From Candidatus Saccharimonadales bacterium (GTDB lineage Bacteria > Patescibacteriota > Saccharimonadia > Saccharimonadales > SZUA-47), in assembly GCA_038211855.1 (NCBI GenBank), contig JBBQVE010000001.1, positions 95,309-159,308 on the forward strand: a stretch of 64,000 nucleotides of DNA. The letters are read 5' to 3'. The position numbers and the translations under genes were made by a program. Of the stretch, positions 1-64,000 are shown piece by piece; within the stretch, counting starts at the first letter, position 1, and the number at the start of each line of letters is the position of its first letter. The notes beneath the pieces were generated by a model that was given only the letters and a program-made list of their open reading frames with translations, was not told where the DNA came from and did not search any database.

Positions 1-396
1 ACCATTTTCAGTCATGTTTACCACGTATCAATCAATCCGATTGCCCTTGCGAGCCTCGTAGCCTTGTTTGGTATCATCCCGACAATTGGTAATATTTTGG
101 CAGCAGTCACGGTTGCAATGATTTGTTTATTTACTTCTGCGCCGCTTGCAATCACGATGCTGATTTACTTCATCATCTATCAGCAGATCGAAAATATCAC
201 GATTCAACCCTATGTGCAGTCCCGTAACAACGATTTAACGCCGATGTTAGTCTTTATTGCTGCCATCCTCGGAATCGGCTTTGGCGGCCTCTTAGGCGGT
301 TTTGTGGCCATTCCAGCAGCGGGCTGTATCAAGATTTTGCTGTCAGACTACATGGATGATCACGAGTTCAACGCATCTACCATCAAAATCGAATAA
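1..396 (+). CDS. AI-2E (PerM-like) family transporter, C-terminal part; 5' end lies outside the window
   Basis: Frame is open from nt 1. Hydrophobic helices plus a ...QQIENITIQPYVQS...AIPAAGCIKIL tail typical of AI-2E permeases. Confidence 0.7.
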   Translation, partial: TIFSHVYHVSINPIALASLVALFGIIPTIGNILAAVTVAMICLFTSAPLAITMLIYFIIYQQIENITIQPYVQSRNNDLTPMLVFIAAILGIGFGGLLGGFVAIPAAGCIKILLSDYMDDHEFNASTIKIE

Positions 397-1794
397 CTAT
401 GAGTGGTTCCAGATCTGTTGACCGGCGCTATCTTTGACTTCTACGCCTTGCTTTCTAAGGTTGTCACGAAGTTTATCGGAGGCTACCCACTCTTTGTTTT
501 TGCGGGCTTTAGCGCGCTCTATAAGTAGTTTTTTCTGTTCCACGGAGATGTCACCTCTCTTTGAAAGTGTGAGGCCGAAGAGGCCATCAATCTCCTTCGT
601 CGCAGCTGCAATTGCTTTGGAGTCGATACCGAGTTCGGTGGTACGGTTAAGCATGCCGTTTAGCAAGGCGAGGGCGTTAGGCGTGTTGAGGTTATTGCTC
701 AGTTCCCTTTTTACAGCTTTGATGGCACTTTCGTAATTTTTGGCGAGCTCTTTAGAGGTGAGATTTTGGAACTGCAAATCGGACCACGCACGGAACTTAT
801 CAAGCACATTTTGGAACGATTCGAGAATTTCCCACGTAAAGTTTCCTTCCGTTGGATAGTGTTTCGATAGCACCATCAGCTTGAAGGCTTCGAGGTCAAA
901 GCCCTTCTTTTTTATATCTGCTAAGGTGTAGGTGTTACCAAGAGATTTTGACATTTTGCCACCGTCGACTTTGAGGTGGTTATTGTGGATCCAGAATCTA
1001 GAAAACTCTTTGCCCGTAAGGGCTTCAGTTTGAGCGATTTCGTTGGTGTGGTGTACCGGAATATGGTCGACGCCACCGGCATGCATATCGATCTGGTCGC
1101 CGAGGGTTTCGCGGGCAATGACTGAACATTCCAGATGCCAACCAGGAAAGCCTTTGCCCCACGGTGTGTCCCACTCCATATCGCGTCGTTCGTCCTTTGG
1201 GCTGAACTTCCAAAGTGCAAAATCGGTGATATTCTTTTTGCCTTCCACCGACACACGAGCGCCGGCTTCGAGGCCATCGATATCTAGCCGGGCCAATTTG
1301 CCATAGTCAGTCAGTTTGCCTGTGTCAAAGTAAATACCCTCGTCCGGGATTTCATAAGTATAGCCCTTGGCTTCGAGTTCTTTCACGAATTCTATCTGTT
1401 GTGGTATGTAGTCAGTGGCGCGTTCGAGGTGTTCAGGACGCAGCAAACCGAGTTGATTGTAGCCTTCATCTTCAGCAATGGCAATGTATTTTTCGGCAAT
1501 ATCCCACGCCGTCAGGCCTTCGTTGCGGGCGCCTTTTTCCATCTTATCTTCACCATTATCGTCGTCACTGACGAGGTGCCCAACGTCAGTATAGTTCTGG
1601 GTACGTTCTACTTTGAGGCCATTTGCACGCAAGGTACGGACCAGCACATCCCAATAGATATAGCCCACCCAGTTGCCAATGTGCGGCTGGGCATAGACTG
1701 TTAAACCACAGGTATACAATTTTACTTTGCCTGGTTCGAGGGTCGTCAGCGGCTCAGTCGTGCGGGTCATTGTGTTGTATAACTGGACGCTCAT
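397..1794 (-). CDS. cysS: Cysteine--tRNA ligase
   Basis: 465 aa with class I aaRS motifs HIGN and KMSKSLGN and overall CysS-like sequence. Confidence 0.95.
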   Translation of the reverse strand: MSVQLYNTMTRTTEPLTTLEPGKVKLYTCGLTVYAQPHIGNWVGYIYWDVLVRTLRANGLKVERTQNYTDVGHLVSDDDNGEDKMEKGARNEGLTAWDIAEKYIAIAEDEGYNQLGLLRPEHLERATDYIPQQIEFVKELEAKGYTYEIPDEGIYFDTGKLTDYGKLARLDIDGLEAGARVSVEGKKNITDFALWKFSPKDERRDMEWDTPWGKGFPGWHLECSVIARETLGDQIDMHAGGVDHIPVHHTNEIAQTEALTGKEFSRFWIHNNHLKVDGGKMSKSLGNTYTLADIKKKGFDLEAFKLMVLSKHYPTEGNFTWEILESFQNVLDKFRAWSDLQFQNLTSKELAKNYESAIKAVKRELSNNLNTPNALALLNGMLNRTTELGIDSKAIAAATKEIDGLFGLTLSKRGDISVEQKKLLIERAKARKNKEWVASDKLRDNLRKQGVEVKDSAGQQIWNHS

Positions 1795-2795
1795 GCCTGT
1801 TCCTTAAGGAGTTCAGTGGCTTTTTGGATCGTTTGGCGTTTGAGGGTGGCAAAATCATCACATTTTAAAACTTTGAAACCGGCAGCATAGGGGTGTCCTC
1901 CACCACCGAAGTGAGCAGCCAGTTTATCAGCAATCTGGCCACCTGGATTACAACGGATTTTGGCGGTCACGCGGCCGTTGTTGTAGACCTTGAAAGCGAT
2001 GCAAATCTGCACGCCGATGGTCATGCGCATATCATCTATTGCCAACATTGATGGATTGTAAATACTGCTGTACTTCTCGATTTCGACCCATGGGATCATG
2101 ATGGTGGCGATGCGGCCTTGGTCATGGAGTTCGATACGCTGTAAGAGTGAGCCTTTGTAGGGCAAGAGTTCTGGCTCGCGCTTCATAAGTTCACGGCGGG
2201 CTGCATCAAGATTAGATAAGGAGACGCCAGCCTCGACAACATCAGCGATTGTTCGAATAGCGCGAACAGTTGTGCCGTCGCTGGTGAGGCCGAGACTGTC
2301 TGACATAATCGAAACAGCAATAAAGTTCATCGCTTCAACAGACAGCGGCAGGTTTTCTTGTTTGGCGAGGGCGTAAATGACTTCACCAGTCGAAACAGCA
2401 GCTTCGACGATACTGACCTTTGCGTAGTCAATACCATCAGATGTAACATGGTGATCAAGCACAATAACGGGTTTTGATTTGATCCAGCCCATTTGGCCGT
2501 TTTTGTCGAGTGATTCAAACAGGCTGAGGGTACTGGTATCGACGATAATACTCGCATCGAACTTCTGAGGTACTTCTTTTTCGACTCGATCCCAACCGCT
2601 CAAATAACGGAGGTGGGCTGGCATGTCGATGCCGCAGACCATGATCGGTGTTTTGCCCATATCGCCTAAGATAGTCTCTAGGGCCAAAGCGCTCGCTAAA
2701 GAGTCACCATCCGGATTGTCGGCTTGCAGTATGACGATCGTTTTGGCGTCATTGATGACGGCATGCGCTGCTTTGTAGAGTTCATTCATTGTCAT
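1791..2795 (-). CDS. DHH/DHHA1 phosphoesterase (NrnA-like oligoribonuclease/pAp phosphatase)
   Basis: Motifs DNPDGDSLAS, VLDHH and GGGGHPYAAGF. ATGA overlap with the cysS start. Confidence 0.8.
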   Translation of the reverse strand: MTMNELYKAAHAVINDAKTIVILQADNPDGDSLASALALETILGDMGKTPIMVCGIDMPAHLRYLSGWDRVEKEVPQKFDASIIVDTSTLSLFESLDKNGQMGWIKSKPVIVLDHHVTSDGIDYAKVSIVEAAVSTGEVIYALAKQENLPLSVEAMNFIAVSIMSDSLGLTSDGTTVRAIRTIADVVEAGVSLSNLDAARRELMKREPELLPYKGSLLQRIELHDQGRIATIMIPWVEIEKYSSIYNPSMLAIDDMRMTIGVQICIAFKVYNNGRVTAKIRCNPGGQIADKLAAHFGGGGHPYAAGFKVLKCDDFATLKRQTIQKATELLKEQA

Positions 2796-2804
2796 AAGTA
2801 TAGC

Positions 2805-3422
2805 CTATTGCAGGTTCGTACGACCCTCAAGGGCGCGGCCTAATGATATTTGGTCGGCATACTCCAAATCGACACCGACGCTGAGGCCACGGGCCAGTCT
2901 TGTTATTTTGACCCCGCTGCCTTCCAGCTGTTGCTGTAGATACAGAGAGGTCGTTTCGCCTTCCACGCTGGCGTTTGTCGCCAGAATTACTTCTTTTACT
3001 TTGTCTTTTTTGATGCGCGTCAGCAGTTGTGGGATTTTAAGATCGTCTGGTCCTACTCCGTCGATTGGCGAAATAAGTCCGCCTAGAACATGGTACGTGC
3101 CGTTGAAAAGACTGGTCTTCTCGAGAGCGACGACGTCGAACGGATCGGCCACTAATGCAACGGTGGTTTTATCTCGTGCTGGGTCGTCATACAGGCGCGA
3201 GACTGACTCGCCGGCATCAATCAAGGCAAAAGTTACTGGACAATAGCCTATACCGGCATGCAAAGATTGCAGTGCGCTTGCCAGCTTGAAACTCTTGGTG
3301 CCATCAGCTTTTAACAGATAGTAGGCATAGCGTTCGGCACTGCGCGGCCCGACGCCAGGCAAAGTTCCTAGCGCCTCAATCAGATCTTCCAAGGCTTTTG
3401 GCAATAATGACATAACTTTCAA
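2805..3422 (-). CDS. recR: Recombination protein RecR
   Basis: 205 aa with HhH LPGVGPRSAER at the N-terminus and a Toprim-like C-terminus. Note the usual C4 zinc finger looks degenerate (CPVT only). Confidence 0.9.
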   Translation of the reverse strand: MKVMSLLPKALEDLIEALGTLPGVGPRSAERYAYYLLKADGTKSFKLASALQSLHAGIGYCPVTFALIDAGESVSRLYDDPARDKTTVALVADPFDVVALEKTSLFNGTYHVLGGLISPIDGVGPDDLKIPQLLTRIKKDKVKEVILATNASVEGETTSLYLQQQLEGSGVKITRLARGLSVGVDLEYADQISLGRALEGRTNLQ

Positions 3423-3426
3423 AAAT

Positions 3427-3720
3427 CTAGAGGCCGAGGCTACCTAATGAGCCCATCATCGGCTGCATTTTGTCGGCGGCGAGTTTTTGACTGTCAGTAA
3501 TGGCCTGTTTGACGGCTTCTTCGACCCAACGCTCTAATTGGCCGATGTCATCGGTGTCAACGCTCTCAGCATCAATCGTAATCTTTTTAATCTTCATTTC
3601 GCCGTTAATTTCGACTTTGACGGCACCATAGCCGGCTTCGGCAGTAATAACTTCCTTTTGCAGCTCCTTTTGGAGCTTACGCATCTTCATTAACATCTTG
3701 GCTTGATCAAACTTGCTCAT
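3427..3720 (-). CDS. ybaB: YbaB/EbfC nucleoid-associated protein
   Basis: 97 aa with MLMKMRKLQKELQK...GAVKVEINGEMKIKKITID, lying directly upstream of recR as in the conserved ybaB-recR pair. Confidence 0.9.
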   Translation of the reverse strand: MSKFDQAKMLMKMRKLQKELQKEVITAEAGYGAVKVEINGEMKIKKITIDAESVDTDDIGQLERWVEEAVKQAITDSQKLAADKMQPMMGSLGSLGL

Positions 3721-3745
3721 GATTTTAAAATCTCCCTTTTATAGT

Positions 3746-3754
3746 ATTGTACCA
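3746..3754 (-). promoter_or_regulatory. Extended -10 promoter (TGgTACAAT) for ybaB-recR
   Basis: Minus strand reads TGGTACAAT, then about 25 nt containing the SD AGGGAGA, then the ATG at 3720. Confidence 0.45.
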
Positions 3755-3770
3755 CTTTACCCCCGTTAAA

Positions 3771-5171
3771 CTAGGGTTTTTGCGAGTAGATTGCTTTGGT
3801 TGCCGGAGCATTCTGCCAGGCGAGGTAGAAACGATTCATGTGGTACAGGCAGGCGGTCAATACAACGATGCTGAGCATGAAAGTACCCATAAAACGCGCC
3901 AGAGGATTACGCGGGAAGACACGACGCCATTCTTCAATCAAATAGGCCATTCCACTTCCAGATAACAGATATAAAAATGGCAAAAGCATGAAGAGATAGA
4001 GCTGGTTATTGTTAAGTACAGCCAGCATGATACTGGTTATGGCAGCAAAGGCATATACAATCGTTCGCTCCAACCGCAGGTGCTGGCGGTAAGCGTACAT
4101 GCCAATCAGTAACATCGTACCGGTGAAAGCATCAAGAATCGGTAGTCTACCGAGCGAATAAGCGGGGTTTTCGTTGCTGCGATAGAAAAGAGCTGACGGT
4201 ACGTCTCGAAGCGCAATGAGGCTGTTATGTAACGAATAGTGGCTTGGCAAGAGGAGCCAGTCAATTGCAAGATGGGAATCTTTGTAAAAAGAATAAATCA
4301 GCGGTCCGATCACGATTACCGCAAGTACGCTGCCGGCAATGACGGCCCAGCGCTTCATGAATTTGAAGTAACGCGGTACATCCTTCCAGAACCAGACTGC
4401 CAGCAAGACGATGAACCAGATGGCACCCGGAATGTAGAGTGCAATGGCAATAAGAACGAGCATAACGAGCGGCGCAAAACGGGCTTTTCGAGTGGTTCGG
4501 AACCACAGGACTGCCGCAGCCAACACGAGCCATGAATAAAGCAGAATAGCTGGAGTGGCGACGCGCGCAAGCGTTAAGGTTGTCGAGCTAAGGGCAAAAA
4601 GTATCGTCGTAAGACTAGCAATGCGTGGACGGTACCACTTGCGACATATGCTGTAAAAAGCATAGATTGCGCAGATTGCTAAGCCAGCACTCACAAAGCG
4701 GTGCGACTGGGCCCCTGCCCCAAATTTAATCAGCAAATATGAGAGTAATTTATATGGTAACCACAATGGATTATGTAGGATGGCGGTGAGGCTGCGGCTG
4801 TCGTGCAGAATCTGTAATTCGGCTGGGGACATACCTGGCAAAAAGCCGCGACTGCCGTAGCCATAAAGAAACATCAGCACGCCCAGAATAAAGACATACA
4901 GCGCAGCCGTCGGGCCATGGCGCACCCCGAAACTAATAAGTTTTTTCATATGTTCACGCTTAAGTATACATGGTTTGCAAACCTCGCTAAAGTCTTCATT
5001 GACAGCGATTCCTATGATTCCCCCAGGAGGGTACGGAAAACCGCAAAAGCGGCAAAGTTTCCTCGCAGCACGACAGCTGAGCCCTCCTTGGGTGAAATCA
5101 TAAGAATCGCTCCCACACTCAGTGATATCTGACGCATTACTGAAATCGGTTTGTACCTGATTCGCTTGCAA
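3771..5171 (-). CDS. Polytopic membrane protein, GT-C/ArnT-PMT-like glycosyltransferase, with a possible N-terminal CxxC...CxxC zinc ribbon
   Basis: More than 10 predicted TM helices in a GT39-like architecture. The N-terminal 74 aa contain CRFC...CKPC. The start is uncertain: TTG at 5171 or ATG at 4949. Confidence 0.55.
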   Translation of the reverse strand: MQANQVQTDFSNASDITECGSDSYDFTQGGLSCRAARKLCRFCGFPYPPGGIIGIAVNEDFSEVCKPCILKREHMKKLISFGVRHGPTAALYVFILGVLMFLYGYGSRGFLPGMSPAELQILHDSRSLTAILHNPLWLPYKLLSYLLIKFGAGAQSHRFVSAGLAICAIYAFYSICRKWYRPRIASLTTILFALSSTTLTLARVATPAILLYSWLVLAAAVLWFRTTRKARFAPLVMLVLIAIALYIPGAIWFIVLLAVWFWKDVPRYFKFMKRWAVIAGSVLAVIVIGPLIYSFYKDSHLAIDWLLLPSHYSLHNSLIALRDVPSALFYRSNENPAYSLGRLPILDAFTGTMLLIGMYAYRQHLRLERTIVYAFAAITSIMLAVLNNNQLYLFMLLPFLYLLSGSGMAYLIEEWRRVFPRNPLARFMGTFMLSIVVLTACLYHMNRFYLAWQNAPATKAIYSQKP

Positions 5172-5186
5172 TGAGTACCCAGCGGT

Positions 5187-6545
5187 CTATTCGGTGAAAG
5201 TTTCGGTGTGACGCTTGTCGATACCCTTAAACTGCTGTTTTTCGCGATCGAAGAAGATTTCGACGTGGCCGGTAGGTCCGTTACGATGTTTCTTGATGAA
5301 TAAGTCGACGATGCTGCGCCGCTCGGATTCGGGGTTATAGTAATCTTCGCGGTAAATAAAGGCTACGACGTCGGCATCCTGCTCAATAGAACCGGATTCA
5401 CGGAGGTCGGCCAGCTGTGGAATTTGTGGGCTTCGGCTTTCAACCGAACGGCTGAGCTGGCTGAGGGCGATAATTGGCACATTGAGTTCACGAGCGACAC
5501 TTTTGAGGCCACGGGAGATTTCGGAGATTTCTTGGACGCGATTGCCGTCACCACCAAACTTGCTGCCACCGCTCATCAGTTGCAAGTAGTCGACTACAAT
5601 CAGTCCGAGCGGCCTACGATGCGCCTCGCGTCGGGCCTTGGTGCGGAGGTCGCTGATAGTGAGTCCAGGTGTATCGTCGATAAACATTTGGGCTTCACTG
5701 AGCGAGCCCATGGCTTGGCCAATCTTTTCAAAATCGCTATCTGTTAAATTACCTGTACGCAGGTTCCAAGCGTCAACACCAGCTTCGGCTGCTAACAGAC
5801 GGTCGACTAATTGTTCTTTGCTCATTTCGAGCGAGAACATGACCACTGGGAAGCCGGCTTTCATGGACACATTATGGGCGAAATTAAGTGCCAAGGCAGT
5901 TTTCCCCATCGAAGGACGGGCGGCCAGAATAATCAAATCGCTTCTTTGGAAGCCGCCGAGCATGTTGTCGAGGTCACGGAAACCGGTCGGAATGCCGCGG
6001 ATTTTACCTTTGTCTTTATGTAGCTCATCCAGTCGATCAAAACTGGCACTCAAAATATCCTCGAGACTTACTAAGTCCTGCGACACATGTCGTTGGCTCA
6101 CCTCAAACAGTCGGGCTTCAGCTTCTTCTATCAGATCTTTAAAACTTCGCGCTTCGTCGTAACTGTAGCCGGTAATGTCTTGCGAGGCTTTGATAAGACG
6201 GCGGCGCATGGCCTTGGTGGCGACGATTTCGGCGTATTGCTCAACATGTGTGGCGGTTGGGACGTAGTTCGTAAGTTCGGTGATGTAGCTCGCACCGCCT
6301 ACCGTCGCAAGCAACTCCTTATTTTTGAGCTGTTCGGTGAGCGTGAGAATGTCAATCGGGCTGTGGCGCTCATAGAGACTGACCGCTGCCTCATAAATGT
6401 AGCGGTGACGTTCATCGTAAAAATCCTGCGGCTTAATCAGATCGGCAATCTTGACGATGGCTTCACTGTCAATCAATAGCGATCCAAGCAACGAGGCTTC
6501 AGCTTCGGTGCTCTGCGGCGGTATACGGGCAGCTTTGTCGTCCAT
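5187..6545 (-). CDS. dnaB: Replicative DNA helicase DnaB
   Basis: 452 aa with Walker A ARPSMGKT, the DnaB N-terminal domain PPQSTEAEASLLGSLL, and the RecA-like IVVDYLQLM. Confidence 0.96.
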   Translation of the reverse strand: MDDKAARIPPQSTEAEASLLGSLLIDSEAIVKIADLIKPQDFYDERHRYIYEAAVSLYERHSPIDILTLTEQLKNKELLATVGGASYITELTNYVPTATHVEQYAEIVATKAMRRRLIKASQDITGYSYDEARSFKDLIEEAEARLFEVSQRHVSQDLVSLEDILSASFDRLDELHKDKGKIRGIPTGFRDLDNMLGGFQRSDLIILAARPSMGKTALALNFAHNVSMKAGFPVVMFSLEMSKEQLVDRLLAAEAGVDAWNLRTGNLTDSDFEKIGQAMGSLSEAQMFIDDTPGLTISDLRTKARREAHRRPLGLIVVDYLQLMSGGSKFGGDGNRVQEISEISRGLKSVARELNVPIIALSQLSRSVESRSPQIPQLADLRESGSIEQDADVVAFIYREDYYNPESERRSIVDLFIKKHRNGPTGHVEIFFDREKQQFKGIDKRHTETFTE

Positions 6546-8021
6546 TTAATCTACCAGCTCCGCACCTTTAAATATAGCGCTGACATCTTTCAGCGAGGAG
6601 ATTTCAGTGACCGCTGGGGCTACGTCTCTGCTGACTTTAGCGGCTCGTGCAATCGGTGCCTTCGTGTCTTTCTGGTGGACTGCTTTGACTTCTATTGAAC
6701 GCCCCAGAAGTGCACTCGCTGCATCGGCAATTCGTTTTTGCGTCGCAGACTCGCTGATACGCTTTTGATGAAATGGAAAACTAAAAAATAGCGTCAGTTT
6801 GTCGCCTTCAAGTTGCGGCTGGGCCATTCTGAGGACGCTGTAGACGGTGTTGTGACTCTTCTTGATAACTGCCAGCAGTTCTTCCCAGTAGCTTTCGTCG
6901 CTCGCGCTCATCGTGACTGGATCGGGCATCAGTACAGGTTCTACTTCCGGCGCTTGTTCTTTGGCTTGCGGTTGCGGTGGCTCGGCGATTGGCTCGGACT
7001 TCGCAGGAGTCGTTTTTACAGATACCATTGCAACCGGGGCTGGGGGCACAGCGGCCCTTGGTGCGGACGGTACTGCAGCGTACTCAAAAAGGGCGAGTTC
7101 CAGCGCTATAAAGGCATCGCGTTCACCGGCTGCCGTAACCAGCTGCCGCAAAAGCGCCACGGTGTTTGTGCTGGCGCTGCCACCTGCTAAAACGTCATTA
7201 CGGATACGTTCTCCCAAAGCCAGCGCAAGCGTACCAGCATTCACACCGCCGATGCGAGCTTCAGTGAGGAGGGTTGCTATGGCTGCGACATCGCTTGTAG
7301 TTAGTGCTTCGTACAACCCGTCAACAGTCTGTGTGCCGGGTAGTCCCAACATCGCTTCAACATCCGATTTGTGAATCGCTTCACCACTACCAACCATCTG
7401 ATCTAACAGATTGATACTGTCACGGAAACTACCACCGGCGTGTTCGGCAAGTGCCGTCAGCGCCTCATCATCAATCGTAATTTTCTCTTGTTTGGCGAGG
7501 TCTTGCAGGTGACTGACGGTATCAGCCTGGTTGATGGGCTTAAAGCTAAAGCGTTGGGTACGGCTGGCGATGGTGTCGGGCACCTTATGAGCCTCGGTGG
7601 TGGCCAGAATAAACACAGCGTGGGCTGGTGGTTCCTCAAGGGTTTTTAGGAGTGCGTTAAAAGCTTCGCGTGTCAGCATATGGACTTCATCAATGATATA
7701 AACCTTGTACTTGGCGCTGGTAGGTGCGATGTGGACTTTGTCGCGCAAATCGCGGATTTCGTCGATGCGGCGGTTGCTGGCGGCATCGATTTCGATAATG
7801 TCGAGGTGCATGCTGTCGTCGGTGTAAGGCAGGCCATTGATCTCGTGCGCCAGAATGCGCGCCACCGAGGTTTTGCCTACACCGCGAGGCCCTGTGAACA
7901 GATACGCGTGACTTATTTTTCCGGAATCGAGGGCGGCACGCAAAGTACGAACGATGTGGTCCTGTCCCACGACGTCGGCGAGTCCCTTTGGCCGGTATTT
8001 CCGGTAGAGTGCAAGTCCCAT
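6546..8021 (-). CDS. dnaX: DNA polymerase III subunit gamma/tau
   Basis: GPRGVGKTS Walker A, the IIDEVHMLT box, SRTQRF, and a Pro/Ala-rich linker. Confidence 0.95.
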   Translation of the reverse strand: MGLALYRKYRPKGLADVVGQDHIVRTLRAALDSGKISHAYLFTGPRGVGKTSVARILAHEINGLPYTDDSMHLDIIEIDAASNRRIDEIRDLRDKVHIAPTSAKYKVYIIDEVHMLTREAFNALLKTLEEPPAHAVFILATTEAHKVPDTIASRTQRFSFKPINQADTVSHLQDLAKQEKITIDDEALTALAEHAGGSFRDSINLLDQMVGSGEAIHKSDVEAMLGLPGTQTVDGLYEALTTSDVAAIATLLTEARIGGVNAGTLALALGERIRNDVLAGGSASTNTVALLRQLVTAAGERDAFIALELALFEYAAVPSAPRAAVPPAPVAMVSVKTTPAKSEPIAEPPQPQAKEQAPEVEPVLMPDPVTMSASDESYWEELLAVIKKSHNTVYSVLRMAQPQLEGDKLTLFFSFPFHQKRISESATQKRIADAASALLGRSIEVKAVHQKDTKAPIARAAKVSRDVAPAVTEISSLKDVSAIFKGAELVD

Positions 8022-8110
8022 AGTCTCTATAGTATGAGGCTTGGGCGACGATTAAAGAAGTTCTACCCGCACGTAATCTTTACTACGGAAAGAGTCAATG
8101 GTGTGCACAA

Positions 8111-8842
8111 CTAAGCGTAGTCAGCGACAAAATCTGGCTGACGCGACAGCTGTTCCATCATTTCTTGGAACGTCACATCATAATAGGCGTAAACCTGTTC
8201 GGCCTGTCGCATACCTGCTTGCCCAAAACCAGCACACGTCGCATCAAGGGCAAAGCGACTGATTGGATCGCGGAGGTCATGAGTTGCTAGTGCGGCCAGA
8301 CCGGCTGTAGCTTTACGGGCGATTTGCTCTTTTGCATCAATTGTAGGTTCTATATAGAGCGTTTTAGCTTCGCCTAGTTTACGCTCGGTGAGCTCAAGAT
8401 ATTGATCATTTGCACTTTTCGCCCAGGCAACTTTTTTAACTTCTTGGGCACCAATAAGACCCATAGTGACTTTAGAGCGATTAGATATGTGCGGTGCGGT
8501 TACTACTGCCGGGCAAAGAATAAGGATAGCTGCACCATCAGCATATGTATCAGCCTGTGCGCCAAACTTCGATGTACCAAGTCCAGATTCGGGCCAACGA
8601 CGATCTATAAATCGGGCTACCTTACCTTCCATATCACTCGCACCAAGTGCCATACCCCAGAGCGTCACACCTCTTTTATCAGCGTGTAACATATAAGCTA
8701 TTCGAAATGCCATTGCAACTCGACTGGCACTCATTATTGTCGCAGGAGTAATGATGCGATCGGATGGTTCATGCTCATGTTCGATGTGTGTTGCAGCACT
8801 ATCAGTACTAATAAATTGGCGTAAACTTCCCATAGTTGGCAA
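8111..8842 (-). CDS. Divergent CDP-alcohol phosphatidyltransferase-like protein with a soluble C-terminal half
   Basis: SDMEGKVAR-x16-GAQADTYAD resembles the DGxxAR...GxxxDxxxD motif but has EG in place of DG and a longer spacer. Confidence 0.4.
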   Translation of the reverse strand: MPTMGSLRQFISTDSAATHIEHEHEPSDRIITPATIMSASRVAMAFRIAYMLHADKRGVTLWGMALGASDMEGKVARFIDRRWPESGLGTSKFGAQADTYADGAAILILCPAVVTAPHISNRSKVTMGLIGAQEVKKVAWAKSANDQYLELTERKLGEAKTLYIEPTIDAKEQIARKATAGLAALATHDLRDPISRFALDATCAGFGQAGMRQAEQVYAYYDVTFQEMMEQLSRQPDFVADYA

Positions 8843-8858
8843 TATTATAACATAATAG

Positions 8859-9455
8859 CTATTCTATAGCTACAGCTTTGGCTTTTTCCTGGGCGTAGCA
8901 GCTGGCGCAGAGACTTTCGTATTCCACAGAATGTTCACCATCGATGGCGACCTGCGAGCCCTCAAAGACAAACTGTTTATCAACTTTGCGGGCGTTAAAA
9001 AGTGCTTTCTTGCCACAGCGACAGATGGTTTTGAGCTCTTCTACTGAATGAGCGACTTCAAATAGTCGTTTTGTGCCTGGAAAAGCCAGTGTTTGGAAAT
9101 CCGAACGTAGCCCATAAGCCATGACGGGAATCTTGTCGGTGATGGTAAGATCGAGGATCTGGTCTATTTGCTCGGCTGTCAAAAACTGGGCTTCGTCGAT
9201 GAGAACACATCTGATTTTACCATCTGAATTGTGTGTTCTTACTTCTGTAGCGATATCCATTGTGCGGTTAGCTATGATGTCTACTTTACGCGACGCGCCT
9301 ATGCGAGATACGACAGTATCGGCGCCTTTACTGTCGATAGCAGGCTTTAAAATAAGCACTTTCATGCCCTGCTCTTCATAGTTGTAAGCCACTTGAATCA
9401 AAGCAGTCGTTTTGCCGCAGTTCATCGCTCCGTAGCGAAAGTATAGTTTTGCCAT
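8859..9455 (-). CDS. tdk: Thymidine kinase
   Basis: P-loop GAMNCGKT, DEAQF, and the C-terminal zinc motif CRCG...CASC. Confidence 0.95.
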   Translation of the reverse strand: MAKLYFRYGAMNCGKTTALIQVAYNYEEQGMKVLILKPAIDSKGADTVVSRIGASRKVDIIANRTMDIATEVRTHNSDGKIRCVLIDEAQFLTAEQIDQILDLTITDKIPVMAYGLRSDFQTLAFPGTKRLFEVAHSVEELKTICRCGKKALFNARKVDKQFVFEGSQVAIDGEHSVEYESLCASCYAQEKAKAVAIE

Positions 9456-9458
9456 TAC

Positions 9459-9560
9459 CTACCAGAATACAGTAAGGATTGGCGCGCACAAAGCACGAGT
9501 CCATGGTGTATTCGCTACACCGAAAACAAAGAAAAATAAGATACTTAACTGCCAAGTCAT
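9459..9560 (-). CDS. Possible 33-aa hydrophobic peptide (MTWQLSILFFFVFGVANTPWTRALCAPILTVFW)
   Basis: An ORF too small for the track. Its stop lies 3 nt before the tdk ATG. It has a single TM-like segment and a weak RBS. Confidence 0.25.
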   Translation of the reverse strand: MTWQLSILFFFVFGVANTPWTRALCAPILTVFW

Positions 9561-9585
9561 TACGCTATTGAATCCTGTTTATCCT

Positions 9586-10134
9586 TTAGGCGAGGGGTAG
9601 GATAACTGCCAGACTGGCGATAATGGCCGGTGCGTGGCGCGGCATGAGAATTGTGCGGTTTCGTGCGCCCTCTTGCTCCATGTCGCTAAGTGGTACGATG
9701 CCGTCGTAAAAGATCGGACTGTACGTCGTAAGGCGGAATGAGACGGATGGGTCAGTTACAAGGATATCTTCGCTGCGATGCACCATCTCAAGAAAGGCGG
9801 GTGCTCGCTGACGGTAATCAGTACCGATACTCGCCGAGCCCTTGAGCTTGCCGGCGATCGTTGTAATGTGTGCGGTCGACGTGTCGCTGCCCGCCAAAAT
9901 GATTGCGAGCGAGGCTCCAGCACTGACTGCAAAAATTTTTTGTGGCCGACCTTCTTGGATGTAGTCATGATGCAGCCGACCGAGTTTTTCGGTAGCTGGT
10001 TCGTTTGTCTGCCACGCAGGATCAAAAAAGAATATCTTCTTACGTAGGAATTTATTAAGGCGTCCGACATACTTGCGCTGTGAATCGACGACACTATCTC
10101 CACCGAGCCCAGGTATATAAAAAATCTCAGACAT
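9586..10134 (-). CDS. Hypothetical protein, possibly alpha/beta-hydrolase-fold
   Basis: 182 aa with IFYIPGLGG at the N-terminus and an AVSAGAS nucleophile-elbow-like motif. The assignment is weak. Confidence 0.35.
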   Translation of the reverse strand: MSEIFYIPGLGGDSVVDSQRKYVGRLNKFLRKKIFFFDPAWQTNEPATEKLGRLHHDYIQEGRPQKIFAVSAGASLAIILAGSDTSTAHITTIAGKLKGSASIGTDYRQRAPAFLEMVHRSEDILVTDPSVSFRLTTYSPIFYDGIVPLSDMEQEGARNRTILMPRHAPAIIASLAVILPLA

Positions 10135-10167
10135 TTGTACTAGTATACAGATTATGTTCGAGTAGTA

Positions 10168-10677
10168 CTAGAGGGCGGCTTCGAGTGCTGCCCATTCGGC
10201 CTGGACATCTGAATCAGGAATGTTGATGCTGACCTGGTCGCCTGGCTTAGCTTTGAAATACGTCACAGAAGCGAGTAAGACACGGTATTCAGTTTTGCCG
10301 ACGATGACGAAGTAATGGCCGTCTTTCTGGGTAAGGACGCCGACGATCTGTTTGCGAGGAATCGGTCCGATCTGCTTATAAAGGAAAGCACCGTCATCGG
10401 CGATGGTCAATTTGAGGATGTCGCCTTGGACGAGTTTTGACTTGGATGCATAGTTAGCCGGCACAGGATATGTTTTGCCATCGGATCCGACCATGTTCTG
10501 GCCGTCAAAGACGCCTTCTATGATTTTGCCGATGTTCTCATCACTATCGAGGGCTGCGACGATGCCTTCGTCACCAACAAGGCTCACAAGCAACTCTTTA
10601 GCAGCTGCAAGCGAAGTTTCCGCTTCAGCGATGAGGGCTTTGAGTCTTTTTACTTGTTTGTCTGGTAATTCGGCCAC
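10168..10677 (-). CDS. Hypothetical protein
   Basis: 169-aa ORF with a GTG start preceded by SD GGAG 6 nt upstream. No recognised motif. Confidence 0.6.
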   Translation of the reverse strand: MAELPDKQVKRLKALIAEAETSLAAAKELLVSLVGDEGIVAALDSDENIGKIIEGVFDGQNMVGSDGKTYPVPANYASKSKLVQGDILKLTIADDGAFLYKQIGPIPRKQIVGVLTQKDGHYFVIVGKTEYRVLLASVTYFKAKPGDQVSINIPDSDVQAEWAALEAAL

Positions 10678-10957
10678 GTCACACTCCGTGATATATTTGT
10701 TTCCTATACTCTCTGTACAAGGATGAATGTACCATGCCTACTCCGTCAAGTCAAAAATATATGCTCCCTTCTGTGGATAAATTAACTAATTTAGCGGACG
10801 ACGACGCCGTATTTCATTCTGATTTCGTCGTCTGCTTTCATCTTGGCAATGTTCATATTCCTAATATCTGTAGAGATTTCTGGATTGAAATTCACTTTGT
10901 AGTTATTGCGAATGAGATCCCGAGCTCCCTTTATGTTTTTGAGAGCCTCAGCTATTA

Positions 10958-11179
10958 TTACTCAGTAGCTGTCGTACCCATAAGGCGTTTCTTTAAGTAA
11001 GGTAGCTGCACTTCATCAGCGACTTCAAAGGCGCTTCGACCAAAAGTATCGGCATCTGGAAACCGAAACGTTCTAAATTTTTCTACGTCCGAATCTGTCT
11101 CATACTGAGCGATTCGTGCCATACACGGCGGATCGACTAGAACCATACCATTCAAAAAGTTTTTTGAAGGTAAAAGCAC
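10958..11179 (-). CDS. Hypothetical small protein (start probably at the internal MARIAQYE...)
   Basis: ORF between the rplL terminator and an AT-rich region. It is followed by a protein-like frame that lacks a start codon (see findings). Confidence 0.3.
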   Translation of the reverse strand: MLLPSKNFLNGMVLVDPPCMARIAQYETDSDVEKFRTFRFPDADTFGRSAFEVADEVQLPYLKKRLMGTTATE

Positions 11180-11205
11180 ACGTCCCTTTCGGGACGTGTG
11201 CTTTT
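11172..11205. terminator. Bidirectional rho-independent terminator after rplL
   Basis: AAAAGCACACGTCCC-TTTC-GGGACGTGTGCTTTT, a perfect 11-bp GC-rich stem flanked by A and T runs. Confidence 0.85.
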
Positions 11206-11226
11206 ACAGCGAAGGGCTTTGCTAAA

Positions 11227-11607
11227 CTAGGCGAGTTCAACAGTAGCGCCAGCTGCTTCAAGAGTCTTCTTGTGCGCTTCAGCGTCTTCTTTCTTTGCCT
11301 TCTCTACGATGGTCTTTGGAGCACCATCAACAAGAGCTTTGGCTTCACCAAGGCCGAGGCCGGTGATGTCTTTGACAGCCTTGATGACTGCAACTTTCTG
11401 TGCACCAGCGTCTTTGAGGACGACGTCATATTCGCTCTTTGCGTCTTCGGCTGGAGCAGCATCGCCAGCAGTAGCTGGACCGGCTACAGCGACAGCAGCA
11501 GCTGGTTCGATGCCGTATTCGTCTTTAAGGATCGTACCGAGTTCGTTGACTTCGAGGACGGTGAGACCGACCAATTGTTCTGCAAATTTCTTAAGATCAG
11601 TTGCCAT
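11227..11607 (-). CDS. rplL: 50S ribosomal protein L7/L12
   Basis: 126 aa with ...[21 protein letters not shown]... Confidence 0.97.
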
Positions 11608-11633
11608 GATAATGATTTCCTTTGGTTGATTTA

Positions 11634-12161
11634 TTAATTGGCGGCGTTTTTGGCTGCGACTGCATCCAAGAGGCCGTGGAGGTTGCCTTTGAGGCCGCTC
11701 ATCACACCTTTGACTGGTGACATAAGCGTACTGATAACGCCAGCGATGAGCTGGTTCTTGCTTGGAAGCACCGCGAGGGTTTTTACTTCTTCGGCTGACA
11801 TGAACGTACCGTCAGCCGTGATGGCGCCGACAAATTCAATCGATGGTTCAGTTTTTGCAAAAGCGTACAGGGCCTGCGCTGGGGCGACTTCATCTTCGCT
11901 GTTAAAGGCGTACAATAGCATGCCTTTGATAGCGCTGACATCAGTGCCTTTGATGGCTTCAGTCTGCTCGATGGCCTTGATTGCTAAGCGGTTTTTGACC
12001 ACTTTGACATTGGTACCATTCTCTTTTGCTGTTTTACGAAGTGCTTGGATAGCCTTAACGGTGGTGCCTTCATATTTGGCAACAACCGTCATTTTTGAGG
12101 TTTTTAAAAGCTCTACAACTTCCGCGACTACTTCGTTTTTTTCTACTTTGGTTAAAGGCAT
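11634..12161 (-). CDS. rplJ: 50S ribosomal protein L10
   Basis: 175 aa, immediately upstream of rplL, with an L10-like sequence. Confidence 0.95.
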
Positions 12162-12330
12162 TGCTGCTCCTCACTTTAGTGATTTTTGCCCGTCCTTCGA
12201 CCTTTGGACTGGGCTGATTTATTACCGAGAATTAAAAAACTGCCTCGCTAAAACGGAGACAGCTTGCTAATGCTCAAAAACAAAGAGATTTACATCTGTT
12301 TGCCTCGGTAGCCAATTAAGCGTGTATTAA
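12162..12330 (-). promoter_or_regulatory. rplJ 5' leader with an internal hairpin plus U6 (12234..12262); candidate L10-leader-type autoregulatory attenuator
   Basis: Minus-strand CUGUCUC-CGUUUUAGC-GAGGCAG followed by UUUUUU lies about 70-100 nt upstream of the rplJ ATG, with more stem-loops upstream. Confidence 0.4.
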
Positions 12331-12401
12331 ACGCAGCTACTGTCTTCGGTAACAGAGAGAACTATAGCACAGCGGACGCTTTCTGTAAAGAGTTGCACCT
12401 C

Positions 12402-12431
12402 TTGACATAAATAGTCATTATATGCTATAAT
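12402..12431 (+). promoter_or_regulatory. Near-consensus sigma-70 promoter (TTGACA-N18-TGcTATAAT) for the GGDEF gene
   Basis: TTGACA at 12402-12407 and TATAAT at 12426-12431. The ATG lies 9 nt after the -10, implying a leaderless transcript. Confidence 0.7.
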
Positions 12432-12440
12432 AGCCATCTT

Positions 12441-13142
12441 ATGCTAGATATGGAGTTCGCACCACATGGCCTTATGCATGGCCCCGAAATCGATCCGCTC
12501 GACCGAGTCTATCTTTTGACGTCTGAAAACCAAGACCTGCGCCACGAGAATCAACAGTTACATCAAGATGCCATTACTGATGAACTTACCGGCCTAAATA
12601 ATAGGCGTGGTTTAAGAGAGTGGGCGGAAACCTCTTATGACCCGAATCGGTCATACGCCATACTTGTGATTGATTTTGCTGATTTTAAGTCCTTAAATGA
12701 TGCGCACAGCCAAGAAGTCGGCGATGAAGCGTTACGTATTTTTGGTGAAGTATTTCCGTCAGCCTTGCGTACGCATGAGCATGAACATGACGAGCGTCGT
12801 GCTGTTCAGACGAATGATGCAACCGCTGTTCGACTCGGTGGCGATGAGTTCGTCGCTATCATTGATCTTGACCACTTACCTCCTGAGCAGTTCAACGCCA
12901 TACTTGAAATTATTAAAACACGTCTTAAAAACAGCTATCGCAGCGCATGCGACGAACGTTTACCAGTCAGTCCTCGATTGCGTATGGATAACGTCACGAA
13001 TTTTAAAGGTGAAACCTTTGAACACTTCTTTCGACGCGGCAACACCTATATCAGTACGACAAAAGCCCATCAGAAGGCTGCTGAAGCACGAGCTCGAATT
13101 GAAGAACTCGGCCAAATCCAAGACGGCATTTCATTCAGCTAA
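12441..13142 (+). CDS. GGDEF-domain diguanylate cyclase (short form with an N-terminal coiled coil, no sensor domain)
   Basis: LTGLNNRRG...VIDFADFKSLND...VRLGGDEFVAII, with an intact GGDEF motif. Confidence 0.85.
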   Translation: MLDMEFAPHGLMHGPEIDPLDRVYLLTSENQDLRHENQQLHQDAITDELTGLNNRRGLREWAETSYDPNRSYAILVIDFADFKSLNDAHSQEVGDEALRIFGEVFPSALRTHEHEHDERRAVQTNDATAVRLGGDEFVAIIDLDHLPPEQFNAILEIIKTRLKNSYRSACDERLPVSPRLRMDNVTNFKGETFEHFFRRGNTYISTTKAHQKAAEARARIEELGQIQDGISFS

Positions 13143-13151
13143 AAGACCCAA

Positions 13152-13604
13152 CTAGCGGGCAATCTGGCTGAAACGCAAAGCACTTTCCCAGAGCTGATCA
13201 ATATGTTTTGCAGGATCTATCTGCTCGAGCGCGATTCCCATTACTACTGATCCCCAGAGAGCATGATGCTGCTCTGGTATCTGTCGCCGTGCGAGTGCCT
13301 CAAAAGCAGAATGTGCGGAGAGTTCACCGTTGCCAAAGCCGAGCGCTCCCTCGTATAAGTCCTTGTAATCTGGGTGAAATTCATTAAAAGCTGCAGTCAC
13401 TCCCAAGAAAGGTACATCGAATTCACGACGGGAGGCATCAATTGAGAGATGAACCGGACTCATCATGTCTACTCCAGACATCCAGGAAAAGCGAAAATGG
13501 TAAGCAGTATTTTCTTCTCCTGCAAAAACTGAATAACTGGTGGCTGCGGCTGTAAAACGCTCAGCGGCTGCTTGGTCGGGCTGTATCTGATCAAGTACTG
13601 TCAT
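13152..13604 (-). CDS. Hypothetical protein (150 aa from ATG 13604; the track ORF extends to 13631)
   Basis: Its start is 1 nt after the stop of the upstream ORF (TAAgATG), with an AGGTG SD-like sequence upstream. No recognised motif. Confidence 0.55.
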   Translation of the reverse strand: MTVLDQIQPDQAAAERFTAAATSYSVFAGEENTAYHFRFSWMSGVDMMSPVHLSIDASRREFDVPFLGVTAAFNEFHPDYKDLYEGALGFGNGELSAHSAFEALARRQIPEQHHALWGSVVMGIALEQIDPAKHIDQLWESALRFSQIAR

Positions 13605-13605
13605 C

Positions 13606-13944
13606 TTATTCAGCACCTGAAGCGAATTCATTTGATTGGCTAAAGTGACGCAAACCTACCAAAACCATCGTATTAAAACCGTTCAGATTAGCCAGGAGTT
13701 CATTGACTGCAGCAGGTGGTTCGTTCGATACCAACGTGTCTGATATGGCTTTTGCGGTTGCAAAAGCTCGCAAGGCTTGATAGTGCATGCCTGTTGCGTC
13801 AACACCATATCCAATCAATTCCCATTGCAAATGCTCTTCATGTGTCCGCGGCCTTCGATACCTCGGTTTTGGAGCCTCCGTTGCTTGCTCGCTTGTTCGG
13901 AAATCCAAGTGTTCTATGCCGTTGTCTGGTAGTACATTTGTCAT
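13606..13944 (-). CDS. Hypothetical protein (112 aa)
   Basis: ORF preceded by SD GGAGA, directly after a hairpin plus U-tract. Confidence 0.55.
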   Translation of the reverse strand: MTNVLPDNGIEHLDFRTSEQATEAPKPRYRRPRTHEEHLQWELIGYGVDATGMHYQALRAFATAKAISDTLVSNEPPAAVNELLANLNGFNTMVLVGLRHFSQSNEFASGAE

Positions 13945-13962
13945 GATAGTTCTCCATAAATT

Positions 13963-13991
13963 AAAAAACGGACTTCGTTTCCGAAGCCCGT
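13963..13991 (-). terminator. Hairpin plus U6 (attenuator terminator of leader B)
   Basis: Minus strand ACGGGCUUCG-GAAA-CGAAGUCCGU followed by UUUUUU, ending about 18 nt before the ATG at 13944. Confidence 0.8.
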
Positions 13992-14011
13992 TTGGTGTGG
14001 CTGTGTGGTTG

Positions 14012-14104
14012 CTAAATGGTCGGCTTCAAATCCATAGCAACACAGCCCGTAATAATCACCACGAGGTTGGACTTGAGCGTTGTGTTGAATGAAGTTGTCA
14101 TCAT
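14012..14104 (-). CDS. Candidate leader peptide B, MMTTSFNTTLKSNLVVIITGCVAMDLKPTI
   Basis: 30 codons with SD GGAG (14118..14115) 10 nt upstream. Contains the run GUG GUG AUU AUU ACG. Not in the ORF track because it is under 60 aa. Confidence 0.45.
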   Translation of the reverse strand: MMTTSFNTTLKSNLVVIITGCVAMDLKPTI

Positions 14105-14132
14105 TACTAGGTTACTCCACATTCACATTGTG

Positions 14133-15296
14133 TCAAGCAGTGACACCACGAGCTGCCAATCGTCCACTACGCCCTTGGTACTTGCCTTCTTCGTGAACCG
14201 CATTGGTTGTATGCCCCCAGAAAGTGGGGTCAAACGGCGTGTAAATACGATGTCCGCCCTTCAAGATGCCATCGCTGTGAATGCCCGAGCGATGCGCCAG
14301 AATATCGCTTCCAACGACGGGACTTTGCCGGTCGATTTCGAAGTTGGCGAAATGCATTACAGTTTTTGCAATATTAACGGACAGACCAGGATTAAACTCC
14401 CAGTTAATACGTTTTGGGTAATCCTCGGCAAAACGGAATAAACTGGCGACAATCGGAAATATATTTGCATTTCCTGCTCGCTCGCCTAGACCACAAATAG
14501 TAGTTTCTACCTGGACGCGTATATCATGGGACACGGGAAAATAAGCAGCCGCTTCTATAAGCGCCAAGCTATTTGCTACTGCCATGCCCAAATCATTATG
14601 ATTGTGAGATGAGACTGTCACATCTGGATTTGTAGCCATAACCCACCTTAAAACTTTGCCATAAAATGTTCGCATAAATGCAGGCGAACGCTGTCCGACT
14701 GTGTCAGGAACATTAATGACATCAGCTCCGGCATCTACGGCTGTTTTTACGACTCGTTCAAGATAGTTCATATCTGTAGTTGAGGCGGCTTCTGCTGAAA
14801 ACTCAACACTGGCACCAATGTGATCAGCGCTTATCTCTTTGGCGTACCGCACTGCGTTACGTGCCATATCGTGCACATCATCAGGAGTTTTACTGGGAAA
14901 CTTAGCACTCATATGATGCGGATCGGTGGAGACAAAAGTATGGATGCGCGGTCGAGCGGCGCCCATAACTGCTGCCCATGTTTTTTCTATATCAGAGGGC
15001 AAGGTACGAGATAAGCCGGCAATGACGGGTGGTCTTGCTACTGCCTCGCTCTTACCACTTTCATTCCAACTACAGACGGTGAAGTCAGTGGTACCAACTC
15101 CCATCGCAGCAACTTCTACTTCTTCGGCATCGCTCGGCGTCGCTGGAAAACCAGCTTCAATAACTCCTATACCTAGGTGCGCAATCGCGTTGGCAATTAC
15201 CGGTTTACTGTTGTCAGGAAACTGGTGATCTGCTGGGAGCGATTGCGCGCCGTCCCTTAATGTCGTGTCAAAAAAATCTATATGTATTTCGCCCAT
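14133..15296 (-). CDS. LeuA/CimA/NifV-family (HMGL-like DRE-TIM) acyl-CoA:2-oxoacid condensing enzyme homolog, catalytic domain only
   Basis: FDTTLRDGAQS, HNHNDLGMAVANSLALIEAA. At 387 aa it lacks the C-terminal LeuA regulatory domain. Confidence 0.75.
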   Translation of the reverse strand: MGEIHIDFFDTTLRDGAQSLPADHQFPDNSKPVIANAIAHLGIGVIEAGFPATPSDAEEVEVAAMGVGTTDFTVCSWNESGKSEAVARPPVIAGLSRTLPSDIEKTWAAVMGAARPRIHTFVSTDPHHMSAKFPSKTPDDVHDMARNAVRYAKEISADHIGASVEFSAEAASTTDMNYLERVVKTAVDAGADVINVPDTVGQRSPAFMRTFYGKVLRWVMATNPDVTVSSHNHNDLGMAVANSLALIEAAAYFPVSHDIRVQVETTICGLGERAGNANIFPIVASLFRFAEDYPKRINWEFNPGLSVNIAKTVMHFANFEIDRQSPVVGSDILAHRSGIHSDGILKGGHRIYTPFDPTFWGHTTNAVHEEGKYQGRSGRLAARGVTA

Positions 15297-15315
15297 TGTA
15301 AATCTCCATAAAATT

Positions 15316-15341
15316 AAAAAAACTTCCTTTTGGCTGGAAGT
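15316..15341 (-). terminator. Hairpin plus U7 (attenuator terminator of leader A)
   Basis: Minus strand ACUUCC-AGCCAAAA-GGAAGU followed by UUUUUUU, ending about 20 nt before the ATG at 15296. Confidence 0.7.
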
Positions 15342-15405
15342 CTACTTTTCGTGGGCTGTACTGGGCGCTTTACGCGAGATTCCAACCATGCTTGAGGCAC
15401 AGCCC

Positions 15406-15453
15406 TTAAAGGCTGAGGAGGAGGTTCGCGGTGTGGTCAGATACGAAAGTCAT
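15406..15453 (-). CDS. Candidate leader peptide A, MTFVSDHTANLLLSL
   Basis: 15 codons ending CUC CUC CUC AGC CUU UAA. The RBS is weak or absent. Confidence 0.4.
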   Translation of the reverse strand: MTFVSDHTANLLLSL

Positions 15454-15486
15454 TACTTTAAGAGTACACTGATATTTTGCTACGTC

Positions 15487-15494
15487 AAATAAAA
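15487..15494. repeat. Target-site duplication AAATAAAA (left copy)
   Basis: The identical 8-mer directly abuts the other end of the IS at 17578..17585. Confidence 0.9.
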
Positions 15495-15540
15495 GGCGAC
15501 TCTCCCCTCACAGCAAGTAGAATGATATACTTCATTTTAG

Positions 15541-15699
15541 ATGGCTCTATTACTCCTGATAGCAATTGTGATTATCGTTATAGACTTATATGTACGAATT
15601 AGTGGTGCCAGGAAAACTACGGTTGATCTTGCCAAAGCTGTAAATGAAAAGTTAAAAGAACATGAAGAACGCATAGAGGAACTGGAGAGTAATAACTAG
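15541..15699 (+). CDS. Small membrane protein (52 aa, MALLLLIAIVIIVIDLYV... plus a coiled-coil tail) carried in the IS
   Basis: TGaTATACT extended -10 (15523..15531) lies 9 nt before the ATG. One TM helix. Confidence 0.4.
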   Translation: MALLLLIAIVIIVIDLYVRISGARKTTVDLAKAVNEKLKEHEERIEELESNN

Positions 15700-15710
15700 C
15701 GTAAACGGTA

Positions 15711-15719
15711 TGCTATAAT
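15711..15719 (+). promoter_or_regulatory. Extended -10 element TGcTATAAT inside the IS, not followed by an ORF
   Basis: Followed by two hairpins (about 15746..15782 and 15815..15842) and then the tRNA-like gene. May drive a small RNA or the tRNA. Confidence 0.35.
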
Positions 15720-15814
15720 AACTTTCGTAACAACCCTATAAATAAAACAAGAAGAGAAGAATATGAGCTAACTCTTGTTTTAGGAATTGTTACACCTAAT
15801 AGGCCACACTCACA

Positions 15815-15842
15815 GCCACAAGAGACACTCTTGTGGCTTTTT
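15815..15842 (+). terminator. Rho-independent terminator-like hairpin
   Basis: GCCACAAGAG-ACA-CTCTTGTGGC followed by TTTTT. Confidence 0.7.
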
Positions 15843-15873
15843 CTTTAATAATTTGATGATACATTCCGTTTAT

Positions 15874-15950
15874 ACCGGCGTAACTCAACTGGATAGAGCG
15901 CGTGATTGGCTTTCGCGAAGATGTCGGTTCGAATCCGACCGCTGGTACCA
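15874..15950 (+). tRNA. Atypical tRNA-like gene, anticodon GGC (nominally Ala), encoded CCA
   Basis: Hand-folded cloverleaf: acceptor ACCGGCG/CGCTGGT, T arm GTCGG-TTCGAAT-CCGAC, anticodon arm CGTGA-TTGGCTT-TCGCG. Deviations are A10.C25, U37, and G4:U69 in place of G3:U70. Confidence 0.6.
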
Positions 15951-16156
15951 CCCCTAACGGATGGTAGCAACCCCTTAAAACGTAAGAGACCCGTGATGGG
16001 TCTCCGCGTGATTGGCTGTTTCTATTTTAGCACGGCTAGTCTAAGGGTGCACAGCATTTTCGCATGTGCTAATTAAATGTGCTTAATAATATGCAAAATA
16101 AGTATTACATTAACACCTTACAAAATGCCTTGCATAGCAAGTATATTTGTGATACA

Positions 16157-17011
16157 ATGAAGGTAATGAAGTACACGTTTGCTCAGTTCAAAAAAGAATA
16201 TCCGAACGACTCAGCATGTCTAAAATCTGTCCTAGAAAATCGCTACGGTAACACATGCCCTCGTTGCGGTGTTGTGGGCGTTAAATGGCACCCTATCACG
16301 GGTCGTAAAGGTTTTGTCTGCTCTGAGTGCGACCGCCATATCTACCCGCTTGCAGACACTATATTTCGGAAGTCAGAAACTAGTCTTTGGAACTGGTTTT
16401 ACGCCATTTACCTGTTCTCAGTCGCTAAAAACGGTGTAAGTGCCAAAGAGCTAGAACGGCATCTCGGCTGTAGCTACAAGACGGCGTGGCGTATGGCTAA
16501 ACAGATTCGCTTGCTCATGGAAGTTAATGGTAGCGACCCACTAGACGGTGCTGTAGAAATTGATGAAACATATATTGGTGGTCGCCGTAAACTTGCTCAG
16601 AAGTTCAATAACAAAAGCATCGTATTTGGCATGGTTGAACGTGACGGTCAGATAAAGTCTATGCATGTTAAAAGTGCGGGCAGTCGTGTTTTATTACCTG
16701 TAATTATCAAAGATATTGCACCTACAGCGAGTGTTCATAGTGATGAATGGGGAGCATACCGAACTTTACCTAAACTAGGCTACAGTCATACAACCGTAAA
16801 CCACAGTAAACTAGAGTATGTACGTGGATCGGCTCACACAAACACCATAGAGGGCTATTGGTCACAGCTCAAGCGCTCCGTGGACGGTACATATCACTCA
16901 GTATCGCCTAAATACTTACAGCAATACCTGAACGAGTTCTCGTTCCGCTACAATCTCAGAGGAATTGCTATTTGCCCTGTTCTTTTGGAACGGGCTGGGA
17001 AGCCTTTTTAA
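16157..17011 (+). CDS. IS1595-family (ISXO2-like) transposase
   Basis: N-terminal zinc ribbon CPRCG...CSEC, then a DDE domain (EIDETYIGG...HSDEWGAY...TNTIEGYW). The likely start is ATG 16166, 7 nt after TGaTACAAT; the track ORF starts at 16079. Confidence 0.9.
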   Translation: MKVMKYTFAQFKKEYPNDSACLKSVLENRYGNTCPRCGVVGVKWHPITGRKGFVCSECDRHIYPLADTIFRKSETSLWNWFYAIYLFSVAKNGVSAKELERHLGCSYKTAWRMAKQIRLLMEVNGSDPLDGAVEIDETYIGGRRKLAQKFNNKSIVFGMVERDGQIKSMHVKSAGSRVLLPVIIKDIAPTASVHSDEWGAYRTLPKLGYSHTTVNHSKLEYVRGSAHTNTIEGYWSQLKRSVDGTYHSVSPKYLQQYLNEFSFRYNLRGIAICPVLLERAGKPF

Positions 17012-17041
17012 TTAGCTTTTTGAACAGTTTTTTACTCATAC

Positions 17042-17533
17042 TTAAATTCTAACAGATAACCAGTGCCATAATTTTAACAATCCACCTGCCAATAAAGTTC
17101 CTGCTCCCGCTGCAAGTACATAAGTTAGCATTTTAAAAATCATAGGCCAGTCTTTCCAGAGTTCTTGCCAAAATCCTAACCACGGAAAACTGCTGATAAG
17201 TTTCTTACCATCCCGTGTAATTTTTAAATACATACCTTCGGGATATTTTCTTGATGGTAGTAATTTTAAGTAGTGGTACTCATTTACGGCTAAATCGTAA
17301 ATCTCTTCAGCGTTTACAGGCCCAACTTTTCTGAATCCGTATGACAATAATCTTTTTGTCTCAAATTCAACCACGGCGTGCTGGTCATATGTCATATCAA
17401 TTTCACTAACATAATCTCCAAAAACATTTTTAGGTAATTTATCAGCAATGATACGGTTGCTAAGATATACAGACTTAACGAAAGACCGCATCCTCATCAT
17501 TGTTATCATTCTCTTCAGTATACCCTTATTCAT
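17042..17533 (-). CDS. Hypothetical protein with a C-terminal TM segment (IS passenger)
   Basis: 163-aa ORF lying entirely between the transposase and IR-R. No recognised motif. Confidence 0.5.
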   Translation of the reverse strand: MNKGILKRMITMMRMRSFVKSVYLSNRIIADKLPKNVFGDYVSEIDMTYDQHAVVEFETKRLLSYGFRKVGPVNAEEIYDLAVNEYHYLKLLPSRKYPEGMYLKITRDGKKLISSFPWLGFWQELWKDWPMIFKMLTYVLAAGAGTLLAGGLLKLWHWLSVRI

Positions 17534-17577
17534 GCTTGCGACCCCATGCAGTTACTTGCTGTGAGGGGAGAGTCGCC

Positions 17578-17585
17578 AAATAAAA
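17578..17585. repeat. Target-site duplication AAATAAAA (right copy)
   Basis: Matches 15487..15494. Confidence 0.9.
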
Positions 17586-17588
17586 ATA

Positions 17589-17617
17589 TTGATAAATAAC
17601 CTTAAACGTGTTATAAT
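17589..17617 (+). promoter_or_regulatory. Near-consensus promoter TTGATA-N17-TATAAT (the -10 hexamer forms part of an extended TGtTATAAT motif)
   Basis: TTGATA at 17589-17594 and TATAAT at 17612-17617. The ATG at 17627 is 9 nt downstream. Confidence 0.7.
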
Positions 17618-17626
17618 ACATAAAGT

Positions 17627-18187
17627 ATGAGTGCATTCGAAAGATATAAAAATGATATGACTCCAGAGGAGGCAGCTTCTTATGGATTGCCAGCTTATGG
17701 AGACGCGCGATTAGAACTTGTGAGTCAAATTGAAGAATTGAGCATAGTAAAAGACCAACAGCGTACAGGCAGCCCCTCAAAAGGTTTCGACTTAGCCCTT
17801 AGATCTCTCAAGATAATTACGGGTCAACGCGAAGCGTTTATTGTTCATACTGGTGAAAAAGAGATTATACGTCCCGCGACAATTCATGTGGTGAACGATG
17901 AACCACTTTGGAAAGGCTTCGGACTGGTGTTCCCAAGAATGGCAGATGCGCTGAGCAAACAGATGCATGTGTCGCATGTGCCAGATATTCAGGAAATATT
18001 TCAATCGGATCAACCAACTGAACTCGCTTCGCATGCAGGCATGCTGCTGGTCGCACAGTCAATGGAAGTTGCCATATTCAGAGAACCAAGTATCCAGATT
18101 TGGGCAACAAATCCAGACAGTCACATCATGTTAACTTTCGAATCTGCGCACAATACGATAAATAGATTACCTACTCCATCTGAGTAA
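17627..18187 (+). CDS. Hypothetical protein (186 aa)
   Basis: ORF behind a strong promoter. Its 3' end overlaps the convergent tmk-thyX gene by 17 nt. Confidence 0.6.
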   Translation: MSAFERYKNDMTPEEAASYGLPAYGDARLELVSQIEELSIVKDQQRTGSPSKGFDLALRSLKIITGQREAFIVHTGEKEIIRPATIHVVNDEPLWKGFGLVFPRMADALSKQMHVSHVPDIQEIFQSDQPTELASHAGMLLVAQSMEVAIFREPSIQIWATNPDSHIMLTFESAHNTINRLPTPSE

Positions 18188-20516
18188 GTTTGAACTGTGT
18201 GTAGCGTTCGGCAGCTAGTCGAGTGAGCTCGGCGTCTTCATCGGAGTTGACGAAGCGCATGCCTTCGGCCAGCATTGGATGGACTTCGCCGAGTTTTTCA
18301 TGCATCTGCAGAACGAGTTTGCGATAGCCAGGATGGCCTTGCGGCGTTGATCGCAGTTCATGGATATGAAAGGCCTCACGGGCATTGTACGTGACCTTCC
18401 AGCGCATCTTGTGGCCAAGCAGCGTGGCGTATTGGGCCTCGATTTCGTGGCCGGCGCTTTGTAGGATGCTGTAGAGTTCTAGACTTATCTCAAAACACTT
18501 CTCGAATTGCTCGGTCAGGCCGGCGTCTTCGACAAGTTTTGGAATCTCGTAGCCGTAGCGCGGTGTCAAGAACTGCCACTCCATGTCATCGACGAGGCGG
18601 TGGCGCTGCATGTCGCGGAAAATGCCATAATCACACATGATATCCCAGCTGTAATGGGCTTTTTCAAGTGCCCTGCCTGGCCGGTGGCGGCGGTTGAGAC
18701 GTTCGCCAAAGTACGTCTTCATAATCTGTTCTTTTTCTTTCATGGAAAGCTTGCTGACACGAGTACGGATTTCTTCAAGCGGCATATCGCTGTGCTCGTA
18801 GAGCATGTCTGCACAGAGATCGAGTTCGTTTTTTGGCCAGAAATCGGTCATTGTGACATCGTCCTTGCCTGAGGTGTGCCCAACCGGCAATAGCATATTT
18901 GCGAGTTCTTTGACCGCTTTGTAAGTGTTGGCTTTATATGCAACCAGAGCACCACCGCGTTCTGGCTTGTCAGCGCGCTCCAAAAAGGTACCCATGACTT
19001 TGCGGGCTTCGACGAGCAACTGCTCGCCTGTTTCGCGGGCCTCGGGCAGTTCGTCGGCCAACAGATGCATGATCAAGCTTTCTAGCGCTTGACCGCTGGC
19101 ATAGATGCCCACCGTGGCCTTGGTTGCAACCGGTAAGACTGCACGAATAGCATCGCAGGCTTGGGCACGAGTCGCGCCTTGCCACGCGACATCCTGCTCA
19201 GTTTTCGGTACGTTTGAGCCTTCGCGGACGTAGGTAGTCAATTTTCGGACCATTTCTGAGTACAGGTCAAACAATGAGTTCATGAATTGCTCGTACATGA
19301 CTTTGGTTTTTTTTGGCAACGATTCGGGGGTGTAATAACGATATTTGCCGTCGGCGTCCTTTTGATCGAAATAGATGTAGCGGGTTGATTGCTCCAAATA
19401 GGCAGCAAGGCGGCCCCATTCCAGCTTTTTGGTGAGCAGATTACTGGCGTTCTCGACGACCACGTGCTGACCGACCAGCTGCTGGACCGAATCATCGCCG
19501 TAGGCTGTTATAACGCGCCGGAGTAGTTTTTCGTCTTTACCGGCCGCAGTGGCGAATTCGTCGAGTATGGTGATGCGCATGTCGTCGGCCCGACGTGAAA
19601 GTCGAGCCATTGCGGCTGCAATCGTCATAGCGCTCAATTTGTCGGTAAAGGCGTAGACGTTACCGGTCGGGTTGGTGACAGACTCTTCTAGGAACTCATT
19701 GCCGGCAGCGGTCACCACATAGCGACCGTCTTTGTCTTTTTTGACGTATTCAAGCACTGTTTCGGTCGCAGAATTTTTGTCATCTGGTGATTTGTACCCA
19801 TGGGTGAGCGACCCTTTGGCGTCCTTTGCGGGTGTTGGTAACAGTGGTATGACGCTTTCCCAAATAAGATCATGGATCTGCGGGATGCTCATCAACTCGC
19901 CGCTACGCACGCAATCGATGCGCATAAAGTCTTTCGGAAACAACGAGCACATTTCATCGTATACTTCGACGGATTTTTTGAGGTGTTCGATGTCGGCTTC
20001 GTGGATATCGCGCTTTTTGTCCGTATAGCTGCGTTTGCCTTTTTGGTCAACTAATTGTTGAGCAATCTCGGCTGGTACACGCAATACGACGCTTCTATCG
20101 GGCCGGGGTACGTTCAGCATCTGGAATTCCAGATTATCGACCCAGATGAAATAGCCGCGACGTTCAGCCGAATTCACGAACTTCGTTCCTTGATGCGCCA
20201 TGTTGCTGCCGGTAAAACGGTTGCAAAGCACGACCTTGCCTTCAGCGAGAGCTTTTTGGATGGCAGGAGCGGCTTGGAAACGATCGAGCGCGTAAAAAAG
20301 CGAACCCGTATAAGGACCGACCTGCTCAGCGGTGCCGTAAGCCCCATTCAGATATTGCTCAACAAAGTAGGCTGAGGGCTGCCCATACTGTGGAAAATCA
20401 AACACCACGACATCATGACCACTTTCTGATAAGCGACGGCCTAGCAGATCGAACTGCGTTCCCTTGCCTGAGCCGTCGGTGCCCTCGATCACTAAAAAGG
20501 TACCTTTTTCTGTCAT
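18171..20516 (-). CDS. Fusion protein: N-terminal dTMP kinase (Tmk) plus a long C-terminal ThyX-like (flavin-dependent thymidylate synthase) region with two ThyX-like halves
   Basis: LVIEGTDGSGKGTQ P-loop at the N-terminus. Later WGRLAAYLEQSTRY and QRHRLVD...TPRY resemble split or degenerate copies of the ThyX motif RHRxxSxxxxSxRY. Confidence 0.7.
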   Translation of the reverse strand: MTEKGTFLVIEGTDGSGKGTQFDLLGRRLSESGHDVVVFDFPQYGQPSAYFVEQYLNGAYGTAEQVGPYTGSLFYALDRFQAAPAIQKALAEGKVVLCNRFTGSNMAHQGTKFVNSAERRGYFIWVDNLEFQMLNVPRPDRSVVLRVPAEIAQQLVDQKGKRSYTDKKRDIHEADIEHLKKSVEVYDEMCSLFPKDFMRIDCVRSGELMSIPQIHDLIWESVIPLLPTPAKDAKGSLTHGYKSPDDKNSATETVLEYVKKDKDGRYVVTAAGNEFLEESVTNPTGNVYAFTDKLSAMTIAAAMARLSRRADDMRITILDEFATAAGKDEKLLRRVITAYGDDSVQQLVGQHVVVENASNLLTKKLEWGRLAAYLEQSTRYIYFDQKDADGKYRYYTPESLPKKTKVMYEQFMNSLFDLYSEMVRKLTTYVREGSNVPKTEQDVAWQGATRAQACDAIRAVLPVATKATVGIYASGQALESLIMHLLADELPEARETGEQLLVEARKVMGTFLERADKPERGGALVAYKANTYKAVKELANMLLPVGHTSGKDDVTMTDFWPKNELDLCADMLYEHSDMPLEEIRTRVSKLSMKEKEQIMKTYFGERLNRRHRPGRALEKAHYSWDIMCDYGIFRDMQRHRLVDDMEWQFLTPRYGYEIPKLVEDAGLTEQFEKCFEISLELYSILQSAGHEIEAQYATLLGHKMRWKVTYNAREAFHIHELRSTPQGHPGYRKLVLQMHEKLGEVHPMLAEGMRFVNSDEDAELTRLAAERYTQFKLTQME

Positions 20517-20518
20517 TA

Positions 20519-21250
20519 TCAGATCTCCCTCGGTGTTCTACGTTTGTCTTTGTACGCCCGCGGTAACATCTGTTCAGGGCGCCATTCTGCGATCAATCCC
20601 ACGAGGTTATCGGCGTTACCGGGCTGGTATTTGCCAGAGAGCTTGGCGTATTCCGTGTCGACCGGCCCGGTGTGATAAAAAACTATTTGGGCGATACGTT
20701 CGCCAACTGGTAGCACGACGCTTTCATGCTGGTTCATATTGTATATTTCCATCGTCCAGCGATTGATGTAACCCGGGTCGCCCCAGCCAGCGTCCAAACA
20801 GACGGCGACACCGTTCCGGCCCCAAGTGCTACGCGCTTGCATGGTGCTGGTGCCGGGGGCTTTGATGCCGATGAACTCGTGGGTGTGCGCTAAGATGCGT
20901 TCGCCGGGACGCAGGACAATGATTGGATGATCGGCTGGAATGCCACGGAAAAGCGTGCGGCCATTTGCCTGCGCCCAAAGTGAATGCGTTTCGGCATGAT
21001 GCGGGCCATCAAAATAACGATTCACATCAGATTCATCAAAGGGGTTGTAAAAACCGCCGCTCGGGCCGCTTTCGGTCCGGTAAAACCAGTGCCCGAGAGT
21101 TACATCAACACTGCTGCCGGCAATATGCTCAGGGATGTAAGGATGGAAGACGATGTGGCCGGTTTTAATCGCTTCCATAATTTCGATATTAGAATAGACA
21201 CCCCCGACGAGTGGAGTCGCGATAACCCCTGTTCTGCTACCCTCATTCAT
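20519..21250 (-). CDS. dcd: dCTP deaminase/dUTPase-superfamily protein (Dcd-like)
   Basis: SSVDVTLG, GWGDPGYINRWTMEIYN, VGERIAQIVF. ATG 21250 lies 7 nt after TACAAT; the track ORF uses TTG 21283. Confidence 0.8.
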   Translation of the reverse strand: MNEGSRTGVIATPLVGGVYSNIEIMEAIKTGHIVFHPYIPEHIAGSSVDVTLGHWFYRTESGPSGGFYNPFDESDVNRYFDGPHHAETHSLWAQANGRTLFRGIPADHPIIVLRPGERILAHTHEFIGIKAPGTSTMQARSTWGRNGVAVCLDAGWGDPGYINRWTMEIYNMNQHESVVLPVGERIAQIVFYHTGPVDTEYAKLSGKYQPGNADNLVGLIAEWRPEQMLPRAYKDKRRTPREI

Positions 21251-21318
21251 TACCACTATTGTACGCGTGCGACCTCTTGCCAAGCAAGGTAAAATGTATT
21301 GTACTTTTTACGTGTGCA

Positions 21319-21828
21319 CTATATATGGTGTTTGAAGATCCATTCACATACGCTAAGAGATTCGCTAAAAAGGTCACCTGCGGCATAAAGTTCTCTAATG
21401 GCCATAAGTGTAAGCCACTCAATGGCATCGGCACCATCTGGATTGTCGGTAATTTTAGTTGTTTTCGCACGAACTAGATAACTGAGATCAATATGCTTAT
21501 GAGTTTCGTTATAATTGTGCTGAAAAAAATAAAACGGAATCGGCAGGCGAGTAATGCCGCCACCGGGGTTTGGTTGTTCGGGCTGAGCGATTATGTCGTA
21601 CTCTGAGGGTTTGAGACCGGTTTCTTCTTCAAGTTCATGATGCAGTGCCTCAAGCGGATTTTCGTCCAACTCAATGTGGCCACCTGGTTGTAGCCATTTG
21701 CCAATTTTACGGTGTTTTAACAAAAGTAATTTCGGTTCTGTAGGGTGCAAAATAAACGCGCTGGTCGTGAAGTCATTCAACTCATGAATATGGGGCATAG
21801 AGAAACTATACACCGCGTTGATGCACAA
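21319..21828 (-). CDS. NUDIX hydrolase
   Basis: Nudix box GGHIELDENPLEALHHELEEETGL. Confidence 0.85.
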   Translation of the reverse strand: MCINAVYSFSMPHIHELNDFTTSAFILHPTEPKLLLLKHRKIGKWLQPGGHIELDENPLEALHHELEEETGLKPSEYDIIAQPEQPNPGGGITRLPIPFYFFQHNYNETHKHIDLSYLVRAKTTKITDNPDGADAIEWLTLMAIRELYAAGDLFSESLSVCEWIFKHHI

Positions 21829-22357
21829 GATAAGTCATAACGGCGACTCTCGTTAGAAAACGACGCTGCCGCCCATCACCGACAAATCTGGCGTCATCTC
21901 TTTCGATCAGCCTGATGATGGATTGTGGTGATCTCCAGACTTTCATACAGCCTACAGGTAAGTTTTCTGGTGTAGGAGAGGGCATATTTCGATAGAGCAC
22001 CGGAATGTGGAGTCGTGGTGCGGCGCCTTTTGTAGAAATGGCTCGAATGAGTATAGTGCCAATCGCCTGACCTTCGCCTGCTGTATGAAAACGGCGCGCA
22101 ACTGCCTTGGATACTTCAGTAGCACCAAATGGCGGATCAATAATTGCTTCAGGTAATTTCGCTATTTTAGGAATATTGCCAAAAGCATCGAAATCCAAGG
22201 TCAGCAGGTTACCTTCAGCATTTGGTATGATTCCCATCGCAACTGGTTGGTCCGAGGTGTTTTCAAGAATGGATTGTAAGGAGTCCGGAGAAAATCTTAA
22301 GACTTCCACGTCTGACGGTATGTTCGAGTGAGACATATGATGTTCTCCTTCTCCCAC
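21806..22357 (-). CDS. Hypothetical protein (183 aa)
   Basis: ORF only, with no recognised motif. Confidence 0.5.
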   Translation of the reverse strand: MGEGEHHMSHSNIPSDVEVLRFSPDSLQSILENTSDQPVAMGIIPNAEGNLLTLDFDAFGNIPKIAKLPEAIIDPPFGATEVSKAVARRFHTAGEGQAIGTILIRAISTKGAAPRLHIPVLYRNMPSPTPENLPVGCMKVWRSPQSIIRLIERDDARFVGDGRQRRFLTRVAVMTYLVHQRGV

Positions 22358-22366
22358 CCAGAGAGT

Positions 22367-23356
22367 TTAAAGCTCGGAGTTTAGAACTTTGATGCTTGGG
22401 CCCATGCTGGTTGTCACGAAGGCAGATTTGACGTAAGTAGCTTTGACGCTTGAAGGTTTTGCGGCTTTGAGGGCGGCAATGACGGCCGCGGCGTTTTCAC
22501 CGAGCTTGGCAGGACCGAAGCTGACTTTGCCCATGGCAAGATGAATGATACCAGTTGGGTCGACGCGGTATTCAACTCGACCAGCTTTGGCTTCTAGGAC
22601 GGCTTTCGCGACGTCTTTGGTGACTGTACCGCTCTTTGGGTTCGGCATCAGGCCTTTTGGACCGAGCACGCGGGCGTATTTGCCGAGTTTCGCCATGACT
22701 TGCGGGGTAGAAATAAGTACGTCGAAGTCGATTTTGCCCTTATCAAGCTGGGCGAGGAAGTCTTCGGCACCAGCGATTTCGGCACCGGCTTTTTTGGCAA
22801 GTGCAACGTCATCAACTTCGGCAAAAACGGCAACACGAACAGCTTTACCGGTACCGGCTGGCAATACCAGCTGACCACGGATGTTCTGATCGGCTTGACG
22901 AGGATCAACGTTTAAGCGAACGTGCAGCTCGACGCTTGAGTCAAACTTGGTGGTAGCGGTCTTGGTGGCAAGTTCGAGGGCTTCGGCAAGGCTGTATTCT
23001 TTGTCTCTTTCAATAAGTTTGAAGGCTGCGCGGTATTTTTTGCCGGCGCGCTCAGAGTGAGGGCGAGCTGTTGGCGCTAGTTTGGCAACATGCTCAGTGT
23101 CATCATCTTCTGAGGCGTGAGCTTTTCGATCTTCCTTCGCCTCTTTGGCTTCGGCTACTTTGACACCTTTGGCGCTGCGCTTACCAGCCTTGGCTGTTTT
23201 TGGCTCTTCAGCCTCAATAACTGCGACCTCTTGGGCAACAACTTCTTCAGATGCAGGCGTTTCTGCCAACACCTCAACAATAGGCTTTTCGGCCTTTTTG
23301 ATAGCTGGCTTCTTGGCTGCTGGAGCTTTTGCAGCTGGTTTCTTGGCTTCCGCCAT
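22367..23356 (-). CDS. rplA: 50S ribosomal protein L1 with a roughly 100-aa Lys/Ala/Glu-rich N-terminal extension
   Basis: The C-terminal roughly 230 aa are L1-like (GKAVRVAVFA..., VLGPKGLMPNPKSGTV). ATG 23356 is preceded by the SD AAGGA. Confidence 0.9.
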   Translation of the reverse strand: MAEAKKPAAKAPAAKKPAIKKAEKPIVEVLAETPASEEVVAQEVAVIEAEEPKTAKAGKRSAKGVKVAEAKEAKEDRKAHASEDDDTEHVAKLAPTARPHSERAGKKYRAAFKLIERDKEYSLAEALELATKTATTKFDSSVELHVRLNVDPRQADQNIRGQLVLPAGTGKAVRVAVFAEVDDVALAKKAGAEIAGAEDFLAQLDKGKIDFDVLISTPQVMAKLGKYARVLGPKGLMPNPKSGTVTKDVAKAVLEAKAGRVEYRVDPTGIIHLAMGKVSFGPAKLGENAAAVIAALKAAKPSSVKATYVKSAFVTTSMGPSIKVLNSEL

Positions 23357-23449
23357 AGAGTGATCCTTTCGTGGTACGAGCGGCTTGTTTAAAGCCTCCC
23401 ACAAACTTACTTGTTTATGAGCATATTATAGCAGTTTCGTATCCGTTTG

Positions 23450-24220
23450 TCACTCATTCTCGTAAGCACCAAAGAAACGGTCTCCAGCATCGCCAAGCCC
23501 TGGAACAATATAGGCATTGTCATTAACGCCCCAGTGTAGTTGTGTCGTTGTTATATCAAAGTTATCAGGAAATGCTTTAAGTAAACGAGCGGTACCTTGG
23601 GGGGCTGGAATCATGGCCAACATATGCACGTATCGGGCGCCACGCTCGAAGGCTGTTTCTATAGTTACCTCGGCAGATCCACCGGTTGCGAGCATCGGAT
23701 CGCAGACAAACACTTCTTTGCCCTTTAGGTTCTTCGGCATTTTGTCTGCGATCATAAGTGGGTCATGTGTCAATTCATCACGCTTCATGTCAAGGAAGTA
23801 CTGGTGGGCATTGGGAACATGGGCATCGATACCCTCACGGAAAGCAAGACCGGCACGAGGAATGATGACGAATGCCATGTCATCTTGGATGAGGGTACTA
23901 GCCGTTAGATAGCGCTGATTCGGTGTAGTAACTGATCGGGGATGACGACTAGAGATGGAATTATTAAGTGCATCAGCAACTATGATGCCACCTAGATACC
24001 CCGCGGTACGTTTAAAGGTCTCCATGTCGGAGCTCGTATCGCATAATCTTAACACGGCACCTGCAACGAGAGGACTGTCTAGTATATGGAGTCTTCTTGC
24101 TTCAAAGTTTGTTTGGCAAACGTCGAGTGCGGCTTCAGTCGATTGAAATTTGATGAGGTTGCTACTTATGAAAGGTTTTGTTCCATTGGGGGTTTCGGAT
24201 GTGATCGAGATACTGCTCAT
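23450..24220 (-). CDS. upp: Uracil phosphoribosyltransferase-like protein with an N-terminal extension
   Basis: PRPP-binding VFVCDPMLATGGSA and the C-terminal YIVPGLGDAGDRFFG. Confidence 0.85.
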   Translation of the reverse strand: MSSISITSETPNGTKPFISSNLIKFQSTEAALDVCQTNFEARRLHILDSPLVAGAVLRLCDTSSDMETFKRTAGYLGGIIVADALNNSISSRHPRSVTTPNQRYLTASTLIQDDMAFVIIPRAGLAFREGIDAHVPNAHQYFLDMKRDELTHDPLMIADKMPKNLKGKEVFVCDPMLATGGSAEVTIETAFERGARYVHMLAMIPAPQGTARLLKAFPDNFDITTTQLHWGVNDNAYIVPGLGDAGDRFFGAYENE

Positions 24221-24251
24221 GATGCCTCCTATCAGTTTGACCGACTATAGC

Positions 24252-24285
24252 AAAAAGAACCTATCAAATGGTAGGTTCTTTTTTA
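24252..24285. terminator. Bidirectional terminator hairpin
   Basis: AAAAAGAACCTA-TCAAATGG-TAGGTTCTTTTTT. Confidence 0.75.
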
Positions 24286-24298
24286 CAATGATGTATCG

Positions 24299-24502
24299 TT
24301 AACGACGCAATGCGCGCGAGCGGGCCTGCATCGCGTTGATAAGTGCGACTTGGCCGACTTCATGCTCATACTGGCTATCGCTATAGATCTTTCTAGTTAC
24401 ATCGACTTCTATATGTAAAGGCGGTAACGAGTCGAAAGGCTCTTCGGCTGGCAATCTTGCCTCCCGAGGAGCTGTGTAGACGAGTTCGACGTTTCCTTGC
24501 AT
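24299..24502 (-). CDS. Hypothetical small protein (67 aa)
   Basis: ORF between rplK and the terminator. Confidence 0.4.
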   Translation of the reverse strand: MQGNVELVYTAPREARLPAEEPFDSLPPLHIEVDVTRKIYSDSQYEHEVGQVALINAMQARSRALRR

Positions 24503-24511
24503 GATGAAAAT

Positions 24512-24943
24512 CTAGGCTTCGACTTCGACGCCCATTGAACGGGCAGTGCCAGCGACCATTTTCTTTACAGATTCGATGTTATCGGCATTCATGTCGATCA
24601 TCTTGGCTTCGGCAATTTCGGTTAGTTGGCTTTGGCTAAGCTTTTTAGCGATTTTTTCGCTGTTCGGCTTGCCGCTGCCTTTTTTGATACCGAGTTTTTC
24701 GCGGATAAGGTCGTCAGCTGGTGTGCCAATGACACGAAAACTCATGGTGCGGTCTTCATAAATTGCAATATGTACCGTGAGCGCTTTGCCCATGCGGTCT
24801 TTGGTGGCTTCGTTGAATGGATTAATGAAATCCATCATGTTGACGCCGTACTGACCGAGAGTGGAACCGACTGGTGGCGCCGCGCTGGCCTGGCCACCTT
24901 TTAATTTCATCTTTAAATTTGCTTTGACAGGCTTTCCAGCCAT
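24512..24943 (-). CDS. rplK: 50S ribosomal protein L11
   Basis: KLKGGQASAAPPVGSTLGQYGVNMMDFINPFN. Confidence 0.97.
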   Translation of the reverse strand: MAGKPVKANLKMKLKGGQASAAPPVGSTLGQYGVNMMDFINPFNEATKDRMGKALTVHIAIYEDRTMSFRVIGTPADDLIREKLGIKKGSGKPNSEKIAKKLSQSQLTEIAEAKMIDMNADNIESVKKMVAGTARSMGVEVEA

Positions 24944-25033
24944 AGTACTTCTCCTTGTGTGCAGCAGTTTGAAGCTCTGCTAGACAATTGTGCGTAACTT
25001 GAAGCTCATTATACTACAGCTTACCTCTGTTGT

Positions 25034-26017
25034 CTAGCGATCTAAAAGGACACGATTGTCTCTTAATTTTTTTAGTGCACTTTTCAAAGAAGCGCTAACT
25101 GCTTGTTGAGAGATACCCAGCTCTTCTGCAATTTCTCTAGAGCTATGCGTCTCTCCGGAAAGACCAAACTTATGAAGTACGATATGTCGCTGCCGCTCCG
25201 TCAGAATACTAAGAAAATGGATCAGTTTTTCCTTGTGTGCGACTCGCATGAAAGCTTCTTCAGGCCCGGTACCCGTAGAGGCAATTAAGTCACCATGGCT
25301 GGCGTTCCCATCAAAGCCAACTTTTTTGTCGAGTGAAGCCGGCGTACTGGCCCGATAAATACACAAAGTGTCGTGTGTCATCTTCGTTTCATCGCCGTTC
25401 ACATTTCTCACTTGTACATTTGCAGCGCTGTACCGGTCTGTGGGAACTTTTACGAGACTTCCTTTATTAATAGCTAAACCGATCCGTTGACGAATCCATC
25501 CAGTTGCATAAGATGAAAATTTTGTATCACGACGCCAATCAAATAAATCGATGGCGTGAACGAGGCCCGTCTTACCTTCTTGCATGTAATCTTCTTTTGT
25601 GAGGCCATTTTTCGGTGGATAGCGGTTTGCAATGCTGGCTACCAACCCTGTATTAGATCTTATAAAGCGATCCTTGGCACTATCTCCGGCTTCTATACTT
25701 AAAAGCTCACTCGCTGTCGGTCTATGATCTGGTCGGCTTAGTGCTGACGCACGTGCCAGACGGCCGACTTCGATTTGTTGCGCTAATCATTTTTCTGTCG
25801 CAGCATTTAAAAGCGGCAAATTATCACTACTTATCCGCTGCCGGCGAGCTTCTCGCTGCTCAAGCAAACTCAATTGCGGTAGACTCAGCTCGAGGGGTGC
25901 TGCTGTTTGTACATCCTGAAGTGCCACAAAACCTGCGCTCTCAAAAACATTTAGAGGATCAAGGTTTACTCCTGACTGAAATTCTTGTGTTTCTCGAAAG
26001 GCTTCAGTGTATTGCAT
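25034..26017 (-). CDS. Sigma-70-family RNA polymerase sigma factor interrupted by one in-frame TGA (25787..25789)
   Basis: Track ORFs 25787..26017 and 25034..25645 share a frame, and the 47 codons between them are open. The joined protein has regions 1.2 (PLLNAATEK*LAQQIEVG), 2 (NTGLVASIANRY...EGKTGLVHAIDLFD...YATGWIRQRI) and 4 (LTERQRHIV...REIAEELGISQQAVS). SD GGAGA precedes ATG 26017. Confidence 0.7.
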
Positions 26018-26048
26018 GTTCTCCGATGGCGTGTGCTAGACAATTAAA

Positions 26049-26597
26049 TTAAACTCGCTTGACTTGAAGGCCGTCGAGCTCAACCGGTGTCTCGCGGCCG
26101 AACATGTTGACGAGGACTTTGAGTTTGCCTTTAGCGGCATCGATTTCATTGATAGAGCCATCGAAGCCCTTGAACGGACCGTCGATGATATTGACCACTT
26201 CGCCGATGGCAAAGTCGATTTTGTGCTTTGGATCTTCACGACCCATGCGCTTCATGATCTTTTCCATCTCTTGGTCCTCAACAGGAGTTGGATCGGTTCC
26301 GGAGCCGACGAAACCAGTGACACTTGGGGTATTACGAACAATGTACCAGGCATCTTCACTCATCTTCATCTGGACCATGACATAGCCTTGGAAGATACGC
26401 TTTTCGACAACTTTACGTTTGCCGTTCTTGATTTCGATCATTTTCTCTTTTGGTACGAGTACCATAAAGATTTTGTCGCCCATGTCGAGTGAGTCAGCGC
26501 GTTGACGAATTGATTCAGCAACTTTTTCTTCATAGCCACTATATGTATGGATAGCGTACCAGTGTTTTTGTGAGTCGTAGCGTTTTGAAATATTCAT
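26049..26597 (-). CDS. nusG: Transcription termination/antitermination factor NusG
   Basis: WYAIHTYSGYEEKV at the N-terminus (NGN domain) and a KOW domain at the C-terminus. Confidence 0.95.
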   Translation of the reverse strand: MNISKRYDSQKHWYAIHTYSGYEEKVAESIRQRADSLDMGDKIFMVLVPKEKMIEIKNGKRKVVEKRIFQGYVMVQMKMSEDAWYIVRNTPSVTGFVGSGTDPTPVEDQEMEKIMKRMGREDPKHKIDFAIGEVVNIIDGPFKGFDGSINEIDAAKGKLKVLVNMFGRETPVELDGLQVKRV

Positions 26598-26609
26598 AAA
26601 TTGTAAATC

Positions 26610-27008
26610 CTACAGGAATGCTTTCTTAAATAGTTTATCGAGTCCGTAGTCAACGATGGCGATGACCGTACCAAAGGCGATTGAAAAGATAAAAACAGAA
26701 ACAACCAATTTCCAGGTCGACTTGCGGTCTGGCCAAGCCACTAATTTGAGTTCTTTGAAAGCGGCGCGGAAATAGCCAGGTGTCCAGCGGCGCTTCTTGG
26801 TCAGAAAACCTTTAAAGCCATCTTCCCGTGGTTGCACGACATAGTATTCTTTTTTGGCGATGTGTGATGCTGCCTTGAACGGCTTGCTGACAATACTTGC
26901 CGTACTGCTCAATCGGCGTTGTTTGCCAGCACGCGTGACCGCTTTGTCGGATTTTTCACGCATTGACTCCGGTTTAATGAGTCTTTTGCGTGACTTCTCT
27001 TCTGCCAT
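26610..27008 (-). CDS. secE: Preprotein translocase subunit SecE (long N-terminal basic extension)
   Basis: C-terminal ELKLVAWPDRKSTWKLVVSVFIFSIAFGTVIAIVD. Lies directly upstream of nusG. Confidence 0.85.
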   Translation of the reverse strand: MAEEKSRKRLIKPESMREKSDKAVTRAGKQRRLSSTASIVSKPFKAASHIAKKEYYVVQPREDGFKGFLTKKRRWTPGYFRAAFKELKLVAWPDRKSTWKLVVSVFIFSIAFGTVIAIVDYGLDKLFKKAFL

Positions 27009-27058
27009 CTTTCTAAAACTCCTTTAAAGGCCTGTCCAAATAAAAAACCTTCATACTT

Positions 27059-28654
27059 ATGAAGGTCGCTGATGTCAATATACCACAAAGTAGGTTGTTT
27101 GGGAAGAAGTCGTCATATACCCCTTATGGTATAGTTGATTCTATGATCTTTTCTGCGCTGCCATGGGTACTTTTTGCTGCGGCATGTCTGTTTGAGGCCT
27201 TCTTGATGTCGGTTCGCCTCTCACATGAAGCTCGGCAATGGGCTGGTGGGCTACTATTGCTACTTCTTACTATCTCACTCGGTGCACTCGTCATACAGGA
27301 GCCGCTGCTGTTCGGTGTTCCCTTCTTGATTATTGGCTGCTACCGGATTCTGAATTGTATGCGCTTTATTTATGGACGCATGCACGAAGAATACTTATAC
27401 CGAGTGGTACCCCGTTCTAGTCTTTATTTGGTCAGTACTCAGCTGACTGTTGGTGGTCTCGGACTTTTGTTGGCGCGTAATCACCTACCTTTAAATGGTG
27501 TGCTCCTGAGTGTAGCAGTCGTTCAGCTTATAGCTGCTGCCACGTTGCTCCTTTCACTGCGTGTCAATCTTAAAAAAAGCCAGCTAACAGCAGCCGAAGC
27601 AGTACCAGACAAGAAGTTGCCGAGTGTCAGCATCCTGATTCCGGCTCGTAACGAAACCGCTGATCTTGAAGCCTGCTTAAAGACTTTAACTGCTTCGACC
27701 TATCAAAAGCTGGAGATTTTGGTGTTAGATGATTGCTCGCAAGACAGAACGCCCGAACTTATTAAACAGTTTGCCCATGACGGCGTGCGCTTTATCCGCG
27801 GTAGTGAACCTGGTGAAGTCTGGCTGCCAAAAAACGCCGCCTACAATAAGTTGGCCCATGAAGCATCAGGTGAGTTCCTTCTGTTTTGTGGAGTTGACGT
27901 CCGCTTTATGCCGAATGATATAAAAACATTGGTCAGTTACGCCTTGGAACAACGACTCACTATGGTGAGCGTGTTGCCGGCTCGATCTGCACAGGGTACC
28001 GGAAACAGTCTTGCGCAGCAGGTACGCTATCTTTGGGAACTGGCTTTGCCGCGCTTTGTCAGCAATCGTCCACCGGTGTTAAGTACCTTGTGGCTGATCC
28101 AAGCGACCGCGCTCAAAAAATATGGTGGTATGGCTGCAGTGCGACGTAACGTTGTGCCGGAAGGTTTCTTTGCGCGCGAACTCGATAAGAAGAATATGTA
28201 CCGCTTTTTGCGCTCCGGCGAGGCGCTCGGCATAGTTAGCACCAAGTTACCGAGCGAACAGCGTTACACAGCTCTACGCGTGCGCTACCCGCAACTACAT
28301 CGTCGTCCAGAGGTAGTGATGGTGGTGGCGTTATTCGAATTGGTCACGATTATCGGTCCGTTTTTTCTGGCCGGTTACGCGTTGTACTACAGTCACTGGA
28401 CTGTAGTTGTGATTGCCCTCGCTGCGTCTGTCACGCATCTGCTGGTGCTGGTAGAGATGTCGCGAGTCATGGGTCACCGCTCCGCATTGGCTGCGCTCAA
28501 TGGTATTTTTGCCGTTTTCTTGGATATATGGCTCGTTAATCGCTCAATGTATTTGTATGAGTTTGGCGCTGTGCACTGGAAAGAACGAAATGTTTGTTTG
28601 CCGGTGATGCACGCCATGCCGAGCCAACCGCAGTTGCCGCGTGCCAAACACTAA
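27059..28654 (+). CDS. Membrane-embedded family-2 glycosyltransferase
   Basis: N- and C-terminal TM bundles flank a GT-A domain (SILIPARNE...LVLDDCSQDRT). Confidence 0.8.
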   Translation: MKVADVNIPQSRLFGKKSSYTPYGIVDSMIFSALPWVLFAAACLFEAFLMSVRLSHEARQWAGGLLLLLLTISLGALVIQEPLLFGVPFLIIGCYRILNCMRFIYGRMHEEYLYRVVPRSSLYLVSTQLTVGGLGLLLARNHLPLNGVLLSVAVVQLIAAATLLLSLRVNLKKSQLTAAEAVPDKKLPSVSILIPARNETADLEACLKTLTASTYQKLEILVLDDCSQDRTPELIKQFAHDGVRFIRGSEPGEVWLPKNAAYNKLAHEASGEFLLFCGVDVRFMPNDIKTLVSYALEQRLTMVSVLPARSAQGTGNSLAQQVRYLWELALPRFVSNRPPVLSTLWLIQATALKKYGGMAAVRRNVVPEGFFARELDKKNMYRFLRSGEALGIVSTKLPSEQRYTALRVRYPQLHRRPEVVMVVALFELVTIIGPFFLAGYALYYSHWTVVVIALAASVTHLLVLVEMSRVMGHRSALAALNGIFAVFLDIWLVNRSMYLYEFGAVHWKERNVCLPVMHAMPSQPQLPRAKH

Positions 28655-28657
28655 TAC

Positions 28658-29770
28658 TTATGATTGTAAATTTGGAATCGTAATGAAAAAAGTTGAGCCC
28701 TGATTCAGCTCACTTTCGACGTTCACGTCGGCATGAACAAGGCGCGCCAATTTCATGGTCACATAGAGGCCAAGACCGGTGCCGCTGTTTTGGCGGGTTC
28801 GATAATCTTCACTCCGAAAAAATTTATCCCACACCCTTTCCTGGTCGCTCTTCGTCATGCCGATACCTGTATCTGACACGGCGAATTCAACCCCATTTTT
28901 TGCTGGCTTTGCACTAATCGACACTGTACCTTTATCAGTGTATTTGATGGCGTTGGTAATAAAGTTCTGTAAGATTTCTCGAACATATAGTTTGCTTGAA
29001 TATAACAATTCAAGTGAGGGATTTATTGTTATATTGAGCTTGAGATTTTTTCGTTCTGCTTGCGGCATATAATTCGATTCGAGACCGCTGACGAGTTCGT
29101 GGACGTTAATCGGTTCGACCTCGATTTTCAGGACCCCACGCTCGGCTCGTGAGAGGGTACTCAAGTCATTAATCATATCTGCCAAAAACAATACTTGGTC
29201 ATGGGCCTGTTTGAGCGCCTTGTTGACAGCCGAGAGGTCGCCGCTTTTTTCTACCATATATTGAGCATTACCAATGTTACCTTCAGCAATGGCAATCGGA
29301 GTACGCAGTTCATGGCTGACGACACTGATAAACTCATCGCGCTCTTCTTCAAGCGATTTCTCACGTGTAATATCACGCAGTAACACTACGAAACCGGCAT
29401 TTCCGGCATGACCATAGCCAAGTTTGACAGGAGCCACACTTAGGTAAACGTTAATCATACTGCCATCAGCGTATGGCATGCGCAGATCACGATTCGTTAG
29501 TTGCGTTTTTACCCCTGTCACCAGATGTTTTGTATCGATTTTCTGCCCATTTTTGTCGACGAGTTTTAGGATTGAGTCTATGCGCGCGCCAGTCATGGTG
29601 CTGTTTAGATCAAGAATATTAAGGGCTGCGCCGTTATACAGCACAACTTTACCCTCGTCACTAAGAGCAATCACCCCATCGGCCATGCTGTTGATCAAAC
29701 TACTGAGGCGTTCGTGTTCTAGGGCGGCCAATGTGGCGGCGGTTAATTTTTTGGGTTTGCTCATTGCCAT
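28658..29770 (-). CDS. Cytoplasmic PAS-domain sensor histidine kinase (orphan)
   Basis: H-box FISVVSHELRTPI and HATPase N/G boxes (NAIKYT, DTGIGM, GTGLGL). No TM segment and no adjacent response regulator. Confidence 0.9.
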   Translation of the reverse strand: MAMSKPKKLTAATLAALEHERLSSLINSMADGVIALSDEGKVVLYNGAALNILDLNSTMTGARIDSILKLVDKNGQKIDTKHLVTGVKTQLTNRDLRMPYADGSMINVYLSVAPVKLGYGHAGNAGFVVLLRDITREKSLEEERDEFISVVSHELRTPIAIAEGNIGNAQYMVEKSGDLSAVNKALKQAHDQVLFLADMINDLSTLSRAERGVLKIEVEPINVHELVSGLESNYMPQAERKNLKLNITINPSLELLYSSKLYVREILQNFITNAIKYTDKGTVSISAKPAKNGVEFAVSDTGIGMTKSDQERVWDKFFRSEDYRTRQNSGTGLGLYVTMKLARLVHADVNVESELNQGSTFFITIPNLQS

Positions 29771-29781
29771 AACCGTTATTA

Positions 29782-30495
29782 TTACATAAAACGTTCGGCA
29801 TCACGTGCATCAAATACGGCCGTCGGGTATTTTTTGAGTGCGACGCGCCGTGCTTTGTAGCTTGGTACCATTTGTTCGACGTTGGCCCAGAACTGCGCGC
29901 CGTGGTTGTGATGGTGCAGGTGGGCGAGTTCATGGAGCAGCACGTAGTCGATTAACGGCCATGGCAACTGCATCAGGTAACTATTGAGAATTATATCGCC
30001 ACGACTTGAACAACTCCCCCAGCGGCTCTGGAGGGGTTTGATAACCACGCTTCTCACCTCGTAGCCATGGGTTTTGGCGTAGTGCATCAGTTGTTGGGGC
30101 AGAAGTGATTCTGCCTCCTTTTTTAGGACGCGACGGGCTGCATCAGCCACTTTTTTTTGCACGGTATCAACATCCATGTCTTCTGGAATACCAACCGATA
30201 CCGTATCGCTGCTTATGAGTACCGTCGTTTTTATATTTGTCGTTGGAGTGATGATGAGACGATGCGCTTTACCGATACGAGCACCACTGTCCAGATACGT
30301 TTCCTCGGTTTGATGCTTATCGAGCCAGACCTGTTTTTGCTGCAAAAATTTGACTCCTTCCTTCAGAGAAACGCGGTATGGAATCGACAATCTGACCTCC
30401 CCATTCTGGGTCACACTAATACGCATCGTCCTCGAACCACGGCGACGAGAAACTCGCACTTTACCGATGCCTGCAACTTCTACAAATTCAATCAC
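29782..30495 (-). CDS. YgjP/DUF45-type (M48-like) metal-dependent hydrolase
   Basis: WGSCSSRGDIILN...HELAHLHHHNHGAQFW. Confidence 0.8.
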   Translation of the reverse strand: MIEFVEVAGIGKVRVSRRRGSRTMRISVTQNGEVRLSIPYRVSLKEGVKFLQQKQVWLDKHQTEETYLDSGARIGKAHRLIITPTTNIKTTVLISSDTVSVGIPEDMDVDTVQKKVADAARRVLKKEAESLLPQQLMHYAKTHGYEVRSVVIKPLQSRWGSCSSRGDIILNSYLMQLPWPLIDYVLLHELAHLHHHNHGAQFWANVEQMVPSYKARRVALKKYPTAVFDARDAERFM

Positions 30496-31166
30496 TATCT
30501 AATTATAACGTTGCGACGCGCCATATCGACCCTGCCACCGGGAACAAGATTAACGAGGCCGGGTTTGACAACATTTAACTGCGTGGTGGCGTTAGATATC
30601 AAGCCGAGTTCGCTGAGACGCTTAAAGACGGCACTTTTTTGGCTTGGGAAGGTATGTTTGCCAGACAGCACTATGAAATCTTCATTATTCGGATTCTGCA
30701 TGTAGCCTAGCATTTTAGAATATTCTTGCTCGTTATATTCGCGGGCGTATTTGTCCTCAGTTCGGCGTTTATCACGCTTATCGAGCCTTGCAAAAGAGGA
30801 ATCAGCATCAATCTGAAACCAAACCAACAGTGCTAGGGCATTTTTTTTGCGCGCCATGTCGCGGACGGCCATGCGCTGACTGACGCGGATGACGCTGTCG
30901 TCGTAAATCACGCTGACGCCAGCGTTCAAGAACTCTTCGGCCATGTAGTTCATAAGCTGCGTAACAATAGTATTTTCCTGCTTGTCATAGCGAGGTTCCG
31001 TAAAAAGTTCACTACGGATACGATCACCCTGAATATGTGCAACTTGCAAGTGTTCAGCCAATTGTCGTGCGAAGTAGCTTTTGCCGGAACCCGGAAAGCC
31101 ATAGAGCATAATCAAGATTGGTTTTGCAGGGGTAGCTTTTGCCATGTTGATTGTATTGTATATCAA
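30495..31166 (-). CDS. P-loop kinase-like ATPase (AAA_33/zeta-toxin-like fold)
   Basis: Walker A GFPGSGKS near the N-terminus. Confidence 0.6.
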   Translation of the reverse strand: MIYNTINMAKATPAKPILIMLYGFPGSGKSYFARQLAEHLQVAHIQGDRIRSELFTEPRYDKQENTIVTQLMNYMAEEFLNAGVSVIYDDSVIRVSQRMAVRDMARKKNALALLVWFQIDADSSFARLDKRDKRRTEDKYAREYNEQEYSKMLGYMQNPNNEDFIVLSGKHTFPSQKSAVFKRLSELGLISNATTQLNVVKPGLVNLVPGGRVDMARRNVIIR

Positions 31167-31444
31167 ATGCTATCAGTTTGTGAACAGAGGCGACGATTTG
31201 TAGCGCGATCCGGGCGGCAATAATTGTTCCACCAAGATTCGTAGGTGCGTTTACTTCGTTAGCAATTCCTGCGATATATCTGTCAACGATCAGTGGATGC
31301 AAACCGAGGGTATTCGATGCGGCGTAACCGACTAACTGGCCGAGATCATCTATGCCTTCAGGCGCTTCAATTGGAGGCTCGAATTCCAATCGAACACCTA
31401 GATGAAGTCACACTTTCATATATCATAAATAAAACTATACAATC

Positions 31445-32704
31445 TTATACGTGCTTGTGCACTGCGGCATGGGACCCAGCGACAAAACCGGTTGACCAAC
31501 AAAGCTGAAGCGAATAGCCACCGGATGGACGATTGACGTGCAGGAGGTCCCCTGTGACAAACAGATTCAGAATCTTTTTGGAGCGCATGGTCTTGAGGTC
31601 AATCTCTGTCAGAGGCACGCCGCCGTCAGCCACAACCGCCCTGTCAAACCCCATAAGGCCTTCTATCGTCATCGGTAGGGCTTTAAGTAACTGAACGATG
31701 CATTTACGGTCATTTTTGCTGACGGAATGCACCTTCGTTTCGATGTCCAAGTGATCTGTTAAAAGTAGAGCAATTCCCTTCTGTATGCCAGCAGGCAGAA
31801 ACTCACGCAGCACGTTTTTTAGCGTTTTGTTTTTGCTCGCTTCAAAGACGGTAAGGATTTTCTGCTCAAGTGAGCCAAGATCAGTATCCGGAAAAGCATC
31901 AAGCGTTGCAGTCACGCTGCCGCTATAGAGTAAATCAGCGACTTTGTGGGCGCTGTTTAGAATGAGCGGTCCAGATATACCGAAATGTGTAAACAGTAAG
32001 CCGCCATCAATGCGGAATTGTTTTTTGCCTTCAACATAAAAAGTCAGCCGCATATTTTCGAGCGATATACCTGACAATTCTTTGACCCATGCGTCGTTCA
32101 CTGCCAGCGGCACTATTGTGGGGGTAGGTTTGGCGACTGTGTGGCCGAGCTGTCGTAGCCACTCAAGGCCATCTCCCGTGGAGCCAGTTTCGGGGTGGCT
32201 GATGCCTCCAGTCGCCAATACGTATTCTTTGGCCGTAAATCTCTCTCCTTTGCACTCTACTGAAGTTATTAGGCCTTCTTCGACATTCACTTTTGTGACG
32301 GGTGTACTGAGGCGAACGGTTGCACCACCAGCCCGCACGAATTTTTCGAGTACCGACACGACGTCTTCAGCTTTTTGGGCTTTCGGAAAGGCGCGTTTAC
32401 GAGCCTCAACTATTAGCGGTAGGTTTCGGCCTTCAAAAAATCGAAAAGTGCCATTTACACCAAACTGTGCAAATAAAGAGTATAAAAACTGCTCCGATTC
32501 ACCGTACATTTTAAGGAGTAAACGTTCGTTTTCTTCGGCATTCGTAATATTGCAACGGCCGCCACCAGAAATGCGCAGTTTTTCACCAAGTTTCTTGTTT
32601 TTTTCGAGCAATAGTACCTTGAGCCCGCGTTCAGCAGCACGGCCAGCGGCCATCATCCCGGAAGCCCCGCCACCCACTACAATCAAATCAAACTCAGGAT
32701 TCAT
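31445..32704 (-). CDS. HI0933/YhiN (BaiN-like) family FAD-dependent oxidoreductase
   Basis: DLIVVGGGASGMMAAGRAAE, SGGGRCNITN, and the C-terminal GYSLQLCWSTG. Confidence 0.85.
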   Translation of the reverse strand: MNPEFDLIVVGGGASGMMAAGRAAERGLKVLLLEKNKKLGEKLRISGGGRCNITNAEENERLLLKMYGESEQFLYSLFAQFGVNGTFRFFEGRNLPLIVEARKRAFPKAQKAEDVVSVLEKFVRAGGATVRLSTPVTKVNVEEGLITSVECKGERFTAKEYVLATGGISHPETGSTGDGLEWLRQLGHTVAKPTPTIVPLAVNDAWVKELSGISLENMRLTFYVEGKKQFRIDGGLLFTHFGISGPLILNSAHKVADLLYSGSVTATLDAFPDTDLGSLEQKILTVFEASKNKTLKNVLREFLPAGIQKGIALLLTDHLDIETKVHSVSKNDRKCIVQLLKALPMTIEGLMGFDRAVVADGGVPLTEIDLKTMRSKKILNLFVTGDLLHVNRPSGGYSLQLCWSTGFVAGSHAAVHKHV

Positions 32705-32716
32705 ACCCGTAGTTTA

Positions 32717-33244
32717 CTAGAGTTCACTCTTAATAGCGGTAACGACTTTGCTGACAGGCATTGAGGTGGTGTCCAAAAAGTGAACATCTTTCGGGAATTT
32801 TTCTATATCAAACATGGCGTGATTAACGCGGACTTTCTCGTCACTCAGTCTTGCTGTGCCGGTTCGTTCATTATTGCGTCCAACTGCCGTCGCGACATCA
32901 GGCAGCAGTATAAAGCTCACATAATCCAGTCCCTTGAGTTCACTTTTCCAGTGGGTGAAGTCTGTCGGGTCTGCATAAAAGTCCAAGATACAGTTCATGC
33001 CAAACTCGTTATAGCGTCGAATCATATCGCAACAGATAGGGATCGAGACTGCCATTTGATTTTTGAGACTGGCTGACCATGTGTCAACCATGCCATTAGC
33101 TGATTCATAGCCTGTCTTCACTAGGTCGCGGACGTCGTCCTGTGACACAAGAGCCCAAACGCCTTTCATCTCTTTCATGAGTGCTTTGGATGTTGTTGAC
33201 TTCCCCGCTCCTGAAGGTCCGTTGATAAGAATTATTTTTGCCAT
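32717..33244 (-). CDS. P-loop NTPase/kinase-like protein
   Basis: Walker A NGPSGAGKST; 175 aa. Confidence 0.6.
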   Translation of the reverse strand: MAKIILINGPSGAGKSTTSKALMKEMKGVWALVSQDDVRDLVKTGYESANGMVDTWSASLKNQMAVSIPICCDMIRRYNEFGMNCILDFYADPTDFTHWKSELKGLDYVSFILLPDVATAVGRNNERTGTARLSDEKVRVNHAMFDIEKFPKDVHFLDTTSMPVSKVVTAIKSEL

Positions 33245-33322
33245 GTCTGTATGATATCAAAAGCTCTCAAGGTATACTGATATCTGCCTTATATATCCAC
33301 AAGGAAATATAAATGAGAACGT

Positions 33323-33398
33323 AGGGGCGTAGCTCAGCTGGTAGAGTACCGGTCTCCAAAACCGATGGTCGCAGGTTCGATCCCTGTCGCCCCTGCCA
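33323..33398 (+). tRNA. tRNA-Trp (CCA)
   Basis: AGGGGCG acceptor, anticodon loop CTCCAAA, T arm GCAGG-TTCGATC-CCTGT, encoded CCA. Confidence 0.95.
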
Positions 33399-33492
33399 TA
33401 AGCATTTTGACCTCTGTAAAGAAAGAGCATATTTTATTGTTACTGTAAGCGGCGAATCGTAAAATATAAAAAAGCTTGTATAGTACGTATAA

Positions 33493-34149
33493 ATGGGACG
33501 TAATAAATCTAAGTCCTCAAGGTATTCCGACCTGTTAAAGCATGCCGAAAGATGGGCGCAGCAATTTAACGATGGACTACTGAGCGTTCCCGACGACGTG
33601 GGTGACGCGCATATCGTGTACTCCATTTTTAACGGTGATGATAAAGCGATTCTACGACGACATGTTGATTCGCTGGCCAATAAATGGCGACTACAAAGAG
33701 GCGGTTCGGCAGTAATACAAATAACATGTAATCCGAGTATCGATGACCTAAAAACTATTGTTCAGGACCACACAGTATCTACATTGGCTTTTGTGGGCCA
33801 TGGATCACTTGGTGCATGGTGGCGATACGATGCAAAAGTACACTCAGCCATTTCTTGGTATGATTTTGCGACTATGTCGACGCATCTCAAACAAGGTACT
33901 GTCGAACAGAGAACGTGTGCTTCTTCCGCCGACTCAAAGACTGTACGTCTTCCGGTCGGTACATTCATGGTGTCGGACCAAAGAAATGTGATAGCACCAG
34001 TTGGATACGCCCTAGGCGGTTGTGCTGGTTCTGATGAGTTTGAAGATGTACTGCGCCCCGTCTTTGTAAACGAAGTTAATACGCCCTCAGATCTCATATC
34101 TCAAGTTCATGATAGAGTCCGTTTAGTTCAGCATCTAGGAGCTGAATAG
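33493..34149 (+). CDS. Hypothetical protein (218 aa), cassette 1
   Basis: ORF only; contains an FVGHGSLG motif of unknown meaning. Confidence 0.5.
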   Translation: MGRNKSKSSRYSDLLKHAERWAQQFNDGLLSVPDDVGDAHIVYSIFNGDDKAILRRHVDSLANKWRLQRGGSAVIQITCNPSIDDLKTIVQDHTVSTLAFVGHGSLGAWWRYDAKVHSAISWYDFATMSTHLKQGTVEQRTCASSADSKTVRLPVGTFMVSDQRNVIAPVGYALGGCAGSDEFEDVLRPVFVNEVNTPSDLISQVHDRVRLVQHLGAE

Positions 34150-34158
34150 ACTCCTCGC

Positions 34159-34192
34159 AAAAGTTCGAAGAGCGTCCGCTAGGGGCTGCCAA
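34159..34192 (+). repeat. Cassette-end repeat, copy 1 (AAAAGTTCGAAGAGCGTCCGCTAGGGGCTGCCAA)
   Basis: One of four near-identical copies, starting 9 nt after the stop codon. Confidence 0.9.
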
Positions 34193-34199
34193 GCATAAG

Positions 34200-34225
34200 C
34201 ACTTTGCGAAAGCAAAGTGTTTTTG
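34200..34225 (+). terminator. Terminator hairpin
   Basis: CACTTTGC-GAAA-GCAAAGTG followed by TTTTTG. Confidence 0.75.
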
Positions 34226-34242
34226 TTTGCTATTATTAAGTT

Positions 34243-34476
34243 ATGGAAAAGACTCAAATAGCACAAATTGCTTTAGAAAAATTGCAATTTATTAGTATCG
34301 AGGAAGCCGAAAGAAACTTAGTGCTCGTTGAAGGGGTCGGCTACAGTTGTTATAATCCCGAACTTAGAGGTACTTCAGGAATCTTTGGATTTGATGGTGG
34401 ATTTCTTATGTATGGCGGAATGAATGCAACGACAGAAGATGCGATTGAATCATACAAACAAGGCCGTCGTTCGTAG
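34243..34476 (+). CDS. Hypothetical protein (77 aa), cassette 2
   Basis: TGcTATTAT lies 6 nt before the ATG, implying a leaderless transcript. Confidence 0.5.
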   Translation: MEKTQIAQIALEKLQFISIEEAERNLVLVEGVGYSCYNPELRGTSGIFGFDGGFLMYGGMNATTEDAIESYKQGRRS

Positions 34477-34479
34477 CTC

Positions 34480-34513
34480 AAAAGTTCGAAGAGCGTCCAC
34501 TAGGGGCTGCCAA
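34480..34513 (+). repeat. Cassette-end repeat, copy 2
   Basis: AAAAGTTCGAAGAGCGTCCACTAGGGGCTGCCAA, starting 3 nt after the stop codon. Confidence 0.9.
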
Positions 34514-34531
34514 TCCGCTTATGCTTAAAAT

Positions 34532-34555
34532 GACTCTGTAAAAGGAGTCTTTTTT
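34532..34555 (+). terminator. Terminator hairpin
   Basis: GACTC-TGTAAAAG-GAGTC followed by TTTTTT. Confidence 0.65.
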
Positions 34556-34594
34556 ACTTCAGTCGAATAACCCCAAAAATGGTATAATTAGGGT

Positions 34595-34843
34595 ATGAAT
34601 GATGACCAATTCACAAAACTCTTTAAATACATGACTGAACGTTTTGATGAAATTGATAAAAAGTTAGACTCGAAAGCCTCACAAGATAGTTTAAATAAGT
34701 TAATAAACACTTTGGATGGGTTTGTAAAACGACTTGATGATAACGAGACGGAACAGTCAGCACGCGATGCACAGTTTGATCGACTACTTGAATGGGCACG
34801 TGAAGTTTCAAAGAAAACTGGTATTCCTCTTAGGAATCTTTAG
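34595..34843 (+). CDS. Hypothetical coiled-coil protein (82 aa), cassette 3
   Basis: TGgTATAAT lies 6 nt before the ATG, implying a leaderless transcript. Confidence 0.55.
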   Translation: MNDDQFTKLFKYMTERFDEIDKKLDSKASQDSLNKLINTLDGFVKRLDDNETEQSARDAQFDRLLEWAREVSKKTGIPLRNL

Positions 34844-34844
34844 T

Positions 34845-34879
34845 AAAAGTTGCGAAATACGTCCGCTAAGGGCTGCCAA
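34845..34879 (+). repeat. Cassette-end repeat, copy 3 (diverged)
   Basis: AAAAGTTGCGAAATACGTCCGCTAAGGGCTGCCAA, starting 1 nt after the stop codon. Confidence 0.85.
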
Positions 34880-34919
34880 ATTGCTTATGCCTTAAATGAA
34901 CCTCGTTTGTGAGGTTCAT

Positions 34920-35477
34920 TTAATAATAACTAACTGACCTACGTGCGTCTGTCTGATCCCTAAAAATGTGAGGCTGACTATGATCAAAAATAAGTAGGTC
35001 GCCTTCGTTTAATGTTGTTCTCAGGGCTTGTGTTGGTGGTGATAGTTGGTCACTATCGATTTGCCCTCGTTCGAATAGGTATTCAGCTACATCGTGATAA
35101 GGTATGACATCACCTATAAATCCTGAATATTTTGACCCAACTAAGATAGCAGCTTCCACGCTACCGGCTACTGTGTGATGGAGCGTGACACTATTTCTAC
35201 TCCCAGTATCGGTATGTATTTGTGTACCTTTTACTCCACCCCATTCGTCAGACTCGCGCTCTTGGGTTCGCTTAGTACTAAACATACAGTTCATACAACT
35301 TTCTAACTCCTGGATACTTACTCCACGTACTGCATATGCGCCATAAGATTGCCTCTTACCTCGTCGAGCCTTACCTATTGCATCTAGCAGTTCGGGGATT
35401 TGATCATGGTCAAAATCTTCCACAGGCTCGAAATTCACCGTAATTAGTTTTTCAGGGTTTGAGACAAGTTGTGTCAT
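34920..35477 (-). CDS. Hypothetical protein, possibly a 2OG-Fe(II)-oxygenase/cupin-like fold, cassette 4 (reverse orientation)
   Basis: IHTDTG...TLHH and GDLLIFDHSQPH resemble an HxD...H facial triad. The assignment is weak. Confidence 0.4.
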   Translation of the reverse strand: MTQLVSNPEKLITVNFEPVEDFDHDQIPELLDAIGKARRGKRQSYGAYAVRGVSIQELESCMNCMFSTKRTQERESDEWGGVKGTQIHTDTGSRNSVTLHHTVAGSVEAAILVGSKYSGFIGDVIPYHDVAEYLFERGQIDSDQLSPPTQALRTTLNEGDLLIFDHSQPHIFRDQTDARRSVSYY

Positions 35478-35514
35478 TAATGCTATTTTACAATATCTAT
35501 AAGATATATACAGT

Positions 35515-35544
35515 AGTTCGAAGAACGTCCGCTAGGGGCTGCCA
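35515..35544 (+). repeat. Cassette-end repeat, copy 4
   Basis: AGTTCGAAGAACGTCCGCTAGGGGCTGCCA, closing the islet. Confidence 0.85.
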
Positions 35545-35591
35545 GACATAAATTGCGTATCAATGCTGAACGAGTGCTATACAGCAACACT

Positions 35592-36443
35592 TTAAGGTAG
35601 CCAATCTTCTAAAAGTTCGGTGTGCAAACCAGCGGCTTTTTCAGCGTTTAAAAAAGACTGCATGTCTTTGGCGAATTCGGGTCGGAAATGCATCAAGACA
35701 ATATCACCTGGTTTTAATGTGTGACCAATTTGGTATTGCATAGAACCGCCGTTCGCTTTAGCTATCCACAGAACGACAGCTTTCATGCCACAAGCTGCCG
35801 CGGCTCGCTGCGTATCGGTATTGTAGTTGCCGCCAGGTGGTCGGAAGATATTTGGCCGCCTTCCAAACTGCTGAAACTGTAAATCTGCTTCACCACAGAT
35901 TTCTTGTTTTTGGTCAGCATAATTTAAGTTTGAAAGTAGTTTATGATCAATCGTATGATCCTCTACTAATGAACCGGCCGTCACAAAGTCTTTAAAAAAT
36001 GACGAGTTGTCTTTTATGAATCGATTCGCTAAAAAGAGCGAGGCTTTTATGCCATTATCCTTCATCATCTGCAGCTCAAATGCCTGTTTGTTGGCGCCAT
36101 CATCCATACCCAAAAAGACCACTGGTTCCTTGGTCGCCAAACGAATAATTACAGGAGCAAGACCTTTCGTGATGGGCGGAATAGATACATCATGCGTGAT
36201 CGCTGGAACAGCTACCGTTTCTGGTACGGTGGCATTGGCAGGCTTCAAGGGCTCTTCTGCTGTATCCGTTCGTGCACTGACAGGAGATTTACTAGCGGAG
36301 ACAGTAGTCTGGTGCGGACGAATCCAAACAGAATAAGCTCCCGCGGATCCAATCACGATTACTAAGATGAGCATAATGGCTGTAAATGACTTTCTACTTC
36401 CCTGAGAAGCAGGCGCTTTGTAAGTCCGGTGTAACATAAGCAT
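35592..36443 (-). CDS. Polysaccharide deacetylase (NodB-homology domain) with an N-terminal TM anchor
   Basis: FLGMDDGANK (TFDDG-like) and HTIDH (HxxxH) motifs. Confidence 0.8.
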   Translation of the reverse strand: MLMLHRTYKAPASQGSRKSFTAIMLILVIVIGSAGAYSVWIRPHQTTVSASKSPVSARTDTAEEPLKPANATVPETVAVPAITHDVSIPPITKGLAPVIIRLATKEPVVFLGMDDGANKQAFELQMMKDNGIKASLFLANRFIKDNSSFFKDFVTAGSLVEDHTIDHKLLSNLNYADQKQEICGEADLQFQQFGRRPNIFRPPGGNYNTDTQRAAAACGMKAVVLWIAKANGGSMQYQIGHTLKPGDIVLMHFRPEFAKDMQSFLNAEKAAGLHTELLEDWLP

Positions 36444-36608
36444 ATAGTAGCAGGTGAGCTTTCATTATGTAATAATCAGTTGTCACATAAGCCTGTGGGC
36501 GAGCATAGTACTATGTATTTCAACCAGATCCGTCTTAATCTAGCTCCATTTTATTTTTACGGAATTTTGCTATAGGATACGTTTATATTGAAAGAATAAA
36601 GTGACTCA

Positions 36609-37106
36609 CTAAGACTTGCCAATACGATAAAAATAACAGTTATTTTTGAGCAGGTAGTGCTCCATATTCGGAATTGGATAGGCGTAAGTAAGCACAATTG
36701 ATCCTGGCTTTAGCTCTTTGTTCAGTTTCGTTCCCAGTTGTTCCATGAATTTTGGCATGAGAAAAGCAAAGACGACATCTGCTGGACCGAACGACGTATC
36801 CCAAGCGTTACCGAGCTTTACTTTTACGTTTTTGCGACGAGACAGTAGCCAGGCGATCGTCCATACGAAAGGATTGATCTCGTAGCCGGTCGCAAAGGCA
36901 CCTTTTGCGGCAACTTTTCTAAGGAATCGGCCATCACCGCAGCCAAACTCGTACACTTTAGTTCCCGGTTTTAATTTTAGTTGTTTGATAGCAGCATCGG
37001 TATCTTTCGAAAAAGCCGGTACCCAAATCGCACCCTTAAGGCCGCTAATGATAAATCCTGTGCCGACAACAATTATCAGTAAGAGTATAAAGAATTGTAT
37101 TGGCAT
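36609..37106 (-). CDS. Class I SAM-dependent methyltransferase with an N-terminal TM helix
   Basis: Motif I VYEFGCGDGRF. Confidence 0.75.
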   Translation of the reverse strand: MPIQFFILLLIIVVGTGFIISGLKGAIWVPAFSKDTDAAIKQLKLKPGTKVYEFGCGDGRFLRKVAAKGAFATGYEINPFVWTIAWLLSRRKNVKVKLGNAWDTSFGPADVVFAFLMPKFMEQLGTKLNKELKPGSIVLTYAYPIPNMEHYLLKNNCYFYRIGKS

Positions 37107-37244
37107 TTGATGAGATTATACAGGATTAAAGTATGGGCCAGCTTTTGTCATTCTTCGAATATCGAGCGCAAACCATATTCGCCACAGTTTTGAGTTGATG
37201 TTTGGTATCGAAATAGACCCCTTAACACTGGTATACTAGTCAGC

Positions 37245-37679
37245 ATGAAGAAATTTGCCAGTTTAAGATTTGGATTAGCGGTTGTCGGTACTTTTGGTGG
37301 CTGTAGCGCAGAGCGCGATGTCACTGCACTCGCTACACATATGACACGGAGCTGTAAAATCGCGTACCCAGAGCGGTGGCAAACAAATCATTCACTCTAT
37401 GATTCAGGCATAATGCGCGGTCTAGCTGAGCAATTAGATATCACGATTGAAGAAGTGAATGCCGGAAAGTCGGGCCCAATCGAATGCACCCCAGATACTA
37501 TCACGCGCAAAGACGAAGACGGTTCAATCAGAATTAAGATTGGTCATCTTATGTGCTCCCCTGGTGGGCGTGACCCTGATTTAGGTAACGATGAAATGGT
37601 AATTTGTTACCAACCAGCCTCGCTGGAGCCCGCACCAGACATGACTGTATTTACACCGAGTACGCTCTATGACACCTAA
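37245..37679 (+). CDS. Putative lipoprotein
   Basis: Signal peptide with lipobox FGGC. TGgTATACT lies 7 nt before the ATG. Confidence 0.6.
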   Translation: MKKFASLRFGLAVVGTFGGCSAERDVTALATHMTRSCKIAYPERWQTNHSLYDSGIMRGLAEQLDITIEEVNAGKSGPIECTPDTITRKDEDGSIRIKIGHLMCSPGGRDPDLGNDEMVICYQPASLEPAPDMTVFTPSTLYDT

Positions 37680-38313
37680 GCTGCTATTGGCCTCGATTTC
37701 ACCGCGTCGGAAGGTGTTACTGGAGTCTATGGGGCTAGTTTTTGATGTTATTCCAAGTAAGTTCGAGGAACATTTAGATAATGCCCGCTCGCCACAAGAA
37801 GTTGCTCTGGAGCTCGGCTTCGGAAAAGTTGACGCGGTGGCCAAAGATAATCCTGAAGCCTATGTAGTTGGTGGTGACGCGATTGTGGTGATAGATGGCC
37901 AGCAACTCGAAAAACCAGTCGACGAAGCTGATGCCAAAGATATGTTACATCGTTTAAGTGGCCAGACGCATCAGGTCGTTACATCAGTGATAGTAGTTTG
38001 TATAAACGATGACGTGAGAGAGGGTGTCGTCAGCACGGTCGATGTGACATTTAAACAGCTTTCAGAAGAGTTGATAAATAACTATGTTGCGACTGGTGAC
38101 CCATATGACAAAGCGGGCGGATATGCCCGAGAACATCCACTGCTAAAGCCCTACATCACGACTCATGGTGACTTACATGCCGTCAACGGCCTTTCAACGA
38201 TAGAGTTACGCAAACTCCTTGAAAAGCATGGCATTTTAGTACCGAATGATCAGTCAAAAACAGAGTACTTATTCGAAAACGCACGCCCAACAGACCCTAA
38301 TTATTTAATGTAA
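37669..38313 (+). CDS. maf: Maf-like nucleoside triphosphate pyrophosphatase
   Basis: LLLASISPRRKVLLESMGL...KAGGYA. Confidence 0.9.
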   Translation: MTPKLLLASISPRRKVLLESMGLVFDVIPSKFEEHLDNARSPQEVALELGFGKVDAVAKDNPEAYVVGGDAIVVIDGQQLEKPVDEADAKDMLHRLSGQTHQVVTSVIVVCINDDVREGVVSTVDVTFKQLSEELINNYVATGDPYDKAGGYAREHPLLKPYITTHGDLHAVNGLSTIELRKLLEKHGILVPNDQSKTEYLFENARPTDPNYLM

Positions 38314-39149
38314 GTATCGTGACCAGTACGGATATAGACTTCATATTGTTTGAGTAGTGCGCCTATTTGGCGGGTCGTCTGGCCTAGCACTTTCGGCATT
38401 GGCTCCATTTCGGCTTCAGCGATGCGAGTCGCTAAGTCCACCATCGTCTCACCTGGCAAAAGCTCATAGCCTTCCCTTTTGAGTCTTTCGTTAACATAAC
38501 GTCTGGTCTCATCACCGATAGTCCTAAAGCCAATCGCGTCAATACAATCTACAACACTGAGCACAGCACCAAAATCATGGTCGTTTGGCTCGAGAACAGG
38601 AATTGATCTATTTTTGCGATACGTTGCCAGTTTGTTTTCGGACGGATAATTATCAGCGAGGTTGCGGTGATGACCGTGGTGCGTAACGACGTACAGACCA
38701 ACCTTTTGCTTCATTGACTCGTCGGCTTCAGTGACCGTCAGCATCGCATGTAACAGGTGTAAACTAATCTCAGGATGGCGTCTTTGCTCGGCGCGCATCG
38801 TATCAGATTGGTCAGTATCGCATAGCAAGACAGCGCTATTTATGACTAAATTTGCGCAGCCCCATTTGCCAAAATCATGGCCGATGCCGGCTACTCGTAA
38901 TGTGGCAGCTTCGCGAAGACTAAGATCAGCCTCCCAGGCAACGACTGTGCAGCCGTTGGCGACACGCATAGAATGTGTGTCTACCTCGGGTTCGAGACGA
39001 CGACCACTTTCGGTGCCTTGCTCGCTGAAGGTATGTAATAGTTTTTCGGAATCATGAACAATAGTTAAAGCGTTTACCTCTTGTTCGAATTGCTCAAAAG
39101 TGACCGCCATGCAAGTAGTAGTAATAGCATACACAAAATGATTGCGCAA
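38301..39149 (-). CDS. HD-domain phosphohydrolase
   Basis: GIGHDFGKW and VVTHHGHH...NYP, faintly HD-GYP-like but degenerate. Confidence 0.65.
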   Translation of the reverse strand: MRNHFVYAITTTCMAVTFEQFEQEVNALTIVHDSEKLLHTFSEQGTESGRRLEPEVDTHSMRVANGCTVVAWEADLSLREAATLRVAGIGHDFGKWGCANLVINSAVLLCDTDQSDTMRAEQRRHPEISLHLLHAMLTVTEADESMKQKVGLYVVTHHGHHRNLADNYPSENKLATYRKNRSIPVLEPNDHDFGAVLSVVDCIDAIGFRTIGDETRRYVNERLKREGYELLPGETMVDLATRIAEAEMEPMPKVLGQTTRQIGALLKQYEVYIRTGHDTYIK

Positions 39150-39155
39150 ATAAGC

Positions 39156-40970
39156 TTATTTAGCACGCTTGCGCTTGTTGGGATCGAGTTCTTTTTTGCG
39201 TAAGCGAAGGCTCTTTGGTGTCACTTCGAGCAGTTCGTCGTTTTCAATGAAGTCGAGGCACTGCTCAAGACTGAAAATCACCGGAGGAGTTAATTGTACA
39301 ACACCATCTGAACTGGAGCTGCGCATGTTAGTAAGGTGTTTGGCTTTACAAACGTTGATTTCCATATCGTCTGAGCGAGTGTTGAGGCCGATAATCTGGC
39401 CAGCATAGACTTTTTCAGCCGGACCGATGAAATTTGTACCGCGTTCTTCAACATTCTGCAGTGCATATGGCGTGGTGACGCCGGCTTCAAAAGCAATCAA
39501 AACGCCGCTACGAAGCTGTTGCATAGCAGTACCGAGTTCCTGATAGCCAAGTGGCAGCGTGTTCATGATGACGGTGCCTTTGGTGTTGGTCATGAGGATA
39601 TTGCGCATACCTAAAAGGGTGCGGGTTGGCATTTCGTACACAAGTTTTGTGACGCCTTTATTACTGCTGAACTGCTCTTTGAGCGTGGCACGGCGGGCAC
39701 CAAGTTCCATCTGGACTGCACCAACGTGCTCGGCGGGTACTTCTATGATAACTTCTTCGAGTGGTTCCATCGTTTTGCCGTCATCTTGGTGGGTGACAAC
39801 TTGCGGGCGGCCGACTTCGAATTCGTAGCCTTCACGGCGCATAGTTTCGATCAGGACACTGAGGTGGAGTTCGCCACGCCCAGAAACAGTAAAACCGATA
39901 CCGTCTTCTTCGACGCGCAAGCCGACGTTTGATTCGAGTTCTTTATTGAGACGTTCTTTGATCTGGCGAGAAGTGTTAAATTCACCCTCGAGACCCTTAA
40001 ATGGACTAGTATTTGGACCGAGGTAAATACTCAACGTCGGATCTTCAACTTCGAGGACCGGCAGAGCTTCAGGGTTGGTCGCATCAGCAATCGTTTCGCC
40101 GATCTGCACATCAGCAATACCCGTCAATTGGACGATGTCACCGGCAACGCCCTTGCCGACTTCAAAACGGCTGACGCCGCGGCTCATAAAGACATTATCA
40201 ACTTTAGCTTTAACGAAAGTGCCGTCCTTTTTACAAAGAGTGACTTGGTCGCCGGCCTTGACTTGACCACGAGATATACGTCCGATGGCGTATTTACCCT
40301 TGAACGTATCCCAATACAAGGCGTTGATCAGCATTTGGAAGGGCTTATCGATTTCGATTTTTGGAGCCGGAATTTCAGAAATTATCGCGTCAAAAATCGT
40401 TTCTAGGTCGCCAGGAGCGCTTGGGTCGGCAGGAACATCCTTCCAGGCTTTGCCTTCACGACCGATGGCGTAATACACGGGATAATGGAGTTGATCTTCA
40501 TGGACGGCCAGTTCGAGGAAAAGCTCATCAAGCTCATCCCTGACCTCTGTAATACGGCTGGCCTGCTTATCGATTTTGTTAATCACAACGATTGGCTTCA
40601 AACCAAGCGCTAATGCTTTGGAAAGTACGAATTTAGTCTGTGGCATCGGCCCTTCTTGAGCATCGACGATCAGCAAACAACCATCAGCCATGTTCAAGGT
40701 GCGTTCGACTTCACCGCTGAAATCGGCATGGCCTGGGGTATCGACAATATTAATACGGTAGTCATTGTGCTCAACCGAAGTAATTTTGGCAGTAATTGTG
40801 ATGCCACGTTCTTTTTCTTGGTCACCGCTGTCCATGATAAGGTCCTGGCTCATTTCGGCCTGATTATCTCTGAAGGTGTTTGACTGCTTCAAGAGGCCAT
40901 CGACAAGCGTTGTCTTACCGTGGTCGACGTGAGCAATAATAGCTACATTGCGTATCTTTGTTGGGTCCAT
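39156..40970 (-). CDS. typA: Translational GTPase TypA/BipA
   Basis: IRNVAIIAHVDHGKTTL, DTPGHADF, NKID; 604 aa. Confidence 0.95.
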   Translation of the reverse strand: MDPTKIRNVAIIAHVDHGKTTLVDGLLKQSNTFRDNQAEMSQDLIMDSGDQEKERGITITAKITSVEHNDYRINIVDTPGHADFSGEVERTLNMADGCLLIVDAQEGPMPQTKFVLSKALALGLKPIVVINKIDKQASRITEVRDELDELFLELAVHEDQLHYPVYYAIGREGKAWKDVPADPSAPGDLETIFDAIISEIPAPKIEIDKPFQMLINALYWDTFKGKYAIGRISRGQVKAGDQVTLCKKDGTFVKAKVDNVFMSRGVSRFEVGKGVAGDIVQLTGIADVQIGETIADATNPEALPVLEVEDPTLSIYLGPNTSPFKGLEGEFNTSRQIKERLNKELESNVGLRVEEDGIGFTVSGRGELHLSVLIETMRREGYEFEVGRPQVVTHQDDGKTMEPLEEVIIEVPAEHVGAVQMELGARRATLKEQFSSNKGVTKLVYEMPTRTLLGMRNILMTNTKGTVIMNTLPLGYQELGTAMQQLRSGVLIAFEAGVTTPYALQNVEERGTNFIGPAEKVYAGQIIGLNTRSDDMEINVCKAKHLTNMRSSSSDGVVQLTPPVIFSLEQCLDFIENDELLEVTPKSLRLRKKELDPNKRKRAK

Positions 40971-41124
40971 AAATTGTATAATCCTTTAGAATGTATTGTA
41001 ACAGATATCAGCCCAAAAAGCTACCGCTTTCCACTCAGGAGAAAAACAGGGGAAAAAAGGTTGTGCTTTCCACTGTAAGAATTTATACTGTAAATCGATA
41101 GGAACATCAAAAAGAGGGCCTCTG

Positions 41125-42348
41125 TTGAAAGTATTAATGCTAGGTTGGGAGTTGCCTCCGCACTACGTGGGCGGTATGGGGATTGTTTGCGACCAGCTGA
41201 CACGCACTATGGCGAAGCAAGGTGCAGATATCGAGTTTGTATTACCTTTTTATGCCGATTATTCGCATATTACTCATATGAAGGTCACCTCTGCCCTCGA
41301 ACAAGACGCTCAAACTTTGATGATCAGTGGCGGTACGTACGACAGCATGCGCTACGAAGTGACGATGCTCAATGGCAAAAAATACACCAGGACACTTTAC
41401 GATCAGGTGATGGCTTTTGCCAGTAACGTGCGGAATTTGGCGTTTTACGGTGAGTACGATGTGATTCATGCTCATGACTGGCTGACCTTACGAGCTGGAA
41501 TCGAGGCCAAAGCAGTCACGGGCCTGCCCCTGTTCGTCCACATTCACGCCACCGAGTATGACCGTGCTGGCGCGAAGCACGGCAATCCATTAATTCGTGA
41601 GATTGAGTATATTGGTCTGCATATGGCCGATCACATCTTTGCCGTCAGTGAGCGCACCAAACAGACACTGATTGAGCAATACGACATCCCTGCTGACAAG
41701 ATCACTGTTGCTTACAACGTCATGGAGATACATCCTGATTACCTCAAAGAAGACGAAGAAACCTATGTGTATTTGCAAAAAATGCGCTCGCTTGGCTACA
41801 AAGTCGTTGTGAACGCCGGTCGGATGACGGTTCAGAAAGGTATTTATAATCTGGTGATGGCCGCTCGTAAGGTGCTTGATGAGATGCCGAAGACGATTTT
41901 CCTGTTTGTTGGCGGAGGCGAGCAGATTCCGGAACTGCTGGAACTCGCTGCATCGCTTGGTATGTCGGGTAATGTCATCTTTACTGGTCGAGTCGAAGGC
42001 ATTGGTCGACAGTGGCGCGACTGCTTCCGGGCAGCTGATTTGTATGTGATGCCATCTGTTTCTGAGCCGCTTGGTATGGTGCCTTTGGAGGCGATTGCTT
42101 ATGGTGCTCCAACCCTTATTTCAAAACAGTCAGGCATCGCAGAATTCCTGGTAAATACACTGAAAGTTGACCACTGGGACGTGCAGGAAATGGCCAATAA
42201 AATTTGTGCCGTCTTGCAAAATCCTGATTTGCATGATCAGTTACTGTTGAACGCTCAAGCCGAGCACAGGCAGATGAGCTGGAAACCGACGTCTGAGCGC
42301 ATTATGCAGACGTACGACCACGTTAAGCGGCAGGTGGCCATATCGTGA
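41125..42348 (+). CDS. Family-4 (GT-B) glycosyltransferase, glycogen/alpha-glucan synthase-like
   Basis: TTG start, MLGWELPPHYVGGMG, and the EX7E motif EPLGMVPLEAIAYG. Confidence 0.8.
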   Translation: MKVLMLGWELPPHYVGGMGIVCDQLTRTMAKQGADIEFVLPFYADYSHITHMKVTSALEQDAQTLMISGGTYDSMRYEVTMLNGKKYTRTLYDQVMAFASNVRNLAFYGEYDVIHAHDWLTLRAGIEAKAVTGLPLFVHIHATEYDRAGAKHGNPLIREIEYIGLHMADHIFAVSERTKQTLIEQYDIPADKITVAYNVMEIHPDYLKEDEETYVYLQKMRSLGYKVVVNAGRMTVQKGIYNLVMAARKVLDEMPKTIFLFVGGGEQIPELLELAASLGMSGNVIFTGRVEGIGRQWRDCFRAADLYVMPSVSEPLGMVPLEAIAYGAPTLISKQSGIAEFLVNTLKVDHWDVQEMANKICAVLQNPDLHDQLLLNAQAEHRQMSWKPTSERIMQTYDHVKRQVAIS

Positions 42349-43559
42349 GTGAAAAACGCGCCATTGTTTTATACCTGCACGTACACCAACCGTTCCGCGT
42401 GCGCCATTACACTATTTTTGACGCTGGCAAGCACCATGATTATTACGATGCTCCAGAGGGCGACCGCACCAGTAACGCCGACATCGTTCGTAAAGTTGCC
42501 GAGAAATCATATTTGCCAACCAATGAACGTTTGCTAAAGATGTTGCATGATAATCCGGACTTCAAACTGTCGATGTCTATTACCGGTACTGTTATAGAGC
42601 AGCTAGAGCGCTATGCACCCCATGTTTTAGATACTTTTAAAGAAGTTGTTGCCACGGGGCGCGTCGAAATCGTTGCGGAAACTTATCATCATTCCCTAGC
42701 CTTCTTTTATTCCCGCGAAGAGTTCGAGGCGCAGGTCGCTTTGCACCGCGAGAAGATTCAGCAGGTTTTTGGCCTGACGCCGACTGCCTTCCGCAATACC
42801 GAGCTCAGCTATAACAATGATTTGGCTTATTGGGCGGACAAGGCTGGATATAAGGCTATTCTGTGCGAAGGTTGGGATCCAGTGCTCGGCTGGCGCAGCC
42901 CAAATTTCGTCTATCGTCCGGCCTACACTGACAACATCCGGCTACTGACCAAAAACTACAAACTGAGCGACGACATCGCCTTCCGTTTTGGCAATAAGAA
43001 CTGGGAATCATATCCGTTAACAACAGATAAGTTCATGGATTGGACGAGTGCTGCTTGGCGAGAGCCGCTGATTAACTTGTTTATGGATTATGAGACCTTT
43101 GGCGAGCACCAGTGGGCCGACACTGGAATTTTTGACTTTTTGGAGCACCTGCCAAAGGCATGGTTGGCAAAAGAGGGCCATACATTCATGACAGTTACGG
43201 AGGCAGCCGAAGCTTTTGAAGCTGCCGACTTCCTAGATGTGCCAAACACTATCACCTGGGCCGACACTGAGCGTGATTTAACGGCGTGGCTGGGCAATAT
43301 GATGCAACAAGGTTCGATTGGTGCGCTCTATAGTCTGCAGCCGCTAATTATGGGCTCTCAAGACATGGTGCTGATTGAAGATTGGCGAAAATTACAGACG
43401 AGCGATCATTTTTATTACATGTGTACCAAGTGGTGGAATGATGGTGATGTTCACGCTTATTTTAGTCCTTATGAATCACCATATGAAGCTTATATGAACT
43501 TTATGAACGCCTGGCATGACCTGAAATACCGGTTGGCCGAGAAAGGAATCGAGGTTTAG
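42345..43559 (+). CDS. Glycoside hydrolase family 57 protein
   Basis: LHVHQPFR at the N-terminus and MDYETFGEHQW. Its GTG start overlaps the upstream TGA stop. Confidence 0.8.
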   Translation: MSEKRAIVLYLHVHQPFRVRHYTIFDAGKHHDYYDAPEGDRTSNADIVRKVAEKSYLPTNERLLKMLHDNPDFKLSMSITGTVIEQLERYAPHVLDTFKEVVATGRVEIVAETYHHSLAFFYSREEFEAQVALHREKIQQVFGLTPTAFRNTELSYNNDLAYWADKAGYKAILCEGWDPVLGWRSPNFVYRPAYTDNIRLLTKNYKLSDDIAFRFGNKNWESYPLTTDKFMDWTSAAWREPLINLFMDYETFGEHQWADTGIFDFLEHLPKAWLAKEGHTFMTVTEAAEAFEAADFLDVPNTITWADTERDLTAWLGNMMQQGSIGALYSLQPLIMGSQDMVLIEDWRKLQTSDHFYYMCTKWWNDGDVHAYFSPYESPYEAYMNFMNAWHDLKYRLAEKGIEV

Positions 43560-43561
43560 CG

Positions 43562-45496
43562 GTGGCACGACCAGTCATTTTAGGAAACGGATCGTTGACA
43601 ATCGGCTTGAACGAGCACGGGTTGGTACATGATTTTTACTATCCGTATGTTGGGCTTGATAACTTAACAACAGCCCGCAGCGTGCACCATAAGATCGGTG
43701 TTTGGGTAAACGGAGCTTTTTCTTGGGTTGATGACGGCTCGTGGAAGACGACTGTAACGTTCGAGTCGGATGCGCTGATTAGTAATGTTTCGCTCGTGAA
43801 CGACCAACTAGGCGTCGAACTCACTTTGCATGACTTCGTCGATACCATCCACACTATATTTATTCGCGACATTCAAATCAAAAATAACAGGGGTGATGAG
43901 GCCGATATCCGTCTGTTCATGCATCAAGTCTTTGAAATTAGCCGCGGTGGGCGGGCCGATACTGCCCTGTTTGTGCCGGAAGAACACTATATCTTAGATT
44001 ATAAAGGCCGCTGCTGTTTGTTAATCTATGCTCAGGATGAATTTGGTGTGCCGTTTGATCAGTTTGCGGTTGGAAGTTACGGCATTGAAGGTAAAGAAGG
44101 CACTTTCCGTGATGCCGAAGACGGTGAGCTATCAGGTAGCGCCGTCGAGCATGGAGGCGTTGACTCAGTCATTCGTATGAGCTTTAAGGTTGCCCCAGGC
44201 AAAACGATCGGTGCTGAGTATTGGGTAGTAGCCGGAGACTCGCAAGCGGTGCTAGAGCGCACCCACAAACAGTTACTCAAAGACACTATCGAACACCGCC
44301 AAGCTAAGGTTCGAGCCTGGTGGAAGGAATGGTTCGCGCCTGCGACTGACAAGCTAGAAGCGATTGATGACAATTACCTTGACATTTTCAAGAAGTCTTT
44401 ACTCGTCATCAAGGCACATTGCGACCGCCGTGGTGGCATCATCGCCTCCTGTGATTCAAGTATCTATAACTACGGCCGCGATTATTATAGCTATGTCTGG
44501 CCGCGTGACGGTGCTTATGCCGTCTGGCCACTGATTCGTATCGGTATCTTTGACGAAGCCAAAAAGTTCTTCTTGTTCTGCCGCGACACCGCAACCGAAG
44601 AAGGATACATGATGCACAAATATCAGCCGGACCGCGCTATTGGCAGCACCTGGCATCCACTATTACACGGTCGACACAGCGAACTCGCAATTCAAGAAGA
44701 TGAAACCGCCTGCATTATCTTTATGTTAGGTGAATATCTTGATTACTCTAAGGATTTCGACTTCTGCGAAAATATCTTCGAAACTTATGTAAAGGCTGCT
44801 GCCGACTTTTTGGTTCGCTTTGTTGATGACCAGACCGGCCTGCCGCACGCCAGCTATGACTTGTGGGAAGAAAAGTTCCTGACGAGCACCTATTCGACAG
44901 CGATCACCTATAAGGCACTCAAAGTGGCGGCGCGTCTTGCGCATGAGTTTGGCTATGCCGAAGGCCAACACAACTGGGAACATGCCGCTACGGAACTCCT
45001 GAAGAACAACAGCGCCTTTTGGAATGAAGAACGCCAGATGTACCGCAAAGGATTCTTACTGCAAGAAGACAATACACTGCAGTTTGATAATGTGCTCGAT
45101 GTTTCTAGTATGTACGCCATGTTCATGTATGAGTTTGAGACTGATAAGCCTCGCTTGAAGGCGGCTTTGTCGACACTTGAAAATGAACTTCTCAACTCTG
45201 CTCCATCAGGTGGTGCACCACGCTATGAGTATGATCACTACTTTGCCGTCGACCCTGCGTACAAAGGAAATCCGTGGATTGTGACAACGCTTTGGATCGC
45301 GCAATTCTACGTTCGAATTGGTATGAATGAAGCAGCGCTTCATCTGGTTGACTGGGCGATTGAGCGAGCTTTACCGAGTGGCGTTCTAGCAGAGCAGTTC
45401 AATCCGTCAGACGGTAGCGCTCTGAGCGTCACTCCACTTGTCTGGAGTCACGCCGAGCTTGCCAACACACTGCTCGACCTTCACGGCACAGAATAG
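43562..45496 (+). CDS. Glycoside hydrolase family 15 (glucoamylase/glucodextranase-like)
   Basis: SYVWPRDGAY, LWEEKF, and the C-terminal (alpha/alpha)6-type region with PLVWSHAE. Confidence 0.85.
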   Translation: MARPVILGNGSLTIGLNEHGLVHDFYYPYVGLDNLTTARSVHHKIGVWVNGAFSWVDDGSWKTTVTFESDALISNVSLVNDQLGVELTLHDFVDTIHTIFIRDIQIKNNRGDEADIRLFMHQVFEISRGGRADTALFVPEEHYILDYKGRCCLLIYAQDEFGVPFDQFAVGSYGIEGKEGTFRDAEDGELSGSAVEHGGVDSVIRMSFKVAPGKTIGAEYWVVAGDSQAVLERTHKQLLKDTIEHRQAKVRAWWKEWFAPATDKLEAIDDNYLDIFKKSLLVIKAHCDRRGGIIASCDSSIYNYGRDYYSYVWPRDGAYAVWPLIRIGIFDEAKKFFLFCRDTATEEGYMMHKYQPDRAIGSTWHPLLHGRHSELAIQEDETACIIFMLGEYLDYSKDFDFCENIFETYVKAAADFLVRFVDDQTGLPHASYDLWEEKFLTSTYSTAITYKALKVAARLAHEFGYAEGQHNWEHAATELLKNNSAFWNEERQMYRKGFLLQEDNTLQFDNVLDVSSMYAMFMYEFETDKPRLKAALSTLENELLNSAPSGGAPRYEYDHYFAVDPAYKGNPWIVTTLWIAQFYVRIGMNEAALHLVDWAIERALPSGVLAEQFNPSDGSALSVTPLVWSHAELANTLLDLHGTE

Positions 45497-45500
45497 AATT

Positions 45501-45707
45501 CTAGCCCTTACGAGGTTTGACTTCGTTGCGACCGAGGTTCTTCTTGGTTTCTTCATACATGACGTGCTTACGCAACGTTGGATCGTACTTGCGAAGTTTA
45601 AGCTTGTCAGGAGTGTTCTGAGTGTTTTTGCGCGTGTAATATGTACGGTGACCACTTTCAGTGCTTACCATTCCGATTACTTTGCGCTTGTCGCCTTTTT
45701 TGGCCAT
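45501..45707 (-). CDS. rpmG: 50S ribosomal protein L33
   Basis: MAKKGDKRKVIGMVSTESGHRTYYTRKN...KLKLRKYDPTLRKHV. Confidence 0.93.
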   Translation of the reverse strand: MAKKGDKRKVIGMVSTESGHRTYYTRKNTQNTPDKLKLRKYDPTLRKHVMYEETKKNLGRNEVKPRKG

Positions 45708-45770
45708 GATTAATAAATCCTTTTGTCAAATTTTAGCAGATTTTGTATATTCGGTCAAACAGATACAGTA

Positions 45771-45845
45771 TGGAGCCGACACCGAGAGTTGAACTCGGGA
45801 CCCCAATCTTACCATGATTGTGCTCTACCACTGAGCTATGTCGGC
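45771..45845 (-). tRNA. tRNA-Thr (GGU)
   Basis: Minus strand GCCGACA...CAATC-ATGGTAA-GATTG...TGTCGGC-T-CCA. Confidence 0.93.
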
Positions 45846-46420
45846 AATAACCCAACTAGGATATCACGTAACTTCTTATTATGGTAATAAATGGTGACCA
45901 CGCCATATGTGCTTTTTTTACGATAAGTTCCAATAGATCCAGATATTGTGGTGTGTATAGCATAAAATTGTGACGACTTCACAGCAAGCGTATCGCACCA
46001 ATATTTTAAGGCTTGCATCGGATTGATATCCGTAAATATTTGAAGCCCAAAATGAAAATCGTCTTTTTTTACACCATACAATTCAATAAGGAATCGCATA
46101 AATGTGCTAAGCAGTAGTGGATCCGTATTGCCAAGTCGAACACTATATTTGTTAGCTCTCGTGCCCTCCCCCCAATACAAACCGACACCCATACCAAACA
46201 GTTCAGCATCCTTGCGGTTCTTAGGGGGAATAACTGTGAATGGATCACCTGTTGGATTAATTCTTTGATAAACAGCTTCACTTATTGATCGGCGTTTAAT
46301 TCCATATACGTTCATCCAATACGTAACTCGATTTGCAGAGCACCCCAGCAAAACCGAAATCTGTTTAACGGACAATTTCTGCTCATTGTACTGCTTTAGT
46401 AAGTATTCCAGTTCAATCAT
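45836..46420 (-). CDS. HTH plus LAGLIDADG-like homing-endonuclease-family protein (free-standing)
   Basis: N-terminal HTH (SVKQISVLLGCSANRVTYW) and FGMGVGLYWGEGT, which resembles a LAGLIDADG block. The last 10 nt overlap the 5' end of tRNA-Thr(GGU). Confidence 0.5.
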   Translation of the reverse strand: MIELEYLLKQYNEQKLSVKQISVLLGCSANRVTYWMNVYGIKRRSISEAVYQRINPTGDPFTVIPPKNRKDAELFGMGVGLYWGEGTRANKYSVRLGNTDPLLLSTFMRFLIELYGVKKDDFHFGLQIFTDINPMQALKYWCDTLAVKSSQFYAIHTTISGSIGTYRKKSTYGVVTIYYHNKKLRDILVGLLPT

Positions 46421-46520
46421 GGTGGATCTATTGTACTACATAGCTATGGTATACCATGACCTAAAGAGAGGTATGGTTGTAGAAGAGACTTTACTTTGAT
46501 ACAATTGCTCACTGAACGTT

Positions 46521-46595
46521 GCCGAAGTAGCTCAGTGGTAGAGCGGCTGTTTTGTAAACAGCGGGTCGCAGGTTCAAATCCTGTCTTCGGCTCCA
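46521..46595 (+). tRNA. tRNA-Thr (UGU)
   Basis: GCCGAAG acceptor, anticodon loop TTTGTAA, encoded CCA. Confidence 0.93.
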
Positions 46596-46607
46596 TAATT
46601 AAAATGT

Positions 46608-46693
46608 GCAGAGGTAGTGAAGCGGTCAAACACAACAGACTGTAAATCTGTCGGCATTCGCCTTCGAAGGTTCGAATCCTTCCCTCTGCACCA
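46608..46693 (+). tRNA. tRNA-Tyr (GUA), long variable arm
   Basis: GCAGAGG acceptor, ACAGA-CTGTAAA-TCTGT anticodon arm, extra arm, encoded CCA. Confidence 0.93.
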
Positions 46694-46701
46694 AACAGTA
46701 T

Positions 46702-46725
46702 GCCCACCCTCAAAGTGGGCTTTTT
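46702..46725 (+). terminator. Terminator after tRNA-Tyr
   Basis: GCCCAC-CCTCAAA-GTGGGC followed by TTTTT. Confidence 0.75.
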
Positions 46726-46758
46726 GTTTGGTGCATGTAGAACTCACAATATTTCTAA

Positions 46759-47412
46759 CTACACCACGACGCGCTTTGGTCGCATAATTCTCTTCGGATG
46801 ACCGGCAGGTGTTATGAGCGTTTGGAGGCGCTTTTCGATAGCTGCTGCCTGCTCTTCCATACCCCTGTTCTCGTAAGCTCTGAACAAGAGCGTAAATGAT
46901 TCCCTGTTCGGTTCGAGTTCGGCTGCTTTTTCGAGTTCATCAAGGACGATTTTGTCATTACCGAGCTTTTCATGGACCTTGGCATACGCAATGTGGCGAG
47001 CGGCGAGGCCATCTTCTAGTTTGAGCGCTTGTTCGAAAGCAGCCGCAGCCTTTTCATAATTCTCTGTTTCGAGGTAAATAAGGCCGAGGTTGTGAAGAGA
47101 CGAGGCGGTTGGTTCGATGCTGCTAGCGATTTCAAAACAGTCGATAGCGTCGCGATATTCCTTTTGTTTGGCATACAGAATGCCGAGTCGGTTATAGGCG
47201 GCAGCGTTCTTCTGGTCCATTTTGAGGATGGTGAGCAGGGCTTTTTCGGCACGTAACAAACGGTTCTCGCGCATGCCTTGGTGAGCTACTTCCCAAAGTC
47301 GACCAAGCTGGTCAGATATCTTCAAAGGGATAGGCGAAAGTTCGCTGTCACGGGAGCGGCTGCTCGACAGGGCTAGAAGCGCACATAGGATAACAAGTGC
47401 TAATCCAATCAT
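46759..47412 (-). CDS. TPR-repeat protein with an N-terminal TM/signal anchor
   Basis: Several 34-aa TPR units (AAAYNRLGILYAKQKEYRDAIDCFEIA...). Confidence 0.8.
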   Translation of the reverse strand: MIGLALVILCALLALSSSRSRDSELSPIPLKISDQLGRLWEVAHQGMRENRLLRAEKALLTILKMDQKNAAAYNRLGILYAKQKEYRDAIDCFEIASSIEPTASSLHNLGLIYLETENYEKAAAAFEQALKLEDGLAARHIAYAKVHEKLGNDKIVLDELEKAAELEPNRESFTLLFRAYENRGMEEQAAAIEKRLQTLITPAGHPKRIMRPKRVVV

Positions 47413-47434
47413 ATGGTTCTTTAAGTATAACCCC

Positions 47435-48268
47435 TTAACGCAGATTCAAGAAGAGCTCATCGAGAGCCAGCTTGGCTTGGACGTTAGCCTCAAGCTTTTT
47501 TAGCGTTTCAGCGCAGAGTCTGCTATTGCGCACCCAGCGCTCGGTAGCTCGACCACTTTGGAGGGCAGCGGTACAGACGCGTAAAAGTGCCATAACGATG
47601 CTGTGGGCAGCTTCACGTCCCTTAAACAAGGAATCAACTTGCTTTAAGCGGTCATAGGGGGTCGCTGCCAGTAGCTGTTTGGCTGTCTCAATTGATACAA
47701 CAAGCGGATGTTCATTGTTTGTCTGTAATTCCTGGAGTAGTCCGGCATGTCCAGCGCTCAAGTGATACTTTCTCGTTAAGTCTGCAGATGTATCACCAAA
47801 AAACTCCTGTGCCTGCGTTAGCGATATCGGTAGTACGTCAATGTTTACACAGCGTGAACTAATCGTCGGTAGAATTTTTGACGGCTCGTGGGCTAGCACT
47901 ATGAACAAAACGCCGCGCGGCGGTTCCTCGAGTAGCTTCAACAAGGCGTTTTGGGCCTCTGCTTGCATGGCTTCTGCGGAGTTGATGACGACACAGATTG
48001 AGACTTCGTTCGAGACAGAATTACGAAGCTTTAGTCGTCTGCTGAGTGCTCGAATATCATCAATCGGAATCGTACCTTTTTCGTTAGGTTCAACCGCTAT
48101 GAGTGCATCAGCATCGGGTGCATTAGCAGTTAATGATTTTCTAACGAAGCTCGCAATTATCTGTAAACCACTTCCCTGCTGCCCTAACAAAAGTAGGGCA
48201 TGCGACGGTCGTATCAAAAAGCCATTTATCCGTTTTCTGGTAAGTGTATTAAGTAACAGATCAGCCAT
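47435..48268 (-). CDS. holB: DNA polymerase III delta' subunit (HolB-like)
   Basis: AQNALLKLLEEPP and SRC motifs. ATG 48268 lies just after the rluD-like stop; the track ORF extends to 48379. Confidence 0.75.
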   Translation of the reverse strand: MADLLLNTLTRKRINGFLIRPSHALLLLGQQGSGLQIIASFVRKSLTANAPDADALIAVEPNEKGTIPIDDIRALSRRLKLRNSVSNEVSICVVINSAEAMQAEAQNALLKLLEEPPRGVLFIVLAHEPSKILPTISSRCVNIDVLPISLTQAQEFFGDTSADLTRKYHLSAGHAGLLQELQTNNEHPLVVSIETAKQLLAATPYDRLKQVDSLFKGREAAHSIVMALLRVCTAALQSGRATERWVRNSRLCAETLKKLEANVQAKLALDELFLNLR

Positions 48269-49145
48269 GATCAAACCTTGTAGCAAAGTCATTTGGCAAC
48301 GGCGCTTCAAAGGTGTGCATGGTGTCGTCGGGCAAACGGATTGTGAGTTTATGCGCGTGAAGATACATGCGCGGTTCATTTTTGTCGTCGCTGTACAGGA
48401 TATCGCCGATTATTGGGTGGCCGATGTGCTCCATATGGAGGCGGAGTTGGTGTGTTCTGCCTGTCAGCGGATGCAAGTCTATCATTGAGACGGTTTTGTT
48501 GCTTTTGACGATTTTATAGATGGTCTCAGCGTGTTTACCGGCCTTATCTACCTTGAACTGCTGGGGAATTTTTGGGTTGCGCGCTAAAGCAGCGATGATA
48601 TGTGCTTCTTCAACATCAGGCGTACCATGGACCAAGGCAACATATTCTTTTTGGACTTTCTTATCGGAAAATTCCTTCTGCAGGAACGTTTGAGCTACTT
48701 GGTTGCGGGCAGCAATCATGACGCCGCTGGTGGCACGATCCAGGCGGTGTACGATGCCGGCTCGTTCGCCGACCATATCTTTGGTTTTATCCCTGATAAA
48801 CGAGGCAACTGAGGCTTCTTGCCAAAAACGGCCACGGGCGTGACTGATGATGCCGGCGGGCTTGTCGACAACTATCACATCTTCATTCTCAAAAATAACG
48901 GGTAAATCAATCACATCCGGCTCTTGCTCGAGTGGACTCAGATTGGCTTTCATGACCTGCCCTATCTTGAGTTTATCGCCAGGGCGGCCCGGTTCGCCGT
49001 CTATCGTGATATTGCCCATATCAAACAATTTCTTGAGGGCAGCACGACTGTACTGGGTAAAGGCATCAGCCAAGACGACATCAGCTCGCTTTCGGGCCGT
49101 CGTTTCGTCGATCGTCAGATCCATGGCGTGTGCGAGGTCAGGCAC
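48261..49145 (-). CDS. RluA-family 23S rRNA pseudouridine synthase (RluD-like) with an S4 domain
   Basis: HRLDRATSGVMIAARN catalytic motif. Confidence 0.9.
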   Translation of the reverse strand: MPDLAHAMDLTIDETTARKRADVVLADAFTQYSRAALKKLFDMGNITIDGEPGRPGDKLKIGQVMKANLSPLEQEPDVIDLPVIFENEDVIVVDKPAGIISHARGRFWQEASVASFIRDKTKDMVGERAGIVHRLDRATSGVMIAARNQVAQTFLQKEFSDKKVQKEYVALVHGTPDVEEAHIIAALARNPKIPQQFKVDKAGKHAETIYKIVKSNKTVSMIDLHPLTGRTHQLRLHMEHIGHPIIGDILYSDDKNEPRMYLHAHKLTIRLPDDTMHTFEAPLPNDFATRFDHG

Positions 49146-50169
49146 GGAGACCTACGGCTTTTTGTACCTTAAATAGCGTGTTATTGGCGACCTTATTCAT
49201 GGTGATTTCATCTTCCTCGAGCTTTTTGTGAATCTCCTGCACACTTGTCTTGGCGAGTTTAGCCTGGAAATCCGTCAAAAAGTCCTTGATAAACCCGGCG
49301 ACCTCCGTTTTTAGGGGGCCATATTGGGCCTGTCCTTGCCACTTTTCAATATATTCAGCAACGTGCTGAGCGCTCAAAAGAGCACCGATTTGGAGCAGAT
49401 TACTAATACCGGGTCGTTCTTTGAAGTTGAACTGAATATCGGCAAAACTATCGGTTGTGGCACTCATAATCTTTTTAGCAGCCGCTTCCGGTGCATCGGT
49501 CATTAGAATGGTTCCGGCTGGGTCCTCGACACTCTTACTCATCTTCTTTTCGGGATTTCGCAGTGAGCGGATACGGATGCTTTCGTCACGACCGGTAAAC
49601 GCGACCTGCTTTTTCCATTCGGGCGGCACAACGAATAACTCACCGAATTTACTGTTAAGGCGTAAGGCGAGATCGCGCGTGAGTTCAAGATGCTGTCTCT
49701 GGTCATCACCAAGCGGAACATAGGTGGCGTTGTAGAGTAGGATATCCGCTGCCATGAGGATCGGATAATTGAACTGACCAACGGAAACTGTTTCGTTACC
49801 GATTTTGGCGGATTTATCTTTGAACTCAATCATGCGGCTGGCCTCGCCAAAATAGGTGAAGCAATCCAATATCCAGGCAAGCTCGCTATGGGCTGGCACA
49901 TAACTTTGGCGGTAAATGAAAGTGTCTTTATCTTCAATATCGAGTCCGGCAGCCACGAAAACTTGCAGATTTGCCATGATGTTACCCAGTAGCTTACTGT
50001 GGTCAATCGGCGTAGTAAAGCTATGCAAGTCAGGAATGAACATGTTGACCTGATATTTGCCGGCGTATTTCTTTTGGAGTTCGACCATCGGCAAAATCGC
50101 CCCTAGGTAGTTACCGAGGTGGAATTCGCTGTTTGCTCGAAGCCCCGTTAATATGACTGGTTTACTCAT
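49138..50169 (-). CDS. trpS: Tryptophan--tRNA ligase
   Basis: FHLGNYLGA (HIGH-like) and KMSKS. ATG 50169 lies 12 nt after a minus-strand TGCTATAAT (50190..50182); the track ORF extends to 50202. Confidence 0.93.
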   Translation of the reverse strand: MSKPVILTGLRANSEFHLGNYLGAILPMVELQKKYAGKYQVNMFIPDLHSFTTPIDHSKLLGNIMANLQVFVAAGLDIEDKDTFIYRQSYVPAHSELAWILDCFTYFGEASRMIEFKDKSAKIGNETVSVGQFNYPILMAADILLYNATYVPLGDDQRQHLELTRDLALRLNSKFGELFVVPPEWKKQVAFTGRDESIRIRSLRNPEKKMSKSVEDPAGTILMTDAPEAAAKKIMSATTDSFADIQFNFKERPGISNLLQIGALLSAQHVAEYIEKWQGQAQYGPLKTEVAGFIKDFLTDFQAKLAKTSVQEIHKKLEEDEITMNKVANNTLFKVQKAVGLRA

Positions 50170-50205
50170 CGTAGTGGTCTCATTATAGCAAGAACTGTTC
50201 AAGAG

Positions 50206-51072
50206 CTAGGCCTCCATCCTCAAGATAGCCTCAAAGTGCTGCAAATCACGCTCAACCTGATAACTGTGAGCGGTACAATTACTATCATTGCCGGCCAAAA
50301 CGTCGTCTAACAGCTGCTCGCCCCCACTACCTATTGAAAAGGGCGATATGACATGTTGCGTGAGCACCTGAACAGATGGGACTGTAAGGCTAGCGGGCAT
50401 TATGTTCCCCACTCCGCTGCATGCCGCATGCGTGAGGCGATCCTGCTCAGGACCTACCGTGACAATTCGCTTCGGGGAGACAATATTGGCCGCATTGAAG
50501 AGTGTATGAAGGTGCAGGAACTTTGTGTGAGTCCCTGTAAACCTAGCGCCTATAAAATCAGCGGGGTTTCCGCCGTGTCGCTGCGCACGCTCATACAACT
50601 TCCGCCTAATGTAATAGTCGGTGCTCATATATCGTTCTACGATAGGTTCCATAGTATTAATATGCTCTGGGGTGGTGTCTTCAGCAAAAATTGTTTTTTC
50701 AGATATGTCGGGCATGTTTCTATGGAGGAGAGCTGATCCAAAGAGCGCTAATTTTTTAAATTGTGGCAGTGAATCGACTAGGGCAACCCCGTTCACTTGT
50801 TCTCCAACTTTTGCAGTGTGGATTATCTGTAACTGCTCAATAGGTACGAGCTGTGCTATACGAGCTGCCGAAAGTAGCAAAGTAGCCGCACGCATAGGCA
50901 TCTGCTTCTTAGCATCGACGAAGACCCTTAAGACATTTCCTTCTCCGCCTGAATGTTCAAGTACTTCTTCAAAGGCTGGTTTGTCTGCTTTTATGACGCT
51001 TTCGACGTATGCCAATTCGTCTTTAACGAGCTGTTTACTCATCCGTGAAGCGCGTGGTGTTAAGTCTTTCAT
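50206..51072 (-). CDS. Hypothetical protein (288 aa from ATG 51072)
   Basis: SD AAGGA lies 8 nt upstream of ATG 51072. No recognised motif. Confidence 0.55.
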   Translation of the reverse strand: MKDLTPRASRMSKQLVKDELAYVESVIKADKPAFEEVLEHSGGEGNVLRVFVDAKKQMPMRAATLLLSAARIAQLVPIEQLQIIHTAKVGEQVNGVALVDSLPQFKKLALFGSALLHRNMPDISEKTIFAEDTTPEHINTMEPIVERYMSTDYYIRRKLYERAQRHGGNPADFIGARFTGTHTKFLHLHTLFNAANIVSPKRIVTVGPEQDRLTHAACSGVGNIMPASLTVPSVQVLTQHVISPFSIGSGGEQLLDDVLAGNDSNCTAHSYQVERDLQHFEAILRMEA

Positions 51073-51252
51073 AGTAAAATTCCTTTTCAAAAATGTATTA
51101 AATTTAAATGTCCGTCACGTGTATCCGGTGACGGACTATTCAATGCATTCGAATTTTTACAAACAAACAGAATAAACCATCACGGTGGAGAGATGGTGAG
51201 CCAATAGCCTTTGATTATAATTCGTAGTGTAAACATTGTTTTGTCTTTAGGT

Positions 51253-51552
51253 CTACAGAAATTCACCTGTAGCAATATTAATTGTAATAGGTGGCGAGTC
51301 GGGTACTTCTGTGGGAGGTTCAAGCGGTCCGGTGAGCAGCAAAGCAAGCTCTCCAGCTTTAGCACGGATCTCTTTATGAAAATCTATTCGTTCCCAGCTC
51401 GTCAGATGACCTATGGAACATTCGGCAAGCGACATAAGATGCGTCGCTATGTTAGGCCGTATGTCGCTCGCCTTAATCACGCCATTCTTATAGGCATCTT
51501 TGATACTTTGAGGGATTTGTTCGATTGGATTGGGTTCTATTTCATCAGTCAT
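51253..51552 (-). CDS. Hypothetical protein (99 aa)
   Basis: ORF overlapping the upstream gene's stop by 4 nt, suggesting translational coupling. Confidence 0.5.
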   Translation of the reverse strand: MTDEIEPNPIEQIPQSIKDAYKNGVIKASDIRPNIATHLMSLAECSIGHLTSWERIDFHKEIRAKAGELALLLTGPLEPPTEVPDSPPITINIATGEFL

Positions 51553-52379
51553 GGTACTTTCACCTTTTTCGGTGCTCTTATTGGAGGTATGAGTTCGATA
51601 TGGTAGCCTTCCCGCTCAATCCCTCTAAGTGCACATCTCGTATCAAATTTACGTGTTTTTGGGTCGAGTACAAAGTAAAAACCTCTGTTAAAGTCTGTGT
51701 CTTCTGGCGCATTCCGCCGTGCCATATTGATGAGGTTGACAGTCTTAAGATGATTCAACACTCTGTCAAGTGATCCTATTCTGTGGTCAGTCAGCACATA
51801 GAGCGTTTCTGCTTTGTGTGGTCGTTTTAGACCCTTTTGACCGGGCCAATTGTCATGTAGCGGTGTCGCAAGTTGTTTTGACCGGGTCGGAATAACTTCT
51901 AGTGTACTGATAGGTGTATAAGATCCCAGAATGACCGGCGCGAGTCCTTTTAGCCTCATTTGATTGAGCGCACGCTTTACGACGCCGTCGTGCTGTTCGA
52001 GCTCAGCAAAGAAGGCGCGGTGATGCGTATCTTTTGGAGCGAGATGGCTATCAATGTCAGTAATATTTACGCCGTTTTTTCTCAGAATATTTGTTGTTGT
52101 TCGTAAACCGCCCGCTTCGTCAGGTACTTCAAAGGTAATTGCGGTGTGGGTGCCTTCTTGCTCATGGCCTTTTTGCAAAGGATGTACAACCCAGAACTTT
52201 GTGGCATTATGGGGTGAGTCATCAAATTCTGCGTTGGTCTGAAAACGATTTAGCAACTCATCATGTGTAGCGACAGGAACGAGCTCCACTCCTTGTAATG
52301 ATTGCCCATAGTAAACACGAGCCGCTTCTTCGTGGAAGGAGCCGCCTAACGCCTCTGCTTGGATACCTACTAACTTCAT
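51549..52379 (-). CDS. Prephenate-dehydratase-derived protein: a truncated PDT remnant plus two ACT-like domains
   Basis: N-terminal MKLVGIQAEALGGSFHEEAA matches the PheA start. NATKFWVV matches the PDT C-terminal N.TRF.V block. FEVPDEAGGLRTTTNILRKNGVNITDIDS is ACT-like, as is the second YVLTDHRIGSLDRVLNHLKTVNLINM. The central roughly 100 aa of the PDT catalytic core appear absent. Confidence 0.5.
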   Translation of the reverse strand: MKLVGIQAEALGGSFHEEAARVYYGQSLQGVELVPVATHDELLNRFQTNAEFDDSPHNATKFWVVHPLQKGHEQEGTHTAITFEVPDEAGGLRTTTNILRKNGVNITDIDSHLAPKDTHHRAFFAELEQHDGVVKRALNQMRLKGLAPVILGSYTPISTLEVIPTRSKQLATPLHDNWPGQKGLKRPHKAETLYVLTDHRIGSLDRVLNHLKTVNLINMARRNAPEDTDFNRGFYFVLDPKTRKFDTRCALRGIEREGYHIELIPPIRAPKKVKVP

Positions 52380-52386
52380 ATTTATT

Positions 52387-52408
52387 AAAAAACCGCCTTG
52401 TTGGCGGT
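52387..52408 (-). terminator. Hairpin plus U6 (attenuator terminator of leader C)
   Basis: Minus strand ACCGCC-AACAA-GGCGGU followed by UUUUUU, ending 7 nt before the ATG at 52379. Confidence 0.75.
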
Positions 52409-52432
52409 CTGTGCTTTCTTCTCAAAACTTAT

Positions 52433-52528
52433 TTATTGAATTACAAAAACCGCTGGAGTTGACTCCGTAAACCAAAAGTAGCTGTTATAGCGGTTTAAAT
52501 TGCTCATCCAACAGATAGTAGCACACAT
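52433..52528 (-). CDS. Candidate leader peptide C, MCATICWMSNLNRYNSYFWFTESTPAVFVIQ
   Basis: 31 codons with an alternative start at ATG 52507. Contains the run UAU AAC AGC UAC UUU UGG UUU. No clear SD. Confidence 0.4.
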   Translation of the reverse strand: MCATICWMSNLNRYNSYFWFTESTPAVFVIQ

Positions 52529-52541
52529 TATTGCCAAAAAC

Positions 52542-52573
52542 AAAAAACTTCCCGTTTGGCTGGGAAGTTTTTT
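52542..52573. terminator. Terminator after rpsI
   Basis: AAAAAACTTCCC-GTTTGGCT-GGGAAGTTTTTT. Confidence 0.85.
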
Positions 52574-52591
52574 GCAGTTCTTTGACGTAAT

Positions 52592-52987
52592 TTAACGCTT
52601 GGTGAACTGACGCTGTTTACGTGCGCCCTTGAGGCCGAACTTCTTACGTTCGCGTTCACGAGGATCGCGACCGAGGAGCTCCGCACGTTTCAAGGTGCTT
52701 TTGAGATCTTCGTTCATTACAACGAGGGCTTTGGCGATTCCGAGGCTGATTGCATCAACCTGACCGGCGTGACCGCCACCGCTGACGAGAACAGACACAT
52801 CAAACTTATCGTTTTCGATGACAACAAATGGCTTTACGAGATCAGTCATCAACATAGCACTGCCAGCGAAGTACTCGCTTGCGGGTACCTTATTGATCGT
52901 AATGATGCCTTTGCCATTCATGACTCGAACACGAGCTGTGGCGCTCTTGCGACGGCCGAGGCCGTAAAAATAACTCTTTTCAGCCAT
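52592..52987 (-). CDS. rpsI: 30S ribosomal protein S9
   Basis: GGGHAGQVDAISLGIAKAL...KKFGLKGARKQRQFTKR. Confidence 0.97.
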   Translation of the reverse strand: MAEKSYFYGLGRRKSATARVRVMNGKGIITINKVPASEYFAGSAMLMTDLVKPFVVIENDKFDVSVLVSGGGHAGQVDAISLGIAKALVVMNEDLKSTLKRAELLGRDPRERERKKFGLKGARKQRQFTKR

Positions 52988-52989
52988 GA

Positions 52990-53433
52990 TTATTTGGTCT
53001 CCTTCTTCAAGCTCAGGGTAACTGGCTTCTGGGCTTCATGATTATGCTCGCTACCAGCATAGATTTTAAGGCGCTGCAAGCGAGCAGGACGAAGTTTGTT
53101 AACTGGAATCATGCCACGTACGGCCTTCTCAACGACGACAGTTGGATCAATCGTGATTTGCTCTTCAAGCGTACGTTCGCGCAGACCACTCGGGTAACCA
53201 CTATAGTGATAGTAAATCTTGTCTTTGGTCTTGTTACCAGTAGTGATTAAGCTGGCAGCGTTTATGACGATGACAAAGTCACCGCAGTCAATGTGCTGCG
53301 TATATTGCGGCTTCTCTTTTCCTGTAAGTAGTGTCGCGATCCGAGTTGCCATACGGCCAAGCGGAACCTCGGCTGCGTCAATGACGAACCAAGCGCGTGT
53401 CACATCAGTTGGTTTTGCGGAATAGGTCTTCAT
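52990..53433 (-). CDS. rplM: 50S ribosomal protein L13
   Basis: WFVIDAAEVPLGRMATRIATLLTGK. Confidence 0.97.
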   Translation of the reverse strand: MKTYSAKPTDVTRAWFVIDAAEVPLGRMATRIATLLTGKEKPQYTQHIDCGDFVIVINAASLITTGNKTKDKIYYHYSGYPSGLRERTLEEQITIDPTVVVEKAVRGMIPVNKLRPARLQRLKIYAGSEHNHEAQKPVTLSLKKETK

Positions 53434-53910
53434 TTATTTGGCCTCCTTGGCAACAGCTTTTTTAGCTGGTGCTTTTTTAGCGGCTGTCTTGGTTGCGGTT
53501 GTTGCTGGCTTTTCAGCAGCGACTGCGCTGACGGCGACTGGTGCTTCGTTGAGGTCATCAACAAAGCTGACGCGTGCCATCATGGTGTTATCACCGCGGC
53601 GAGCAGTTGTACGCTCAATGCGGAGATGACCACTGTTACGGCCGCTTAGTTTTGGTGCAATTTCGTCTACCAGCTTGTGAGCGGCTTCGAGAGTCTGCAA
53701 TTGAGCGATGATCTGGCGGCGATTGTGTAAATCTCCAACTTTTGCCTTCGTAATCAGTTGTTCAACGTAAGGAACAATTTCTTTTGCTTTGGAAATAGTC
53801 GTTTCAATGGTGGTGTGCAGGATTAAAGCTTCAGCGAGGCTGGCCATAAGCGCTGCGCGCTGGTCGCGTTCTCGTCCGAACTTTCTTCCTTGGTATCCGT
53901 GGCGGTGCAT
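53434..53910 (-). CDS. rplQ: 50S ribosomal protein L17 with an Ala/Lys-rich C-terminal tail
   Basis: MHRHGYQGRKFGRERDQRAAL. Confidence 0.95.
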   Translation of the reverse strand: MHRHGYQGRKFGRERDQRAALMASLAEALILHTTIETTISKAKEIVPYVEQLITKAKVGDLHNRRQIIAQLQTLEAAHKLVDEIAPKLSGRNSGHLRIERTTARRGDNTMMARVSFVDDLNEAPVAVSAVAAEKPATTATKTAAKKAPAKKAVAKEAK

Positions 53911-53911
53911 C

Positions 53912-54862
53912 TTATAGCTCCAACTCTGCGAGCTTTTCTTTTACTTCGTCGAGTGCTTTACTGCCAAACCCTTTCAGGTCACGCAGTTCTGCATCGCTCA
54001 GAGAGAAAAGGTCTTTTAGGGTGTGAATATCGTTATTGATGAGGGCATTGGTGGTCCGAGCACTCAGGTTCATGTCTTCGATTGATGTATCGAGCATGGT
54101 TGGCTCTTCAGATGACTCTGAAGTTGAAGTGCTTTCAGCTTTGGCGCTGGTCAGGGGAGCGCCGACTTCGACGCGGGTAGCGCCAGCAAGTGCGGTGTAC
54201 TGATTCACGAGGATAGCTGCAGCTTCTTCAAACGCATCACGTGGCGTGATAGTCGCGTCGGTTTCAACCGTCAAAAGTAAGCGGTCAAGATCAGTCATTT
54301 GGCCGACACGGGTGTTTTCCACGCGATAACGGACACGCATGACAGGGCTGAAGATGGCATCAAGTGCAATCATGTCGGTTGAAGTGCGCTTGGTAGAGGC
54401 TTCATCGATTGAGCGGTAGCCGCGGCCTTTTTCGACGACAATATCGATCGCAATTGATGATTTGTCGGTGTCGAGCGTGGCAACGACGTGCTCAGGATTA
54501 ACGACTTCGACGTCAGCGTTCAGCGTGATATCTTTTGCGGTGACAAGGCCTTTGCCTTTTTTGGTAATCCGTAGCGTCTGTGGTTCGTCGCTGAACACGC
54601 GGAAGCGGATGCCCTTTAGGTTCTGCATGATGTCAACAACGTCTTCTTTGACGCCTTCGGCAGTCGTGAATTCGTGGGTGACGCCTTCGATGCGGAAGGC
54701 TGTGATCGCTGCACCGGCAATACTCGAAAGGAGTACGCGGCGTAGTGAGTTACCGAGCGTCATCCCATAACCGGTGTGAAGTGGCTCGACAACAAATGTC
54801 GCGCTGGTTGCACTATGGTCGGTGACATTCGATAGTATTGGTGTATGTATAGTTTTAGACAC
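53912..54862 (-). CDS. rpoA: DNA-directed RNA polymerase subunit alpha
   Basis: N-terminal-domain-like sequence (EPLHTGYGMTLGNSLRRVLLSS) and a C-terminal domain with LSARTTNAL...LKGFGSKALDEV. Confidence 0.96.
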   Translation of the reverse strand: MSKTIHTPILSNVTDHSATSATFVVEPLHTGYGMTLGNSLRRVLLSSIAGAAITAFRIEGVTHEFTTAEGVKEDVVDIMQNLKGIRFRVFSDEPQTLRITKKGKGLVTAKDITLNADVEVVNPEHVVATLDTDKSSIAIDIVVEKGRGYRSIDEASTKRTSTDMIALDAIFSPVMRVRYRVENTRVGQMTDLDRLLLTVETDATITPRDAFEEAAAILVNQYTALAGATRVEVGAPLTSAKAESTSTSESSEEPTMLDTSIEDMNLSARTTNALINNDIHTLKDLFSLSDAELRDLKGFGSKALDEVKEKLAELEL

Positions 54863-54875
54863 TCGCTTATCCTCC

Positions 54876-55502
54876 TTAACGTGAGTAGTATTCGACGATT
54901 AGTTGTTCTTTGATCTCAGGTTCAGCGTTTTCACGGGTAGGAAGCGCAGTAATGCTAATAGAAAGCTTCTTACGGTCGGCCTTCAACCAGCTTGGCATAT
55001 CATTGCTGGCTGGACTGACTTCATCAAGCTTCTTGAAATACTCGGTTTTAGTGCTGTGGTCACGGACAATCAGTACATCACCAGGAGCCAAACGTAGTGA
55101 CGGAATGTCAACACGGCGACCATTGAGGGTAAAATGTCCATGAGTCATTAACTGACGTGCGGCGCGGCGTGAAGTCGCGAATCCAGCACGATAGACGGCG
55201 TTATCGGCGCGTTGTTCGAGGAAACACAACAGGTTTTCACCGGACTGGCCGGCTTTCTTGTTGGCTTCGTTCATGAGGTTGCTGAACTGCTTCTCTAAAA
55301 GGCCATACAAGCGCTTTACCTTCTGCTTTTCGCGAAGTTGGAGCGAGTACTGACTTGGTTTGGCTGGACGACGTCCGTTACCACCGCCACCGCCTGCACC
55401 CGGCATGCCTGTACGTTTAACGAGGGCTTTGTGGGCTTTTGGATGAAGTGCGTAGCCCTCACGGCGGGACATCTTGACCACACTTTGCATATTGCGTGCC
55501 AT
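54876..55502 (-). CDS. rpsD: 30S ribosomal protein S4
   Basis: SQYSLQLREKQKVKRLYG, and an S4 RNA-binding domain. Confidence 0.96.
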   Translation of the reverse strand: MARNMQSVVKMSRREGYALHPKAHKALVKRTGMPGAGGGGGNGRRPAKPSQYSLQLREKQKVKRLYGLLEKQFSNLMNEANKKAGQSGENLLCFLEQRADNAVYRAGFATSRRAARQLMTHGHFTLNGRRVDIPSLRLAPGDVLIVRDHSTKTEYFKKLDEVSPASNDMPSWLKADRKKLSISITALPTRENAEPEIKEQLIVEYYSR

Positions 55503-55505
55503 ATA

Positions 55506-55958
55506 CTAGACCCTCCGTGCTTTCTTTGGACGGCAGCCACCATGTGGGATGCCGGTCATGTCTTTGATTGACTCAACCGCGATATCGAGACTGGCGAGGG
55601 CGCGGATAGCGGCGTCGCGGCCTTGGCCGATACCTTTGATGTAGGCGTCAACTTTGCTCACGCCGTACTGCTGCTTGGCAAGGTTTGCGGCTTTTTCGCC
55701 AGCAATTTGGGCAGCATAGGCTGTGCCTTTTTTGCTGCCGCGGAACCCGCAGGCTCCAGCGCTTGAACTCGTCAGAACAGCACCATTGCGGTCTGTAAAA
55801 GTGACAATCGTATTGTTGAATGTTGCTTGAATGTGAAGTTGTCCGTAAGGAACCGAGCGCTTGGCTTTCCGCTTTTTGGCGGGAGCTGCAGCAACAGCGG
55901 CTGGTGCCGTTGTTTCAGTTACTTCTGTAACAACAGGTGTTTCAGTAGAATCTGCCAT
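55506..55958 (-). CDS. rpsK: 30S ribosomal protein S11 with an N-terminal extension
   Basis: HIQATFNNTIVTFTDRNG...GFRGSKKGT. Confidence 0.96.
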   Translation of the reverse strand: MADSTETPVVTEVTETTAPAAVAAAPAKKRKAKRSVPYGQLHIQATFNNTIVTFTDRNGAVLTSSSAGACGFRGSKKGTAYAAQIAGEKAANLAKQQYGVSKVDAYIKGIGQGRDAAIRALASLDIAVESIKDMTGIPHGGCRPKKARRV

Positions 55959-55970
55959 ATATCTCCCTTC

Positions 55971-56357
55971 CTACGTCTTTGAGACGGCTTTCTTAGCGGT
56001 ACCACCGACAGTTACTTTTTTGCCACGGCGAGTACGAGCATTAGTGCGAGTACGTTGGCCACGGCTCGGCAAATTGTTGGCGTGGCGGGTACCTCGGTAT
56101 GACTTGATGTCTTTGAGGCGCTTGATATTACCCGTCACAACGCGGTGCAGCTCACCTTCGACGGTGAGCGTGTTGTTAATAACTTCTTGAATACGCGACA
56201 CTTCATCATCTGTGAGACTCTTGGTACGGATGGTAGGGTCGACTTTTGCCTTTGCAAGGACATCTTCAGCGGTTTTGTGACCGACTCCAAATACATACTG
56301 CAATGAAAATAAGATTTGCTTCTCGTTAGGGATTGTTACTCCTGAAATACGTGCCAT
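55971..56357 (-). CDS. rpsM: 30S ribosomal protein S13
   Basis: MARISGVTIPNEKQILFSLQYVFGVG. Confidence 0.96.
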   Translation of the reverse strand: MARISGVTIPNEKQILFSLQYVFGVGHKTAEDVLAKAKVDPTIRTKSLTDDEVSRIQEVINNTLTVEGELHRVVTGNIKRLKDIKSYRGTRHANNLPSRGQRTRTNARTRRGKKVTVGGTAKKAVSKT

Positions 56358-56358
56358 A

Positions 56359-56475
56359 TTAGCCTTGCCTCTGCTTATGCTTTGGTTTGAGCTTATTAAT
56401 CACATACAACCGCCCTTTGCGACGAACTAAAATATCGTCAGGGCTGATTTTCTTTACACTTGCACGCACTTTCAT
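56359..56475 (-). CDS. rpmJ: 50S ribosomal protein L36
   Basis: Hand-translated 38 aa, [38 protein letters not shown]. Not in the track because it is under 60 aa. Confidence 0.92.
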
Positions 56476-56541
56476 GCGGATCATCACTCCTTAATGCTGT
56501 GGTGGTGACACACTGCTTAGTTATTAATATCCCTGACTGTG

Positions 56542-56763
56542 TCAGGACTTGCGATAGGTGATTCTTCCCTTAGTAAGATCATAAGGGGTCAACTCAACCG
56601 TCACGCTGTCGCCCGGTACAATACGGATAAAATGTTTCCGCATTTTGCCTGCGACATGAGCTATAATTCGATGGCCATTCTCAAGTTCTACTTTGAACTG
56701 AGTACCAGGTAGAGTCTCTACGATGGTTCCCGTTAATTCAATTACTTCCTTGTTCTTGGCCAT
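56542..56763 (-). CDS. infA: Translation initiation factor IF-1
   Basis: [31 protein letters not shown]... Confidence 0.96.
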
Positions 56764-56815
56764 AAGTTATATATCAACTTACTACTTTAACAGATTCGTA
56801 TCTGTAAGTAAAGTG

Positions 56816-58345
56816 TTAATTTTTGTCATTCTTATCACTATTTTTACCAGGCTTCGTTTTGCGAGTAAATCGGCCACCGAAGCGCAGTTTACGCGCGCCA
56901 CTCGCTGCCAGAGCAGGCTCATCTGAGCCGTAGAAGAAGTCTGGTGTAGAATAGTCATCGTAGGTGACCATAAGGGCACGTGATTCAATCTGACGGAGTG
57001 TTTCGATCGCTACTGCCACCAGAATCAACACGCTGGTACCACCGATAGATATGTTCGTATTCAGGAAGACTTGGGCGACCATTGGTACGAGTGCCAAAAT
57101 ACCAAGGCTGATTGCACCAAACAACGTCAGGCTGTTGACAACTTTTGCAAGGTATTTTTCGGTTTCACGCCCAGATCGAACACCCTCGATAAAGCCACCT
57201 TGCTTTTGTAAGTTCTCGGCAATTTCCTTGCTGTTGAAGGTGATACCTGTATAGAAGTACGTAAACAGCACAATTAGGACGAAGTAGACGAGTGGATAGA
57301 TGTACGGCGTAAAGCCTTTACCCGCAAAGGTAGTGGCTGAGGGCGTCGTAAACCATGCAACCATTTTGGTACCGATAGTTTGCAGGTGAGCGCTCTTATT
57401 GGTGAGCAGTAACTGACCAACAAAGCTTGGAACACTTAGGAAAGCTAATGCGAAGATAATTGGCACAACACCGGCGGTAATTAGTTTGACTGGAAGTATG
57501 GTCGTCACGCCGCCATAGGTGCGGTTTCCTTGTACGCGTTTCGCGTAATGGATTGTTACATTGCGGGCAGCTTCGTTTAGTTTGACTACTATATAGGTTA
57601 TCGCTACGACTGAGAACAAAATGATCGCCGCCAGCAGCAAACCTTTGCCACTCACCGGAATACTTTTGCCGAATAATTCCAGGTGCTTTTTGCCAGAAAA
57701 AATACTACTTGCGACAGAGGTGATGGTTGAAGGTAGGCGTGAAACGATACCAACTGTAATAAGCAAAGATATGCCATTTCCAATTCCCTGTTCCGTGACC
57801 AGTTCGCCGAGCCACATCAGTAACATTGAACCACCGCTAAGGGCAGACACCATCAATATCCACTGAAGGATGCTGGCATTCTGGGCAATATTGCCAACAC
57901 CGGAATACTGGCTGGCTGTCTGGCTCACAAGGTAGATGGCGCCGATTGACTGAATAATTGACAGCGGAAAAGCGATCATACGAGTATATTGATTGATCTT
58001 CTTGCGGCCATATTCACCTTCTTTATTGAGGGCTTCCAGCTTCGGTATGGCGTGTGTTAAGAGCTGCATGATGATAGAGGCGTTAATGTATGGCCCAAGT
58101 CCTATCAGCATAATGGATAGGTTGGCTAAGGCACCGCCAGAAAGGATGTCCAGGACGCCTAATATCTGTGTCGTTTTGGACGCCTGAAATAGGTTTTGCA
58201 GGACTTGCTTGAGAGTTGCTGGATTTCCTAGCGGTATTGGAATGTGGGCAAGCAGACGAAAAACAAGCAGCATACCCGCAACAGCCAAAAGGCGTTTACG
58301 CATGTCACTGGCTTTAAGCGCGCGCCACATCAGTTTCCAGTTCAT
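56816..58345 (-). CDS. secY: Preprotein translocase subunit SecY with a roughly 60-aa basic C-terminal extension
   Basis: 10-TM SecY pattern (GLGPYINASIIMQLL..., WLGELVTEQGIGNGISL). Confidence 0.95.
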   Translation of the reverse strand: MNWKLMWRALKASDMRKRLLAVAGMLLVFRLLAHIPIPLGNPATLKQVLQNLFQASKTTQILGVLDILSGGALANLSIMLIGLGPYINASIIMQLLTHAIPKLEALNKEGEYGRKKINQYTRMIAFPLSIIQSIGAIYLVSQTASQYSGVGNIAQNASILQWILMVSALSGGSMLLMWLGELVTEQGIGNGISLLITVGIVSRLPSTITSVASSIFSGKKHLELFGKSIPVSGKGLLLAAIILFSVVAITYIVVKLNEAARNVTIHYAKRVQGNRTYGGVTTILPVKLITAGVVPIIFALAFLSVPSFVGQLLLTNKSAHLQTIGTKMVAWFTTPSATTFAGKGFTPYIYPLVYFVLIVLFTYFYTGITFNSKEIAENLQKQGGFIEGVRSGRETEKYLAKVVNSLTLFGAISLGILALVPMVAQVFLNTNISIGGTSVLILVAVAIETLRQIESRALMVTYDDYSTPDFFYGSDEPALAASGARKLRFGGRFTRKTKPGKNSDKNDKN

Positions 58346-58400
58346 ATTTAAATCCTACTATATCAGTTTTAAGGAGTAACCGACAACCCTATGGGTGTTG

Positions 58401-58868
58401 TTACTTTGTCGTCGCTTCTTTTTTAGTACGTGCAGGCTTTGGGGTGACGGCAAATGTACCACCAGCCTTCTGGATCATTTCAACCGATCGAGCGCTGGCA
58501 GCTTGCAATTTGACTTGCAGTTTTTTGGTAATATCGCCACGAACGACCACGCGAACCATCTGGTAAGGTGAGTCTATCAAACCGACTTCGTAGAGGGTAA
58601 AGTTGTCTACCATTCCGGTCATGGCGTTGATTTTATCGGTCGTGATAGCAACAGGCTTGTCCCAGAATGGGGTAAAGCCACGTAATTTTGGTACGCGTTT
58701 CATCAACGGCCTTGAACCACCTTCAAAGCCAGGCTTGCGGCGTGAACCGGTTCGAGAGCCTTGACCCTTAGTACCACGACCAGCAGTCTTGCCTTGGCCG
58801 GCAGAAATACCGCGACCAACGCGATTAATGCGCTTGTGGGGCGTGAGTTTAAGTTCGTTATATTTCAT
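58401..58868 (-). CDS. rplO: 50S ribosomal protein L15
   Basis: GRGISAGQGKTAGRGTKGQ. Confidence 0.96.
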   Translation of the reverse strand: MKYNELKLTPHKRINRVGRGISAGQGKTAGRGTKGQGSRTGSRRKPGFEGGSRPLMKRVPKLRGFTPFWDKPVAITTDKINAMTGMVDNFTLYEVGLIDSPYQMVRVVVRGDITKKLQVKLQAASARSVEMIQKAGGTFAVTPKPARTKKEATTK

Positions 58869-59443
58869 TATTTGGCCTCCGCTTTTTTGACTTCTGGCGC
58901 TTTGGCGACAGAAGTTTCAGTTTTCGCTGGTTTTTCGGCTTTGGCTGATTTGACGTTCTTAGAAGTAATCCATTCACTCTTTGGTTCCATGGCGCGGATC
59001 ACATCAAGTGTCGCGTAAGCGATATTGATTTTATTGCTTGAACCGAGTGACTTGGAAAGGATGTCATTTACACCAGCGACTTCAAGAATCGTACGGACGA
59101 CACCGCCAGCGATAAGACCGGTACCGGCTGAGGCTGGTTTTACAAAGATACGGGCACCACCGACCTTCGCTTCGGCCTCATGTGGCAAGGTTCCATTGAC
59201 GACAGGAACGCTAATCATGTGCTTTTTGGCGACTTCAGTTGCTTTACTGACGGCTGCGGTTACATCAGCACCTTTGGCAATACCAACGCCGACTTTGTGC
59301 TTGCGGTCACCAACGACGACGAGTGCGCGGAAACGAAAGCGACGGCCACCTTTTACGACACGCGCGACACGGTCGATATTAACAACTCGCTCGTCAAATG
59401 GACTTGGTTCTTGTGGGCCTTGATTTCGTGGTTCGCGAGCCAT
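58868..59443 (-). CDS. rpsE: 30S ribosomal protein S5 with a Lys/Ala-rich C-terminal tail
   Basis: VVNIDRVARVVKGGRRFRFRALVVVGD. ATG 59443 lies just after the rplR stop; the track ORF extends to 59530. Confidence 0.95.
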   Translation of the reverse strand: MAREPRNQGPQEPSPFDERVVNIDRVARVVKGGRRFRFRALVVVGDRKHKVGVGIAKGADVTAAVSKATEVAKKHMISVPVVNGTLPHEAEAKVGGARIFVKPASAGTGLIAGGVVRTILEVAGVNDILSKSLGSSNKINIAYATLDVIRAMEPKSEWITSKNVKSAKAEKPAKTETSVAKAPEVKKAEAK

Positions 59444-59444
59444 A

Positions 59445-59798
59445 CTAGAACTCCAATCCTTCTGCGCGTGCCGCATCGGCAAACGCTTTAACGCGTCCGT
59501 GATAGAGACGACTGCCTCGGTCAAGGACAACTTTCTTCACTTTAGCTGCTTTAGCTTTTTTGGCGATTTCAGTGCCGAGTACGACGGCCTTTTCGGACAT
59601 CGTGCCGGTTGCTTTGTTACCAACGGTCGTGGCGCTGACAATAGTCTTGCCATCTTCATCATTAATAACTTGGGTCGTAATGTGCGTGTTCGTGATGCGC
59701 AAGCAAAGGCGTGGGCGCTCAGCTGTCCCATGGACAGTGGCACGGACGCGGTGGGCGCGCTGGGTACGATTTGATAGTTTACGGACTCTTTCGTTCAT
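59445..59798 (-). CDS. rplR: 50S ribosomal protein L18
   Basis: RHRVRATVHGTAERPRLCLRITN...GRVKAFADAARAEGLEF. Confidence 0.96.
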   Translation of the reverse strand: MNERVRKLSNRTQRAHRVRATVHGTAERPRLCLRITNTHITTQVINDEDGKTIVSATTVGNKATGTMSEKAVVLGTEIAKKAKAAKVKKVVLDRGSRLYHGRVKAFADAARAEGLEF

Positions 59799-59804
59799 AT
59801 GGGC

Positions 59805-60344
59805 CTACTTGTCCTTTCCGCTCTTGCCGCTCTTACGGACAATGCGCTCGGTTACATACTTAATACCCTTACCTTTATAAGGTTCAGGCTTTTTGAAGGA
59901 ACGGATTTCGGCAGCGGCCTGGCCAACTTGCTGTTTGCTGATGCCGCTGATGGTAACAAGGTTTTGCTCGACGGTTGCAGTGATACCTTCAGGAAGTTGA
60001 TAAATAACATCGTGAGAGAAGCCAAGCTGCATCTTCAAGGTCGTGCCTTGTACTGCTGCGCGGAAACCGACACCGTTAATTTCCAGCTGCTTTTTGAAGC
60101 CTTCTGTGACGCCTGTCACCATATTCTGGATCAGCGTTCGCATCAGACCGTGCTTACTCTTATGTTCGCGTTCATCGCTCGCGCGGGTAACGGTGAGGGT
60201 GTCACCATCTACTTTGGCGATGATACCAGGCATTGTGAATTGCTTCAGTGTGCCCTTCGAACCGGTGACGGTTACAAAATCATCGTCGACAGTAATTGTC
60301 ACACCGCTGGGAATTTTGATCGGCAGTTTTCCTATACGACTCAT
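59805..60344 (-). CDS. rplF: 50S ribosomal protein L6
   Basis: MSRIGKLPIKIPSGVTITV. Confidence 0.96.
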   Translation of the reverse strand: MSRIGKLPIKIPSGVTITVDDDFVTVTGSKGTLKQFTMPGIIAKVDGDTLTVTRASDEREHKSKHGLMRTLIQNMVTGVTEGFKKQLEINGVGFRAAVQGTTLKMQLGFSHDVIYQLPEGITATVEQNLVTISGISKQQVGQAAAEIRSFKKPEPYKGKGIKYVTERIVRKSGKSGKDK

Positions 60345-60358
60345 GTTCTCTCCTTACT

Positions 60359-60757
60359 TTAATAAATCTGGCAAATCAATTCGCCGCCAAGACGCTGTTT
60401 TTTAGCTTCCTGACCGGTCATGATGCCTTTAGATGTACTGATAATGACAATACCGCGGCCACCTTTGTAGGTGGGGATTGAATCTGCGTTGCTGTACAAG
60501 CGGCGACCAGGTTTGCTCATGCGGGTCACTTCTGTAATTGACTGACGACCGTTGGAACGGGCGAGGTCGATGACGAGCTGTTTGACAATCCCTTCATCGT
60601 TAACAGAAACAGCACCAACAAAGTTGTTACTGCTCAAAATCTTGGCGACGGCCTCTTTTAGCTTGCTGTGCGGCATGCTGACAGCATCTTTATTGACAGC
60701 TGCGGCGTTACGGATACGAGTCAGCATATCGGCGATTGGATCGGTTGAAACCATCAT
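60359..60757 (-). CDS. rpsH: 30S ribosomal protein S8
   Basis: DPIADMLTRIRNA. The start was trimmed to the ATG just after the rpsN stop. Confidence 0.95.
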   Translation of the reverse strand: MMVSTDPIADMLTRIRNAAAVNKDAVSMPHSKLKEAVAKILSSNNFVGAVSVNDEGIVKQLVIDLARSNGRQSITEVTRMSKPGRRLYSNADSIPTYKGGRGIVIISTSKGIMTGQEAKKQRLGGELICQIY

Positions 60758-60761
60758 AGTA

Positions 60762-61031
60762 TTACCAACTCGCTTTCGTGACACCAGGGATTTCACCCTT
60801 GCTGGCGTGTTCGCGGAAACTTAAGCGGCTTAGACCGAACTGACGCATGTAAGCTCGTGGACGACCTGTTTCTAGGCAGCGGTTCTTCAAACGAGTTGGT
60901 GAACTGTTGCGTGGTAATTTGTGTAGACCTTCAAGATCGCCAGCTGCCTTAAGTTCAGCACGCTTGGCAGCGTACTGTTCGTGCATTTTGCGTCGTTTAA
61001 GGTCGCGAGCGAGACTAGATTTCTTAGCCAT
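60762..61031 (-). CDS. rpsN: 30S ribosomal protein S14 (long, non-zinc form)
   Basis: ...[39 protein letters not shown]. Confidence 0.95.
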
Positions 61032-61621
61032 TATTTGGCCTCCTTATGTGCACTTTTCTCGAATGGCATGCCAAATTGTTCGAGTAGTTTGCGGCTATGT
61101 GCGGTTTCTTCTGCTTTAATAACAAATACGAACTGCATTCCGTGGGAATTTGAGGTTTCTTCAAAAGTAAGTTCCGGGAAAACGGTCTGATCTACCAGAC
61201 CGAGGCTGTAATTACCTTGTTTGTCGAAGGCTTTGGCACTGACGCCGTGAAAGTCGCGTAGACGAGGCAAGACAATCGCAATAAGGCGATCAGCCATTTC
61301 GTACATACGATCACCACGAAGGGTCACTTTGAGGCCAATCGGACTGCCTTCACGTAGCTTGAACGTCGCAATCGACTTCTTGGCAATCGTTTGGACAGGC
61401 TGCTGGCCGGTAATTTTACGAAGAGTATTCGTGGCGATTTCGAGGACTTTTTTGTCATCTTTCGCTTTTCCAAGACCGATGTTAATGATGATTTTGTCGA
61501 GTTGTGGTGCCTGATGGGTGTTTTTAAGGCCCAATTCTTTTACAAGGTTGGCACGCTCAGCAAAATATTGCGCTTTCAAGCGAGGAGTATAAGCTTTGGT
61601 AGCGGTTTTAACAGTTGCCAT
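61031..61621 (-). CDS. rplE: 50S ribosomal protein L5
   Basis: L5-like sequence in the expected operon position. Confidence 0.95.
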
Positions 61622-61959
61622 TACTTGATCTCCTTCCCTGTTGAAACGAACTGGCGAACTTTGTTGCCGTTCTTATCAAATGCGAATTTAATACGGCTTG
61701 GTTTCTTGCTGATAGGTTCCAAAATAGCAACTTTGCTGGCCCAGATTGGTTTGGTCAGTTCGACGATACCGCCCTGTGGTTTGACCTGCGTTGGCTTGAC
61801 GTGGCGTTTGACGACACTAATGCCTTCAACCGTCACTTTGTTGAGTGTTGGATGCGTCTTCAAAACAGTGCCAGTCTTACCTTTTTCGCGGCCCGAAAGG
61901 ACTACGACGGTATCACCTTTTTTAACACGGATTTTAAACATAGTGGGTTGTTTTTTCAT
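61621..61959 (-). CDS. rplX: 50S ribosomal protein L24
   Basis: KOW motif IRVKKGDTVVVLSGREKGKTG. Confidence 0.95.
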   Translation of the reverse strand: MKKQPTMFKIRVKKGDTVVVLSGREKGKTGTVLKTHPTLNKVTVEGISVVKRHVKPTQVKPQGGIVELTKPIWASKVAILEPISKKPSRIKFAFDKNGNKVRQFVSTGKEIK

Positions 61960-62327
61960 TAGAGGACCTCCGGTGCGAGGCTGATGATCTTAGCATAGCC
62001 TTGGTCGCGCAGTTCACGTGGAACCGGTCCAAAGATACGGGTTGCTTTGGGTAACTTGTCGTCACCGATTATGACGGCAGCGTTGTCATCGAAGCGGATG
62101 CTTGAGCCATCTTTACGCTTAATCGATGATTTGGTGCGGACAATAACAGCACGAACGACGGATTTCTTCTTGACGGTGCCAGTTGGATTAGCCTGCTTAA
62201 CGGTAGCGACGATGATGTCACCGACGCGTGCGTAACGACGGCGAGTTCCACCAAGCACGCGGATACAAAGGATTTCCTTGGCGCCGCTGTTATCGCAGAC
62301 GCCGAGGCGAGTTTCTTGTTGAATCAT
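61959..62327 (-). CDS. rplN: 50S ribosomal protein L14
   Basis: [27 protein letters not shown]. Confidence 0.97.
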
Positions 62328-62626
62328 TACTTCTCCTCCTCGTCTTCGTTAGCTGTGACTTTGTCGACACGGTCTTTCTCAGAAATCTTAGCGGTTTCAA
62401 GGATCTCTTGGAGTATGAACCGCTTGCGGGCTGACAACGGACGAGTCTCGACAATCGTGACTCGGTCGCCAACGTGCGCGCTGTTCTTCTCGTCATGAGC
62501 CATGAACTTGGTTGTGACGCTATACTGCTTCTTATACTTGCTGTTCGTCTTGCGCGTCTGGACGGCAATCACGATCGTCTTTTCGGCTTTATCGGAAACA
62601 ACTGTACCTGTAAGTGTGCGACTCAT
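62327..62626 (-). CDS. rpsQ: 30S ribosomal protein S17
   Basis: [18 protein letters not shown]...KFMAHDE. Confidence 0.95.
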
Positions 62627-62826
62627 TACATGTTCTCCTTACTAAGTTGTTCGCTTAACACGGTCATAATACGGGCGAGGTCCTTGCGCTTGGTACGGAT
62701 AGAACGAGTATTCTGCACTTCGCCCATGTATAGGCGACGCTTCATTTCGACAATCTCTTCGCGCAGCTCGGTTGACTTGGAAGCCAGCTCGCCAGTCTTA
62801 AATTTACGGATTTCAACAATTTTCAT
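62626..62826 (-). CDS. rpmC: 50S ribosomal protein L29
   Basis: 66 aa in the expected operon position, with LREEIVEMKRRL. Confidence 0.93.
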   Translation of the reverse strand: MKIVEIRKFKTGELASKSTELREEIVEMKRRLYMGEVQNTRSIRTKRKDLARIMTVLSEQLSKENM

Positions 62827-62828
62827 GA

Positions 62829-63242
62829 CTACAACACCTCCTTGGTCAAAAACTTGGTTTTGACAGGCAGTTTGTGGCCAGCGAGACGCATTGCTTCGCG
62901 TGCTATTTCTTCAGTGACACCACCCATTTCAAACAAAACGGTACCGGCTTGAACTTTGGCGACGAAAAACTCTGGGTTTCCCTTGCCTGAGCCCATTTTG
63001 ACATCTAATGGTTTACGAGTGACGGGGGTATGTGGGAAGATGCGGATCCAGATCTGACCACCGCGCTTAATATAGCGGGTCATAGCCTGACGTGAAGCCT
63101 CAATCTGACGGCTCGTGATGCGTTCGTTTTCTTGTGACTGAAGTGCGTATTCGCCAAAGGCAATCGTGTTGCAGCTGGTTGCGACGCCACGGTTCTTGCC
63201 TTTGCGTACTTTGCGGTACTTGGTTCGTGCTGGGACTAACAT
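62829..63242 (-). CDS. rplP: 50S ribosomal protein L16
   Basis: [19 protein letters not shown]. Confidence 0.97.
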
Positions 63243-63871
63243 TACAGTGCCTCCCCCTTATAAATCCAGACTTTGACGCCGATAATGCCGGCGGCCGTCT
63301 TGGCTTTCACAGAAGCGAAGTCGATGTCAGCGCGAATCGTATGAAGCGGAACACTGCCCTCAACAGTTTTTTCGCGGCGGGACATTTCAGCGCCGTTCAA
63401 ACGACCAGCGACTTCAATACGGATACCTTTGGCACCGGCGCGCATGGTTGCACCTGCAGCCGACTTGGTAGCACGACGGAAAGCAATGCGGCGTTCAAGT
63501 TGGTGGGCGATATTCTCGCCAACTAATTTGGCATACATTTCTGGCTTCTTAATTTCTTCGATATTCACGCGGGTTGGCATACCATAGATTTTCTCAATAG
63601 CAGCTTTTAACTCTTGTGCTCCTGCACCACCACGACCAATGACGACACCGGCTTTGGCGGTCTGGATCGTTACGCTTGCCAAGTTTGGTGAGCGTTCGAT
63701 GTCGACTTTGTTGATGCTAGCACGGGTACCGAGTTTGTTGATGATGAGGCGGCGAACTGCCAAGTCATCTGTCAGGAACTTGCGGTAATCCTTCTTGCTG
63801 GCGAACCAACGGCTGCGCCAGTCTTTGTTAACTTGCAGGCGCATGCTAATTGGATTTACTTTTTGTCCCAT
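63242..63871 (-). CDS. rpsC: 30S ribosomal protein S3
   Basis: [24 protein letters not shown]. Confidence 0.97.
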
Positions 63872-64000
63872 TATTTTGTCTCCTTTGCATCGGCATCGGC
63901 CTTATCGGCTGCTTTGACGGGCTTCTTGCGAACTTCGCCATCAACAGTTACGAAAATGTGTGCTGATTTACGCTGGAATGGTAGAGCTCGTCCCTGGGCT
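63871..64000 (-). CDS. rplV: 50S ribosomal protein L22, C-terminal part (5' end lies outside the window)
   Basis: Hand translation gives ...GRALPFQRKSAHIFVTVDGEVRKKPVKAADKADADAKETK*. Its TAA stop overlaps the rpsC ATG (TAATG). Confidence 0.85.
   Translation of the reverse strand, partial: AQGRALPFQRKSAHIFVTVDGEVRKKPVKAADKADADAKETK

Follow-up and report, generated by a model that had tools for sequence, protein, structure and literature searches.

The DNA analysed here is a 64,000-nt stretch (the window) of a contig from a Candidatus Saccharimonadales bacterium, and the gene and leader described below lie on its minus strand. The gene (14133..15296, ATG at 15296) encodes a short LeuA-family (HMGL-like) protein of 387 aa with a PF00682 match at E 2.3e-46. 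The protein retains the conserved catalytic motifs DTTLRDG, HNHND, and GERAGNA but not the LeuA_dimer regulatory domain, and its only domain matches are PF00682 and a weak one to HCS_D2. The best matches of the protein are models of 2-isopropylmalate synthase, all scoring below every curated LeuA cut-off; in particular, the best NCBIfam score of 254 bits, against a cut-off of 532, falls short of a LeuA equivalog assignment. The closest solved structures are isopropylmalate synthases, and the gene belongs to a large Saccharibacteria family, the nearest member of which is 64% identical. No leuBCD genes lie beside the LeuA-like gene, and a tblastn search found no second LeuA-like gene in the window; IlvE-like and IlvA-like genes occur nearby in two related loci, L161 and L170. 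A preliminary description of this DNA had called the gene LeuA-family, and the family assignment holds, but the protein is short and without a regulatory domain, and a role in leucine biosynthesis is not established, since the scores lie below the LeuA cut-offs and leuBCD neighbours are absent.

The same description had placed a candidate leader-peptide attenuator in front of this gene, and direct examination of the sequence reproduced all of its coordinates on the minus strand. The putative leader promoter consists of a -35-like hexamer TTGACG (15483..15488) and a -10-like hexamer TACTCT (15461..15466), which are separated by a 16-nt spacer and match 8 of 12 consensus positions. Seven nucleotides separate the latter hexamer from the ATG of a mini-ORF (15406..15453) encoding MTFVSDHTANLLLSL*, which has 15 codons plus TAA, compared with 24-29 codons in the orthologues, and ends with CTC CTC CTC AGC CTT TAA; the Leu-Leu-Leu-Ser-Leu codons at 15409..15423 are the putative regulatory ones. 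Helix P1, described as GGGCTGT (15405..15399) paired with ACAGCCC (15359..15353), is present and in fact longer, with 9 bp including one G.U pair between GGGCUGUGC (15397..15405) and GUACAGCCC (15353..15361), the latter arm being assigned from sequence and family pairing; the window P1 duplex has an energy of -15.8 kcal/mol. Between the two arms lie region 1, CUCAAGC (15390..15396), a weak partner of region 2 in helix P2; the region 2 block (15374..15387), in which UGGAAUCU (15384..15377) is the 5' strand of the antiterminator; and P3, a small variable hairpin CGC-GUAAA-GCG (15366..15376) seen both in the fold and by direct reading of the sequence. The antiterminator strands GGAATCT (15383..15377) and AGA(C)TTCC (15343..15336) are found as described. 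Region 3, AGACUUCC, doubles as the 3' strand of the antiterminator and opens the intrinsic terminator (15316..15343, -8.2 to -9.2 kcal/mol), in which it is followed by a loop, region 4 (GGAAGU), and U7; the hairpin occupies 15343..15320 and the T7 tract 15322..15316. The Shine-Dalgarno sequence GGAG of the regulated gene is located at 15304..15307, and the context ...UUUUAAUUU..GGAG.. is kept 3' of the terminator in the orthologues.

An IS1595-family insertion (15495..17577) lies directly upstream of the leader promoter and represents context, not a part of the attenuator. It has a perfect inverted repeat of 25 nt, an 8-bp target duplication AAATAAAA, and a match to DDE_Tnp_IS1595. The two 5' T's of the -35 hexamer fall within the target duplication. 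A tRNA-Ala is located inside the IS1595-type element.

By itself, the window leader is statistically unremarkable. The RNAfold prediction for 15297..15490 gives z = -0.30 relative to shuffles, and its minimum-energy fold lacks the P1 helix of the preliminary description; in a crude scan of the window, about 20 mini-ORFs combine a Leu run with a T6 tract within 160 nt. Folding of this region, which had been proposed as a check, is uninformative when done alone. The significance of the leader comes from conservation and covariation in orthologous loci, and not from the window sequence alone.

The comparison is based on 18 distinct Saccharibacteria loci recovered with the 5' end of the gene, six of them from a genome scan, at least two from a metagenome scan, and the others by exact-protein look-ups; such a look-up found no record of the window's own protein in the scanned collections. 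A homologous leader is present in 17 of the 18 loci, the exception being the L170/L171 locus with a different Leu-rich leader, and all counts for 18 leaders given below refer to these 17 orthologous leaders plus the window copy. The orthologous loci keep both the mini-ORF and its Leu run, on which the preliminary description had staked its reading, and the leader accompanies the LeuA-like gene in varied, unrelated gene neighbourhoods. MAFFT applied to whole leaders misplaced the terminator, and the alignment was rebuilt from sequence anchors with N padding. The covariance model of the family scores the window leader at 74.9 bits and has no match in 152 LeuA-family loci from other phyla.

Judged from the alignment, the short ORF is under selection as a reading frame. 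Leu fills the four regulatory positions in 15, 16, 18, and 16 of the 18 leaders, at a background Leu frequency of 10%, and is encoded across the set by the synonymous codons CTC, CTT, CTA, CTG, and TTG. Read from the start codon, frame 0 meets no stop before the end of region 2 in 17 of the 18 leaders, and the other two frames stay open over this stretch in two and one, respectively; the N-terminal part is 27, 30, or 33 nt long, its length varying in 3-nt steps. The stop codon of the orthologues is TAA, TAG, or TGA and falls 1-14 nt past region 2, the ORFs of L164 and L082 terminating within P3. The mini-ORF is probably leaderless or near-leaderless: a sigma-70-like promoter match of at least 8/12 finishing 6-10 nt before the start codon was found in 10 of 17 orthologues, compared with 5.7% of random positions, and in the window the -10-like hexamer ends 7 nt before the ATG, which makes this ATG a candidate leaderless or near-leaderless start. 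The mini-ORF has no Shine-Dalgarno sequence, and its translation would therefore depend on such a leaderless start.

Both competing helices are conserved and covary. P1 is paired in 94% of cells of the 18 sequences. For the antiterminator (regions 2 and 3), 83% of cells are paired and five pairs have changed on both sides in the sequence-anchored alignment; when it is counted together with a possible local hairpin H0 (CAGCCU:GGGCUG), 20 double-change cells are observed versus 8.1 expected, a number reached in none of 500 shuffles. H0 itself is paired in 90% of cells and shows no double changes. In the terminator helix, 89% of cells are paired and six pairs have changed on both sides, but these counts, unlike those for the antiterminator, are biased toward structure, since the register of region 4 was taken from predicted hairpins. 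For the complete terminator state (P1, P2, and the terminator), 91% of cells are paired, compared with 33-49% when the partners are slid, and nine pairs have changed on both sides. Each of the 18 leaders has a terminator, with energies of about -9 to -19 kcal/mol, and the mean energies of the antiterminator duplex, P2, and the terminator are -14.6, -6.1, and -12.2 kcal/mol, respectively. One C-G to U-A swap, in columns 81/144, is common to the window, L082, L164, and L178. A fifth segment, E0, pairs significantly with region 1 in 10 of the 18 leaders, and its complement is absent from the window copy. Two other pairings were rejected. A helix proposed by RNAalifold between AGCCU of the Leu codons and AGGCU of region 3 is 88% paired, but was equalled in 414 of 500 column shuffles and is unsupported; pairing of the Leu codons with the Shine-Dalgarno sequence as a general feature was discarded as well, since the Leu block beats shuffles in only three of the 18 leaders (mean z of -1.0).

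Folding of transcripts cut just before region 4 shows how the ribosome position could select between these helices. The antiterminator is predicted in 12 of 15 leaders once a ribosome occupies the last Leu codon, and a ribosome placed on the stop codon covers region 2 in all orthologues. When the ribosome is placed at the first three Leu codons, the 5' arm of P1 is free and the equilibrium folds split between P1 (8 of 15) and the antiterminator (7 of 15), and the outcome would therefore depend on kinetics or on pseudoknotted states beyond the folding program. For the naked RNA, folding often predicts the antiterminator form, in which these leaders differ from the trp leader of E. coli.

We consider it likely that these leaders constitute a family, conserved among Saccharibacteria, of transcription attenuators that act through a leader peptide and its ribosome and control the short LeuA-like gene. 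Transcription would start at or a few nucleotides from the AUG of a leaderless mini-ORF of 24-29 codons, in which Leu-Leu-Leu-x-Leu is followed by the 5' arm of P1, region 1, and region 2, with the stop codon 1-14 nt farther on. Region 2 (UUGAAGCCUGA) could pair either weakly with region 1 in P2 or strongly with region 3 (UCAGGCUUCAA) in the antiterminator, and region 3 could alternatively pair with region 4, giving a hairpin with a U-tract just 5' of the ribosome-binding site of the gene. With plentiful Leu-tRNA, the ribosome would get to the stop codon and cover region 2, so that the terminator forms and transcription ends; with scarce Leu-tRNA, the ribosome would stall at the Leu codons, and the free region 2 would pair with region 3 and let the polymerase enter the gene. 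The attenuator reading of the preliminary description is well supported by the conservation of the mini-ORF, the Leu run, P1, the antiterminator, and the terminator at the orthologous gene. Its proposed logic, in which a stalled ribosome masks P1, may still apply to the window copy; in the family, the stop codon of the orthologues lies 1-14 nt after region 2, and the main off-switch would therefore be the ribosome covering the antiterminator strand.

A second copy of this scaffold is found in the window, also on the minus strand. Leader B (13958..14136), a putative paralogous attenuator, is a full-length match to the covariance model built from the Leu leaders (scaffold 14104..13958, 32.7 bits, E about 1e-6 to 5e-6). 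It has a candidate promoter (TTGACA, 14136..14131; TAACCT, 14114..14109), the mini-ORF MMTTSFNTTLKSNLVVIITGCVAMDLKPTI* (14104..14012), P1 (14048..14041 with 14007..13999), and a terminator with U6 that ends near 13963 and folds at -18.5 kcal/mol. At the place equivalent to the Leu run it carries Leu-Val-Val-Ile-Ile-Thr codons. A regular-expression scan had missed leader B because of these Val and Ile codons instead of Leu, and it was the covariance model that detected it. Related loci contain other Ile-rich leaders with terminators 5' of RidA-IlvA and other genes. The ORFs that follow leader B and the Ile leaders gave no family or PDB match and are not mutually homologous.

The Leu leader of the window itself has all the RNA parts but is derived, and it may regulate more weakly or differently. 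Of the 18 leaders, it alone has a stop before region 2: the TAA at 15408 directly follows LLLSL, at a place where the others have a sense codon, and precedes the end of the region 2 core by 30 nt. If this TAA were a sense codon, the frame would reach a UAA in the P3 loop, as in L164. The window antiterminator (-6.9 kcal/mol, compared with -9.2 for its own terminator) and the window P2 (-2.0 kcal/mol, compared with the family mean of -6.1) are the weakest of the set. Because the TAA immediately follows the Leu run, only the P1-based logic is left in this copy, in which the 5' arm of P1 would be covered by a ribosome standing on the final Leu codon or on the stop codon. In view of the early stop, the weak antiterminator, and the missing E0 segment, a normal response of the window copy is doubtful.

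A serious possibility, to which we give somewhat less than even weight, is that the family is a real attenuator but the window copy has lost leucine sensing, the gene being either mostly terminated or constitutively read through. The TAA would then halt the ribosome short of region 2, the pairing of region 2 with both region 1 and region 3 would be weakened, and the IS element, which adjoins the -35 box with its target duplication, may alter the promoter strength. In agreement with such a loss, folds of truncated window transcripts form the antiterminator both with a ribosome at the stop and without a ribosome. On the other hand, the strong P1 would be masked by a ribosome at the last Leu codon and may lock region 2 after the ribosome is released, so that the P1 logic could yet give a leucine response. 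Regions 2, 3, and 4 of the window have changed together, as they have in L082 and L164, and this implies that selection has continued to act on both helices. The regulated gene is intact and keeps all residues that are invariant across 26 aligned family members. Known attenuators such as pheL have leaders that end immediately after their regulatory codons.

For the family as a whole, it is very unlikely that the RNA is conserved as a riboswitch-like or protein-binding element of the kind proposed for the actinobacterial LEU element, with the mini-ORF and the Leu codons as by-products of structural constraint. The ORF largely overlaps conserved helices, so that conservation of amino acids (GLCF-M-EA) is inseparable from RNA constraint, and the Leu codons overlap the mostly paired hairpin H0; yet no H0 pair has changed on both sides, and the Leu codons vary synonymously. 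The variable N-terminal third contains no stop in any leader and differs in length only by multiples of 3 nt. The start codon always holds the same position, and the stop likewise keeps its place although different stop codons are used. Leader B retains the scaffold with its codons changed to Val and Ile. In the leuA leader of Streptomyces, mutated Leu codons are reported not to have had the classical effect (PMC1262725), which would fit a structural element, but the hallmark of the LEU element, the pairing of Leu codons with the Shine-Dalgarno sequence, is significant in just three of the 18 leaders here, and no Rfam family matches.

We give very little credence to the view that the product of the mini-ORF is a functional hydrophobic micropeptide made from the same transcript as the LeuA-like gene, the hairpins being ordinary processing or terminator signals. 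Some leader peptides, such as peTrpL, are known to act in trans, and the peptide length and the LLLSL..GLCF motif are conserved in the present family. However, conservation of the peptide is poor at the N-terminus and at the C-terminus falls where the RNA is paired, and the window copy has lost the whole GLCF..EA part while keeping the RNA; a terminator placed between the peptide gene and the next gene, together with an antiterminator that covaries, is characteristic of a switch. Finally, a chance combination of a short ORF, the terminator of an upstream transcript, and a promoter has a negligible probability: it would suit the single-sequence fold and the similar Leu-run mini-ORFs of the window, but is already contradicted by the conservation and covariation among orthologues, by the persistence of the element beside the LeuA-like gene in unrelated neighbourhoods, and by the family-model score.

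The usual picture of CPR bacteria (Patescibacteria), to which the tiny, host-dependent Saccharibacteria belong, is one of minimal regulation and absent amino-acid biosynthesis. A conserved and covarying Leu attenuator with Val/Ile versions would mean that these bacteria retain transcription control coupled to tRNA charging. The attenuator would also label an orphan LeuA-like enzyme as one wanted when leucine is scarce, making its role in an epibiont testable, and the covariance model now allows annotation of a new family of cis-regulatory RNAs. Our literature searches found no paper linking Saccharibacteria or Patescibacteria with attenuation or isopropylmalate synthase, consistent with the earlier suggestion that the mechanism had not been described in CPR bacteria; one paper reports leuA among the genes expressed by groundwater ultra-small bacteria and archaea. 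The leaders represent a new RNA family with a known, textbook mechanism that is apparently undescribed in this group.

A broader proposal, which we regard as unlikely, is that Saccharibacteria, being unable to make amino acids, monitor the charging of their own Leu-, Ile-, and Val-tRNA by leaderless attenuators, and that the Leu sensor switches on an orphan isopropylmalate-synthase-like enzyme. This enzyme lacks the regulatory domain and would therefore not be feedback-inhibitable. Possibly, 2-isopropylmalate or a related 2-alkylmalate would be handed to the host, the leucine-inhibited first step of the host would be bypassed, and the host would make leucine for the epibiont. If so, the attenuators would offer a first view, at the level of regulation, of how a CPR episymbiont extracts nutrients.

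Among known systems, the closest in design are the enterobacterial attenuators, namely leuL-leuABCD (Rfam RF00512, Leu_leader) and those of trp, his, phe, thr, and ilv. They share with the Saccharibacteria leaders a short ORF ahead of the regulated gene, in which codons for a single amino acid are clustered, and mutually exclusive antiterminator and terminator helices followed by a U-tract, the ribosome position being decisive (here, by inference); in the case of leuL-leuABCD, the first gene is a LeuA homologue in both. The enterobacterial architecture invoked in the preliminary description is analogous but not homologous: no Leu_leader match exists, and the Saccharibacteria leader has no homology to the enterobacterial ones in sequence or structure. 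At the Rfam gathering score, the window and 17 loci contain only tRNAs and an L10 leader, and no Rfam leader family was found at E up to 10 in 15000..16200 of the window or in 2750..3050 of L162. The Saccharibacteria leader further differs in having no Shine-Dalgarno sequence, being apparently leaderless, and in the regulatory codons, which lie upstream of the competing segments and not inside region 1. It has an extra helix P1 enclosing P2 and P3, with E0 in 10 of 18 leaders, and the gene stands alone, without leuBCD.

In Corynebacterium, leader peptides have been described for leu (MNRANLLLLRRGGSQA*) and for ilvB (MNIIRLVVITTRRLP), the latter on a leaderless transcript (PMC5784534, PMC1262725, PMC11857589). 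These actinobacterial leaders are likewise leaderless peptides with runs of Leu or Ile/Val codons followed by terminators before leuA or ilvB, and NLVVIIT of leader B and MEIIITR* of L161 resemble LVVITTRR of the actinobacterial ilvB leader. The RNA scaffold of the Saccharibacteria leaders is different, however, and homology is not detectable. Cultivated Saccharibacteria have Actinobacteria as their known hosts. The organism studied here is a CPR bacterium that, to our knowledge, has no complete pathway for branched-chain amino acids. Mutated versions of similar-looking leaders upstream of Streptomyces leuA and ilvB are reported to have departed from classical attenuator behaviour (PMC1262725). 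The actinobacterial LEU element is a pseudoknot with no terminator, the base stem of which pairs the Leu codons with the leuA Shine-Dalgarno sequence (PMC1262725). It resembles the present leaders in the upstream ORF with Leu codons and the conserved alternative structures before leuA; by contrast, a U-tailed terminator is found in all leaders here, and the Leu-codon pairing in few.

The T-boxes of Firmicutes (ilv-leu, leuA) are also attenuation switches that report the charging of a specific tRNA. They bind the uncharged tRNA directly and do not require translation; searches of the window and of the orthologous loci gave no T-box match. In mycobacteria, leaderless uORFs rich in Cys codons control an operon through the speed of translation at the codons of one amino acid. 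Related cys leader peptides have been described (PMC1262725). The mycobacterial uORFs have no obvious intrinsic terminator and are thought to use a different mechanism, whereas the Saccharibacteria leaders combine a hairpin and U-tract with a covarying antiterminator.

All features of the leader in front of the LeuA-like gene of the window (leader A), which the preliminary description had combined into a leuL-type attenuator, were found on the minus strand where it had placed them. The mini-ORF (15453..15406) encodes MTFVSDHTANLLLSL; its stop codon adjoins GGGCUGU, which pairs with ACAGCCC (15359..15353) to form helix P1, extendable to 9 bp (15405..15397 with 15361..15353). The antiterminator strands are GGAAUCU (15383..15377) and AGA(C)UUCC (15343..15336), the latter also forming the 5' arm of a terminator hairpin that is followed by U7 (15322..15316), and 19 nt separate the end of the U-tract from the ATG (15296) of the 387-aa gene. 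By itself, this sequence is little proof. Folding of 15297..15490 with RNAfold, the check named in the preliminary description, gave z = -0.30 against dinucleotide shuffles, and the P1 helix proposed there was absent from the minimum-energy fold. A crude scan of the window detected about 20 mini-ORFs with a Leu run and T6 within 160 nt, and leader A matched no Rfam family at E up to 10.

As far as sequence comparison can tell, the orthologous loci settle whether leader A is a real element. Among loci drawn from genomes, metagenomes and assemblies, 18 distinct ones had the 5' flank, and the Leu leader, on whose presence at such loci the original proposal had been staked, has a clear homologue in 17 of them, in quite different gene neighbourhoods. 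The exception is the Saccharibacteria locus L170 (2861..3000, identical in L171), where an unrelated Leu-rich mini-ORF, MLRNILNLNLLESVN, with 5 Leu in 15 codons precedes a GC-rich hairpin, which suggests that the Leu leader was replaced or independently invented. Throughout the family, the Leu codons are followed by the P1 5' arm (GGGCUGUGC), region 1 (UUCAA..), region 2 (..UUGAAGCCUGA), a small and variable hairpin P3, the P1 3' arm (GCACAGCCC), a linker, region 3 (UCAGGCUUCAA), a loop, and region 4 (GAAGCCUGA) with the U-tract and the ribosome-binding site behind it. Since region 1 is nearly identical to region 3, and region 2 to region 4, the pairings 1:2 (P2), 2:3 (antiterminator) and 3:4 (terminator, T) are all possible.

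In its pattern of conservation, the mini-ORF behaves like a coding frame with the consensus M-FNQK---LLLSL--GLCF-M(V/I)EA*. Between the start codon and the end of region 2, 17 of 18 leaders have no stop in frame 0, compared with two and one for the other two frames; the poorly conserved N-terminal part measures 27, 30 or 33 nt in all 18, and the stop codon, for which all three triplets occur, lies 1-14 nt past region 2 in 17/17 orthologues. The four Leu positions are filled by Leu in 15, 16, 18 and 16 of the 18 leaders, spelled CTC, CTT, CTA, CTG or TTG, against a background of 10% Leu codons in the window's genes. Sigma-70-like hexamers, with the -10 box ending 6-10 nt upstream of the start codon, match at 8/12 positions or better in 10 of 17 orthologues vs 5.7% of random positions (TTGACG-16-TACTCT-7-ATG in the window copy). 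This spacing indicates that the mini-ORF is probably leaderless, which would explain why that of leader A has no Shine-Dalgarno sequence.

Sequence anchors guided the alignment of the 18 leaders except in region 4, whose register was taken from predicted hairpins. In the terminator state (P1+P2+T), 91% of cells are paired vs 33-49% with slid partners, with both-side changes at nine pairs. The antiterminator, whose strands were aligned by sequence only, has 83% of cells paired and both-side changes at 5 pairs; for example, C-G is replaced by U-A in the window, L082, L164 and L178, and A-U and U-A by G-C in the group of L004, L174 and L176. Together with H0, a possible local hairpin CAGCCU:GGGCUG overlapping the Leu codons, the antiterminator has 20 double-change cells vs 8.1 expected, a value reached in 0 of 500 shuffles; the 18 leaders share descent and shuffle controls therefore overstate significance, the better covariation evidence being the slid-partner controls and the compensatory changes. 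An RNAalifold helix between the Leu codons and region 3 was rejected, as its support did not exceed column composition. A further segment, E0 (codons 4-8; e.g. CAGAAGCAC), complementary to the end of the P1 5' arm and region 1, was found in the leaders of L001, L003, L081, L162, L164, L167, L168, L172 and others. Compared with shuffles, this complementarity reaches significance in 10 of 18 leaders; in L004 and L176, where region 1 is GCUUU, E0 reads AAAGC, and neither reaches p<=0.05. E0 drives many naked RNAs into the antiterminator fold, and it may serve as a pause or synchronising hairpin.

With mean energies of -14.6 kcal/mol for the antiterminator duplex, -6.1 for P2 and -12.2 for the terminator, the antiterminator is predicted to be much stronger than P2 and comparable to the terminator. 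We folded transcripts ending just before region 4 with the ribosome at defined positions. With the A site on the last Leu codon, the antiterminator formed in 12 of 15 leaders; with the ribosome at the stop codon, region 2 was covered in every orthologue, so that the terminator is the only structure able to form. Stalls at the first three Leu codons leave the P1 5' arm free, and the equilibrium folds divide into 8 with P1 vs 7 with the antiterminator; P1 and the 2:3 pairing could also coexist as a pseudoknot, beyond the scoring of the folding program. The simplest reading of these folds, with function deduced from sequence, is that the off-switch is most likely occlusion of region 2 at the stop position: a ribosome running to the stop would occlude region 2 and transcription would terminate, whereas one held on the Leu codons would leave region 2 free to pair with region 3, and the gene would be transcribed.

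The window copy is atypical. Its ORF is the only one to stop before region 2, with TAA at a codon that in other leaders is, for example, CAA, TCA or ACC; without this stop, the ORF would continue to a UAA in the P3 loop, the situation seen in L164. The P1-masking logic of the preliminary description is the only means left in this copy by which translation could be coupled to the switch. Impaired regulation of the window copy is a possible reading, though less likely than not: besides the early TAA, its P2 (-2.0) and antiterminator (-6.9, vs its own terminator at -9.2) are the weakest of the set, no E0 segment was found, and an IS1595-type element of 2083 bp (15495..17577), bounded by perfect 25-bp inverted repeats and flanked by an 8-bp target duplication, AAATAAAA, lies immediately upstream of its -35 box, yet the changes in regions 2, 3 and 4 are coordinated, P1 is a strong helix (-15.8), the LeuA-like gene is intact and the copy scores 74.9 bits with the family model. 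The element carries a transposase (16079..17011), tRNA-Ala(GGC) (15874..15950), and ORFs of 52 and 163 aa; a tRNA gene is an unusual IS cargo.

That the covariance model recovers the sequences it was trained on is no evidence; independent tests are provided only by leader B and the negative sets. The model had no matches in 152 LeuA-family loci from other phyla, and its second full-length match (13958..14074, minus strand, 32.7 bits, E about 1e-6 to 5e-6) falls in leader B (13958..14136, minus), directly after the LeuA-like gene. Leader B is served by a promoter of its own (TTGACA-16-TAACCT), shares P1, region 2 and region 3 with the family, and has a strong terminator (-18.5 kcal/mol) and a mini-ORF (14104..14012, minus; MMTTSFNTTLKSNLVVIITGCVAMDLKPTI) with Leu-Val-Val-Ile-Ile-Thr in place of the LLLSL of leader A. 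One scaffold with different regulatory codons would be hard to explain except by ribosome-mediated sensing. The two downstream minus-strand ORFs of 112 aa (13606..13944) and 150 aa (13152..13604), which matched nothing in Pfam, NCBIfam or PDB sequences and share no homology with the ORFs that occupy this place in related loci, appear to be under Val/Ile-codon control. In other loci, the position of leader B is taken by Ile-rich leaders of another class, which are shorter and have GC-rich terminators: L161 (4207..4326; MEIIITR*, before RidA and threonine dehydratase), L163 (4194..4317; MLIIMTRSMIVKIIDNPLTRD), L003 (about 5206..5320; MAQTTIIKIIRDSV), L001 (about 5286..5410; MIVDMYIAIIQIIGGTVSAE) and L168 (about 4232..4355; MTHKNIISKVIFLPATAR). 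Each contains a GCGCGG/CGCGGG strand able to pair with the terminator 5' arm.

The product of the regulated gene carries an HMGL-like domain and is closest to 2-isopropylmalate synthase models, though far under all their curated cut-offs; its nearest solved structures are isopropylmalate synthases, and domain searches found no C-terminal regulatory domain. It belongs to a large Saccharibacteria family of 387-400 aa (closest member, 64% identity). No leuBCD genes lie near it, although in some relatives it has IlvE-like and IlvA-like neighbours: in L161 (1884..6195) and L170 (4742..7170), genes for a class IV aminotransferase (IlvE-like), for RidA and for a threonine dehydratase (IlvA-like) adjoin it, a partial branched-chain amino-acid gene set in a lineage presumed to have no pathways of this kind. 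The order Thy1/Tmk, LeuA-like, L10/L12 is common to the window, L163 and L168; the thymidylate kinase-ThyX (Thy1) fusion (781 aa; 18171..20516, minus) is kept in L161, L163 and L168, and a ribosomal protein L10 leader (RF00557, 62 bits; 12225..12367, minus) precedes rplJ (11634..12161).

A T-box reading was rejected, no curated RNA family matching the window leader or its orthologues, and the actinobacterial LEU element was set aside, its Leu-codon:Shine-Dalgarno stem not being shown here. Among the papers searched, none connected attenuation or isopropylmalate synthase with the Saccharibacteria or Patescibacteria, in agreement with the earlier remark that the mechanism had not been described for CPR. 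Mutants of the Streptomyces leuA and ilvB leaders, which are similar in appearance, are reported in a review not to have behaved classically (PMC1262725). The proposed mechanism would be the same as in enterobacterial leuL, classical leader-peptide attenuation, and most similar to it are the leaderless leader peptides of leu and ilvB in corynebacteria (PMC5784534, PMC1262725).

Follow-up and report, generated by a model that had tools for sequence, protein, structure and literature searches.

A gene of the sigma-70 family, lying between nusG and rplK in the 64-kb stretch of DNA that was analysed as a whole (64,000 nucleotides, called the window below), is interrupted by a single in-frame TGA. 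The reading that we favour, with a probability of roughly 0.6, is that of a nonsense allele of very recent date, or a young pseudogene, in a dispensable accessory sigma gene. The proposed course of events would begin with the insertion of a lineage-specific, dispensable sigma-70 family gene between nusG and the rplK promoter, and a later single nonsense mutation would have changed codon 77, midway along the helix of region 1.2, from a sense codon to TGA. Translation from ATG 26017 would then end after 76 residues, no canonical start would let the ribosome resume ahead of region 2.1, and functional sigma would be absent or made in trace amounts by background misreading of UGA. Such an allele would be either a null allele segregating in the population or a young pseudogene.

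The interruption is an ordinary premature stop. The most informative point, which was absent from the preliminary description of this DNA, is that the sigma gene is no core gene and forms a lineage-specific cassette in a hypervariable slot between nusG and rplK; for a gene that is accessory and lineage-specific in this way, loss of function would be unremarkable.

Reading frame and gene structure

Translation of the minus strand from 26017 to 25034 gives one reading frame of 328 codons belonging to the sigma-70 family, closed by a TAG (25036..25034) and holding exactly one internal stop, the TGA of codon 77; no further stop and no frameshift was found by translation in these 328 codons, and since the rest of the frame is intact the lesion would be very recent. 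The read-through product has 327 residues and consists of an N-terminal tail followed by regions 1.2, 2, 3 and 4. The preliminary description had placed the two open frames in one shared frame with 47 open codons between them, and translation bears this out: the codons that separate the TGA from TTG 25645 number 47 and are all free of stops. The coordinates of the gene, its pieces and its surroundings are given in Table 1.

Table 1. Positions of the interrupted sigma gene, its pieces and the neighbouring features in the window.
Feature	Position	Strand	Remarks
nusG, upstream flanking core gene	26049..26597	-	86-93% identical to Saccharimonadales relatives
Direct repeat AATTGTCTAGCA, upstream copy, 12 nt	26034..26045	-	just after the nusG stop
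Shine-Dalgarno-like GGAGA	26020..26024	-	read directly from the sequence; 2 nt before ATG 26017 (short spacing)
Interrupted sigma-70 family gene	25034..26017	-	328 codons including internal TGA and terminal TAG
Upstream piece, 76 codons from ATG 26017	25790..26017	-	N-terminal tail and first half of region 1.2 (LPLL...)
In-frame TGA, codon 77	25787..25789	-	variable position of the region 1.2 helix
Downstream piece, 250 sense codons and TAG	25034..25786	-	remainder of region 1.2, regions 2-4
rplK promoter TAGACA-17-TATAAT	25008..25036	-	11/12 matches; -35 hexamer starts with the sigma TAG stop
Direct repeat AATTGTCTAGCA, downstream copy, 12 nt	24978..24989	-	between rplK promoter and rplK start
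rplK (L11), downstream flanking core gene	24512..24943	-	

An in-frame TAG stands 7 codons upstream of ATG 26017, and because of it this ATG is the sole canonical start (ATG, GTG or TTG) for the upstream piece. The good Shine-Dalgarno sequence that had been claimed for it is present, but its spacing of merely 2 nt is short. No gene call for the upstream piece was found in any public record. Past the TGA the frame next offers a canonical start at TTG 25645 (residue 125) and then at ATG 25585; the NCBI gene call (P0001) begins at the later of the two, ATG 25585, and gives a protein of 183 aa. TTG 25645 had been said to lie inside region 2.1, and this is confirmed, Pfam region 2 extending from residue 119 to 179. 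A protein begun at TTG 25645 or ATG 25585 would lack helix 2.1, or a larger part of the core-binding domain, and for this reason no functional sigma is expected from either start.

These starts bear directly on the proposal that a truncated sigma covering regions 2.2-4 is the real product of the locus, with the 76-codon ORF upstream as a separate small protein or leader, a proposal that we hold to be very improbable. The NCBI annotation of the 183-aa P0001 agrees with it and the ECF-type sigmas, which work with regions 2 and 4 alone, offer a precedent for such minimal forms, but both starts lie inside Pfam region 2, with the loss of helix 2.1 and, for ATG 25585, also of part of the core-binding fold. 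In addition all homologs, those of the same slot included, are continuous from region 1.2 onward, and the 47 codons from TGA to TTG are not only open but homologous to sigma factors, which is unexpected for a spacer. A deliberately split sigma, one of the options raised in the preliminary description, finds no support either, as there is no DNA between the two pieces and no start before region 2.1 for the downstream one.

Termination-reinitiation was considered at an ATG that overlaps the TGA (A-ATG-A) and was ruled out; this ATG is out of the sigma frame and opens an ORF of 22 codons only (25790..25722, minus strand), which ends in TAG.

The frame-specific codon-usage score is +0.157 for the 76 upstream codons and +0.179 for the 250 downstream codons. 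Both values are higher than those of all 260 off-frame control chunks and lower than those of typical core genes of the window (mean 0.33), and on this measure the two pieces behave as one gene which is somewhat atypical for the genome. A search for other split genes in the window turned up just one more case of two long pieces in the same frame next to a real gene (58868..59851); it was rejected, being the S5 gene preceded by sequence that is not protein-like.

Domains and homologs of the sigma protein

The read-through protein matches Pfam Sigma70_r2 with 43.1 bits (cutoff 24, residues 119-179), Sigma70_r4 with 39 bits (cutoff 24.1) and Sigma70_r3 with 26.8 bits (cutoff 25.3), and the NCBIfam superfamily model TIGR02937 with 84.3 bits (cutoff 42.9). 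Regions 2 and 4 thus place it in the sigma-70 family. For region 1.2 the Pfam model Sigma70_r1_2 gives a weak match at residues 68-86, spanning the stop (E=0.1, 13 bits, cutoff 22), and the region is recognised through the alignments with homologs and structures. Among the NCBIfam models the superfamily threshold alone is passed, and the scores stay far below every RpoD, SigA, SigB or RpoS cutoff: the best equivalog or subfamily match is TIGR02997 with 127 bits against a cutoff of 384, and RpoD_Cterm reaches 107 bits against 354.

The protein around the stop reads SDNLPLLNAATEK, then the UGA, then LAQQIEVGRLA. A tblastn search matched 38 homologous loci; the alignments open at residues 66-69, in one case at residue 21, and cross codon 77. 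A phmmer comparison with the Streptomyces HrdB/SigA structures gives a continuous alignment over residues 25-320, in which LPLLNAATEKxLAQQIEVG is paired with VPLLNAEQEVELAKRIEAG (VPLLNAEQEV-E-LAKRIEAG). The placement of the UGA at the seventh residue after the LL of region 1.2, made at first from the sequence pattern, is confirmed by these alignments, as both the homologs and HrdB/SigA align across it.

The residues aligned to the UGA in the homologs are E (31), R (2), S (2), Q, A and N, encoded by GAG, GAA, CGC, CAA, GCA, TCC, TCG and AAT, and R is the residue in the best-matching homologs. A stop at this position occurs in none of the 38, of which none is closer than about 39% identity. Most of the homologs were obtained via the LAQQIEVG peptide pattern and are a biased sample, and despite this bias the alignments show a position which is variable and, to judge from them, always sense. 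A single base change leads from the Arg codons CGA or AGA, or from the Ser codon TCA, to TGA, and both R and S occur at the site in homologs.

Close orthologs were looked for among 5.8 billion protein clusters, in which, once the gene's own truncated NCBI call P0001 is set aside, identity does not exceed 37%, and in a metagenome scan, in which no locus exceeds 39% identity to the sigma protein. By contrast, numerous proteins with at least 90% identity to the neighbouring NusG and L11 are present in the same clusters. A 325-aa protein (P0036) is a match of the 'primary sigma' kind; it was considered as a marker of the housekeeping sigma of Saccharibacteria and dropped, its genomic context being uninformative. 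With no close relatives in protein clusters or metagenomes, the gene is not the ortholog of the relatives' housekeeping sigma; it lacks both the equivalog scores and the close orthologs in relatives that mark a housekeeping (group 1) RpoD/SigA. These comparisons point to an accessory sigma gene and not a housekeeping one, and it was probably acquired horizontally or evolves very fast. No second sigma gene is present within the 64-kb window, and the housekeeping sigma would presumably lie elsewhere in the genome.

UGA as a stop codon in the lineage

The NusG of the window is 86-93% identical to the NusG of 80 species representatives, nearly all of them labelled Saccharimonadales or Saccharibacteria, and these relatives allowed the genetic code to be examined. 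Fourteen genes of the window were queried against up to 80 relatives; 11 of them had orthologs, and 551 orthologs had a readable stop. Across about 138,000 aligned residues of these 11 conserved genes no in-frame TGA was met, and 69 of the 551 orthologs (about 12%) are themselves terminated by TGA, including 17 of 41 for dcd. The surrounding genes, 11 of which were tested against orthologs, show no broken frames. In the window itself TGA had been described as a normal terminator, and this holds: the DCD, HMGL-like and GT4 domain genes end in TGA (20519..20521, 14133..14135 and 42346..42348). The TGA-ended genes of the window have complete domains, and after their TGA the next stop follows within 0-18 codons, with the GT4 gene as the sole exception. 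Since UGA is a normal stop here, translation of the sigma gene is expected to end after 76 residues.

The GT4 frame runs on beyond its TGA for 62 stop-free codons, as far as the gene that follows (42349..42537, plus strand). Their translation is rich in Cys and Thr and has no domain match, and the open extension is probably due to chance. In a further gene, for a 531-aa GT2 membrane protein (27059..28654), in-frame TAGs are seen in the tblastn alignments of three relatives (L071, L044 and L066), which may be pseudogenes or effects of the alignment ends.

The tRNA-Trp of the window has the standard CCA anticodon, and neither a tRNA with a UCA anticodon nor a suppressor tRNA or tRNA-Sec occurs within the 64 kb. 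The rest of the genome would presumably lack a suppressor tRNA as well and contain prfB (RF2). The 101 nt on the 3′ side of the stop fold at -24 kcal/mol (z = -0.54), and 51 of 200 shuffled sequences fold as well; no SECIS-like hairpin is seen in this fold, and a search of Rfam gave no match to the region at E <= 1. A conserved stop and a 3′ structure or context, by which recoding is recognised, are thus both absent, and the same is true of the marks of a SECIS element and of the alternative codes 4 and 25. Saccharibacteria are treated as code 11, unlike Gracilibacteria and Absconditabacteria (PMC10746230).

A sense reading of the UGA, whether by code 4 or 25, as selenocysteine, or in a cassette taken from a recoded donor (a relative in the Gracilibacteria or Absconditabacteria, or a recoded phage), is close to refuted by these data. 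It has in its favour that sister lineages of the same superphylum read UGA as Gly and that the gene is clearly mobile or foreign to its slot, but the conserved genes examined in 80 relatives are free of in-frame TGA and use TGA as a terminator, only one TGA occurs in 328 codons, and G, W or C is found at the aligned position in no homolog. The missing SECIS-like hairpin and UCA-anticodon tRNA (the latter within the window) weigh in the same direction, as does a GC content equal to that of the flanks. The option of recoding in the preliminary description falls on the same grounds: a normal UGA stop in the clade, no 3′ structure, no suppressor or Sec tRNA in the window and no stop in any homolog.

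Background read-through of UGA by tRNA-Trp is a known property of bacteria, and a functional leaky stop could make use of it, the UGA being misread at a low rate, for example by tRNA-Trp(CCA), and acting as an attenuator of an alternative sigma factor. We regard this as improbable. In its favour, the 250 downstream codons are intact and keep their in-frame codon bias, and the site tolerates six different residues in homologs, but the intactness is explained equally by a recent mutation. Against the leaky stop are further the lack of a stimulatory 3′ structure and of an Rfam match, the fact that no homolog has a stop at the site, the slot cassettes of relatives L051 and L039 included, and the base T that follows the TGA; the resulting UGA-U is in E. 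coli a comparatively efficient termination context.

The nusG-rplK slot

The sigma gene occupies the spacer between nusG and rplK (24944..26048 of the window). Both flanking genes were found in 74 relatives, in which the spacer measures from 19 to 4385 bp and is shorter than 140 bp in 13; in the closest relative, L002 (NusG 93%, L11 88%), it is 138 bp. A sigma-like gene could be detected in the spacer of 2 of the 74 and none in at least 66; the other 6 largest spacers contain unrelated ORFs by their ORF listing, which brings those without a sigma gene at this place to at least 72 of 74. Sigma genes in the slot are hence known from three genomes only, namely the window, L051 and L039. The 18 largest spacers, when examined, held mostly unrelated ORFs, and that of L026 has an ORF of at least 1238 codons. 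Judged from this comparison of sequences, Saccharimonadales have in the nusG-rplK spacer a hypervariable slot which takes up unrelated accessory genes, very divergent sigma factors among them. The absence of the sigma gene from most relatives, together with the lack of close proteins, makes it look dispensable in the lineage.

The gene has a GC content of 0.44-0.50, the same as its flanks, and a foreign composition is on this account ruled out.

The borders of the insert can be followed at the rplK promoter. In relatives free of an insert (L002, L016, L028 and L031) the TAG of nusG supplies the first bases of the -35 hexamer of this promoter, a role that falls to the sigma stop in the window (Table 1). 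The promoter block of the relatives is GTC-TAG-ACAACAGRGGT ... TAnnAT ... GTTACGCA, and the block after the sigma stop of the window is CGC-TAG-ACAACAGAGGT...TGTAGTATAAT...GTTACGCAC. The conserved GTTACGCA that follows the rplK promoter has its counterpart in the window at 24990..25001. The two copies of the repeat AATTGTCTAGCA are perfect, bracket the sigma gene together with the rplK promoter and are the only occurrences in 64 kb; two or more matches were obtained in 4 of 100 shuffles. The repeat may be a scar of insertion or recombination.

Farther downstream, a 67-aa ORF without Pfam match (24299..24502) and a uracil phosphoribosyltransferase (UPRTase) gene (23450..24220), on the minus strand, lie between rplK and rplA. 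The L1 protein (22367..23356, minus strand) has 329 aa, with about 130 N-terminal residues ahead of the Pfam L1 domain. Orthologs of the UPRTase gene and of a 176-aa ORF (21806..22336) are both absent from the related loci. The L10 leader (RF00557, 62 bits) was found at 12225..12367 on the minus strand, about 10 kb from rplA, so that the rplKA cluster is not next to rplJL in this genome.

Origin of the interruption

The locus displays the features of a nonsense pseudogene: a premature stop relative to full-length homologs, no restart before the essential domains, and a gene which looks dispensable in its lineage. We infer that the stop is present in cells and abolishes function. A single lesion in an otherwise perfect frame would also be expected, and equally so, from a sequencing or consensus error or from a tolerated leaky stop. 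Of the four options listed in the preliminary description, the nonsense mutation or pseudogene and the sequencing error therefore stay live, and recoding and a split sigma have dropped out for want of support.

An independent sequence reaches the stop from one side. The Logan contig L001 (run SRR19962015) corresponds to window 25787..24222 on the minus strand and is 100% identical over 1566 bp. It starts exactly at the A which is the third base of the in-frame TGA, two bases short of the codon, and its other end falls 2 nt short of the UPRTase start codon ATG. A literature search on the run accession gave no match. The chance expectation of such a coincidence at the start is about 3 in 1566. 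In a de Bruijn graph with k=31 the first base of a shared contig is the one that follows a variable base, and the start of L001 fits heterogeneity at G 25788, or a haplotype diverging upstream of it. The ends of L001 may be breakpoints of strain variation or breaks at low coverage. Exact look-up of P0001, the 76-aa piece, a 203-aa call, SecE and NusG gave no match, so that no contig spanning the TGA was found, and the exact look-up of L11 returned L001 only; a contig with a sense-codon variant at 25789..25787 was not found in the same look-ups.

The contig bears mainly on the possibility that the TGA is an artefact of assembly or consensus calling, or else a minority variant. The real or dominant allele would then have a sense codon and encode an intact accessory sigma of 327 residues, the TGA being due either to faulty base calling or polishing or to the assembler's choice of a rare strain variant. 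We judge this unlikely, with an appreciable chance left to it. The single lesion in a perfect remaining frame, the origin of the window from a metagenome-assembled genome, and the start of L001 at the A of the TGA, which fits a branch at G 25788 in the k=31 graph, all agree with it, but that end of L001 may be a mere low-coverage break and no contig with a sense codon was found. Moreover de Bruijn assemblers output only k-mers seen in the reads, so that at least a few reads probably contained the TGA, and the 11 neighbouring genes without broken frames indicate a low local error rate.

We give very little credence to the idea that the UGA is maintained in the accessory sigma gene, either as a leaky stop keeping the sigma very low or as one state of an on/off polymorphism at base 25788 in the population, at which the break of L001 hints.

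Significance of the data

It is routine for a dispensable gene in a metagenome-assembled genome to carry one premature stop. For annotation, the locus is better flagged as a pseudogene or possible error than as a 183-aa sigma factor. The hypervariable nusG-rplK slot with its very divergent sigmas may be of interest for work on genome plasticity in reduced epibionts, a matter separate from the finding of the stop. If the stop were maintained and leaky, it would be a small case of translational control of an alternative sigma in a CPR bacterium; under that reading, or with the on/off polymorphism, a mobile sigma cassette beside the nusG-rplK core operon would be switched at translation termination.

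Comparison with known systems

Principal-like (group 1/2) sigma-70 proteins such as Streptomyces HrdB/SigA (PDB 8k60_F, 7vpd_F) and Mycobacterium SigA/SigB have the same order of regions 1.2, 2, 3 and 4, and the HrdB/SigA type shares with the sigma of the window the region 1.2 motif PLLNA...LAxxIExG. In comparison with HrdB/SigA the sigma of the window is about 30% identical, has a short N-terminus without a match to a region 1.1 domain, and is a lone cassette between nusG and rplK with a premature stop. The sigmas of L051 (353 aa) and L039 (379 aa) occupy the same slot and, like that of the window, have region 1.2 after a tail of 50-80 residues, but no stop interrupts them; the codon aligned to the UGA is GCA (Ala) in one and AAT (Asn) in the other. 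The three are mutually 27-28% identical and are no closer to each other than to sigmas of other phyla.

Ordinary nonsense pseudogenes and null alleles likewise have a single premature stop, continuous homologs and a dispensable gene; the gene of the window differs from ordinary pseudogenes in being without further decay in its 328 codons. Code 25 (UGA = Gly) of Gracilibacteria and Absconditabacteria belongs to the same superphylum (Patescibacteria/CPR) and also shows an in-frame UGA in conserved protein, but in its genomes most genes contain numerous in-frame TGAs and TGA does not serve as a terminator, and the clade of the window is the opposite. The split sigK of Bacillus subtilis (skin element) is also a sigma gene in two pieces; its halves are rejoined by excision of the intervening element, whereas those of the window are separated by only the three bases TGA.

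What the first reader, a model, noticed from the sequence alone, without database searches (positions are those of the whole stretch)
33399..35544. Four cassette-like units downstream of tRNA-Trp, each closed by the same 31-35 nt repeat with tRNA-3'-end-like termini
- **Copies:** a conserved element (consensus about AAAAGTTCGAAGAGCGTCCGCTAGGGGCTGCCAA) occurs at 34159, 34480, 34845 and 35515.
- **Position:** the first three copies start 1-9 nt after the stop codons of small plus-strand ORFs, and each is followed by its own terminator hairpin. The fourth closes a unit whose gene is on the opposite strand. The repeat therefore tracks unit boundaries, not gene orientation.
- **Unit sizes:** about 794, 321, 366 and 665 bp.
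- **tRNA-like ends:** the repeat begins with a T-loop-like GTTCGAA and contains TAGGGGC, which matches the 5' acceptor sequence of the adjacent tRNA-Trp. It ends in CTGCCA, identical to that tRNA's 3' terminus.
- **Flanks:** the copy 1 flank (AGCATAAGCACTTTG) resembles the tRNA's own 3' flank (TAAGCATTTTG). Copies 2 and 3 carry the same 8-mer inverted (GCTTATGC).
- **Composition:** the region looks AT-richer than its surroundings, and its ORFs are unknowns with leaderless-type promoters.
- **Interpretation:** this suggests serial site-specific accretion at tRNA-Trp or an integron-like cassette system with a non-canonical recombination site. No recombinase is in the window.
Basis: seen in the sequence. 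Interest (0 to 1): 0.6.

Follow-up and report, generated by a model that had tools for sequence, protein, structure and literature searches.

The report
Serine-recombinase gene-cassette array at tRNA-Trp
The four repeats are attachment sites of a large serine recombinase that targets the end of the tRNA-Trp gene in Saccharibacteria, and they mark an integron-like row of exchangeable single-gene cassettes that I could not find described in the literature I was able to search.

Summary
Four direct copies of a 33-nt block lie downstream of tRNA-Trp, with none expected by chance and no other copy in the 64 kb.

The same element is common in Saccharibacteria. I found 405 copies in 136 loci, never in mixed orientation. 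In all 45 loci that include tRNA-Trp, the array is downstream of it on the same strand.

Near-identical strains lose homology exactly at the CCA of the tRNA or of a repeat. They then carry different or reordered units, so the units are exchangeable modules.

The enzyme is probably a ~496-aa large serine recombinase (LSR) with a rolling-circle Rep gene. It is absent from the window. In related genomes it is the first unit after tRNA-Trp, and its reading frame runs antisense into the tRNA.

Three features fit LSR site rules:
- The T-loop-like GTTCGA lies 5 bp further from the core in the repeat than in the tRNA. That matches the published attP/attB offset.
- Sister LSRs at tRNA-Arg and tRNA-Asn use the same constant arm with a target-matched last 6 nt.
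- Twelve half repeats break right after ...GGGGCT.

The repeat has no RNA structure, and no XerD-like tyrosine recombinase appeared. How single cassettes move is inferred, not shown.

The parts
33323..33398 (+). tRNA-Trp (CCA). Its 3' part, from GTTCGA at 33375 to CT at 33393-33394, is the proposed attB-type left half-site. GCCA (33395-33398) plus the trailer TAAGCATTTTGACC... forms the right half.
   Evidence: ARAGORN and Rfam. In 45 related loci tRNA-Trp heads the array, and homology between genomes ends exactly at its CCA.
33399..34158 (+). Cassette 1 body: tRNA trailer, a -10-like box (33479-33484) and an ORF of 218 aa (33493-34149) of unknown function.
   Evidence: The same protein is found only in the same strain's Logan contig.
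34159..34191 (+). Repeat copy 1 (AAAAGTTCGAAGAGCGTCCGCTAGGGGCTGCCA), a P-type arm. The predicted crossover CT is at 34186-34187.
   Evidence: Logo.
34192..34232 (+). Trailer 1: AGCATAAGCA followed by a terminator hairpin (34197-34222) and a T run. It is the same trailer class that follows tRNA-Trp in other genomes.
34243..34476 (+). Cassette 2 ORF, 77 aa, unknown function. The -10 TATTAT (34231-34236) lies 6 nt before the ATG.
34480..34512 (+). Repeat copy 2 (P-type arm). CT at 34507-34508. It is followed by a GCTTATGC-class trailer and a terminator at 34532-34549.
34595..34843 (+). Cassette 3 ORF, 82 aa. An extended -10 TGGTATAAT (34580-34588) lies 6 nt before the ATG. The ORF belongs to a cassette family found in 8 other arrays.
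34845..34878 (+). Repeat copy 3, the GTTGCGAA variant of the P-type arm. CT at 34873-34874. A hairpin follows at 34888-34913.
   Evidence: the 30-nt variant makes up 74 of 291 copies.
34920..35477 (-). Cassette 4 ORF, 185 aa, unknown function, on the strand opposite to the repeat.
   Evidence: In the collected arrays 17% of ORFs are on the opposite strand.
35512..35544 (+). Repeat copy 4 (P-type arm), the last site of the array. CT at 35539-35540. It is followed by the 3' end of a conserved polysaccharide deacetylase gene (35592-36443, - strand).

Best explanation
**What the repeat is.** The 33-nt repeat is the phage-type (P) left arm of the attachment site of a family of large serine recombinases (LSRs). 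These enzymes integrate small Rep-encoding elements at the 3' end of tRNA genes in Saccharibacteria, here at tRNA-Trp.

**How the sites are laid out.**
- The tRNA's own 3' end supplies the bacterial-type (B) left arm.
- Both arms share the core CTGCCA.
- Strand exchange is predicted at the CT.
- The GCCA that completes the tRNA, together with the trailer (terminator plus the next promoter), therefore belongs to the downstream unit.

**What a unit is.** Each unit consists of trailer, promoter, one gene and a P arm. The window holds four such units and no recombinase. It is a cassette array built earlier, or serviced in trans.

**Inferred mechanism.**
- An LSR-Rep element with attP = P+P' integrates at the tRNA, which is attB = B+B'.
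- Every 'P arm + trailer' in the array is an attR-type site.
- Excision between attL and a nearer or farther attR-type site would therefore leave cassettes behind or pick them up.
- In that way the element would ferry single genes between genomes.

**Shown.** The sites; their strict polarity; the anchoring at tRNA-Trp; exchange of units between strains; the link to the LSR; and the attP/attB-like 5-bp offset.

**Inferred.** That the LSR cuts at CT, and that it is what moves single cassettes.
For: 1. **Distribution.** There are 405 copies in 136 Saccharibacteria or Patescibacteria loci, never in mixed orientation. tRNA-Trp lies upstream on the same strand in all 45 loci that include it.

2. **Units differ between close strains, with junctions at the core.**
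   - L044/L093: flanks are 96.6% identical up to the tRNA CCA, then the cassettes differ or are reordered.
   - L077/L133: 99.2% identity ends 6 nt after a repeat's CCA.
   - L034/L120: 99.4% identity ends at the CCA.
   - L039/L093: a clean 1.7-kb indel lies between two repeats.
   - L003/L010: the flanks are 81% identical, but one 363-bp cassette is 98.3% identical.
   - All.

3. **Cassettes after the tRNA and after repeats are interchangeable.** Their homology starts at CTGCCA. The trailer classes are the same after the tRNA and after repeats.

4. **LSR association.**
   - LSR genes with Resolvase, Recombinase and Zn-ribbon domains.
   - The AlphaFold model matches SPbeta, Bxb1, phiC31 and LI integrases at E 3e-19 to 3e-12.
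   - They form the first unit after tRNA-Trp in L021, L048, L061, L141, L142 and L145-148. The reading frame runs antisense into the tRNA, and each comes with a REP_ORF2-G2P Rep.

5. **The 5-bp offset.** GTTCGA lies 24 nt from the CCA end in the tRNA. In the repeat it lies 29 nt away (217 copies) or 30 nt (74 copies). The best alignment needs exactly a 5-nt gap. Rutherford et al. 2013 show that the zinc-ribbon-domain motif sits 5 bp closer to the centre in attB than in attP (PMC3783163).

6. **Sister LSRs use the same arm.** Those at tRNA-Arg and tRNA-Asn have far-end sites with the same constant arm and a last 6 nt matching their own tRNA (GTACCA, GAGCCA).

7. **Half repeats.** About twelve (15 flagged, three of them 1-nt-deletion artefacts) are intact through ...GGGGCT and then unrelated. 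G never follows.

8. **The P arm travels with the upstream gene.** In clean pairs the cassette's own arm has 0-2 mismatches and the neighbouring arm has 2-7.
Against: - **No LSR in the window.** None was found in the 64 kb, so activity at this locus is unproven.
- **No dyad symmetry.** The right half-sites show none with the left arm. They are weakly conserved and fall into several classes.
- **Non-canonical junctions.** Three P+P' junctions lie next to or inside arrays (L032, L041, L075). Canonical attP x attB logic does not predict these.
- **Homologous recombination remains possible.** The shared repeat plus trailer is about 80-100 nt long and could shuffle units without any LSR.
- **Arrays seem specific to tRNA-Trp.** In the few tRNA-Arg and tRNA-Asn loci I saw, there was a single element and no array.
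- **Some arrays lack a nearby tRNA-Trp.** In several loci none lies within 6-8 kb upstream.
- **No experiment exists.**
Confidence: 0.72

Rival explanations
1. The repeats are inert scars. Each would be the attR left by a whole LSR element that integrated at tRNA-Trp and then decayed to one gene. Cassettes would not move individually.
For: P' arm remnants without an LSR gene lie inside arrays in L041 and L075. LSR elements are always the unit nearest the tRNA. The window has no LSR.
Against: The 33-nt block is highly conserved across about 300 unique copies and several genera, with sharp edges. Units are compact, with a median of 621 bp and one gene each, and the stop codon is often inside the repeat. 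Single cassettes are shared at 94-99% identity between genomes whose flanks differ, and at different array positions. After a canonical integration no attB remains, so repeated integration would still need a non-canonical step.
Confidence: 0.12
2. Units are shuffled by ordinary homologous recombination between the roughly 80-100-nt repeat-plus-trailer modules. The LSR would only bring in its own element.
For: Indel end points are ambiguous within the repeat (L039/L093). The trailers are long and similar.
Against: The junction between the tRNA and the first cassette shares only CTGCCA plus the trailer. Half repeats break at one fixed position after CT in 12 independent copies. Polarity is strictly uniform. 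The cassette's own P arm stays with the upstream gene.
Confidence: 0.06
3. The repeat acts as RNA. It would be a tRNA-like 3' tag or processing signal at the end of the cassette mRNAs.
For: 79% of copies lie at or near the stop of a same-strand ORF and upstream of a terminator. The repeat ends in GCCA like a tRNA.
Against: There is no consensus structure: alifold returns no pairs and the mean z-score is -0.27, with window copies at z 0 to +0.5. There is no Rfam match. 17% of array ORFs are on the other strand while the repeat never flips. The same arm closes LSR elements whose adjacent gene is antisense.
Confidence: 0.03
4. It is a true integron or another tyrosine-recombinase system, with the integrase encoded elsewhere.
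For: There are co-oriented arrays of small cassettes, diverse and mostly unknown cargo, and stop codons inside the site.
Against: Ten mid-size window proteins were scanned against Pfam and none is an integrase. The site has no attC-like inverted repeats or fold. Each cassette has its own promoter and terminator.
Confidence: 0.03
5. The Rep (HUH) protein of the elements, not the LSR, creates the arrays. It would do so by rolling-circle read-through, using the repeat as a nick or termination site.
For: A REP_ORF2-G2P gene accompanies every LSR of this family that I inspected.
Against: The LSR gene, not rep, abuts the site and reads through it. The 5-bp attP/attB offset and the tRNA-matched 6-nt core are features of LSR sites. 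The core contains no hairpin.
Confidence: 0.04

Closest known systems
SCC / SCCmec composite islands of staphylococci (CcrAB or CcrC large serine recombinases at the 3' end of rlmH/orfX)
   Same: A large serine recombinase inserts elements at the 3' end of a conserved gene without destroying it. Successive elements pile up in tandem, each bounded by direct repeats of the integration site. Units that lack a recombinase sit next to units that carry one (reviews and examples listed; the rest from my own knowledge).
   Different: The target is a tRNA gene rather than rlmH. Units here are mostly single genes (median 621 bp) rather than elements of tens of kb, with up to 10 sites per 8 kb. The repeated site is a 33-nt P-type arm that shares only 6 nt with the target. 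The LSR is only 12-19% identical to solved LSRs, and homology to Ccr was not tested. The elements also carry a rolling-circle Rep.
Integrons (IntI tyrosine recombinase, attI, attC cassette arrays)
   Same: Both are one-directional arrays of small, mostly single-gene cassettes of diverse and often unknown function, anchored at one primary site. In both, the site lies at the 3' end of each gene and often contains its stop codon.
   Different: There is no IntI and no folded attC with R''/L''-L'/R' symmetry. The site appears to be read as plain duplex sequence. Cassettes carry their own promoter-like box and terminator instead of relying on Pc. The anchor is a tRNA gene.
Phage large serine integrases (Listeria A118/LI, Bxb1, phiC31, SPbeta)
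   Same: The domain architecture and fold are the same. The attP-type arm has its outer motif 5 bp further from the centre than the attB-type arm. Only a short core is shared by the two partner sites.
   Different: Those enzymes have one attB and one attP and leave no arrays. The right half-sites here show no symmetry with the left. The integrase reading frame crosses the core into the tRNA. The carriers are 4-6.5-kb Rep elements rather than phages, and none was found in IMG/VR.
Accretion and cis-mobilisation of CIMEs by ICESt1/ICESt3 in streptococci (tyrosine integrase at the fda 3' end)
   Same: Integrase-less modules flanked by att sites accumulate next to an autonomous element. They can be excised with it through alternative site pairs (from my own knowledge).
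   Different: That system uses a tyrosine integrase, modules of several kb, and only a few units.
Genomic islands at tRNA genes (tyrosine integrases; duplication of the tRNA 3' end)
   Same: Both target the 3' end of a tRNA gene and regenerate the tRNA after insertion.
   Different: Those islands are flanked by direct repeats identical to 15-50 nt of the tRNA. Here only 6 nt are shared, and the enzyme is a serine recombinase.

Membership tests
Attachment site of a large serine recombinase (LSR) | An LSR gene lies directly next to the site in integrated elements | tested here: met
   In L021, L048, L061, L141, L142 and L145-148 the LSR is the first gene after the tRNA-Trp CCA and reads antisense into the tRNA. 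In L032 it reads into a repeat. This is not met in the window itself, which has no LSR in 64 kb.
Attachment site of a large serine recombinase (LSR) | The protein has a resolvase catalytic domain, a recombinase domain, and a zinc ribbon with a coiled coil | tested here: met
   Pfam Resolvase, Recombinase and Zn_ribbon_recom. The AlphaFold2 model (pLDDT 81) matches full-length SPbeta, Bxb1, phiC31 and LI integrases by Foldseek at E 3e-19 to 3e-12.
Attachment site of a large serine recombinase (LSR) | The outer (zinc-ribbon-domain) motif lies 5 bp further from the centre in attP-type than in attB-type half-sites | tested here: met
   GTTCGA lies 24 nt from the CCA end in the tRNA, and 29 nt (217 copies) or 30 nt (74 copies) from it in the repeat. 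The best alignment needs exactly a 5-nt gap. The same holds for the tRNA-Arg, tRNA-Asn and L143 lineages. The rule comes from PMC3783163. That GTTCGA is the motif the protein actually reads is inferred.
Attachment site of a large serine recombinase (LSR) | A short common core with an identical central dinucleotide in both partner sites | tested here: met
   Identity between the P arm and the tRNA is limited to the last 6-7 nt in the Trp, Arg and Asn systems. Twelve half repeats break right after CT. Actual cleavage at CT was not tested.
Attachment site of a large serine recombinase (LSR) | Imperfect dyad symmetry between the left and right half-sites | tested here: not met
   Conservation drops after the CCA. 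The trailers fall into several classes with no inverted copy of the left arm. The P' arm has only a TTACAA that loosely mirrors TTCGAA.
Attachment site of a large serine recombinase (LSR) | Recombination between the sites depends on the LSR | not testable with these tools
   This needs an in vitro or in vivo assay.
Integron | An IntI tyrosine integrase lies next to attI | tested here: not met
   No XerD-like protein was found in about 1 Mb of array loci and the window. None was found among ten mid-size window proteins.
Integron | attC sites with inverted repeats that fold as single strands | tested here: not met
   The repeat has no consensus pairs, and its folding energy is no better than that of shuffled sequence.
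Integron | An array of co-oriented cassettes, each ending in the site | tested here: met
Integron | Promoterless cassettes expressed from a common Pc promoter | tested here: not met
   Each unit has a terminator hairpin and a -10-like box 6-8 nt before its ATG.
SCC-type composite island | Integration at the 3' end of rlmH by Ccr recombinases | tested here: not met
   The target here is tRNA-Trp. Homology of this LSR to Ccr was not tested.
SCC-type composite island | Tandem units separated by direct repeats of the integration site, including units without a recombinase | tested here: met
REP / MITE-like dispersed repeat | Dispersed genome-wide, in both orientations, and palindromic | tested here: not met
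   The window has only the 4 clustered copies. No locus of 136 has mixed orientation. The repeat has no palindrome or structure.
tRNA-like RNA element (minihelix, t-element) | An acceptor/T-arm-like helix conserved by covariation | tested here: not met
   No Rfam family reaches threshold.
tRNA-targeting island with a tyrosine integrase | Direct repeats identical to at least 15 nt of the tRNA 3' end | tested here: not met
   Only CTGCCA is shared contiguously. With a 5-nt gap the match is 18 of 24.

The most novel reading that the evidence does not exclude
Saccharibacteria would possess a serine-recombinase counterpart of the integron. Small LSR-Rep shuttle elements dock at the 3' end of tRNA-Trp. 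By choosing among the many 'P arm + trailer' sites, they would load and unload single-gene cassettes, building strain-specific gene banks of 10 or more units. The site would be modular: a constant 27-nt protein-binding arm plus a 6-nt core that sets which tRNA is targeted (Trp, Arg or Asn).
Probability: 0.45. Interest if true: 0.85.

Novelty: new variant of a known kind. Interest (0 to 1): 0.78.

Why it matters
**Gene exchange in a poorly understood group.** Saccharibacteria are tiny, host-dependent bacteria with reduced genomes, and little is known about how they exchange genes. This locus type appears to be a major hot spot of variable gene content in the group. I found hundreds of different cassettes. 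NUDIX hydrolases were the most frequent identifiable family (11 of 146 sampled), with a few kinase-, acetyltransferase- and defence-related proteins; most have no match.

**A new kind of cassette system.** If the large serine recombinase does move the cassettes, this would be a cassette-capture system built on a different enzyme class from the integron.

**A natural test case for serine integrases.** The site pairs a constant arm with a 6-nt core matched to a tRNA end. It also shows the attP/attB 5-bp offset in natural sequence. That makes the family a useful test of how serine integrases tell sites apart, a question of practical interest for genome engineering.

**Practical consequence for metagenomics.** The repeats break metagenome assemblies. 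The variable genes beside tRNA-Trp are therefore probably under-recovered in MAGs.

Tried and rejected
- **Known RNA families.** An Rfam scan of the window found only tRNAs and the L10 leader.
- **RNA structure.** Folding and alifold of the repeat gave no structure, so the RNA tag idea is rejected.
- **Viral contigs.** Two DNA patterns and the LSR protein gave no hits in IMG/VR, so no free phage-like form was recovered.
- **Strain variants of the window's own locus.**
  - Exact-protein look-ups found only the same strain in one run (SRR19962015).
  - Its contigs were broken at the repeats and in the same order as the window.
  - The deacetylase is not on record.
- **Function of the four window cassettes.** Pfam, PADLOC and NCBIfam gave nothing above threshold.
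- **Tyrosine recombinase search.** There were no hits.
- **Sequence search of the LSR against PDB.** Only catalytic-domain hits appeared. The fold search was needed to confirm the architecture.
- **Dyad symmetry or a shifted motif in the right half-sites.** Neither was found.
- **Acceptor-stem idea.** I considered that TAGGGGC mimics or pairs with the tRNA acceptor stem. This is rejected because the same arm serves tRNA-Arg.
- **Literature.** Searches for a prior description in Saccharibacteria or CPR found nothing relevant. The library does not hold most subscription-journal papers.


Full report
**1.

- The 19-nt core CGTCCRCTARGGGCTGCCA occurs four times on the + strand, at 34173, 34494, 34860 and 35526. 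No matches appeared in 100 shuffles.
- A profile built from many copies finds nothing else in the 64-kb window.
- tRNA-Trp lies at 33323-33398.
- Three copies start 1-9 nt after the stops of small + strand ORFs. The fourth closes a unit whose ORF is on the - strand.
- Terminator hairpins follow copies 1-3.
- The region has 40-43% GC against about 48% around it.
- The four ORFs have no convincing Pfam, PADLOC or NCBIfam match; cassette 3 has only sub-threshold hits.
- -10-like boxes lie 6-8 nt before each ATG with no Shine-Dalgarno sequence. This is read directly from the sequence.

**2. The repeat is a widespread element of Saccharibacteria, tied to tRNA-Trp**

- Exact-pattern scans found it in 19 Saccharibacteria or Patescibacteria MAG loci, plus three chance hits in other phyla. 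A further 115 metagenome stretches also carry it.
- With a profile search I counted 405 copies in 136 loci. No locus has copies in both orientations.
- In all 45 loci that include a tRNA-Trp gene, the tRNA is upstream of the array on the same strand, 261-6485 bp before the first repeat.
- Unit size has a median of 621 bp, with a 5-95% range of 327-2149 bp. Of array ORFs, 83% share the repeat's strand and 17% do not.
- The logo shows a sharply bounded 33-nt block: AAAAGTTC[G/T]AAG[C/T]TCGTCCACTAGGGGCTGCCA. A weaker AGCATAAGCA follows, and conservation then disappears.
- ORFs often end inside the block, using its TAA or TAG.

**3. The units are exchangeable modules**

Homology between related genomes stops exactly at the CCA of the tRNA or of a repeat:

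- L044/L093: 96.6% identity over 2.3 kb ends at the tRNA CCA. A cassette that is second in one genome lies 4.5 kb into the array of the other.
- L050/L055: 97.6% identity ends at CCA+4, and the shared cassettes sit in different positions.
- L077/L133: 99.2% identity ends at a repeat's CCA+6.
- L034/L120: 99.4% identity ends at the CCA.
- L039/L093: a clean 1.7-kb indel lies between two repeats.
- L003/L010: the flanks are 81% identical, but one 363-bp cassette is 98.3% identical. This points to recent transfer.

Further points:

- A cassette that follows the tRNA in one genome follows a repeat in another, and the homology starts at CTGCCA.
- The same trailer classes follow the tRNA and the repeats.
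- In L007 the two trailers differ by a compensatory change in the hairpin.
- Window cassette 3 belongs to a family present in eight other arrays.

**4. The associated enzyme is a large serine recombinase (LSR)**

- In L021 the first gene after tRNA-Trp is a 496-aa protein with Resolvase, Recombinase and Zn-ribbon domains. Next to it is a REP_ORF2-G2P replication protein.
- Homologues occupy the same position in L048 and L061.
- Starting from the protein instead of the repeat, LSRs that are 70%, 60% and 50% identical all sit antisense on tRNA-Trp. Each has a Rep gene, defence-type cargo and then a repeat array on the tRNA strand.
- The reading frame crosses the junction. The invariant Trp near the C-terminus is the antisense of CCA, and the tail WQGHVESNH... 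is antisense tRNA-Trp.
- An AlphaFold2 model (pLDDT 81) matches full-length SPbeta, Bxb1, phiC31 and Listeria integrases.
- No serine recombinase is present in the window. No tyrosine recombinase was found among ten mid-size window proteins scanned against Pfam.
- No XerD-like protein was found in about 1 Mb of array loci.

**5. The site follows LSR rules**

- *Outer motif offset.* In the tRNA, GTTCGA lies 24 nt from the CCA end. In the repeat it lies 29 nt away (217 copies) or 30 nt (74 copies). The best alignment of repeat to tRNA needs exactly a 5-nt gap.
- *Published rule.* Rutherford et al. showed that the zinc-ribbon-domain motif of attB lies 5 bp closer to the centre than in attP (PMC3783163). 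The repeat therefore looks like a P-type arm and the tRNA end like a B-type arm.
- *Sister subfamilies.* Other LSR subfamilies sit on tRNA-Asn (L149, L150) and tRNA-Arg (L151-153).
  - Their far-end sites carry the same constant arm, with the last 6 nt matching their own tRNA.
  - For Arg the site is AAAAGTTCGAAGTACGTCCACTAGGGG-GTACCA. For Asn it is ...CCACTAAGGG-GAGCCA.
  - The constant arm is therefore a protein-binding element and not a relic of tRNA-Trp. The shared 6 nt is the exchange core.
- *Half repeats.* About twelve (15 flagged, three of them 1-nt-deletion artefacts) are intact through ...GGGGCT and then unrelated, and G never follows.
  - This places the crossover at CT. That is also where the 16-24 and 11-19 motif windows of the Listeria enzyme would put it.
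- *Why every unit ends in GCCA.* GCCA belongs to the right half-site and must be carried by every incoming unit to keep the tRNA intact.
- *Which gene the arm travels with.* In clean cassette pairs the cassette's own P arm has 0-2 mismatches and the upstream neighbour's arm has 2-7. This is modest support.

**6. Proposed mechanism (inferred)**

- The LSR-Rep element (attP = P+P') integrates at the tRNA (attB = B+trailer).
- Every 'P arm + trailer' in the array is an attR-type site.
- Excision between attL and a nearer or farther such site would therefore leave cassettes behind or pick them up.
- This model uses only canonical LSR reactions.
- It does not explain three P+P' junctions at or inside arrays (L032 with an intact LSR; L041 and L075 with remnants).
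  - Those junctions suggest free or tandem forms, a promiscuous enzyme like CcrAB, or homologous recombination.
- The right half-sites show no symmetry with the left arm.
- The window array may be a fossil, or it may be serviced in trans.

**7. Rivals**

- *RNA element.* There is no structure, no Rfam match, and polarity is independent of gene strand.
- *Integron or other tyrosine-recombinase system.* No integrase, no attC fold, and each cassette has its own promoter.
- *Scars only, or homologous recombination only.* Both are possible contributors. They fit poorly with the conservation, the compact units, the fixed breakpoint and the single-cassette sharing.
- *Rep-driven arrays.* The site features point to the LSR.

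**8. Comparison and novelty**

- The closest known case is the SCC composite island of staphylococci. There an LSR targets the 3' end of a conserved gene, and tandem units are separated by site repeats (and my own knowledge).
- In scale and content the arrays resemble integrons.
- I found no description of this system in the searchable literature.
- I rate it a new variant of a known kind.

**9. Cargo**

- Of 453 array ORFs, 382 are non-redundant.
- A sample of 146 shows NUDIX in 11 members, AAA_18 in 3, and GDSL lipase/acylhydrolase (Lipase_GDSL_2, Lipase_GDSL), G5, haloacid-dehalogenase-type (Hydrolase, HAD_2), Ser_hydrolase and NUDIX_2 families in 2 each. GNAT, Ham1, SMODS, Shedu, NERD and SocA each occur once.
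- LSR elements carry Shedu, AAA_15+DUF4276, reverse transcriptase and PycTM genes.

Noticed in passing
window 16079-17011 (+), next to tRNA-Ala 15874-15950: An IS1595-family transposase (DDE_Tnp_IS1595 plus zinc ribbon) lies just downstream of tRNA-Ala. It is the only mobile-element gene found among the ten mid-size window proteins scanned against Pfam.
   Followed up: no
A3 alignment of LSRs (P0001-P0117); loci L149, L150, L151-L153: The C-terminal tails of these recombinases are antisense translations of the tRNA they sit on (W = CCA, ESN/DSN = T-loop). The target tRNA can therefore be read from the protein sequence. Subfamilies target tRNA-Trp, tRNA-Asn and tRNA-Arg.
   Followed up: partly
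L143 (reverse strand 6934, 7513, 10048) and L144: There are three copies of a tRNA-3'-fragment-like site (GTTCCGTGACCTGTAAGCGGAGCCA) with no complete tRNA nearby. One abuts an LSR, and P-type sites ending in GAGCCA lie at the far end. This may be an array of B-type sites.
   Followed up: partly
window 34192-34201, 34516-34523, 34882-34889; trailers in all loci: The 7-8-mer GCATAAGC occurs just after the CCA in either orientation. The AGCATAAGCA form follows 45% of repeats and the GCTTATG form follows 16%. The same two classes follow tRNA-Trp. I have no explanation for the two orientations.
   Followed up: partly
L041 (oriented 951), L075 (oriented 1802), L032 (oriented 1310): A repeat is followed directly by the LSR element's P' arm. 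In L041 and L075 the LSR gene itself is missing. These are either remnants of LSR elements inside arrays or non-canonical insertions.
   Followed up: partly
window 45771-46693; L027, L040, L054, L094, L145: A tRNA-Thr / tRNA-Thr / tRNA-Tyr cluster lies 7-13 kb from tRNA-Trp in the window and in several related genomes. The neighbourhood around the variable locus is therefore conserved.
   Followed up: no
L080 3832-4467 and L136 9967-10602: A small (211-aa) serine recombinase gene lies at the edge of repeat arrays. It is distinct from the 496-aa LSR family.
   Followed up: no
window copies 34173-34191, 34860-34878, 35526-35544: Three of the four window copies have G at CGTCC[G]C, where 96% of all copies have A. 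This is a lineage-specific variant. It suggests either homogenisation within the array or a lineage-specific preference of the enzyme.
   Followed up: no
window 38301-39149 (-): A 282-aa HD-domain protein gives a weak Cas3_HD match (E 3.9e-05). No CRISPR context was examined.
   Followed up: no
L023-L025 (Logan run SRR19962015): The window's own strain is present in a public run, but its contigs end at the repeats. Arrays of this kind fragment short-read assemblies.
   Followed up: partly
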